IMG/VR virus record: IMGVR_UViG_2541047722_000009
Origin: a virus
Lineage: Duplodnaviria; Heunggongvirae; Uroviricota; Caudoviricetes
Direction: 5' to 3' (one strand)
DNA length: 23,233 nt
Translations under genes and position numbers: made by a program
Shown: one piece after another, positions 1 through 23,233 of the stretch
How the letters are laid out: every line of letters begins with the position of its first letter
Position numbering within the stretch: position 1 is the stretch's first letter
Notes under the pieces: model-generated
The model's database searches: none
What the model was told of the DNA's origin: nothing
The model's input: the letters and a program-made list of their open reading frames with translations, nothing else

Positions 1-1131
1 TCAAATGACCAGTTTTTTCCATTCCTTACCGCGTGCGTCGTTGTAAATATCGGTCATTTTTTGATTCGAATGGCCCAGCAAAATTTTGGTATCAACCCCC
101 TGCTCTCTGAACAATCGCTCTGATAAAGATCTCTGCTCATGGAAAGAGGGTGGGGTGCCATTAGCACGCCAGTTGTAATCCACAGAATCCCGGGCTTTTT
201 TAAATGCAACGGTTAATGTTGCTGGCTTAACCATCCCGCCGCGCTTAGCTGTCCCTTTCGCGTGATGGTGGTGCAATAGCCACGGACTAAGAACGCAATC
301 GCGGCAGGATGACACCACATCATCTAGGGTGAGATTTAATTTATCGCAACGCAGAGCCAGAGGGATGGCAATCCGGGTTCCTGTTTTTTGCTGTTCGACA
401 TGAAGATAACCATCCCGGATATCCGAAAATTGCATTTTGCAAATATCTGAAAGGCGCTGGCCTGTCATCAGTGCCAGCAGCATACCGCGCTGTAAAAAGT
501 AACCATCCTTTTCCGCTGCGTTATAAATCATCATCCACTCATCAAAAGTCAGTCGCTGTCTTGATATCCGCACCTGCGGTTTTTTTGCCGATTCTGCAGG
601 GTTAAAGCCTGGCGGGACATCGCCCGTTTGCTGAGCTTCCCGGAAAACATCGATCAGTACTTTCCTGAAAATTTGTCCCATTCTGTTATGTCCTCTGGCC
701 TTGTACTCTTCCAGTACTGATACCACATCTTTTACGGTTATGGCATCTAACGGTCTGGTGCCAAAACGTTCATCAAATACCCTGAGAGGGGCCGCTTTCT
801 GTTTCAGCGTGTTGAGTTTGATCTCGCCGTTTTCATATCTTTCCTGTTGAATTTTTCTGTAATTATTCAGAAAAATGGTAACGGTTGATGAACCGCCGGT
901 GTCACTAATAATTTTCTCCTGCAGACTGAGCATTTGTTCCATTTGCTGCCGGGCAAGACGGCTGTTCGCTTCTGCTGCAATAGTTTCTGCCAGTTTCTGG
1001 TCAATACTGCCGAGACCGTGATTTTTGCCTGTTATGGGATGCCTGTAACGCCAGTAAACTTTGTTATTTCTTTTGTCAAAATACGGAGATAATCCCGGAA
1101 CATCGGTTTTATATTTTCGCGGGCGCGCCAT
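1..1131 (-). CDS. int: Phage integrase, tyrosine recombinase (lambda Int family)
   Basis: 376-aa ORF. C-terminal region resembles lambda Int catalytic domain (…LGHSNQKMTDIYNDARGKEWKKLVI). Position at prophage end, overlapping xis upstream. Confidence 0.9.
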   Translation of the reverse strand: MARPRKYKTDVPGLSPYFDKRNNKVYWRYRHPITGKNHGLGSIDQKLAETIAAEANSRLARQQMEQMLSLQEKIISDTGGSSTVTIFLNNYRKIQQERYENGEIKLNTLKQKAAPLRVFDERFGTRPLDAITVKDVVSVLEEYKARGHNRMGQIFRKVLIDVFREAQQTGDVPPGFNPAESAKKPQVRISRQRLTFDEWMMIYNAAEKDGYFLQRGMLLALMTGQRLSDICKMQFSDIRDGYLHVEQQKTGTRIAIPLALRCDKLNLTLDDVVSSCRDCVLSPWLLHHHHAKGTAKRGGMVKPATLTVAFKKARDSVDYNWRANGTPPSFHEQRSLSERLFREQGVDTKILLGHSNQKMTDIYNDARGKEWKKLVI

Positions 1132-1357
1132 CTTCCAGTATCCTCTTCAAAGCAGGGTGATCTGTGGCGATCACCTCCGGCTTGTTTACCATTCCGACAA
1201 AGCGAGCTTGCGGATCCACTCGCCAGCGTCTTCCAACTTTTTTGGGGAGAGGAAATATCATTCCGGCTTTAGCGTATTTACTTAACGTACTCGGAGTAGG
1301 GACCGGTTCACTGAATTCCTCCTTTGTCCACTCAGTGAGCAGAATAAGTCTTGCCAT
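1109..1357 (-). CDS. xis: Excisionase (Xis-like)
   Basis: 82-aa ORF whose 3' end overlaps the int start. Resembles lambda Xis (LLTEW…IFPLPKKVGRRWRV versus lambda LTLQEW…IFPPPVKDGREYLF). Confidence 0.85.
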   Translation of the reverse strand: MARLILLTEWTKEEFSEPVPTPSTLSKYAKAGMIFPLPKKVGRRWRVDPQARFVGMVNKPEVIATDHPALKRILEDGAPAKI

Positions 1358-1421
1358 GAGCGTCGTTCGCTAATCATGGTCGCCGCCACTATAGCTGGTG
1401 GGCAACGACCGGGGTTGAACA

Positions 1422-3893
1422 TTAAAAATCAGCCTGATTTGGGATCAGTTTTTGCCAGATAGCTGAAACGTATTTTGCCTGGTAACGGGCGTCATCAAGT
1501 GCATTATGGCGCTCACCTTCGAATGGAATAGCCGTTCTGGCATCGAAGTCTATGGCTTTCCCCAGCTCAACGATTGTGCGTACATCGCGATCGTTGTAGT
1601 AACGCCACGGGCAGGGGATCCCCTGCCGTTCGTATGAACGGCGCAAAATCGTGTTGTCGAAGTTGGCTCCATTTCCCCAAACCTGAACAAAAAATTCACC
1701 GGAGTTTTCGTCGATAAATTCCCGCAATTGTAACAGTGCATCATCTAACGGGATTTCATCGGTCATAATGGCAGATTGCGCTTCGCGTGATTGCTTAAGC
1801 CACCATTTAATGGTGTCCCGATCAATGACTCCGCCAGCAGTTTCCAGATCGATAGTCTTACTAAATTCCGGTCCCATATCTCCGGTTTGCGGATCGAAAA
1901 ATATTGCACCTATTGAGATGATCGGGGCATCAGGATTTTTTCCCATGGTTTCAAGGTCGATCATTAGATGGTCACACGTCCTGCTGGTGGATGTGATTTC
2001 GTGATGACCGTTCACCTTAATTGGGTGATCTGCCGTCTCGCCAGTTTCATTATCGCTATTGTGATGCTGATTGCCGCCAGTGTTCTCCTTGTGTGGATGT
2101 TCAGCGCCTTCCATTTCCTCCGGATCATCTTCCTGAACTTCAACCTGATACTCTTCATCGAATGTTTCTTGGTATGTTGCGTCGCCCATCACCGCGCCAC
2201 AATCAGGACAGTTGCCGCCGCCGGTCTGACCGCAGGCGGTGCAGGCTTTTTCCACTTCCTGGTGCGCCACTGGTTCAGGCTGTTTCGTTTCTGGCTCGTT
2301 TTGTAACGCATTTGGACTGTTTTGTTCCGCTTTTTGGTAGTTCCGTTCCGATTCATGCTGGTTCTGGCTCACAGAATCGCGGGTCTGGATCCCCTTAATC
2401 CATTTCGGATCATTCGGGTCACTAATCCCTTCAACAAATTCACCACGTGATGCAGCAAGCAACTTATCGGCGTCAGGCTGGCTGATATTGGCTGCCTGCA
2501 TAATTTTGTTTACTTCGTCAGCGGTAACTTTTATCGGCTCTGGTTGTTCTGAATCTTCAGCGGTATCTACATTTTGCGGTAAGCCCGTGTATGTGCCATT
2601 TTTTCGGGCAAAATATTCTTCTTTTGTGATTTCAGTGGCGCCAGCAGCCAGTGCCTTATCCAGACCAGAAAGTTTGTTTGCGCGACCGTATTTTTCTCCG
2701 TCCTTATCTGCGAAGAGGAAATAGAACGGCCCCTCACGCTCTACAGATGGTTCAGCTTCCGGCGCGGTTTCATTTTTTGGGATATCAGATACCTCAGTTT
2801 CCACTGCATCAGTTTGTGTTTCTGATGACTGGAGAACATCAACAGTGCCCAGGTCTGTTTCTTCATTCTCAAACACGCCCTTTGTCGTCAGGTATTCGCA
2901 GATATATTTGTTCAGTGCTACGGGATCTTTGTGAATGTCGATCGGACGCTCACGGACAAGGCCAAAAATAGTTTGGCGGTCGTAGCGAAGGGCATCAGGC
3001 TGTTTGCGCATTGATGCCGAGATACGCTTCCAGTCTTCGCGGTCGTTGTCGATAACTTCTTTTTTTGCCCAGCGATGGATGCTGCCGTCAATGTTTCCGG
3101 CATCCACATCACCAGGCCAGAGAGCGTAGGCCAGTTCGTCATCCAGTGTTTTCCATGTCTGCTTGTATTCGCGATGAATGGCAGCAATGACCGGGCTGAT
3201 TTTTCCTGTTGAATTTTCAGTGTACTGTTGATTGGCTCTGGCGCGGGCGAGATCAACAACAGACGTGTATTTTCCGGTTTCCTTGCGTTCACCTTCGCGA
3301 CGTTTTTTCCAGATGCGCATCTCTGCCTGAATTTCGGGCCATTTAGCACCAGGAATACATTTATGCTTAACCCACCCAATGGCGTGCAACTTAAGCTCCG
3401 GATACATGGCGTTAACTTCTGGCATTTTCATCAACGCTTCAACGATATGTCCGTCGAATGTTGCCATGTCTTCCTGCAACAATTCCTGTGCGCTAATAAC
3501 CATATCAACGGTGATGTTTTCACATGTGTCGAACTTAACCATGACAGCGTTCTGTACTTCAGGGGCCAGCTTGTCAAAAGTGACGTTCATCGGATCGGAT
3601 TCAGTCTCGACCGGAACAAAGGAAGCAGACGCCTCATCCCAGCGGTTTTCCTGCATATATTCAGCATCCCAGGAATCGAGGGCAGGGCGGGGTATACCGG
3701 GTTTATCCTCGCAAACAAGAAATTTATAAGCGCAGTCCTGAGCAGCCGGATAATGTTCCAGGAATTGCCAGTGAAATTTTGCGCGGGCGCGACGTTCATC
3801 ACCGGCTTCAATGGCAGTGGCTACAGCGACGGCACCTTCTTCCTTTATTGCCTGTTCGTCCGGAATGGCGGCGCAAATAAAGACTTTACTCAT
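1422..3893 (-). CDS. Prophage exonuclease: large acidic protein with internal Cys4 zinc-ribbon and C-terminal DnaQ-like DEDDh 3'-5' exonuclease domain (YdfE/exonuclease-VIII-like position)
   Basis: 823-aa ORF. C-terminal motifs MIDLETMG (Exo I), VWGNGANFD (Exo II), HNALDDARY (Exo III, DEDDh). CTACGQTGGGNCPDCG zinc-ribbon-like motif mid-protein. GAGG RBS upstream of ATG at 3893. Confidence 0.8.
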   Translation of the reverse strand: MSKVFICAAIPDEQAIKEEGAVAVATAIEAGDERRARAKFHWQFLEHYPAAQDCAYKFLVCEDKPGIPRPALDSWDAEYMQENRWDEASASFVPVETESDPMNVTFDKLAPEVQNAVMVKFDTCENITVDMVISAQELLQEDMATFDGHIVEALMKMPEVNAMYPELKLHAIGWVKHKCIPGAKWPEIQAEMRIWKKRREGERKETGKYTSVVDLARARANQQYTENSTGKISPVIAAIHREYKQTWKTLDDELAYALWPGDVDAGNIDGSIHRWAKKEVIDNDREDWKRISASMRKQPDALRYDRQTIFGLVRERPIDIHKDPVALNKYICEYLTTKGVFENEETDLGTVDVLQSSETQTDAVETEVSDIPKNETAPEAEPSVEREGPFYFLFADKDGEKYGRANKLSGLDKALAAGATEITKEEYFARKNGTYTGLPQNVDTAEDSEQPEPIKVTADEVNKIMQAANISQPDADKLLAASRGEFVEGISDPNDPKWIKGIQTRDSVSQNQHESERNYQKAEQNSPNALQNEPETKQPEPVAHQEVEKACTACGQTGGGNCPDCGAVMGDATYQETFDEEYQVEVQEDDPEEMEGAEHPHKENTGGNQHHNSDNETGETADHPIKVNGHHEITSTSRTCDHLMIDLETMGKNPDAPIISIGAIFFDPQTGDMGPEFSKTIDLETAGGVIDRDTIKWWLKQSREAQSAIMTDEIPLDDALLQLREFIDENSGEFFVQVWGNGANFDNTILRRSYERQGIPCPWRYYNDRDVRTIVELGKAIDFDARTAIPFEGERHNALDDARYQAKYVSAIWQKLIPNQADF

Positions 3894-3985
3894 TTTGTTT
3901 TACCTCATTACAGATTTAAGGGTGAACAAATCCCTGCCATTGCTGGCATATAAGAATGAAATCGGATGTTTATTACGGAACTGTT

Positions 3986-4177
3986 TTAAAGACCTGCCGG
4001 GATTTCGTTATTATCCTGGTGAATAACTTTATCGACCGGGTAACAGTTACCGGGAATTTTCTGTTCGGTTGCTGCAGTCACACACTCCTGCATTGTCCTG
4101 TGAACACTGACTGCAGTATCAACTGGCTCTCCGGAAACAAGAAAAACTGTCAGAACAAGTGCAAATGCTGTATTCAT
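3986..4177 (-). CDS. ydfD: YdfD-like small membrane protein (Qin ydfD homolog)
   Basis: 63-aa product from an internal Met of the 81-aa track ORF (MNTAFALVLTVFLVSGEP…). Start codon overlaps the dicB stop (ATGA). Hydrophobic N-terminus. Matches my recollection of Qin YdfD length and sequence. Confidence 0.7.
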   Translation of the reverse strand: MNTAFALVLTVFLVSGEPVDTAVSVHRTMQECVTAATEQKIPGNCYPVDKVIHQDNNEIPAGL

Positions 4178-4362
4178 TGCCAGCATCCTTTTTGTATCGG
4201 ACGTAAACGGGCCAACATTGAAAGAATGCATATTTTATTTAATAGCTCCCGTTCGTGTTTTCTCTTGTTAATGGCATCTTCAGTAAATACAGGGTTACTG
4301 ATAGTGACACCAATTTCAAAACAACCTTCAGACGTATTAACGTTTGGTAATAACGTTTCCAT
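4174..4362 (-). CDS. dicB: Cell division inhibitor DicB (MinC-dependent)
   Basis: 62-aa product METLLPNVNTSEGCFEIGVTISNPVFTEDAINKRKHERELLNKICILSMLARLRPIQKGCWQ, near-identical to recalled E. coli K-12 DicB. It is the internal-Met part of the 97-aa track ORF. Upstream sequence GTTGAGGACGCGATAATG as in K-12. Confidence 0.88.
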   Translation of the reverse strand: METLLPNVNTSEGCFEIGVTISNPVFTEDAINKRKHERELLNKICILSMLARLRPIQKGCWQ

Positions 4363-4536
4363 TATCGCGTCCTCAACAATGAATTTTGTGATGCGGTGCC
4401 TGGTGCTTCCAGGTGACGTTAACCAGTTAACAATTAACGCCGGATACAGAGAATCCACCCATAACACTGTTTTTGGTTTTAACTGTTCCGCGTGCGCTTA
4501 GCCGCATTCACCGCATCACAAAATTCACTTTAAAAA

Positions 4537-4589
4537 GGGCGGCAGAGCAGTCACGGAGTAAAACTGATACCGCCAAACGTCACCAGAAA
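4537..4589 (-). ncRNA. dicF: DicF small RNA (antisense regulator of ftsZ and other mRNAs), processed from the dicB operon transcript
   Basis: Reverse complement of 4537-4589 reads TTTCTGGTGACGTTTGGCGGTATCAGTTTTACTCCGTGACTGCTCTGCCGCCC, matching recalled K-12 DicF, followed by a T-tract (4531-4536 on minus strand). Confidence 0.9.
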
Positions 4590-4927
4590 ATTGATAACAG
4601 AGGGCGTTGCAGCGGGGTTGTCACTTAAGCGTATGGTCAACCTGACAACCCGGTGTCCTCAACGGGGGAAGGAATAACCCCGCCATACTTACCGCCGCGC
4701 CATTTCGCGGATTGCCACAACCGGAAGCGCACGGTCGACGAAAATTTAACGACAGGCTATCTATGAACCAGCTACCTCGCCGTGCGCTTTCGCGTTATGG
4801 TCTGACTTTTCAGGGAAATATCCTTTCAGTAAACTGTCAGTGCTGGATGTTCACCCGTGTCCGGCGCACGCACTCCACCTCACCCGTGGAGAACTCCTTA
4901 ATTACCAACCTTAGCTTCGTTGGTTAG

Positions 4928-5149
4928 CTATTCACGCGGGTATGTAATCATTCTGGCAATGCTTAATGCCGCTGCTTTTTCCAGATTGGTGATATCCTGC
5001 TCCAGAGCGGACAGATTTTCAGCCTGCTTAGCCCTGGCTTCATTGGCCCATTTCAAATCCTGCGCTGCATTAATTTTCTGGCGCATCCACTCATAAAGTT
5101 CATCATTGGTATAGTCTGGCGCGATGATGACGGGTTCTCGTTTCTGCAT
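4928..5149 (-). CDS. ydfC: YdfC-like protein (Qin dicB-operon protein)
   Basis: 73-aa ORF with GAGGAA RBS. Synteny ydfA-ydfB-ydfC-dicF-dicB as in Qin. Confidence 0.7.
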   Translation of the reverse strand: MQKREPVIIAPDYTNDELYEWMRQKINAAQDLKWANEARAKQAENLSALEQDITNLEKAAALSIARMITYPRE

Positions 5150-5178
5150 ACTGATTCCTCGCGGTGCTGCTTCGCTTA

Positions 5179-5307
5179 TCAGCCGTTAGATTTTGCCGAG
5201 CTGGAAAGCGCCTGTTTAAACTCACTGAAGCTGAGAGCTTCTTCGCCTTCGGCAAGGCCTTCGAAGTATTCTTCGTAAGCCTTTTCCATGATTGTGTCGA
5301 AATCCAT
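5179..5307 (-). CDS. ydfB: YdfB-like small protein (42 aa)
   Basis: Not in the ORF track (under 60 aa). Minus-strand translation gives MDFDTIMEKAYEEYFEGLAEGEEALSFSEFKQALSSSAKSNG*, matching recalled K-12 YdfB. Start lies 1 nt after the ydfA stop (TGATATG). Confidence 0.65.
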   Translation of the reverse strand: MDFDTIMEKAYEEYFEGLAEGEEALSFSEFKQALSSSAKSNG

Positions 5308-5308
5308 A

Positions 5309-5464
5309 TCACTCACCTGAGTTTCTTTCCAGCCAGCGACGGGCACCATTTTCGGTTTTAAACGTTTTGCTTTTGGTATACGTCATCGCGGTGAACGTAC
5401 CGTCCTGGTTGGGGAACACGCCACATACCAGAGATTCGCTGTTGCCAAGATCGATAGTATCCAT
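5309..5464 (-). CDS. ydfA: YdfA-like small protein (51 aa)
   Basis: Internal Met of the 78-aa track ORF gives MDTIDLGNSESLVCGVFPNQDGTFTAMTYTKSKTFKTENGARRWLERNSGE, matching recalled K-12 YdfA. GAGG RBS 7 nt upstream. Confidence 0.7.
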   Translation of the reverse strand: MDTIDLGNSESLVCGVFPNQDGTFTAMTYTKSKTFKTENGARRWLERNSGE

Positions 5465-5643
5465 GCTGACCTCATTTCCCCTTAACGCCGGGGTAGCGGA
5501 ACAAAAACCTGCTGCATAGTTATTAAAGTTGAACCCTGCCGTCATGTTCTTACGCCTCGGGCTGGCTACTTAACCCCTGACCACTGCCTGGTAACTAGAA
5601 GTATTGCCCTGCATTCTGTGGGGTGGGGAGAGGGAATGAATTA

Positions 5644-5692
5644 AGTTTAGAAAAATGAACTTTTCAGGTCAATGTTTTTTTATCAAAACATT
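5644..5692 (-). promoter_or_regulatory. PL-like early-left promoter (-35 TTGACC, 17-bp spacer, -10 TAAACT on minus strand) with overlapping palindromic operator AATGTTTT-N6-AAAACATT
   Basis: Minus-strand reading …AAAACATTGACCtgaaaagttcatttttcTAAACT…. Perfect 8-bp inverted repeat at 5671-5692 abuts/overlaps the -35. Located between the repressor gene and the leftward operon. Confidence 0.45.
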
Positions 5693-5756
5693 TTAAGCAG
5701 GCAGCTGTTAAGCCATCACCACGATGGCATACAGTTAATCAAATAGATGAGGTCGG

Positions 5757-6395
5757 TTAAATATTTTGTTGAATTTTAAAGCATACGCCCAATATGCAAG
5801 ATAGATCATCCAGCATAATTGAAGGGTAGCGAGGATTCGTGGGGACTAAAAGAATATCCGGCCCTTCTATCTCCAGTTTACGAATGACAGGTGTTGTGGT
5901 CCCTTTGGGTAAGGCAAGGACAATATTTCCTGGTTGTACGGTTCGATCGGGATCAACAAAAACTGTTGAACCATTTGGGATGGAAACTCCCCCACCAGAT
6001 GTTGACATACTGTCACTCTCTAGAACAACTGCAAAGGTATTGGCCGGGATTTCTCCGACAAGCTGCACACAAGAGGTTATTGAGGAATTTTTCATATAAT
6101 CACTCCAGCTTGCTGCCTGCTGAAGTGATAGTAGCGGAACCGTTTTTATCGGCGGTAAAGATAGATCAAGCGAATCACCTGTATTTAACTCTCCTCCATT
6201 AAGAAGCCAATTTTCGTTTACTTTCAATATTTTTGCCAGTGAACTTATGTAACGCGAGGACGGCGCTCCTCCACCGTTCATCCATTGACTTACGGAGCCT
6301 TTTGATGCGCCAGTGGCATTGACAAGGTCTTTGCCTTTCAGGTTTAGCGCATGCATACGTTGGGTTATGCGTTCAGATATTGTTTGCTTGTTCAT
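5757..6395 (-). CDS. cI: Phage CI-type repressor (N-terminal XRE HTH, C-terminal LexA-like S24 peptidase domain)
   Basis: 212-aa ORF. HTH region LKGKDLVNATGASKGSVSQWMNG. C-terminal SDSM…K (Ser-Lys dyad context) typical of S24 autoproteolytic repressors. Divergent from cro-like gene. Confidence 0.85.
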   Translation of the reverse strand: MNKQTISERITQRMHALNLKGKDLVNATGASKGSVSQWMNGGGAPSSRYISSLAKILKVNENWLLNGGELNTGDSLDLSLPPIKTVPLLSLQQAASWSDYMKNSSITSCVQLVGEIPANTFAVVLESDSMSTSGGGVSIPNGSTVFVDPDRTVQPGNIVLALPKGTTTPVIRKLEIEGPDILLVPTNPRYPSIMLDDLSCILGVCFKIQQNI

Positions 6396-6457
6396 GTTTT
6401 GATTTTAAAACACAGATGGTTTTGTTTCTTGACTTTCTTTGGTTTTGATTATTAAAC
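6396..6457. promoter_or_regulatory. OR-like divergent promoter/operator region: two GTTTT-N6/7-(A)AAAC operator-like palindromes and a TTGACT -35 for the rightward promoter
   Basis: GTTTTGATTTTAAAAC at 6396-6411 (immediately adjacent to the cI start codon) and GTTTTGATTATTAAAC at 6442-6457. Both resemble the PL-side palindrome at 5671-5692. TTGACT at 6429-6434. Confidence 0.4.
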
Positions 6458-6486
6458 TTTTGGCGTTCAGTTTTATGGAGCGACTC

Positions 6487-6729
6487 ATGAAAAAATCAGA
6501 AGTATTAGGCTATTTTGGCGGAGTTGTTAAAACAGCCGCAGCTCTAGGAACGTCAAAAACCACAGTCAGCATGTGGGGGGAAGAGGTTCCGTGGAAATGG
6601 GCGTTGCTAATTCAGGCAGTCACTGCCGGGGCGCTCAAATATGAGTTACACATACCGACGGTTGTCATTCCCGGTTCTGATCATAATCCGCCTTCTAACC
6701 AAGGGGGGATTCATGAAAATCAAGCATGA
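6487..6729 (+). CDS. cro: Cro-like HTH regulator (YdaS-like)
   Basis: Start chosen at ATG 6487 with GGAG RBS 6 nt upstream (track ORF begins earlier at 6439). HTH-like GGVVKTAAALGTSKTTVSMW. Divergent from cI. Confidence 0.7.
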   Translation: MKKSEVLGYFGGVVKTAAALGTSKTTVSMWGEEVPWKWALLIQAVTAGALKYELHIPTVVIPGSDHNPPSNQGGIHENQA

Positions 6730-7138
6730 ACACATCCGCATGGCGATGAATGCCTGGGCGCGTCCTGATGGCGAAAAAGTTCCGGCAGCTGGAATAACCC
6801 AGGCTTATTTTGAGTTGGGTATGACGTTTCCTGAACTGTACGACGACAGCCATCCGGAAGCCCTGGCTCGCAATACCCAGAAAATTTTCCGCTGGATAGA
6901 GAAAGACACCCCTGATGCAGTTGAAAAAATTCAGGCGTTGTTACCAGCGATCGAAAAGGCAATGCCACCTTTGCTGGTGGCCAGAATGCGCAGCCACAGT
7001 TCAGCTTATTTTCGGGAGCTGGTGGAGACGCGGGAGCGACTGGTGAGAGACGCTGATGATTTTGTCGCAGTGGCAATCGCCGGTTTCAATCAGATGAACC
7101 GTGGTGGCCCGGCAGGAAATGCTGTGGCAGTACATTGA
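6713..7138 (+). CDS. YdaT-like protein (CII-position regulator)
   Basis: 141-aa product from internal Met (MKIKHEHIRMAMNAW…) with GGGGGG RBS. N-terminus and C-terminal …AVAVH resemble my recollection of Rac YdaT. Position directly after cro. Confidence 0.6.
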   Translation: MKIKHEHIRMAMNAWARPDGEKVPAAGITQAYFELGMTFPELYDDSHPEALARNTQKIFRWIEKDTPDAVEKIQALLPAIEKAMPPLLVARMRSHSSAYFRELVETRERLVRDADDFVAVAIAGFNQMNRGGPAGNAVAVH

Positions 7139-7209
7139 CTGACAATAGCCATATCGAATCGCTTCCGGCAACTCGTGAGTAAAAAGATTCGGTATCAGAA
7201 GAGGTGAGT

Positions 7210-7392
7210 ATGGCTAACGCCTGGCTCAGATTATGGCATGACATGCCAAATGACCCTAAGTGGCGAACAATTGCCAGGGTGTCAGGGCAGCCAATTGCAA
7301 CAGTGATGGCAGTGTATATCCACCTCCTGGTGAGCGCGTCACGAAATGTCACGCGAGGTCACATTGATGTCACGACGAGTCACGACAGATAA
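7210..7392 (+). CDS. Putative replication protein, N-terminal part (YdaU-position); reading frame ends inside the iteron-like repeat block
   Basis: ATG 7210 with AGAGGTGA RBS. Product MANAWLRLWHDMPNDPKWRTIARVSGQPIATVMAVYIHLL… stops at 7390-7392 (TAA). The downstream frame continues in another phase. Confidence 0.5.
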   Translation: MANAWLRLWHDMPNDPKWRTIARVSGQPIATVMAVYIHLLVSASRNVTRGHIDVTTSHDR

Positions 7393-7411
7393 AGATACAG
7401 ATAAAGATACA
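7338..7411. repeat. Iteron-like direct repeats (5 x GTCAC(G) at ~10-bp spacing) followed by a 2 x 12-bp tandem repeat GATAAAGATACA; candidate replication origin embedded in the replication gene
   Basis: GTCACG at 7338, 7348, 7369, 7379 and GTCACA at 7358. GATAAAGATACA at 7388-7399 and 7400-7411. By analogy, lambda ori iterons lie inside gene O. Confidence 0.5.
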
Positions 7412-8020
7412 GATCAAGAAGATCAAAACACTATGGTCCATGGCGTAAAAAACGCCACGAACCAGGCAGGGGATGTTCAGACCGTCAATCTTGGTCAGCC
7501 AGCAGGCACGACACCGGAAGCCGATTCAGCGTATGCGCTGAAAGCCGATTCGGGCGCTGTGCAGCAGGTGATGACCGCAAGGCCGGAGCAATCACACCAA
7601 CTGCAGCAGCCCGAAGCCGATTCCGCCATTCAGCGGGAAGCCGATCGGGTAGTCCCGGAAAACACCGGGCAGTCTGTGGGACGAGTGGATTATCCGGATG
7701 TGTTCGAACAGGTCTGGCGGGAGTACCCGTTGCGTGCTGGGGCAAACCCGAAGAAATCCGCTTTCAGTGCCTGGAAGGCCAGATTACGCGAGGGGGTGCC
7801 ACCAGAGGCCATGCTGGATGGCGTGAGGCGTTACGCAAGATACTTGGCGGCTACCGGGAAAACGGGAACGGAATTTGTTCAGCGAGCGACGACGTTTTTT
7901 GGACCGGACCGGAATTTTGAGAACCCCTGGTTGCTCCCGGTAAGCGGCACGAACAACCAGCGTTGTGTGAATCATATTTCTGAACCGGATAACGAAATTC
8001 CGCCGGGCTTCAGGGGGTAA
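7346..8020 (+). CDS. Putative replication protein, C-terminal part (low-complexity acidic linker plus conserved C-terminal domain); precise start uncertain
   Basis: 224-aa ORF in a different frame from 7210-7392, overlapping it by 47 nt. DKDTDKDTDQED linker is encoded by the tandem repeat. C-terminal region looks like a conserved globular domain. Confidence 0.5.
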   Translation: MSREVTLMSRRVTTDKDTDKDTDQEDQNTMVHGVKNATNQAGDVQTVNLGQPAGTTPEADSAYALKADSGAVQQVMTARPEQSHQLQQPEADSAIQREADRVVPENTGQSVGRVDYPDVFEQVWREYPLRAGANPKKSAFSAWKARLREGVPPEAMLDGVRRYARYLAATGKTGTEFVQRATTFFGPDRNFENPWLLPVSGTNNQRCVNHISEPDNEIPPGFRG

Positions 8021-8060
8021 GTGTTAATTTCTGGTCATGAGGTAATTTTCAGGAGGGCTT

Positions 8061-8483
8061 GTGGCAAAAGTTTTTACACAAGAAGAGCGGGAAAAAATTA
8101 AAGGACAGGTTGTTGAACTCGTACGCCAGAGTGGGCGTGAGACGTTACGGCAACTGGAAGTCAAGACAGGTGCGACAAGATATCTGATGAGCGTTCTCGC
8201 AAGAGAGCTGGTTGCCAGCGGCGATGTATGCAACTCTGGTTACGGGTTATTCCCGTCTGAACAGGCGCGTAAGGACTGGCAAAATGCCCGTAAAAAGCTC
8301 TCAAGGGCAAAGCTGAAGAAACCATCTGCGGTTGATCCGGACCTTATCTGGTCATTACCTGACGGAGAAATACGTCGCTACGACAGGCGTCAGAACATAA
8401 TCTGTCGCGAGTGCCGGAAGAGTGAAGTTATGCAGCGCATATTGTCGTTTTATCAGGGTGATGTTCGGTATTTATTGAAGTGA
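8061..8483 (+). CDS. Hypothetical protein (possible DNA-binding protein) in the replication module
   Basis: 140-aa ORF, GTG start with AGGAGGG RBS at 8051-8057. No family recognised by eye. Confidence 0.6.
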   Translation: MAKVFTQEEREKIKGQVVELVRQSGRETLRQLEVKTGATRYLMSVLARELVASGDVCNSGYGLFPSEQARKDWQNARKKLSRAKLKKPSAVDPDLIWSLPDGEIRRYDRRQNIICRECRKSEVMQRILSFYQGDVRYLLK

Positions 8484-8614
8484 CGAGATTAAAGTGCATT
8501 AGTTCAGATGCAAATTGACATTTTGTGGCACAGGGTAGAGCTAGCGTGGTTGTCCGCTTTGTGCCAATAGCGGACATTGCTGGCTCATGGTATGTTAGTT
8601 TAAGGAGGCAGGTT

Positions 8615-9637
8615 ATGCCCTGTATTTCGCTGTGGTATAATAGTTGCGCAATTGATACAAGGGAGCGTTACATCGTGAAAATTGTTTTCGAGGTTAATGG
8701 AAAGAAAGTTCCACTAAAATCTTTAAAATACATAAGCAAAAAAGATCAACTCGAAGTAATGAAAAACTGGTTCTTTGAAAACTTTGAAGATCCGGCAAAT
8801 GCTTGTCCGTATGAAAGTAGAGAAGGTGGCTATGCTTACATATATGGCGGGCCGTATGATGCGAGCGAAGAACTACAATCCATCTTCGGTCAATATGTTA
8901 AATCTGAGTATATTGAGGAATTAGTAGATGAATTACAAACACAATGTTTTGACTGGTCTGGAAACTCAAATAATATAGATGATTGGTACGATGATGATAT
9001 CTACGACGCTGTAACGTCTTCCGGTAATCCGTATTTAAAATTCATTGATAATATCGATAAAATAAAAAAACTTGCAAAAGATAAAACTGAACAACAGCAA
9101 AAAAACCACTTGCTTAGTTTGCTCTACACGAATGTTATTACAGCTTTGGAAACGCTTTATGTTGAGCTATTCATTAATTCTATAGAGAAAGATGATGTCT
9201 ACATAGCCAATTGTATAGAAAAAGGTAAGACTGAATTTAAAGTAAGCAAAGATATTGCTGCGTTGCCTTTCAAGGGTGAACCCATCGAGAAAATTAGGGG
9301 AGAGCTAATCAGGTCAATCAAGGAACACTTGATCAGTGCAAGCTGGCATAGCACTAAAAAGGTAATCGACCGCTATGAAGCTACATTCGATATAAAAGTA
9401 CAAAAAGACTGTCCGATAGAAGCTATTGAATTGGCAACCCTCAATCGAAATCACTTAGTGCATCGTGGTGGAAAGGATAAAGAAGGGAACCTCGTAGTGA
9501 TTACAGACCAGGATCTTGAAACGCTGATTGAAAATGCATCGAACCTGGCAATTATGCTCTACAACAGTTTAAATGTAGCAACGAATAAAACCACCATTTT
9601 GCAACCAGATGACAAACCGTTCATTCATGAATTTTAA
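8615..9637 (+). CDS. Cargo protein A of AT-rich two-gene cassette: uncharacterized protein with C-terminal R-x4-H (HEPN-like) motif; candidate abortive-infection/defense effector
   Basis: Start taken at ATG 8615 (AGGAGG at 8603-8608, 6-nt spacer). Alternative GTG 8675 (AAGGGAG RBS, preceded by extended -10 TGgTATAAT at 8633-8641). Track ORF begins at 8525. Motif LATLNRNHLVHRGG encoded at ~9446-9463 in a predicted helical C-terminal region. Sharp drop in GC from ~8640. Confidence 0.7.
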   Translation: MPCISLWYNSCAIDTRERYIVKIVFEVNGKKVPLKSLKYISKKDQLEVMKNWFFENFEDPANACPYESREGGYAYIYGGPYDASEELQSIFGQYVKSEYIEELVDELQTQCFDWSGNSNNIDDWYDDDIYDAVTSSGNPYLKFIDNIDKIKKLAKDKTEQQQKNHLLSLLYTNVITALETLYVELFINSIEKDDVYIANCIEKGKTEFKVSKDIAALPFKGEPIEKIRGELIRSIKEHLISASWHSTKKVIDRYEATFDIKVQKDCPIEAIELATLNRNHLVHRGGKDKEGNLVVITDQDLETLIENASNLAIMLYNSLNVATNKTTILQPDDKPFIHEF

Positions 9638-9652
9638 TAGCGCAGGTCATAC

Positions 9653-10654
9653 ATGGATATTCGCACACGAAAGACAAAATTTTTAGAGTCGTTAGATTCA
9701 ACTGAAGTGATACGCAAAGCAGTAAGTCTCGCTATAGATTGCATTATTGATAATCATAATAGTAATGAAGATACCCCCTTAGTTATTACCAGCTATGATG
9801 ATCTCTGTAGAATCCAGGTGCTAAATTATGTACAGGAGTTTTGCGAAGCTGCATTCCCTGATATGGATGAATATTACTTTAGTCCTAACATACTTCGCAT
9901 CAACGGCAAGACTAGTGAAGAAGCTTGTATTAACTTAATTAAACTCTTAAGAAGTACAAAAGGCATGCTATTCTGGTCCGATGCCCCATCGTGGTTCGCT
10001 AGCCTCCCCGACGGATTATTCCATGTTGTTAACATTGATCAAAAAATCGTTACTCGCGGCCTTAATAAGAAAAACTCTAAGCCGACAATAATCAATAAAG
10101 ATTACAGTGTAGATACACTACTATCAGAGCTATTTTTGAATGGCGCACACATGGAGCAACCCAACGTACACAACGTTTCTGAGGGAAACATGAAGTTCTA
10201 TGATGAATGCCATGCTGGATTAATCAGACCAATACCCGCTCCAATAGGCGCGTCATACGATGAAGAGATCACAATTAATTCTCCAGATTGGCAAAAGCTC
10301 GCGTGTGTAGCTTTACGCCGCTATCAGTCGAAGGAATGTCATGACGGAATGCAATGGGATACAACCGATCATGGTTGGACTGATGTAATCGCGTATCCAT
10401 TCGTCGAAGAAATACAATCAATGGATAATAGTGGTTATCGACAATGTTTAGTTGGGCTGGTCACAATAAACAATTCAAATGCAAATTCTCCGTACCTATC
10501 TACCGTTTGGATACATCCATTTTATCGCAGGAGAGGGTTATTAAGTAAGTTATGGCCAAAATTACAAGAGTTATATGGAAGTAACTTCGAAATTGAGCGA
10601 CCTAATGAAAATATGAAAGCATTTCTGAAAAGTGCGAAACACGCAGATTACTAA
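9653..10654 (+). CDS. Cargo protein B of AT-rich two-gene cassette: uncharacterized protein, C-terminal region with GNAT-like motif pattern
   Basis: 333-aa ORF 15 nt downstream of gene A (operon). AT-rich codon usage. C-terminal LVGLVTI…WIHPFYRRRGLLSKLWPKL…NENMKAFLKSA resembles GNAT beta4-alpha3 (motif A) and motif B. Confidence 0.75.
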   Translation: MDIRTRKTKFLESLDSTEVIRKAVSLAIDCIIDNHNSNEDTPLVITSYDDLCRIQVLNYVQEFCEAAFPDMDEYYFSPNILRINGKTSEEACINLIKLLRSTKGMLFWSDAPSWFASLPDGLFHVVNIDQKIVTRGLNKKNSKPTIINKDYSVDTLLSELFLNGAHMEQPNVHNVSEGNMKFYDECHAGLIRPIPAPIGASYDEEITINSPDWQKLACVALRRYQSKECHDGMQWDTTDHGWTDVIAYPFVEEIQSMDNSGYRQCLVGLVTINNSNANSPYLSTVWIHPFYRRRGLLSKLWPKLQELYGSNFEIERPNENMKAFLKSAKHADY

Positions 10655-10970
10655 TTTATGAATCAGTCTGTGGAGTTAGGGTTGGTGTCAACAAGTAGGG
10701 TAAGAGCCTCAACGTGATGCTATGCCGACCTGCTCCCTGAGAATTCACACAGAAGGCTGCTAGCAATGTCTGCAGATCGCTCAAAGCGGACTAGAAGGTT
10801 AGCTTGCGTCGGACTTGGCGTATTTAAAGAAGTGCTGGTGGTGACTGGTTGTTGTGTTCCATTTCTACAGAACAAAATCACAGAAACTATACCCAATAGT
10901 TATATTGAATCAATGATGAGACAGCCTCATATTTATCAGAACTGGTGTACGTCCAATACAGGAGGTTGTC

Positions 10971-11060
10971 GTGCTGGTTCTCAAATGTGCGCTAGCTATT
11001 GCGGCTGTAATGGCAATTTATTGTCTTGCTGTTGTTCTTATGGATCGCCTTTCTGATTGA
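10971..11060 (+). CDS. Possible small hydrophobic peptide (29 aa, MLVLKCALAIAAVMAIYCLAVVLMDRLSD)
   Basis: GTG start 5 nt after a perfect AGGAGG (10960-10965). Single predicted TM helix. Lies in a different frame from the Cys-rich 96-aa track ORF. No homolog recognised. Confidence 0.3.
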   Translation: MLVLKCALAIAAVMAIYCLAVVLMDRLSD

Positions 11061-11271
11061 TTTTATATTGGCGAGGTGACGGGAGTTAAGTAGAATTGCT
11101 GCGGGTGCTTGAGGCTATCTGCCTCAGGCATGAACACCAAAGGCAGATAGAGAAAAGCCCCAGTTAATATTACGCGTCCTGCAAGACGCTTAACATTAAT
11201 CTGAGGCTCAATCTATGAACGGCAAATCTAGGTTAGCCTCTTACGTGCCGAAAGGCAAGGAGAAGCAGGCT

Positions 11272-11427
11272 ATGAAGCAGCAAAAGGCGATGTTAATCGC
11301 CCTGATCGTCATCTGTTTAACCGTCATAGTGACGGCACTGGTAACGAGGAAAGACCTCTGCGAGGTACGAATCCGAACCGGCCAGACGGAGGTCGCTGTC
11401 TTCACAGTTTACGAACCTGAGGAGTAA
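11272..11427 (+). CDS. hokD: Hok/Gef family type I toxin (HokD/RelF-like)
   Basis: 51-aa product MKQQKAMLIALIVICLTVIVTALVTRKDLCEVRIRTGQTEVAVFTVYEPEE, near-identical to recalled K-12 HokD (RelF). AGGAG RBS. Internal Met of the 70-aa track ORF. Confidence 0.9.
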   Translation: MKQQKAMLIALIVICLTVIVTALVTRKDLCEVRIRTGQTEVAVFTVYEPEE

Positions 11428-11497
11428 GAGACCCGGCGAGGGAGAAATCCCTCGCCACCTCTGATGTGTCAGGCATCCTCAACGCACCCGCACGTAA

Positions 11498-11522
11498 CCC
11501 GCTTCGGCGGGTTTTGTTTTTT
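11498..11522 (+). terminator. Rho-independent terminator downstream of hok (CCCGC-UUCG-GCGGG + U-tract)
   Basis: 5-bp GC stem with UUCG tetraloop followed by TTTTGTTTTTT. A perfect 9-bp hairpin with GAAA loop precedes it at 11435-11456. Confidence 0.65.
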
Positions 11523-11594
11523 CCTGGCATTCTGGTTTACAATTCGCACGCCAGCCTGAACAACTGGCACCTGCTGCGCCAGCAGAGACAACCG

Positions 11595-11873
11595 ATGGCG
11601 CACGATACCAAATTACACAATTCTGATGATTCTGCCGTCTTTGCCAGCAGGCACGGGCGGCGTTCCCGCACTTTCAAATCTGACTGGTTCCAGCATCCCC
11701 CATGCACTGAAGAACAGGCCGAGTGGCTAATTCAGTGCTACCGCAGACACGGATACGAGATTAAGAAAGCCCTCAGCCTCGATTATCGTCACTGGATAAT
11801 CTCCGTCAGGCTTCCTTACTCCGAACGATCACCGCGTCCGTCCCGCACATTCCAGCAACGCATCTGGAGGTAA
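11595..11873 (+). CDS. Hypothetical small basic protein (Rem-position)
   Basis: Internal ATG of the 135-aa track ORF, chosen because the upstream part of that ORF contains the hok terminator. Arg-rich product. Synteny with Qin hokD-rem-ydfU. Confidence 0.4.
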   Translation: MAHDTKLHNSDDSAVFASRHGRRSRTFKSDWFQHPPCTEEQAEWLIQCYRRHGYEIKKALSLDYRHWIISVRLPYSERSPRPSRTFQQRIWR

Positions 11874-11874
11874 C

Positions 11875-12921
11875 GTGCGAGTATTACTTCGACCTGTTCT
11901 GGTACCGGAACTCGGGCTGGTGATCGTTAAGCCGGGCCGTGAATCCATGCCGGTATTCCACAATACCCGGGTACTGGTGGAGCCGGAACCGAAAAGCATG
12001 CGTAATCTGCCGTCCGGGGTTGTTCCTGCCGTTCGCCAGCCGCTAGTGGAAGACAAAACATTGCTGCCGTTTTTCAGTAACGCACGGGTGATTCGTGCTG
12101 CTGGTGGTGCTGGTGCATTGTCTGACTGGCTGTTGCGCCATATTAAATCCTGCCAGTGGCCACACGGCGATTATCATCACAGCGAAACCGTCATTCACCG
12201 TTATGGTACCGGCGCAATGGTGTTGTGCTGGCACTGCGACAACCAGCTGCGTGACCAGACATCCGAATCACTCGAGCAACTTGCTCATCAAAACCTGTCA
12301 GCATGGATGATTGACGTCATACTCCATGCAATGAATGGCTCGCAGGAACGGGAATTATCGCTGGCTGAATTATCCTGGTGGGCGGTCCGCAATCAGGTGG
12401 CGGACGCGCTACCGGAAGCGGTATTACGTCGTTCGCTGGGGTTGCGTGCGGAAAAAATCCGCTCAATGTACCGTGAAAGCGACATCGTACCGGGAGAGCA
12501 GACCGCCACCAGCATACTGAAGCAGCGCACAAAAAATCTTGCGCCGCTGCCTCACGCCCACCAGCAAAACCCGCCACAGGAAGAGACGGTGGTCAGCATT
12601 GCCGTTGATCCTGAGTCTCCGGAATCTTTCATGAAACGACCTAAACGTCGCCGCTGGGTTAACGAGAAATACACACGCTGGGTGAAGACACAGCCGTGTG
12701 CGTGTTGTGGTAAGCCAGCCGACGATCCCCATCACCTGATTGGTCATGGTCAGGGCGGAATGGGGACAAAATCTCACGATATTTTCACGCTACCGCTGTG
12801 TCGGGAGCATCACAACGAGCTTCATGCGGATCCTCTGGCGTTCGAAGAAAAGCATGGTTCTCAGGTTGATTTAATTTTTCGTTTTCTTGATCACGCCTTT
12901 GCAACTGGCGTGCTTGGGTAA
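11875..12921 (+). CDS. YdfU-like protein (DUF968 family) with C-terminal Cys/His cluster
   Basis: 348-aa ORF, GTG start with GGAGG RBS. C-terminal CACCGKPADDPHHLIGHGQGG…CREHHNELH resembles recalled YdfU/DUF968. Nin-region position upstream of rusA. Confidence 0.8.
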   Translation: MRVLLRPVLVPELGLVIVKPGRESMPVFHNTRVLVEPEPKSMRNLPSGVVPAVRQPLVEDKTLLPFFSNARVIRAAGGAGALSDWLLRHIKSCQWPHGDYHHSETVIHRYGTGAMVLCWHCDNQLRDQTSESLEQLAHQNLSAWMIDVILHAMNGSQERELSLAELSWWAVRNQVADALPEAVLRRSLGLRAEKIRSMYRESDIVPGEQTATSILKQRTKNLAPLPHAHQQNPPQEETVVSIAVDPESPESFMKRPKRRRWVNEKYTRWVKTQPCACCGKPADDPHHLIGHGQGGMGTKSHDIFTLPLCREHHNELHADPLAFEEKHGSQVDLIFRFLDHAFATGVLG

Positions 12922-12933
12922 AAGAGGTGACTG

Positions 12934-13308
12934 ATGCTCATAGATTTGGTTTTACCTTACCCGCCGACGGTGAACACTTACTGGCGACGCCGTGGCAGCA
13001 CATATTTTATCTCGGAGGAGGGAAAGCGTTATCGCCGGGCTGTGGCGCTTATTGTTCGCCAGCAGCGGCTGAAATTAAGCCTGTCCGGAAGGCTGGCGAT
13101 AAAGGTGATTGCAGAGCCACCGGATAAGCGTCGTCGCGACCTGGACAATATCCTGAAAGCACCGCTGGATGCGCTGACGCATGCGGGAGTGTTAATGGAC
13201 GATGAGCAGTTTGATGAAATCAATATCGTTCGTGGTCAGCCAGTATCTGGTGGACGTATGGGGGTGAAGATTTACCCCATAATGCATGAAGAGCAGGTCA
13301 AAAAATGA
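12934..13308 (+). CDS. rusA: Holliday junction resolvase RusA
   Basis: 124-aa ORF. MLIDLVLPYPPTVNTYWRRRG… and …DLDNILKAPLDALTHAGVLMDDEQ match RusA family signatures. AGAGGTGA RBS. Confidence 0.9.
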   Translation: MLIDLVLPYPPTVNTYWRRRGSTYFISEEGKRYRRAVALIVRQQRLKLSLSGRLAIKVIAEPPDKRRRDLDNILKAPLDALTHAGVLMDDEQFDEINIVRGQPVSGGRMGVKIYPIMHEEQVKK

Positions 13309-14126
13309 AACTGGAAGATTTACCGAAATACTACTCCCCAAAATCCCCTGGCCTGACCGATGCATCGGCCTCAACGTCAAAAGATGCGCTGAGTATCACT
13401 GATGTGATGGCCGCGCAGGGCATGACACAGAATCGGGCTGAGATGGGGTTTTCTGCGTTCCTGGGGAAAATGGGCATCAGTATGAATGACAGGGCGCGGG
13501 CAACAGAATTACTGGCAGATTATGCACTCAGTCGGTGCGATCGTGTGGCGGCGTTGAGAAAACTTCCGGCAGAAATAAAACCGGTAGTGATGCGCATTAT
13601 GGCTTCGTATGCGTTTGAAGATTATGCCCGTAGCGCGGCGAGCAAAAAACAGTGCCCTTGCTGTCACGGAAAAAAATTTATTGAAAGCGAGGTTTTTACA
13701 AACAAGATCCAGTATCCGGATGGTAAGCCACCAGTGTGGGCAAAGTGCACAAAAGGCGTGTATCCGTCTTACTGGGAAGAATGGAAAAAAGTCAGGGAGG
13801 TGGTAAAAGTTGCCTGTCCGGAGTGTGGCGGAAAGGGTGAGGTTTCCACCGCCTGTAAGGATTGCCGTGGGCGTGGTGTCGCCATTCATCGTGAAGAGTC
13901 GGTAAAACGTGGTATGCCTGTTATCAGAGATTGCCAGCGTTGTGGTGGTCGTGGCTGTGAAAGGCTGCCATCAACGGAGGCATTTAATGCCATATGCAAA
14001 GTGACGAGTGCTATCACGCTTGATACGTGGAAAAAATCAGTGAAACGCTTTTACGATACGTTGGTGGTTCGGTTTGACATTGAAGAGGCATGGGCGGAGC
14101 GGCAGTTAAAGAGGGTAACGCGATAG
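13305..14126 (+). CDS. Q: Late-gene antiterminator Q (lambda Q family, with CxxC zinc-binding motifs)
   Basis: 273-aa ORF. N-terminal YSPKSPGLTD…TDVMAAQGM and C-terminal FYDTLVV resemble lambda Q (HSPKSPMMSD…TDVMAAMGM…LYDALVV). Start overlaps rusA stop (ATGA). Confidence 0.85.
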   Translation: MKLEDLPKYYSPKSPGLTDASASTSKDALSITDVMAAQGMTQNRAEMGFSAFLGKMGISMNDRARATELLADYALSRCDRVAALRKLPAEIKPVVMRIMASYAFEDYARSAASKKQCPCCHGKKFIESEVFTNKIQYPDGKPPVWAKCTKGVYPSYWEEWKKVREVVKVACPECGGKGEVSTACKDCRGRGVAIHREESVKRGMPVIRDCQRCGGRGCERLPSTEAFNAICKVTSAITLDTWKKSVKRFYDTLVVRFDIEEAWAERQLKRVTR

Positions 14127-14131
14127 TGTTG

Positions 14132-14171
14132 TTGATTTTTCCCGAATCTGTGGTAAATTTGCTCTAACGAT
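14132..14171 (+). promoter_or_regulatory. PR'-like late promoter with qut/pause element (-35 TTGATT, ext -10 TGgTAAATT, downstream AACGAT pause-inducing element)
   Basis: tggTAAATTTGCTCTAACGATGGG closely resembles lambda PR' gggTAAATTTGACTCAACGATGGG. Immediately downstream of Q. Confidence 0.65.
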
Positions 14172-14206
14172 GGGCGTTTTATGCCTGACGTTAGAAGATT
14201 TTTTAC

Positions 14207-14230
14207 ACCCCGCCGCCTGGCGGGTTTTTT
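14207..14230 (+). terminator. tR'-like rho-independent terminator
   Basis: CCCGCC-GCCT-GGCGGG followed by TTTTTT, about 45 nt downstream of the PR' start region. Confidence 0.65.
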
Positions 14231-14350
14231 ATGACTGAAATCGCGTCAGTACAGTAAACGCGCTGGTGGCGGTGAATACCTGTCTTTCAGCTTGCTGGCT
14301 TTTTCGACAAGAGTTATTGGTGTGTCACGTTAACCGGAAAAGGAAAAGAC

Positions 14351-14548
14351 ATGCTAAAACAGCAGGATATGACAGAAACCGCCAGAGTGGTGTTTAATGA
14401 ATTAAGCGTTACCGACCCGGCGACAGTCGGGGAGATAGCGCAGAATACTTACCTTTCACGCGAACGCTGCCAGTTAATACTGACTCAGCTGGTTATGGCG
14501 GGTCTGGCAGACTATCAGTTCGGTTGTTACAGACGCCTTCCGCAGTGA
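14351..14548 (+). CDS. Hypothetical small protein (65 aa)
   Basis: ORF with AAGGAAAAG RBS region, followed by a terminator-like hairpin at 14535-14558. Confidence 0.45.
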   Translation: MLKQQDMTETARVVFNELSVTDPATVGEIAQNTYLSRERCQLILTQLVMAGLADYQFGCYRRLPQ

Positions 14549-14558
14549 AGGCTTTTTT
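14535..14558 (+). terminator. Rho-independent terminator-like hairpin
   Basis: GCCTTC-CGCAGT-GAAGGC followed by TTTTTT. Confidence 0.5.
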
Positions 14559-14698
14559 ATTTGTGGTAAATGGGCGGCTGGTGGGTGTTAGGGGCACCCA
14601 CCAGCCATCTGCTCATGCGTCCGGATCACAAGCAAACCTCAGGCCCACTGCTTTGCGCAAAAGCAGAATGAGCCTATCAGAGACAGGCTTAATGATCC

Positions 14699-15748
14699 AT
14701 GCTTAATACTGTAAAAATATCCAGTTGTGAGTTAATCAACGCCGACTGCCTGGAATTTATCCGGTCGTTACCCGAAAATTCTGTTGACCTGATAGTCACG
14801 GACCCGCCGTACTTTAAAGTGAAGCCTGAGGGCTGGGATAACCAGTGGAAGGGCGACGATGATTACCTGAAGTGGCTGGACCAGTGTCTGGCGCAGTTCT
14901 GGCGGGTGCTGAAACCTGCCGGAAGTCTTTACCTGTTCTGTGGTCATCGCCTGGCATCTGATATCGAAATCATGATGCGTGAACGCTTCAGTGTGCTGAA
15001 CCATATTATCTGGGCGAAGCCGTCCGGACGCTGGAACGGATGCAACAAGGAAAGGCTGCGGGCGTATTTCCCCGCCACAGAGCGCATTCTGTTCGCGGAA
15101 CATTATCAGGGGCCGTATCGTCCGAAAGATGCCGGGTATGCGGCGAAGGGCAGTGCACTGAAACAGCATGTGATGGCCCCGCTGATTTCTTACTTTCGTG
15201 ATGCGCGCGCGGCCCTGGGGATAACGGCAAAACAGATTGCAGATGCCACAGGAAAGAAAAACATGGTGTCGCACTGGTTCAGTGCCAGTCAGTGGCAGCT
15301 ACCGAATGAAAGCGATTATCTGAAATTACAGGCGCTGTTTGCCCGGGTGGCAGAAGAGAAGCATCGGCGTGGTGAACTGGAAAAGCTCCACCACCAGCTG
15401 GTGGATACGTATACCTCACTGAACCGGCAGTATGCGGAGCTGCTGAGTGAATATAAACATCTGCGGCGGTATTTTGGCGTGACGGTGCAGGTGCCGTATA
15501 CCGATGTGTGGACGCATAAACCGGTGCAGTTCTATCCCGGGAAACATCCGTGCGAAAAACCGGCAGAAATGCTGCAGCAGATAATCAGCGCAAGTAGCCG
15601 TCCTGGTGATCTGGTTGCGGATTTTTTCATGGGGTCGGGTTCAACGGTAAAAGCGGCGATGGCACTGGGGCGTCGTGCGATTGGTGTTGAGCTGGAGACC
15701 GGACGTTTTGAGCAGACAGTCAGGGAAGTTCAGGATTTAATCGTTTGA
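14699..15748 (+). CDS. Orphan DNA methyltransferase (beta-class N6-adenine/N4-cytosine; motif IV DPPY precedes motif I)
   Basis: 349-aa ORF. DLIVTDPPY (motif IV) near N-terminus and FMGSGSTVKAAMALGRRAIGVE (motif I, FxGxG) near C-terminus. Confidence 0.9.
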   Translation: MLNTVKISSCELINADCLEFIRSLPENSVDLIVTDPPYFKVKPEGWDNQWKGDDDYLKWLDQCLAQFWRVLKPAGSLYLFCGHRLASDIEIMMRERFSVLNHIIWAKPSGRWNGCNKERLRAYFPATERILFAEHYQGPYRPKDAGYAAKGSALKQHVMAPLISYFRDARAALGITAKQIADATGKKNMVSHWFSASQWQLPNESDYLKLQALFARVAEEKHRRGELEKLHHQLVDTYTSLNRQYAELLSEYKHLRRYFGVTVQVPYTDVWTHKPVQFYPGKHPCEKPAEMLQQIISASSRPGDLVADFFMGSGSTVKAAMALGRRAIGVELETGRFEQTVREVQDLIV

Positions 15749-15797
15749 AACGGATGAGATTGCAGAATTAATTACGCACCATTATTATTCTGCTCCC

Positions 15798-15873
15798 GGC
15801 CCTTTAGCTCAGTGGTGAGAGCGAGCGACTCATAATCGCCAGGTCGCTGGTTCAAATCCAGCAAGGGCCACCA
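15798..15873 (+). tRNA. tRNA with CAU anticodon, most similar to E. coli tRNA-Ile2 (lysidine; ileX/ileZ-like); Met not excluded
   Basis: Manual cloverleaf: acceptor GGCCCTT/AAGGGCC, D-stem GCTC/GAGC, anticodon loop CUCAUAA, T-loop TTCAAAT, 3' CCA encoded. Anticodon arm matches my recollection of ileX. Confidence 0.85.
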
Positions 15874-15880
15874 TCACATA

Positions 15881-15957
15881 CCGCCATTAGCTCATCAGGA
15901 AAGAGCGCCAGCCTTCGAAGCTGGTTGCGCGGAGTTCGGGTCCCCGAAGGCGGTCCA
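15881..15957 (+). tRNA. tRNA-Arg (anticodon UCG), slightly non-canonical T-arm
   Basis: Manual fold: acceptor 6/7 bp, anticodon stem CCAGC/GCTGG with loop CUUCGAA, CCA encoded. T-loop TTCGGGT has G at position 58 and the T-stem has one mismatch. Confidence 0.65.
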
Positions 15958-15970
15958 TTATCTGTATCCT

Positions 15971-23233: not shown

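Follow-up and report, generated by a model that had tools for sequence, protein, structure and literature searches.

The replication gene that appears split in two in the DNA described here is a single initiator gene broken by the loss of 260 bp between two short direct repeats, and the repeat arrays in which this deletion ends very probably form a phage replication origin lying inside the initiator gene, a role to which the conserved layout of the arrays and their analogy with characterised phage origins both point. The window, i.e. the whole stretch of 23,233 nucleotides that was analysed, is an E. coli lambdoid prophage. A deletion pseudogene fully explains the split open reading frame (ORF) at the repeats. 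As a lesion it is an ordinary one, in an origin type that has been little studied. The account as a whole, in which an inter-array deletion killed the initiator gene and the arrays are an intragenic origin, is one that we hold with good confidence.

The split gene and the 260-bp deletion

Apart from the deletion, UTI89, MS8345 and similar genomes share about 99.97% identity with the window over 23 kb. UTI89, MS8345 and NCTC11151 match it over its full length in two pieces, their records holding about 260 more bases, and outside the gap the differences from MS8345 amount to six substitutions and a single indel of 1 bp in a homopolymer. The genes of the prophage are arranged in the order integrase, RecE-like exonuclease, dicB, ydfABC, S24 repressor, cro-like and YdaT/CII-like, followed by the initiator gene, DUF977, hokD, RusA, antiterminator, tRNAs, lysis genes and terminase. 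The early rightward operon comprises the cro-like, ydaT-like, initiator and DUF977 genes. A scan for promoters and terminators between positions 6300 and 8600 gave counts at chance level, the sole notable item being the hairpin that borders the A+T-rich tract (Table 1).

Table 1. Features at and around the initiator gene, with their positions in the window.
Feature	Positions	Strand	Description and evidence
YdaT/CII-like gene	6713..7138	+	Upstream of the initiator gene; context
Initiator gene, 5' remnant	7210..7392	+	Native codons 1-56 (MANAW...HIDVTT), then SHDR and stop; UTI89 alignment
Hybrid iteron array, five GTCAC(G/A)	7338..7384	+	Copies 1-3 from the left array, copy 4 the fusion point, copy 5 from the right array
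Deletion junction	7367..7376	+	10-bp microhomology ATGTCACGAC, one copy left; UTI89 alignment
Initiator gene, 3' remnant	7367..8020	+	Native frame, codons 140-356; UTI89 alignment
A-rich, A+T-rich tract	7385..7433	+	ACAGATAAAGAT tandem repeats and two GATC sites; adjoins the last iteron
Inverted repeat, 13 pairs, TGGTCCATGGCGTAAAAAACGCCACGAACCA	7434..7464	.	Borders the A+T-rich tract
DUF977 / Ren-like gene, 140 aa	8061..8483	+	Pfam PF06163, E 4e-29; phrog_142; outside the lesion

The sequence-only reading had placed the switch between the two frames of a putative replication gene exactly at an iteron-like repeat array, and the ORF list together with the repeat positions bears out all the sequence features that it described. 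The first ORF runs from GTG 7204 or ATG 7210 to the stop at 7392, and the second frame is open from 7346 to 8020. The hybrid array consists of GTCACG at 7338, 7348, 7369 and 7379 and of GTCACA at 7358, with spacings of 10, 10, 11 and 10, as in the right array of the native gene. When the window was shuffled 2000 times, five GTCAC within 50 bp never occurred, the largest cluster being one of four copies, seen once. Since GTCACG is not over-represented across the window (12 copies observed against 9.2 expected), it is the clustering that constitutes the signal. The 12-bp repeat ACAGATAAAGAT is present in two tandem copies and a degenerate third (7385-7420), and it is in the tract containing it that the GC content of the gene is lowest (0.33), with an AT skew of about 0.5; by its composition this tract is a candidate DNA-unwinding element.

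In UTI89 one CDS of 1071 bp, encoding 356 aa (WP_001262357.1), runs across the site, and its alignment showed a single 260-bp gap in the window, the region being otherwise without differences. In the native gene ATGTCACGAC lies within iteron 4 of each array, once per array, and the 260 bp between the two copies were lost. Because this sequence is found in both native arrays and in exactly one copy in the window, the lesion is read as the loss of the DNA between two short direct repeats that lie 260 bp from each other. Codons 57-139 were removed and the frame was shifted, and the two fragments left in the window match residues 1-56 and 140-356 of the UTI89 protein exactly. The 5' remnant passes through four out-of-frame codons before its stop and has a product of 60 aa. 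The 3' remnant, for which a 217-aa product is called on public contigs, retains the disordered linker, the helical C-terminal domain and the DnaT-like tail, as judged from an AF2 model and the match of the tail to DnaT; the ATG of the 224-aa ORF (7346) sits in left-array sequence and is out of frame.

The lost codons are most of the predicted DNA-binding domain and include conserved residues of the putative winged-helix core, namely the invariant D58, M77-Q78-G79, G89-W90 and R93-Q94. The window contains no intact single ORF with both N- and C-terminal domains, and its copy of the gene reads as a pseudogene of the PHROG 3729, or replisome organizer, family.

Among the causes that had been suggested for the frame switch, a recent inactivating change is borne out; the 260 bp present in every close relative are missing exactly at this point. 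The gain or loss of a single 10/11-bp iteron, which had been proposed as the means of shifting the frame, was excluded, since the alignment shows one lone 260-bp gap joining the two arrays in a gene that is otherwise unchanged. Comparison with homologues had been recommended in order to see whether a single ORF of about 270 aa is the norm; the single ORF is indeed the norm, but its usual product is of 356 aa (range 352-368 aa).

Paired iteron arrays as a candidate intragenic origin

The left array of the intact gene contains four copies of GTCAC(G/A), at nt 129, 139, 149 and 160 (129-165), and the right array five copies of GTCACG, at nt 389, 399, 409, 420 and 430 (389-435). Iteron-type origins are recognised by at least three direct repeats phased at about one helical turn and by an adjacent A+T-rich region. 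Five such repeats are present in the window and four plus five in the intact gene, and the composition of the adjoining sequence provides the A+T-rich region. The 4+5 arrays were found in all of the best 80 IMG/VR loci with this N-domain, three of them minus one copy by a point change, although the N-domains of these loci are identical, so that they show the normal state of the gene and not its diversity. In 75 of the 80 the ORF reaches its stop, giving 352-368 aa, and the rest run off the contig.

In 8 of 10 homologues the commonest 6-mer of the gene is the iteron, which is phased at 10-11 bp and forms two arrays, one at about nt 125-225 and the other at 310-485. GTCACG is the iteron of the E. 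coli gene, of P0042, of P0003 (5+6 copies) and of Pseudomonas phage phita81A, GTAACG that of P0087 and P0078, CGAACGC that of the spring-water phage ct2G2228 (47% identity) and GCAACG that of Ralstonia phage Firinga (38% identity). The iteron type tracks the divergence of the N-domain, four types being found in one and the same two-array layout; phita81A, which shares the N-domain alone (69.5% identity) and has an unrelated C-domain, has kept GTCACG. The layout does not appear to be universal, since among the distant N-domain homologues ctGfd272 is ambiguous and the gene of Microcystis phage Mwe-JY25, which is short, shows no two-array pattern. The last iteron is followed by an A/T-rich tract in 8 of 8 homologues (AT 0.70-0.83 vs 0.42-0.47 gene-wide), built mostly from a AGATAAAGA-like motif. 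A short palindrome comes next in several homologues, and small palindromes occupy the equivalent site in phita81A and Firinga.

The conservation of the arrays and of the A-rich tract, with repeats that differ from one homologue to another, strongly suggests an intragenic origin of the kind found in lambda O and SPP1 gene 38. The proposal that the repeats are the iterons of an origin within the gene has thus gained in substance: in their phasing, their two-array layout and the adjoining A+T-rich tract they behave across homologues as such iterons would, and the assignment of the origin role is based on this architecture, on the covariation and on analogy.

The same repeats could instead be bound by the gene's own product for autoregulation, as a transcriptional roadblock or for partition-like pairing, the true origin lying elsewhere in the prophage, a possibility that we consider unlikely. 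In its favour, plasmid iterons also mediate autorepression and handcuffing. A phage parallel is given by SPP1 gp38, which also binds oriR, a site outside its gene (PMC6316719). Against a function other than that of an origin, phased iterons together with the strongest A+T-rich tract of the gene reproduce the layout of known origins, and this layout is kept in 8 diverse homologues. The arrays would moreover be poorly placed as operators, in the coding region and 130-430 nt past the start, and no other iteron cluster that might mark an origin elsewhere is present within the 23-kb window, the remaining copies of GTCACG being scattered singletons.

Recurrence of the junction and the intact protein

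Of 5,426 complete E. coli genomes, about 1,700 have the intact region and none contains the 45-mer of the junction, and no exact match to the junction was obtained in IMG/VR. The only match covering at least 80% of the 45-mer in the complete genomes was that of 30EVA2, at 92% identity, in an intact gene. The 60-aa stub with the same junction was found in independent samples, on at least 12 public contigs, all of them short-read assemblies and none a finished genome, in two prophage contexts, or flanking haplotypes, and possibly a third. The junction is the same in contigs L006-L009; the haplotype of L008 is identical to the window and UTI89, that of L006, L007 and L009 matches 30EVA2, and L010, a partial contig ending shortly past the junction, hints at a third haplotype. 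Haplotype-specific SNPs flank the junction 80 bp upstream and 216 bp downstream. The simplest reading of these alleles is that the deletion arose more than once, and in principle a short gene-conversion tract could mimic an independent origin on different haplotypes.

Other alleles of the gene are also altered at its repeats. In Shigella sonnei the P0024 allele, present on at least 24 contigs, has an in-frame 270-bp deletion between the same arrays, which runs through a 21-bp repeat common to both and leaves a product of 264 aa; it is a second deletion, independent of the first. The second array is duplicated in tandem in P0015. Variants of 324 aa are common and stem from a direct repeat of 96 bp within the linker, and a hexamer repeat tract varies in 2-aa steps, which gives the ORFs of 352-368 aa.

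That the gap of 260 bp arose in sequencing, as the sequence-only reading had allowed, or in assembly, the source strain having an intact gene, is very improbable. The region is repetitive, the contigs with the junction are without exception short-read assemblies, and the junction is missing from the finished genomes, all of which would suit an artefact. However, the 10-bp repeat at the junction is far below assembler k-mer sizes and too short to mislead an assembler, an identical junction is found in independent samples with differing haplotypes and prophage contexts, and a different inter-array deletion is fixed in many S. sonnei assemblies. Assembler collapse was rejected as the main explanation, as it would be expected at the longest shared repeat, of 21 bp, and predicts a gap of 270 bp, not one of 260 bp joined at a 10-bp repeat.

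End to end (positions 1-356 of 356), the intact allele of UTI89 matches phrog_3729, 'replication initiation protein' (E 5.4e-258), and its NCBI name is 'phage replisome organizer', in agreement with the earlier identification of the ORFs as a replication gene. Weaker PHROG matches were to a replisome organizer, a DnaD-like loader and a primosomal protein. No Pfam model exists for the family; in a Pfam scan PF09681 (Phage_rep_org_N) scored 12.8 bits (E 0.12) against a gathering threshold of 23.3, a match to it at E < 0.1 being obtained for 1 of 17 homologues, and neither the N- nor the C-terminal Pfam domain of lambda O appeared at E values up to 10. Comparison with SPP1 gp38 (G38P) by hhalign gave a probability of 0.2%, i.e. 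no profile similarity. The last 24 residues of the initiator resemble the tail of DnaT, and it was to these residues only that the DnaT model NCBIfam NF002770 matched, with 19-20 bits against a cut-off of 201; a PDB profile search likewise returned marginal DnaT-tail matches only (DnaT chains, E 0.35-0.54).

The protein is modular, its N-domain (1 to about 138) and C-domain (about 222-356) being found apart in other phages, and sister proteins combine the same N-domain with the DnaT-type domain PF17948. In an AlphaFold model built with 17 sequences the N-domain is helical and confidently modelled (pLDDT about 80-88), residues 128-244 are disordered, and residues 245-330 make up a helical C-domain. 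The overall confidence of this model is low (pTM 0.28), and only at the level of the fold does it suggest homology to characterised organizers.

In the protein, the left array corresponds to a surface loop of the putative winged-helix domain at the N terminus, and the right array to the start of the disordered linker. These iteron-encoded segments (loop about 44-57 and linker start) vary in length and sequence and are modelled with low confidence, and the iteron-encoded peptide is unconstrained. Loops and linkers of this sort tolerate many sequences, which would suit repeats that are a mere by-product of a repetitive peptide, with low-complexity S/R/V/T loops and no function at the DNA level. 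Such an explanation is hardly credible, since GTCAC, phased at 10-11 bp, is read in all three frames and gives different peptides (SR, VT and GH), so that the repeat is a feature of the DNA, conserved at the nucleotide level; moreover, the phasing and the two arrays persist while repeat and peptide both change. Two genuine overlapping genes, or one gene with programmed frameshifting at the repeats, can practically be dismissed, for although both frames are open and ATG codons at 7346 and 7367 are available to the second, close and distant homologues have one continuous ORF, the complete genomes with the intact region have a single ORF and the split form in no case, homologues with the same two-gene arrangement, which had been named beforehand as the evidence to look for, were not found, neither a slippery site nor a conserved second start was seen, and the split form is deprived of the conserved, putatively winged-helix core, residues 57-139.

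Relation to known initiators and biological meaning

The lambda origin is made up, in order, of direct repeats, an A+T-rich tract and a palindrome. It lies inside gene O, and inter-iteron deletions are the classic damage to the locus, the classical ori mutations being mostly in-frame deletions (PMC6022878). The present gene resembles O in that the candidate origin would lie in the initiator gene at the boundary between an N-terminal DNA-binding and a C-terminal recruitment part, and in its place in the early rightward operon, after cro- and cII-like genes. It differs in having 6-bp cores at 10-11 bp spacing instead of inverted-repeat iterons of 18-19 bp, and two arrays 260 bp apart instead of one block of four; furthermore, no P-like gene comes next and the lesion in the window is out of frame.

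In SPP1 the direct repeats and the AT-rich unwinding element of oriL are situated inside gene 38 and are bound by gp38 (PMC6316719). The E. coli family has a two-domain build and the NCBI name 'phage replisome organizer' in common with gp38, whereas the dedicated loader gp39 and the helicase gp40 encoded downstream in SPP1 are both missing from the lineage of the window, and a repeat scan of the SPP1 gene revealed no two-array 10-bp-phased pattern. DnaD, DnaB(Bsu) and DnaT differ in being proteins of the host whose genes contain no cognate iterons, and the likeness to DnaT, at 19 bits against a cut-off of 201, hints at a route of helicase recruitment and not at membership. In the plasmid origins pPS10/RepA and R6K/pi the iterons are of about 17-22 bp and lie outside the rep gene, unlike the repeats of this phage module, which are within the coding sequence. 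By analogy, the element would work like lambda O with its origin, or like SPP1 gp38 with oriL, and it is at the sequence level a member of neither family.

It had also been observed that no helicase loader gene follows the initiator. This is true, no DnaC/P-like gene being present in the window 3' of the DUF977 gene, yet it is usual in the sub-lineage with an intact gene (UTI89, 30EVA2 and vB_EcoS-689R5). The absence of a loader is separate from the lesion: the intact copies of UTI89 and 30EVA2 likewise adjoin DUF977, and in phage vB_EcoS-689R5 a short gene takes the place of DUF977 after the intact initiator. Other relatives have an IstB/DnaC-like or a DnaB-like helicase gene immediately 3' of the initiator.

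In the intact gene the N-terminal domain of the product would bind the iterons, and the bound arrays would help to open the A+T-rich tract. The C-terminal domain and the DnaT-like tail would then recruit host DnaB/DnaC, or in some relatives a phage IstB-like loader; the resemblance of the tail to DnaT suggests direct use of host DnaB/DnaC. The deletion that joined the two ATGTCACGAC copies was probably independent of RecA and due to replication slippage or to single-strand annealing; it left the stub of 60 aa and a C-terminal frame of 217 aa that is no longer anchored. The join being in register, an array of five iterons at native spacing has been kept, which still adjoins the A+T-rich tract. 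Through the loss of the predicted DNA-binding domain the prophage should be unable to start its own replication, and the hybrid site may still be active where the initiator comes from a related phage, since the in-register array continues to abut the A+T-rich tract.

One may go further and ask whether the two-array layout acts as a built-in 'fuse', the recurrent deletions of the window and of S. sonnei being selected in order to lock the prophage in place and leave an origin that is fired by a helper. The arrays flank the segment of the DNA-binding domain, so that one in-register deletion would at once kill the initiator and rebuild a complete right-hand array beside the putative unwinding element. 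Were this so, a superinfecting or co-resident related phage would fire the origin in trans and the prophage would be a satellite-like, helper-dependent replicon; we regard this extension as distinctly unlikely.

With the inter-array deletion and the intragenic origin as the preferred account, the ORFs at 7210-8020 are to be annotated as one pseudogene, and the prophage copy in the strain of the window has probably lost autonomous replication. A search of the literature on these iterons, on Rac oriJ and on the replication modules of non-lambdoid Stx phages, conducted mostly in sources other than subscription journals, returned no description of the origin. The pattern of lambda O and SPP1 gp38 is extended to another family, the understanding of phage origins being unchanged, and an origin with two arrays, covarying iterons and recurrent deletions between the arrays would add to known phage biology in a useful but unsurprising way. 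A candidate origin is defined for a very common family of prophage replication modules of E. coli, Shigella and Salmonella, modules that occur in about one third of complete E. coli genomes; its features are a pair of phased iteron arrays, a tract rich in A, and iterons of four specificities that follow the N-terminal domain. Intragenic iteron arrays are seen to be deletion hotspots, and as such they provide one simple route of prophage decay.

Repeats and length variation within the initiator gene

Two repeat elements of different type were recognized within the initiator gene (see the table below). The tandem tract, in which two GATC sites are contained, varies in length between otherwise identical genes and gives rise to open reading frames of 352-368 aa which differ in steps of 2 aa. 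The pair of 36-nt direct repeats is a second deletion-prone site of the gene, because the common 324-aa variants of the initiator lack exactly the 32 aa located between the two copies.

The comparison with the intact UTI89 allele showed a single iteron in inverted orientation, about 30 nt past the first iteron array; this inverted copy has been deleted from the window. In Pseudomonas phage phita81A, and in P0042 and P0003, the inverted iteron was found at nearly the same place. Moreover, Ralstonia phage Firinga carries its own iteron type inverted at nt 195.

Positions of the repeats, genes and tRNAs considered in this part (window coordinates unless stated)
Feature	Position	Strand	Remarks
36-nt direct repeat	7514-7549 and 7610-7645		copies 96 bp apart; linker (PEADS… peptide repeat)
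Hexamer/12-mer tandem tract	7385-7420		ACAGAT/AAAGAT; encodes DKDT repeats
Inverted iteron	3302-3307 of L001, the UTI89 locus		CGTGAC, single copy; nt 192 of the intact UTI89 gene
Repressor	5757-6395	-	HTH + S24 peptidase; open, 212 aa
Unknown gene, first of two between DUF977 and hokD	8525-9637	+	
Unknown gene, second of two between DUF977 and hokD	9653-10654	+	
Three tRNAs	15798-16047		anticodon CAT, Arg-TCG, Arg-TCT

Annotation of the remaining prophage genes

In the near-identical region of UTI89 and MS8345, the matching RefSeq entry for the S24 repressor is a 'LexA family protein' which comprises only the C-terminal 113 aa, and other gene calls give a length of 212-214 aa. The short RefSeq form is probably due to under-annotation of the start site. 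The two genes preceding hokD, of which the first shows a weak match to a HEPN/RES N-terminal domain (phrog_17908) and the second a weak match to a GNAT C-terminal domain (phrog_16994), may represent a moron or defence pair.

The tRNA cluster is preceded by a DNA methyltransferase/antiterminator region, and the tRNA with the CAT anticodon was assigned to Met by ARAGORN versus Ile in the RefSeq annotation. Besides the 260-bp deletion, the sole indel relative to MS8345 was a run of five G residues at position 18589, compared to six in MS8345, located between the lysozyme gene and a small hypothetical gene.

Modular structure of the replication region

P0046 and P0050 are among the proteins which have the N-terminal domain and the second iteron array in common with the initiator gene. 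In proteins of this type, unrelated C-terminal domains begin right after the DKDT/A-rich tract; hence the candidate origin is at the same time a boundary at which protein modules have recombined. In P0046, the …IPPGFRG tail was found again, on a different C-terminal domain.

The gene order downstream is variable as well. In the lineage of the window the initiator gene is followed directly by DUF977, whereas in the related loci L011-L013 and those of Shigella sonnei (L016/L017) a gene for an IstB/DnaC-like ATPase is present after the initiator-gene relative and ahead of DUF977, S. sonnei containing also DUF1627 between the initiator gene and DUF977. Therefore the module exists both with and without a loader of its own.

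Follow-up and report, generated by a model that had tools for sequence, protein, structure and literature searches.

The window, a 23,233-nucleotide stretch of viral DNA (Caudoviricetes), comes from a Rac/Qin-like prophage that adjoins ompW in E. coli S88-type strains. Its lowest-GC 2.2-kb stretch (0.385 over 8552-10728, compared to 0.491 for the remaining window) is a cargo cassette of two same-strand genes, A and B, in which the stop of A at 9637 and the start of B at 9653 are 15 nt apart (Table 1). Replication genes and a DUF977 gene lie on one side, and hokD and a DUF968 (ydfU-like) gene on the other. The sharp fall in GC content, the two closely spaced ORFs and this position had been described in an earlier note on the same DNA, as had a likeness to Qin, and each was borne out; in the same region of K-12 Qin, relBE adjoins hokD. 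The extent given in that note, 8615-10654, took in both genes but not the borders of the unit, which hairpin inverted repeats place at 8552-10791.

Table 1. Features of the two-gene cassette (positions are those of the window)
Feature	Position	Strand	Details and basis
Cargo cassette	8552-10791		two co-oriented + strand genes between hairpin inverted repeats
Left terminal inverted repeat	8552-8584	+	hairpin GTCCGC-N12-GCGGAC at 8552-8575; homology starts here among contexts
Candidate extended -10 promoter	8633-8641	+	TGgTATAAT; letters present, core conserved
Gene A (predicted HEPN protein)	8675-9637	+	320 aa, WP_014639476.1; RefSeq start, homologues share start position
Gene A, N-terminal alpha+beta domain	8675-9019	+	~residues 1-115; HEPN/RES N-terminal domain 1 type, sub-threshold PF18870
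Gene A, HEPN domain	9029-9598	+	~residues 119-308; R258-N-H-L-V-H263-R264 at 9446-9466
Gene B (predicted GNAT protein)	9653-10654	+	333 aa, WP_000354966.1; ORF and RefSeq annotation
Gene B, N-terminal alpha/beta domain	9653-10190	+	~residues 1-180; predicted structure, pLDDT 90
Gene B, GNAT-fold domain	10190-10651	+	~residues 180-333; beta4/alpha3 segment WIHPFYRRRG at 10508-10537
Right terminal inverted repeat	10759-10791	+	hairpin GTCTGC-N12-GCGGAC at 10768-10791; homology between contexts ends here

The earlier note could name no family for either protein with confidence, and both genes are annotated "hypothetical" everywhere. No functional name for A or B came from PADLOC, NCBIfam or PHROGs; the PHROGs families, phrog_17908 for A and phrog_16994 for B, are both listed as function unknown. 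The PADLOC search, one of the checks that the note had proposed, matched neither gene (PADLOC-DB v2.0.0; best E 0.0086 for A, none for B). A literature search found no paper naming the accession of either protein and no description of a HEPN+GNAT defence pair. The words "GNAT" and "acetyltransferase" are absent from the main text of the Vassallo and Rousset screen papers.

The most likely start of gene A is GTG 8675, the RefSeq start, as all homologues begin MK.VF; a ribosome-binding site, AGGGAG, is at 8660-8665. On the same grounds we rejected ATG 8616. The proposed promoter lies inside the ORF that the earlier note had drawn, so that accepting it excludes the 8616 start and vice versa. The promoter letters are where the note had placed them, and the core TGnTA(T/C)AAT is kept in most of the diverged cassettes, including those that lack A. 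The candidate has no good -35 element and was not listed by a simple promoter scan. The cassette is probably transcribed from this extended -10 promoter of its own.

The predicted structure of the C-terminal part of A has the four-helix up-down fold of HEPN domains. It contains the LNRNHLVHR motif that the earlier note had picked out, and the catalytic-type arginine and histidine do not vary among 61 homologues, the most distant at 26% identity. These residues had been correctly singled out but were numbered R308 and H313 on the 370-aa product of the longest ORF, which begins at GTG 8525; counted along the 320-aa protein they are R258 and H263. The N-terminal domain carries two near-invariant motifs, WFxxNFEDP and GGPYDA. 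In Pfam, the window protein scores below threshold for PF18870 (E 2e-4, 22.2 bits, threshold 27.4) and was not reported for PF18735 at E <=1. PF18870 scores over or nearly over threshold in gene A homologues; the homologues P0061 and P0095 and many clusters bear one or both domains, and homologues at 30-60% identity bear both. Membership of gene A in PF18735/PF18870 thus rests on transitive homology. A profile search of PDB sequences gave no match to A, HepS included.

HEPN/RES N-terminal domain 1 is found with HEPN and PIN effectors, as in P0117, where it is fused to a PIN nuclease, and by its Pfam definition also with RES. A swappable N-terminal domain on varied effectors is the usual architecture of sensor-plus-effector proteins, and the N-terminal domain of A is a putative sensor or regulator. 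Members of the A family are present in at least 356 species genomes from many phyla, and dN/dS values of 0.12-0.19 indicate purifying selection.

Gene B, whose family is confined to gamma-proteobacteria, is also under purifying selection (dN/dS 0.20-0.43). Fold comparison identified the GNAT alpha/beta fold in its C-terminal half, and the WIHPFYRRRG segment that the earlier note had likened to GNAT motifs lies within it. The note's assignment of A to HEPN proteins thus draws support from both fold and motif residues, and that of B to GNAT proteins from the fold. Pfam Acetyltransf_1 (PF00583) narrowly misses its threshold on B (19.9 compared to 20.7 bits), and a profile search of PDB sequences found no match. 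The N-terminal domain gave no Pfam match, no PDB sequence match and no separate fold match. Stand-alone relatives of the GNAT half, 160 aa long, lack the N-terminal domain; B and these relatives make up a GNAT subfamily close to the limit of Pfam detection.

In GNAT proteins, the pyrophosphate-binding loop of motif A is Q/R-x-x-G-x-G/A. In B the motif reads R-R-R-G-L-L (RRxGKL in the family), so that the R and G are kept and the last position is L or M instead of G or A. Since the loop departs from the consensus in this way, acetyl-CoA binding is not assured. H288 and R292 are conserved.

The cassette is a small horizontally mobile cargo unit bounded by hairpin inverted repeats of ~33 bp. The left end matches the reverse complement of the right end at 27 of 33 positions, and the window contains two matches to the hairpin pattern against an expected 0.03. 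The left end coincides with the start of homology in the compared paired contexts, save the two most diverged loci (L130 and L131). The 3' half of the right repeat, TCGCTCAAAGCGGAC, is common, at the slot boundary, to all 12 of the alternative cargos checked. When the flanks of one copy (L119) were joined and searched against plasmid and E. coli collections, no empty insertion site was found, and we recognized no target duplication around the cassette.

Horizontal acquisition, as proposed in the earlier note, is supported by the composition of the 2.2-kb unit, which has a GC content of 0.38 amid flanks of different hosts at 0.43 to 0.62. The cassette is spread across Enterobacterales at >=90% identity and is present in ~4% of complete E. 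coli genomes, including the ExPEC/APEC reference strains S88, UTI89, IHE3034 and APEC O1. It recurs in prophage, plasmid and chromosomal settings that are unrelated. Among these are a McrBC-type island, the vicinity of a Gabija-like UvrD helicase and that of a dGTPase-like HD protein, as well as plasmids, one of which carries it next to relB and pemIK. Other copies sit between housekeeping genes and have no defence neighbours. A further plasmid copy (H24), considered as a new context, proved to be the same prophage segment.

The slot between the DUF977 gene and hokD is a defence hotspot that holds alternative recognized defence systems, in line with the earlier note's view of it as a position where lambdoid phages carry defence genes. 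Behind the same left hairpin, 80 viral contigs carry at least 19 different cargos, and phage Tritos has a different cargo between the same hairpins. PADLOC matched 10 of the 20 cargo proteins tested, to AbiH, PD-T7-1, Avs2, IetS, DrmD, PDC-S15, PDC-S33 and PDC-S39. This argument is one of guilt by association, and non-defence morons also occupy such slots, as flxA does in K-12 Qin. From location and domain type we infer a defence function, and A and B are probably phage-defence genes.

The earlier note regarded A and B as a candidate two-gene system. The 15-nt spacing from which it read an operon proved nearly constant within a close clade; an obligate pairing was not supported. All paired loci with flanks examined have an A-B spacer of 15-18 nt, in at least 10 distinct, unrelated contexts and down to identities of 84% for A and 78% for B, and the pair has been kept together over dS values up to 0.65. 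Since the pair is retained with a fixed spacer in many contexts, functional coupling is possible, instead of mere linkage. However, co-occurrence is limited to a clade in which A is >=84% and B ~>=73% identical. Among the 80 best species-representative A loci (of the 356 species genomes), 78 lack B, and A has no conserved neighbour of another kind: the largest neighbour cluster accounts for 6 of the 80 loci, and its distance from A varies. B homologues at <=56% identity never have A alongside. Three cassettes have lost A and retain an intact, constrained B (dN/dS 0.25-0.41); the last 40-60 nt of A remain in all three, and its leader in L104 and L126. Solo B genes have as neighbours Abi_2, HigBA, an AAA_13 ATPase, a SUKH protein and a GmrSD_C protein, and the 160-aa GNAT relatives have unrelated neighbours. 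A and B thus look like two separable modules rather than an obligate two-gene system.

A recurrent pairing of RNases with B-type GNATs was considered as a sign of coupling and discarded, as the pattern was inconsistent over three leads. The PIN_12 gene after a small GNAT and a 283-aa neighbour, the second and third leads, are unrelated to A and to proteins in which the HEPN/RES N-terminal domain is joined to PIN. The first lead was an Abi_2/HEPN gene beside a Marinomonas B homologue.

We favour, at about an even chance, a reading in which the cassette stacks a solo HEPN abortive-infection RNase with an independent acetyltransferase in a mobile accessory-gene slot. The models for A are HepS, which acts in abortive infection as a lone HEPN protein and occupies a slot of the same kind in Gifsy-1 (PMC13043305), and Tha, a comparable prophage case in S. 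aureus (PMC11087260). By analogy, A would be a single-protein HEPN ribonuclease that its HEPN/RES N-terminal domain restrains until an infecting phage is sensed. Sensing would free the R258-x4-H263 site, presumably within a dimer, to cleave tRNA or mRNA, so that translation stops and the infection is aborted, the course demonstrated for HepS and Tha. B, with its novel N-terminal domain, would be an acyl-CoA-dependent acetyltransferase and could acetylate a protein or an aminoacyl-tRNA, adding a further effector of conflict or defence that is independent of A. Each would be able to work alone.

An obligate two-component system, in which B acts on A or on its target (acetylation could, for instance, gate the HEPN RNase, by analogy with MNT and HepT) or both enzymes are needed for defence, would account for the operon layout, the constant spacing and the purifying selection on both genes. 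It seems unlikely, given the many A loci with neither B nor a shared neighbour, the absence of A beside B outside the ~73-100% clade, the constrained B in A-deleted cassettes and the unrelated neighbours of the small GNATs. An addiction module or mobile-element stabilizer would have one growth-arresting toxin, either the HEPN RNase or a TacT/AtaT-like GNAT, restrained by the other protein. Toxins with HEPN and with GNAT folds are known, and the cassette adjoins hokD/sok and, on one plasmid, other toxin-antitoxin genes. We regard this reading as very unlikely, because a toxin should never occur without its cognate antitoxin: A and B are each found alone and intact, so neither is the indispensable antitoxin of the other. 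Moreover, the cassette contains no small DNA-binding antitoxin gene, and B is ~2x the size of GNAT toxins and has no DUF1778 partner of the kind that usually accompanies them.

The cassette might instead be lysogenic-conversion cargo that functions outside phage conflict. B would then acetylate a host protein or a small molecule (for instance an antibiotic, a polyamine or a metabolite), and A would be a HEPN protein of RNA processing or regulation. Copies between housekeeping genes fit this proposal, as does one solo B between beta-lactamase and arabinofuranosidase genes. However, recognized defence systems dominate the slot, several solo-B and small-GNAT loci lie in defence-island-like or satellite cargo regions, and the architecture of A is typical of conflict systems (PMC3710099), making such a role distinctly unlikely. 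A more far-reaching proposal, which we consider quite unlikely, is that the hairpin repeats define an undescribed family of recombinase-less cassettes bearing defence genes, swapped by recombination at the hairpins among the lambdoid-prophage hotspot, plasmids and chromosomal sites, and that the GNAT is a new type of component against phage, acting by itself as an acetyltransferase effector or else gating the HEPN RNase by acetylation or backing it up.

If A does defend against phage, this would be the first tested function for its large family; it would also put the HEPN/RES N-terminal domain to the test as a phage sensor and carry further the model of solo HEPN defences in prophages that HepS and Tha provide. 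B could represent a new defence activity, as B and its 160-aa relatives recur in defence-type neighbourhoods and, to our knowledge, no anti-phage effector is established to work by acetylation. Given its spread across Enterobacterales, the cassette may have a bearing on which hosts therapeutic phages can infect. The hairpin ends offer a concrete handle on cargo exchange at a prophage defence hotspot.

Among known systems, HepS and Tha differ from A, which has a different N-terminal domain (HEPN/RES NTD1), is 320 aa long, is followed by a GNAT gene and has no detectable sequence similarity to any solved structure. The RiboL-PSP-HEPN family (PF18735) combined with PF18870 resembles A in its R-x4-H motif and through the homologues that carry both domains, whereas the window protein itself falls short of both profiles. 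We know this family from computation only and are aware of no member with a tested function, nor did the literature searched contain one. It has been described as a distant relative of AbiD/AbiF (Anantharaman et al., 2013, PMC3710099).

B shares with the type II GNAT toxins TacT, AtaT and ItaT (PMC9177977) the GNAT fold, carriage on mobile elements and a possible block of translation. It differs from them in its extra 180-aa N-terminal domain, its length of 333 aa, its atypical motif A (RRxGxL) and the lack of a DUF1778/RHH antitoxin gene, and these toxins are not among its named top structural matches. Compared to the type VII HepT/MntA (HEPN-MNT) pairs, the cassette has a GNAT partner instead of a nucleotidyltransferase, and A and B are separable in nature. 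In type VII toxin-antitoxin pairs, the MNT protein AMPylates HepT.

The core sites of integron attC elements, R'' and R', read RYYYAAC...GTTRRRY. The cassette differs from integron cassettes in having no such GTTRRRY core (inspection of the ends gave GTTAGCA as the nearest sequence), integrase or transposase, and no integrase gene adjoins the slot at the S88-type prophage locus. Like integron cassettes, mobile insertion cassettes and MITE-like elements, it consists of short cargo with no recombinase of its own and imperfect, hairpin-capable inverted repeats, with the same boundary sites used around many alternative cargos.

A lambdoid prophage of the Rac/Qin kind makes up the window; in S88-type E. 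coli (ExPEC/APEC) it is integrated beside ompW. Its genes run integrase, exonuclease, dicB/ydfABC, repressor/cro, replication genes, the DUF977 gene, two "hypothetical" genes, hokD, a DUF968 (ydfU-like) gene, rusA and Q. The "hypothetical" pair between the DUF977 gene and hokD are gene A (HEPN-type) and gene B (GNAT-type). GC content is 0.31-0.44 over these genes versus 0.50-0.56 in the flanks, and positions 8552-10728, at 0.385 versus 0.491 elsewhere, are the lowest of any 2.2-kb stretch in the window. A 96-aa cysteine-rich ORF that begins within the right hairpin and crosses the conserved backbone upstream of sok/hokD, with ORFs of 67-78 aa at its position in related loci, is probably not a real gene.

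Features of the prophage, the cassette and related loci (window positions unless a locus is named)
Feature	Position	Strand	Comment
Gene A	8675-9637	+	WP_014639476.1, 320 aa; stop at 9637
Gene B	9653-10654	+	WP_000354966.1, 333 aa; start at 9653
Terminal inverted repeats	8552-8584 and 10759-10791		imperfect, about 33 bp
Slot	8483 to about 10795		starts at DUF977 gene end; related loci L155-L234, L154
Cysteine-rich ORF	10766-11056	+
sok antitoxin RNA	11103-11277	+	Rfam match; just upstream of and overlapping hokD
DicF sRNA	4537-4588	-	Rfam match
sRNA STnc100, two copies	16123-16313 and 16591-16800	+	Rfam matches
Three tRNA genes	15798-16044	+	Rfam matches; downstream of DNA methyltransferase gene
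A-deleted cassettes	L104 5817-7075; L126 1422-2682; L105 5944-7076		gene B intact
Stand-alone GNAT-like proteins	L267-L269		P0221-P0246, P0362, P0367, P0368; homologous to gene B residues 180-333
K-12 Qin hairpins	L270 4982-5005 and 5973-5996		degenerate left-type and right-type
Plasmid copy of cassette	L272 3653-7146		Klebsiella variicola IncF plasmid
Solitary right-end segment	L265 6001-6063		pEQ2; 63 bp, window 10727-10789

The two genes lie in a cassette whose left end (GTCCGCTTTGTGCCAATAGCGGACATTGCTGGC) and right end (reverse complement, GTCCGCTTTGAGCGATCTGCAGACATTGCTAGC) are identical at 27 of 33 positions. Each end contains one hairpin, GTCCGC-N12-GCGGAC, in which a 6-bp stem closes a 12-nt loop. 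The outermost half-stems differ by context, and in locus L142 both change together (GGCGGC/GCCGCC). Cassette homology begins at 8552 and ends at hairpin 10768-10791 in most compared paired contexts; it starts later in L130 and L131, the two loci that have diverged most, and position 10728 carries a 45-bp indel in some copies. Neither a transposase nor an integrase was identified and no target duplication was apparent; comparison of the joined flanks of locus L119 with plasmid and E. coli collections yielded no empty insertion site. The sites show no resemblance to integron attC cores. In K-12 Qin, degenerate hairpins surround flxA and part of ydfV; these copies are inverted relative to the backbone and adjoin relBE-hokD.

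In related prophages, at least 19 different low-GC cargos follow the same left hairpin in the slot between the DUF977 gene and hokD, and in 12 of 12 cargos checked the variable part stops within the right hairpin, at ...TCGCTCAAAGCGGAC. Phage Tritos carries another gene between the two hairpins. PADLOC models matched 10 of the 20 slot cargo proteins tested (AbiH, PD-T7-1, Avs2, IetS, DrmD and the PADLOC candidates PDC-S15, PDC-S33 and, in two cargos, PDC-S39). Given these cargos, matches and shared ends, the slot is a defence hotspot, with the hairpins as its putative exchange points. These cassette-exchange sites were the most unexpected element of the analysis. Genes A and B are a sound defence-gene candidate in this validated hotspot.

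The cassette occurs in 205-209 of 5426 complete E. coli genomes, and clusters of at least 90% identity cover Escherichia, Klebsiella, Morganella, Proteus, Enterobacter, Pectobacterium, Salmonella and Shigella. It lies between DUF4942 and McrB-like AAA_5 genes in a Serratia island; between aldo-keto reductase and hydrolase genes; between LacI- and LysR-type regulator genes; at sites adjoining umuC and genes for a DNA methylase, a UvrD-like helicase and an HD/dGTPase-like protein; and on plasmids of Citrobacter, Klebsiella and Providencia. A 99.9% identical copy lies between relB and IS26 on a conjugative K. variicola plasmid, which suggests that IS26 captured a Qin-like prophage fragment. The right-end 63 bp alone occur, at 92% identity, on the IncHI1-type plasmid pEQ2 and also on about 23 further large plasmids, most of them classed as conjugative, with a LacI-family regulator gene upstream and a TniQ (Tn7-like) element near.

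For gene A, the earlier note had proposed a start at ATG 8616; the RefSeq start is GTG 8675, and every homologue starts at the matching MK.VF. The promoter-like TGgTATAAT is indeed present at 8633-8641, but lies downstream of the ATG proposed with it. The R308/H313 pair, numbered from the longest ORF (GTG 8525), becomes R258/H263 in the 320-aa protein. The sole Pfam match of gene A is a sub-threshold one of its N terminus to PF18870 (HEPN/RES N-terminal domain 1; E 2e-4), and a sequence-profile search found no related solved structure. Homologues formed 122 clusters; among the 120 listed, many had PF18870 and/or PF18735 (RiboL-PSP-HEPN), and both were confirmed in homologues P0061 and P0095. 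In an alignment of 61 sequences, down to 26% identity, R258, H263 and R264 were invariant, as were W224, H225 and E159; motifs in the N terminus were near-invariant. The RiboL-PSP-HEPN family, a computational definition, is marked by an R-x4-H motif and is distant kin of AbiD/AbiF (PMC3710099). Together, the homologue domains, the invariant residues and the family definition bear out the HEPN assignment. The PF18870-type domain is also fused to a PIN nuclease in P0117 and, per its Pfam definition, joined to RES domains; it behaves as a portable module on various toxic effectors.

The GNAT assignment of gene B is correct at the level of fold, and acetyltransferase activity is predicted. Residues 264-311 scored 19.9 bits against Pfam Acetyltransf_1 (threshold 20.7). 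H288, P289 and R292 are invariant, the beta4-alpha3 segment is WIHPFYRRRGLL, and the canonical Q/R-x-x-G-x-G/A motif has L as its final residue. The N-terminal 180 residues had no family, PDB or fold match. In an exhaustive profile search, full-length relatives numbered only about ten representatives (50% clustering), and stand-alone proteins of 150-180 aa aligned to residues 180-333 (E 1e-37 to 1e-20); gene B therefore belongs to a distinctive and poorly annotated subfamily of GNAT proteins with an acquired N-terminal domain. The stand-alone family is barely picked up by Pfam; one member lies in an integrase/primase satellite-like element close to a GmrSD_C gene, and another has a PIN_12 protein gene downstream. 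Relatives of gene B lie near Abi_2, HigBA, AAA_13, SUKH and GmrSD_C, and near P4-like or integrase cargo regions, neighbourhoods that suggest a role in conflict.

One observation favours coupling of A and B: the paired loci fetched and examined, which reach down to A 84%/B 78% identity (dS about 0.65), all keep the pair with a constant spacer of 15-18 nt. However, a gene A relative is encoded in 356 genomes (one genome per species), and gene B was present at only two of the best 80 loci from these, one in Serratia grimesii and one in an E. coli-like contig. When the neighbours of the 80 loci, out to 4 kb, were compared all against all, no partner of gene A proved to be conserved; the largest neighbour cluster comprised six loci, at variable distance. 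Gene A was never near gene B homologues of 56% identity or less, and three gene B genes of 86% identity (L104, L105 and L126) lack it. In L104 and L126, the leader upstream of gene A (window 8552-8647), candidate promoter included, is fused straight to window 9576 onward, and in L105 homology to the cassette starts at 9596. All three retain the final 40-60 nt of gene A. Since this segment is also native to loci with gene A only, the three are deletion derivatives without gene A. Their gene B is intact, with dN/dS of 0.25-0.41, within the range of paired copies. The L105 remnant has a P4-like primase upstream, and that of L104 adjoins IS fragments and a P-loop protein of 1197 aa.

Obligate coupling is hard to reconcile with this distribution, as is a toxin-antitoxin relation in either direction; A and B may interact facultatively. 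In our reading, they are two separable modules linked within one small mobile cassette. The "novel two-gene system" of the earlier note is better put, more modestly, as a stack of two candidate single-gene modules whose coupling is unproven.

In the literature searched, neither protein was named, and a pairing of HEPN and GNAT genes for defence was not described. Defences made up of a single HEPN protein are already known, and there is a computational description of the gene A family. The hairpin-bounded cassettes and the GNAT subfamily that carries the gene B N-terminal domain are, as far as could be found, undescribed. Gene B probably transfers an acyl group, and its structural neighbours lean to protein acetyltransferases. 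By analogy with HepS and Tha, the gene A N-terminal domain would act as the sensor of a phage product, and sensing would release the R258/H263 RNase. The closest tested analogue of gene A is HepS of Gifsy-1, which is constitutively expressed, is non-toxic at rest and cleaves tRNA anticodon loops and brings about abortive infection (PMC13043305). Tha, from S. aureus prophages, is similar to HepS.

Follow-up and report, generated by a model that had tools for sequence, protein, structure and literature searches.

A predicted complete hok/mok/sok type I module and a separate 29-codon open reading frame beside the cargo slot of an Escherichia coli lambdoid prophage

Toxicity is known for RelF/HokD, the product of the hokD gene (relF) in the Qin prophage of E. 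coli K-12. Among related loci that have been studied experimentally, the closest to the one described here is hokW-sokW of Sakai prophage 5 (Sp5), an Stx2 phage of E. coli O157:H7 (Takada et al. 2021, PMC8621323), for which the toxicity of HokW and the antitoxin activity of sokW were demonstrated, along with dependence on RNase III and Hfq and a role in phage release (PMC8621323). Protection was lost when the sokW promoter was mutated at its -10 element (PMC8621323). HokW, a close relative of the protein considered here, is 44% identical to R1 Hok (PMC8621323), whose hok/sok locus (parB, IncFII) is plasmid-borne. For K-12 and the ECOR strains, the hok loci of the chromosome reportedly gave no post-segregational killing (Pedersen and Gerdes 1999, cited in 10.1101/2025.08.07.668861), and editing of the Tyr47 codon has been reported for K-12 hokD (PMC5630033).

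This study concerns a stretch of DNA of 23,233 nucleotides (hereafter, the window), which is a lambdoid prophage adjoining ompW and matches E. coli UTI89 as well as other ST95 strains at 100% identity. An original prediction had drawn a single interval, 10655-11522, around a hok-type toxin gene, its leader and a small hydrophobic open reading frame (ORF), and all of the features it named were recovered, in place or a few bases off. Here, the interval is resolved into two independent lambdoid-prophage modules, namely an ordinary and complete hok/mok/sok type I locus of the hokD/hokW lineage (11068-11521) and a separate small ORF, here called orf29; this layout, jointly with the hok/sok identification, is assigned a probability of about 0.8. 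The hok/sok part is already known, i.e., it is annotated in RefSeq and has a 93%-identical, experimentally studied twin.

Cargo slot and elements of the hok/mok/sok locus

The left part of the interval does not belong to the hok locus. Its first base falls on the stop codon of a cargo gene, and 10655-10776 (plus strand) is the 3' flank of a two-gene cargo cassette that varies among prophages and is common only to loci with the same cargo; the remainder of the interval does hold the features ascribed to it. Homology to other genomes and to IMG/VR loci mostly starts at 10764-10777. The variable cargo slot lies between the DUF977 gene and approximately 10777-10948, about 500 bp upstream of the relBE insertion site, and the genes upstream of hok belong to PHROG 17908 and PHROG 16994, both without an assigned function. 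To the right of the slot is a moderately conserved intergenic stretch (10777-10957), with a nucleotide diversity of 0.17-0.26 versus 0.067 for orf29, in which promoter-like hexamers are present without being conserved and no ORF is conserved among alleles. Two longer ORFs were rejected as genes: one on the minus strand (10720-10896) is broken in most alleles, and one of 96 aa (10766-11056) varies in open length from 12 to 118 codons among alleles and carries radical variants.

A consensus scan places a predicted hok promoter (TTGGCG-17 nt-TAGAAT) at 11068-11096 on the plus strand, and its hexamers are retained in most loci with hok. It ends 7 nt 5' of the first base of an Rfam match to the sok model (RF01794; 11103-11277; 113.3 bits, gathering score 59), which covers model positions 1-157 of 157. 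From this match and the fold, the full-length hok mRNA is predicted to comprise about 419 nt (11103-11521, plus strand). Its minimum-free-energy fold (-175.4 kcal/mol, z = -9.3), in which a long leader stem is visible, is closed by pairing between the 5' and 3' ends: the tac element GGGUGCUUGAGG (11103-11114), at the 5' end, pairs with the fold-back inhibition (fbi) element CCUCAACGCACCC (11477-11489) in both the minimum-free-energy and the centroid folds. The fbi element is conserved within the lineage. A 5' metastable hairpin (GAGGC-UAUCU-GCCUC, GAGGCTATCTGCCTC) can be read directly at 11111-11125, and the alternative partner of the hairpin sequence, GGCAGATAG, lies at 11142-11150, where CUAUCUGCC, the 3' half of the hairpin, can pair with GGCAGAUAG instead. 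Both of these elements fall inside the full-length Rfam match, which bears out the earlier description of a hok-type leader with alternative pairings. At the other end of the mRNA, a 9-bp hairpin with a GAAA loop (11435-11456), read directly and seen in the fold, occupies the 3' UTR and shows a compensatory A-U to G-C change relative to hokW of Sp5. It is followed by fbi and by an intrinsic terminator at 11496-11522 (7-bp stem, UUCG loop and T tail; stem-loop 11496-11513). The two downstream hairpins noted earlier are real, but they form the 3' end of the hok mRNA together with fbi and are not extra elements.

The toxin gene hokD (11272-11427, plus strand) encodes 51 aa and was correctly recognized as HokD/RelF-type from the start: its product matches Pfam HOK_GEF at 77.3 bits (cut-off 22) and PHROG 251, and in UTI89 it is annotated by RefSeq as WP_000813256.1, 'type I toxin-antitoxin system toxin HokD'. 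The mok reading frame of 70 codons (11215-11427, plus strand) has a Shine-Dalgarno (SD) sequence GAGG at 11203-11206 and an ATG at 11215, and stays open and in frame through hok, an arrangement that would allow mok and hok to be translationally coupled. An upstream mok-type start without an intervening stop occurs in 60 of the 79 aligned sequences, 10 of which have no hok, and the frame is annotated as MokW-like or as a gef homologue in phages HannyBb and VT2-Sakai. That mok and hok share a frame was also considered as a peculiarity of this locus and rejected, since the IncFII R1-type locus has the same in-frame mok. Within the Tyr47 codon region, a TACG motif read directly at 11410-11413 is a candidate site for A-to-I editing by TadA, which would convert Tyr to Cys; the surrounding TTACGA is retained in most loci.

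On the opposite strand, a sok promoter is predicted at 11230-11258, with a -35 element TTGCCT (11258-11253), a 17-nt spacer and a -10 element TAACCT (11235-11230) that matches the consensus at only 3 of 6 positions; the stretch is identical to the aligned stretch of Sp5 hokW-sokW. The corresponding Sok-type RNA is predicted to measure about 70-75 nt (minus strand, inferred ends 11150 and 11223), with a short unpaired 5' tail over the mok start codon, a long hairpin and a U tail, and the minus strand from 11226 to 11148 folds at -32.9 kcal/mol (z = -6.2). At the level of sequence, a Sok-type antisense gene overlapping the mok initiation region is thus present, which answers the earlier question of a Sok-like RNA with the promoter, its identity to that of sokW, the tail, the hairpin and the U tail. 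The tail and its target (11210-11229) make up the most variable segment of the locus (diversity 0.29).

Compared with hokW-sokW, the locus is 93% identical at the nucleotide level over 11083-11499. There is no difference in the sok promoter region, the hok SD or codons 1-43 of hok, and the leader, the fbi element, the upstream in-frame mok start and carriage by a lambdoid prophage are shared. The two loci differ in segment 11210-11229, presumably giving a different antisense specificity, as well as in the terminator and in a few residues at the very C-terminus of Hok. They also differ in position, as the Sp5 locus lies near the right end of the phage genome and has no orf29 upstream, whereas the present one lies between the replication genes and the nin/Q region. 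The R1/IncFII locus has the same order of elements, i.e., tac, metastable hairpin (in the same arrangement), mok SD and ATG, conserved AGCCUCUUAC box, hok SD, fbi and terminator, with roughly 72% column identity overall. Its 5'-3' pairing is retained here through compensatory changes, tac/fbi being GGCGC/GCGCC in the R1-type locus and GGGUGC/GCACCC in this one.

A separable 29-codon reading frame upstream of the hok promoter

The small hydrophobic ORF with a perfect AGGAGG was confirmed: orf29 (10971-11060, plus strand) has a GTG start and 29 codons (MLVLKCALAIAAVMAIYCLAVVLMDRLSD), and the AGGAGG can be read directly at 10960-10965, 5 nt 5' of the start. It is predicted to encode a single-pass small membrane protein with a mean hydropathy of 1.81 and a hydrophobic core of 19 residues, and is most likely an inner-membrane peptide. 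Its attribution to the hok locus did not hold, because orf29 is a separable module that is found both with and without hok. The minimal shared unit spans 10948-11075, with its left edge defined by BL21 and its right edge by loci lacking hok. Across complete E. coli genomes, orf29 is present in 1895 of 5426 (35%), including BL21 and REL606, and amounts to roughly 2190 copies. RefSeq has no annotation for it in any of the 40 genome rows sampled. No family match was found in Pfam, NCBIfam, PHROG or PADLOC, and the peptide strings were not found in the literature searched. A search for a conserved promoter found none, and expression is most likely by read-through of the early-right operon of the prophage and not from an own promoter. 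A structured RNA or sRNA over orf29 was rejected, given that neither strand gave a fold signal and there was no Rfam match. The notion that a small hydrophobic ORF is a general feature upstream of hok was rejected as well, such an ORF being found at 1 of 47 hok loci from other species or paralogues, on an E. coli-like contig.

Several observations suggest, from sequence comparison, that orf29 is a coding sequence, and it is probably translated. The combination of AGGAGG, start codon and small hydrophobic ORF did not arise in any of 100 dinucleotide shuffles of the window. The ORF is intact in 31 of the 33 distinct alleles, and a variant with an in-frame deletion of one codon is also known. The GTG start and an SD core of GGAG or GGGG are kept in every allele group, with a spacer that is not the same in all of them, and the most divergent allele remains hydrophobic despite 19 substitutions. 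In the orf29 frame, 11 synonymous codon variants stand against 15 non-synonymous ones that are conservative (mean BLOSUM62 +0.33), compared with 5/23 and 4/24 in the other two frames. In a sample anchored on hok, diversity was 0.037, 0.039 and 0.093 at first, second and third codon positions, i.e., 2.4 times higher at the third.

The main alternative is that orf29 is untranslated and that 10948-11075 is conserved by recent divergence, or as a homology patch for the exchange of lambdoid modules on the right-hand edge of the slot. The breakpoints of cargo exchange do cluster just 5' of orf29, and the homologues, sought with a 40-aa query padded with in-frame upstream translation, share 78% identity or more and all come from Escherichia, which means that much of the conservation could reflect recent shared ancestry. 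Codon statistics can be read in the same direction: segregating sites are distributed 11/10/16 over the three codon positions, a skew that is not significant (p = 0.14), pairwise dN/dS (0.54) is little different from that of the other frames (0.58 and 0.73), and an overlapping alternative frame is likewise open in nearly all alleles. The missing RefSeq annotation also fits this view. Two frameshift or stop-loss variants, like the negative promoter search, likewise count against orf29 as a gene. Against it, however, speak the features listed above, i.e., the preserved SD core and GTG, the surviving hydrophobicity, the third-position diversity, the variant pattern and the shuffles. Moreover, the edges of the module fall just outside the SD and the stop codon in independent contexts. 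An untranslated orf29 is regarded as a possible but less likely explanation than a translated one.

Expected working of the hok locus and possible roles of orf29

By homology to R1 hok/sok and Sp5 hokW-sokW, a complete hok/mok/sok locus of this kind would be expected to work as follows. A stable hok mRNA of about 419 nt would be made from its own promoter, and the 5' hairpin would delay the final fold while the mRNA is synthesised. In the full-length RNA, tac-fbi pairing would keep the message closed to ribosomes and to Sok, until slow 3' trimming removes fbi and the leader refolds, making mok, and then hok via mok, translatable. The short and unstable Sok would pair with the mok start region, and RNase III would cut the duplex. 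Should the supply of Sok end, through loss of the element, shut-off of host transcription or prophage induction (the latter reported for hokW), Hok would be made and the inner membrane would be depolarised. Full toxicity of Hok may additionally need editing of TACG by TadA (Tyr47 to Cys). As the locus is part of a chromosomal prophage, the plasmid-stabilising role of R1 hok/sok is not applicable as such.

It is conceivable that the locus is instead an inactive, passive relic like the chromosomal hok loci of K-12: hokA, hokB and hokC reportedly gave no post-segregational killing (cited in 10.1101/2025.08.07.668861), and Tyr47 has to be edited for the second Cys to be restored (PMC5630033). This seems quite unlikely, however, in view of the intact and conserved regulatory elements (diversity 0.007-0.037 for the leader, 0.012 for the hokD coding sequence), the lack of an IS element or truncation, unlike in K-12, and the activity of the near-identical hokW-sokW (PMC8621323).

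Type I toxins can be as small as orf29, e.g., TisB and ZorO are 29 aa each. Together with YnfS (29 aa), they share with orf29 the size class and a hydrophobic single helix, but no sequence similarity, as was also found when YnfS was translated and compared. It is very improbable, though, that orf29 forms a tandem type I pair with hok, as a further toxin that has an antisense RNA of its own. Besides the small, hydrophobic, single-pass peptide of TisB/ZorO size, this idea draws on a minus-strand promoter-like site (TTAACT-18-TAAAAT, 11089-11060) aimed into the 3' end of orf29. That site is weak, with 9 of 12 matches and an 18-nt spacer, four such sites occur in the region against 1.4 expected, and its -10 element is altered or deleted in many alleles. 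Furthermore, neither a stable fold nor a terminator is seen on the antisense strand (z = +1.05), the leader on the sense strand is not unusually structured (z = -0.57), and no Rfam match covers orf29. Among the hallmarks of a type I toxin, orf29 thus has the hydrophobic peptide but, unlike type I toxins, neither an evident cognate antisense RNA nor a match to a toxin family. Similarity to hok is no higher than in shuffled controls, with local alignment scores of 16 for DNA (shuffles 17.3 +/- 2.1) and 28 for protein (25.4 +/- 4.5; reached by 581 of 2000 shuffles); a decayed hok paralogue was accordingly rejected despite weak tblastn matches to Hok transmembrane segments. No sign of a second type I toxin was found in the region.

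The best guess for orf29 is an accessory membrane protein made on induction of the prophage, and no regulatory link between orf29 and hok is demonstrable. A more specific and rather speculative idea, held to be improbable, is that orf29 is a real, hitherto unnamed small inner-membrane protein of about one third of E. coli genomes and acts with Hok during prophage induction, e.g., as another membrane-active peptide or by modulating Hok insertion or the timing of lysis. If true, this would account for its frequent place directly before the hok promoter.

relBE and the origin of K-12 hokD

When 8000-13200 of the window was compared by blastn with K-12 relB-relE-hokD-rem-ydfU, the only matches were 11258-11521 (98%) and 11578-12921 (84%). 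No similarity to relBE was found within 8000-13200 (word size 11), hence the arrangement relB-relE-hokD does not occur here; the original prediction was right that relBE is absent. That 10655-11100 might be a degraded relBE remnant can practically be dismissed, as nothing 5' of 11258 matched K-12 relB-relE (blastn, word size 11) and the region consists instead of the 3' flank of the cargo cassette, conserved intergenic sequence and orf29.

K-12 Qin hokD is 98% identical to the present gene over 11258-11521, with A46V as the single amino acid difference, and has the same downstream neighbours (a rem-like ORF, DUF968/ydfU and Q). The end of relE lies 71 nt 5' of hokD in K-12, and the junction of the relBE block with hok is at 11258, 14 nt 5' of the hok ATG. 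As a result, the promoter, tac, the mok start, the Sok target and most of the sok promoter are lost there, whereas they are intact in the present locus. In strain MEI4B-1023, the leader is intact up to 11273, followed by ISEsa1-ydfW-flxA-ydfV-relB-relE and then by hokD from 11258, so that the inserted block sits at the hok start codon with a 16-bp repeat on its flanks. Homology to K-12 from 11258 only, together with this intermediate, indicates by sequence comparison that K-12 relBE-hokD descends, in truncated form, from an intact hok/sok locus. The view that the cargo cassette occupies a relBE slot is not supported, as the relBE site is the hok start and the cargo slot is elsewhere, and the description of this locus as carrying cargo "instead of relBE" reverses the order of events, K-12 being the derivative.

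The intermediate strain shows how the textbook relBE-hokD "operon" of K-12 arose: a block carrying relBE was inserted into an intact hok/sok locus at the translation start of hok, which leaves K-12 hokD without mok and sok. For its part, orf29 is a widespread and mostly unannotated ORF of 29 codons, which makes it a cheap candidate for small-protein validation.

The hok-sok locus and its prophage setting

Chromosomes of many E. coli strains, among them UTI89, APEC O1, S88, IHE3034, and ATCC 11775, match the query interval at 100% identity. In UTI89, the window forms a lambdoid prophage inserted next to ompW. Its left arm (integrase, excisionase, exonuclease, ydfD, dicB, ydfC, ydfB, and ydfA) is followed by a LexA-family repressor gene, Cro/CI-family, YdaT-family, and replication genes, the DUF977 gene, two hypothetical genes, a 618-bp gap without annotation, and then hokD, a 92-aa hypothetical gene, DUF968, RusA, and Q. 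An Rfam gathering scan of the window returned the DicF sRNA (4537-4588, minus strand) and, on the plus strand, three tRNA genes (15798-16044; Ile, Arg, and Arg in RefSeq) and two STnc100 copies (16123-16313 and 16591-16800).

The hok (HokD/RelF-like) toxin gene of the original prediction is a 51-aa ORF at 11272-11427 (plus strand), with a Pfam HOK_GEF match of 77.3 bits and the RefSeq name hokD. The structured leader was recovered as well: Rfam RF01794 (sok) matches at full length (11103-11277, 113.3 bits; threshold 59), and this match takes in both the hairpin GAGGCTATCTGCCTC at 11111-11125 and the competing GGCAGATAG at 11142-11150. A sigma-70-like site (TTGGCG-17-TAGAAT, 11068-11096, plus strand) is located 7 nt ahead of the first matched base. 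The segment 11103-11521 folds at -175.4 kcal/mol (z = -9.3 versus shuffles), and the minimum-free-energy and centroid structures alike pair the 12 bases at the start of the hok mRNA (GGGUGCUUGAGG) with CCUCAACGCACCC at 11477-11489, a predicted fold-back of the 5'-end element tac onto its 3' partner fbi (fold-back inhibition), which is the defining trait of hok mRNAs. The upstream in-frame start, mok, has its SD (GAGG, 11203-11206) and ATG (11215) on the plus strand and opens a 70-codon frame continuing into hok. Downstream, the anticipated 9-bp hairpin with a GAAA loop (11435-11456) and UUCG terminator (11496-11513, then a T tail) were both found.

On the minus strand, a sok promoter is predicted (TTGCCT at 11258-11253, a 17-nt spacer, and TAACCT at 11235-11230), past which the predicted fold has a short tail left unpaired, a long hairpin, and finally a U tail (-32.9 kcal/mol, z = -6.2); this element is a putative Sok-type antisense RNA that would overlie the mok start codon together with its SD. 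Beneath the Sok tail, the segment 11210-11229 shows far more variation than any other part of the locus (diversity 0.29, with 0.007-0.037 elsewhere in the leader), as expected for an antisense-target specificity determinant that both strands encode at the same time. At least seven sequence classes occur there among otherwise near-identical hokD/hokW loci, which suggests that hok loci of co-resident prophages use several Sok specificities with no cross-reaction between them.

The locus shares 93% identity across 11083-11499 with hokW-sokW of Sakai prophage 5, and the two do not differ at all in the sok promoter region, the first 43 hok codons, or the hok SD. HokW is toxic and is neutralised by sokW from its own promoter, promoter mutations remove protection, and the antitoxin effect is partly RNase III- and Hfq-dependent; under mitomycin C, sokW RNA falls and HokW rises, and deletion of hokW-sokW halves phage release (PMC8621323). 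The element order is the same throughout as in an IncFII R1-type hok locus, in which mok is likewise in frame with hok; tac and fbi differ in a compensatory manner (GGCGC/GCGCC in R1-type, GGGUGC/GCACCC here). The hok/sok pair is already known and annotated, and a nearly identical relative has been studied by experiment; the only unexplored piece of the interval is orf29, a 29-codon ORF upstream of it.

Some further features of hok were observed. The 3' end of the mRNA (11436-11517, plus strand; GAAA hairpin and terminator) gave a sub-threshold Rfam isrK match (27.8 bits versus 50; E = 1e-4 in a 161-nt search). IsrK, an Hfq-binding sRNA of Salmonella Gifsy-1, may have originated as the 3' end of a hok-type transcript; alternatively, the match could be a mere resemblance of two hairpins. 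E. coli FY26 carries a tandem duplication with two hokD copies within a single match (NZ_CP101741.1 8356-9596). Nearly all aligned loci retain a TACG motif (11410-11413) at the hok Tyr47 codon; TadA reportedly edits the equivalent Tyr codon of K-12 hokD to Cys (PMC5630033). Enrichment of hok in prophages has been described previously (10.1101/2025.08.07.668861).

Distribution and coding potential of orf29

The predicted orf29 is present at 10971-11060, with AGGAGG 5 nt upstream, and is carried by 1895 of 5426 complete E. coli genomes. It lacked RefSeq annotation in all 40 sampled genome rows (in one BL21-lineage row, just the truncated DUF977 gene overlaps it), and is named a hypothetical or membrane protein in a few records, including E. 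coli B REL606. No family match was obtained in Pfam, NCBIfam, PHROGs, or PADLOC, and relatives (at least 78% identity) are confined to Escherichia sequences. Anchoring on the hok leader gave 95 IMG/VR loci, of which only 26 contain a complete copy; conversely, hok is missing from 18 of 108 orf29-anchored loci, where homology stops 15 nt past the orf29 stop codon, at a DLP12-like nin region. In BL21, homology starts just ahead of the orf29 SD. Since these boundaries define its left (BL21) and right (hok-less loci) limits, the shared unit is SD plus ORF, separable from hok.

Translation of orf29 is favoured, at a probability of roughly 0.6. The frame is intact in 31 of 33 distinct alleles, with a one-codon in-frame deletion variant also seen, and its codon variants comprise 11 synonymous and 15 conservative non-synonymous changes (mean BLOSUM62 +0.33), against 5/23 (-1.57) and 4/24 (-0.46) in the other two frames. 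In the sample anchored on hok, the three codon positions have diversities of 0.037, 0.039, and 0.093, and the ORF as a whole 0.067 versus 0.17-0.26 upstream. The combination of AGGAGG, start codon, and small hydrophobic ORF did not arise in dinucleotide shuffles of the window. Counting against coding, segregating sites at codon positions 1, 2, and 3 number 11, 10, and 16 (p = 0.14), pairwise dN/dS is 0.54, scarcely under that of the other frames, an overlapping frame is likewise open, and a search for a conserved promoter found none. As a gene for a small membrane protein, orf29 is plausible but unproven, and its distribution is narrow.

Nothing around orf29 points to a type I toxin system: its leader is unstructured (z = -0.57), the antisense strand has neither fold nor terminator (z = +1.05), and there is no Rfam match and no detectable relationship to hok. 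Two disrupted forms were seen, namely an internal 11-bp deletion between ATTTATTGT repeats in E. coli 09A19CPO009 (L005), giving a frameshift and 24 aa, and a different 11-bp deletion in L004/L176 that removes the stop codon (35 aa) along with a candidate antisense -10 element.

The cargo slot and the origin of relBE-hokD

Upstream of orf29 lies a variable cargo slot, between the DUF977 gene (8061-8483) and about 10777-10948, with right-hand junctions clustering at 10764-10777, 10891, 10918, and 10948. The slot is a hotspot in Qin/ompW-type lambdoid prophages (L003-L006, L174-L176). Here it holds two genes of unknown function (PHROG 17908 and PHROG 16994; 8525-10654, more likely 8615-9637 and 9653-10654); elsewhere it contains SIR2 (one to two strains), QueH and a methyltransferase fragment (another strain and also phage HannyBb), a different hypothetical gene (one further strain), or an IS3-family element (another), and it is empty in BL21. 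With an AGGAGG at about 8603, the first gene more likely begins at 8615 (340 aa) than at 8525. Pfam matches of the cassette were sub-threshold only (HEPN_RES_NTD1, 22.1 bits; GNAT, 19.9 bits), and PADLOC returned no match for it.

The cassette had been thought to replace relBE in the corresponding slot of K-12 Qin. The absence of relBE stands, as do all the other features first listed, and the interpretation holds in part: hok and its leader had been identified correctly, but the slot reading is reversed, the cargo slot being a site separate from the relBE insertion at hok. Similarity to K-12 runs from 11258, 14 nt ahead of the hok ATG, to 11521 (98%) and picks up again at 11578; because it starts only at 11258, K-12 hokD is without the promoter, tac, mok start, Sok target, and sok -10 that are all present in the window. 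One strain, MEI4B-1023 (L176/L177; NZ_CM149567.1 2270000-2276500), has the order DUF977, SIR2, orf29, an intact hok leader to 11273, ISEsa1 (partial), ydfW, flxA, ydfV, relB, relE, and hokD from 11258 on. The leader is broken at the hok ATG, the second hok copy, from 11258, lies 3' of the inserted block, and a 16-bp repeat (AGGAGAAGCAGGCTAT) is found on either side of this block. Given this intermediate and its flanking repeat, the relBE-bearing block is an insertion into the hok translation-initiation region, and the K-12 arrangement is a derivative with a further deletion. The MEI4B-1023 intermediate explains how the K-12 relBE-hokD arrangement originated.
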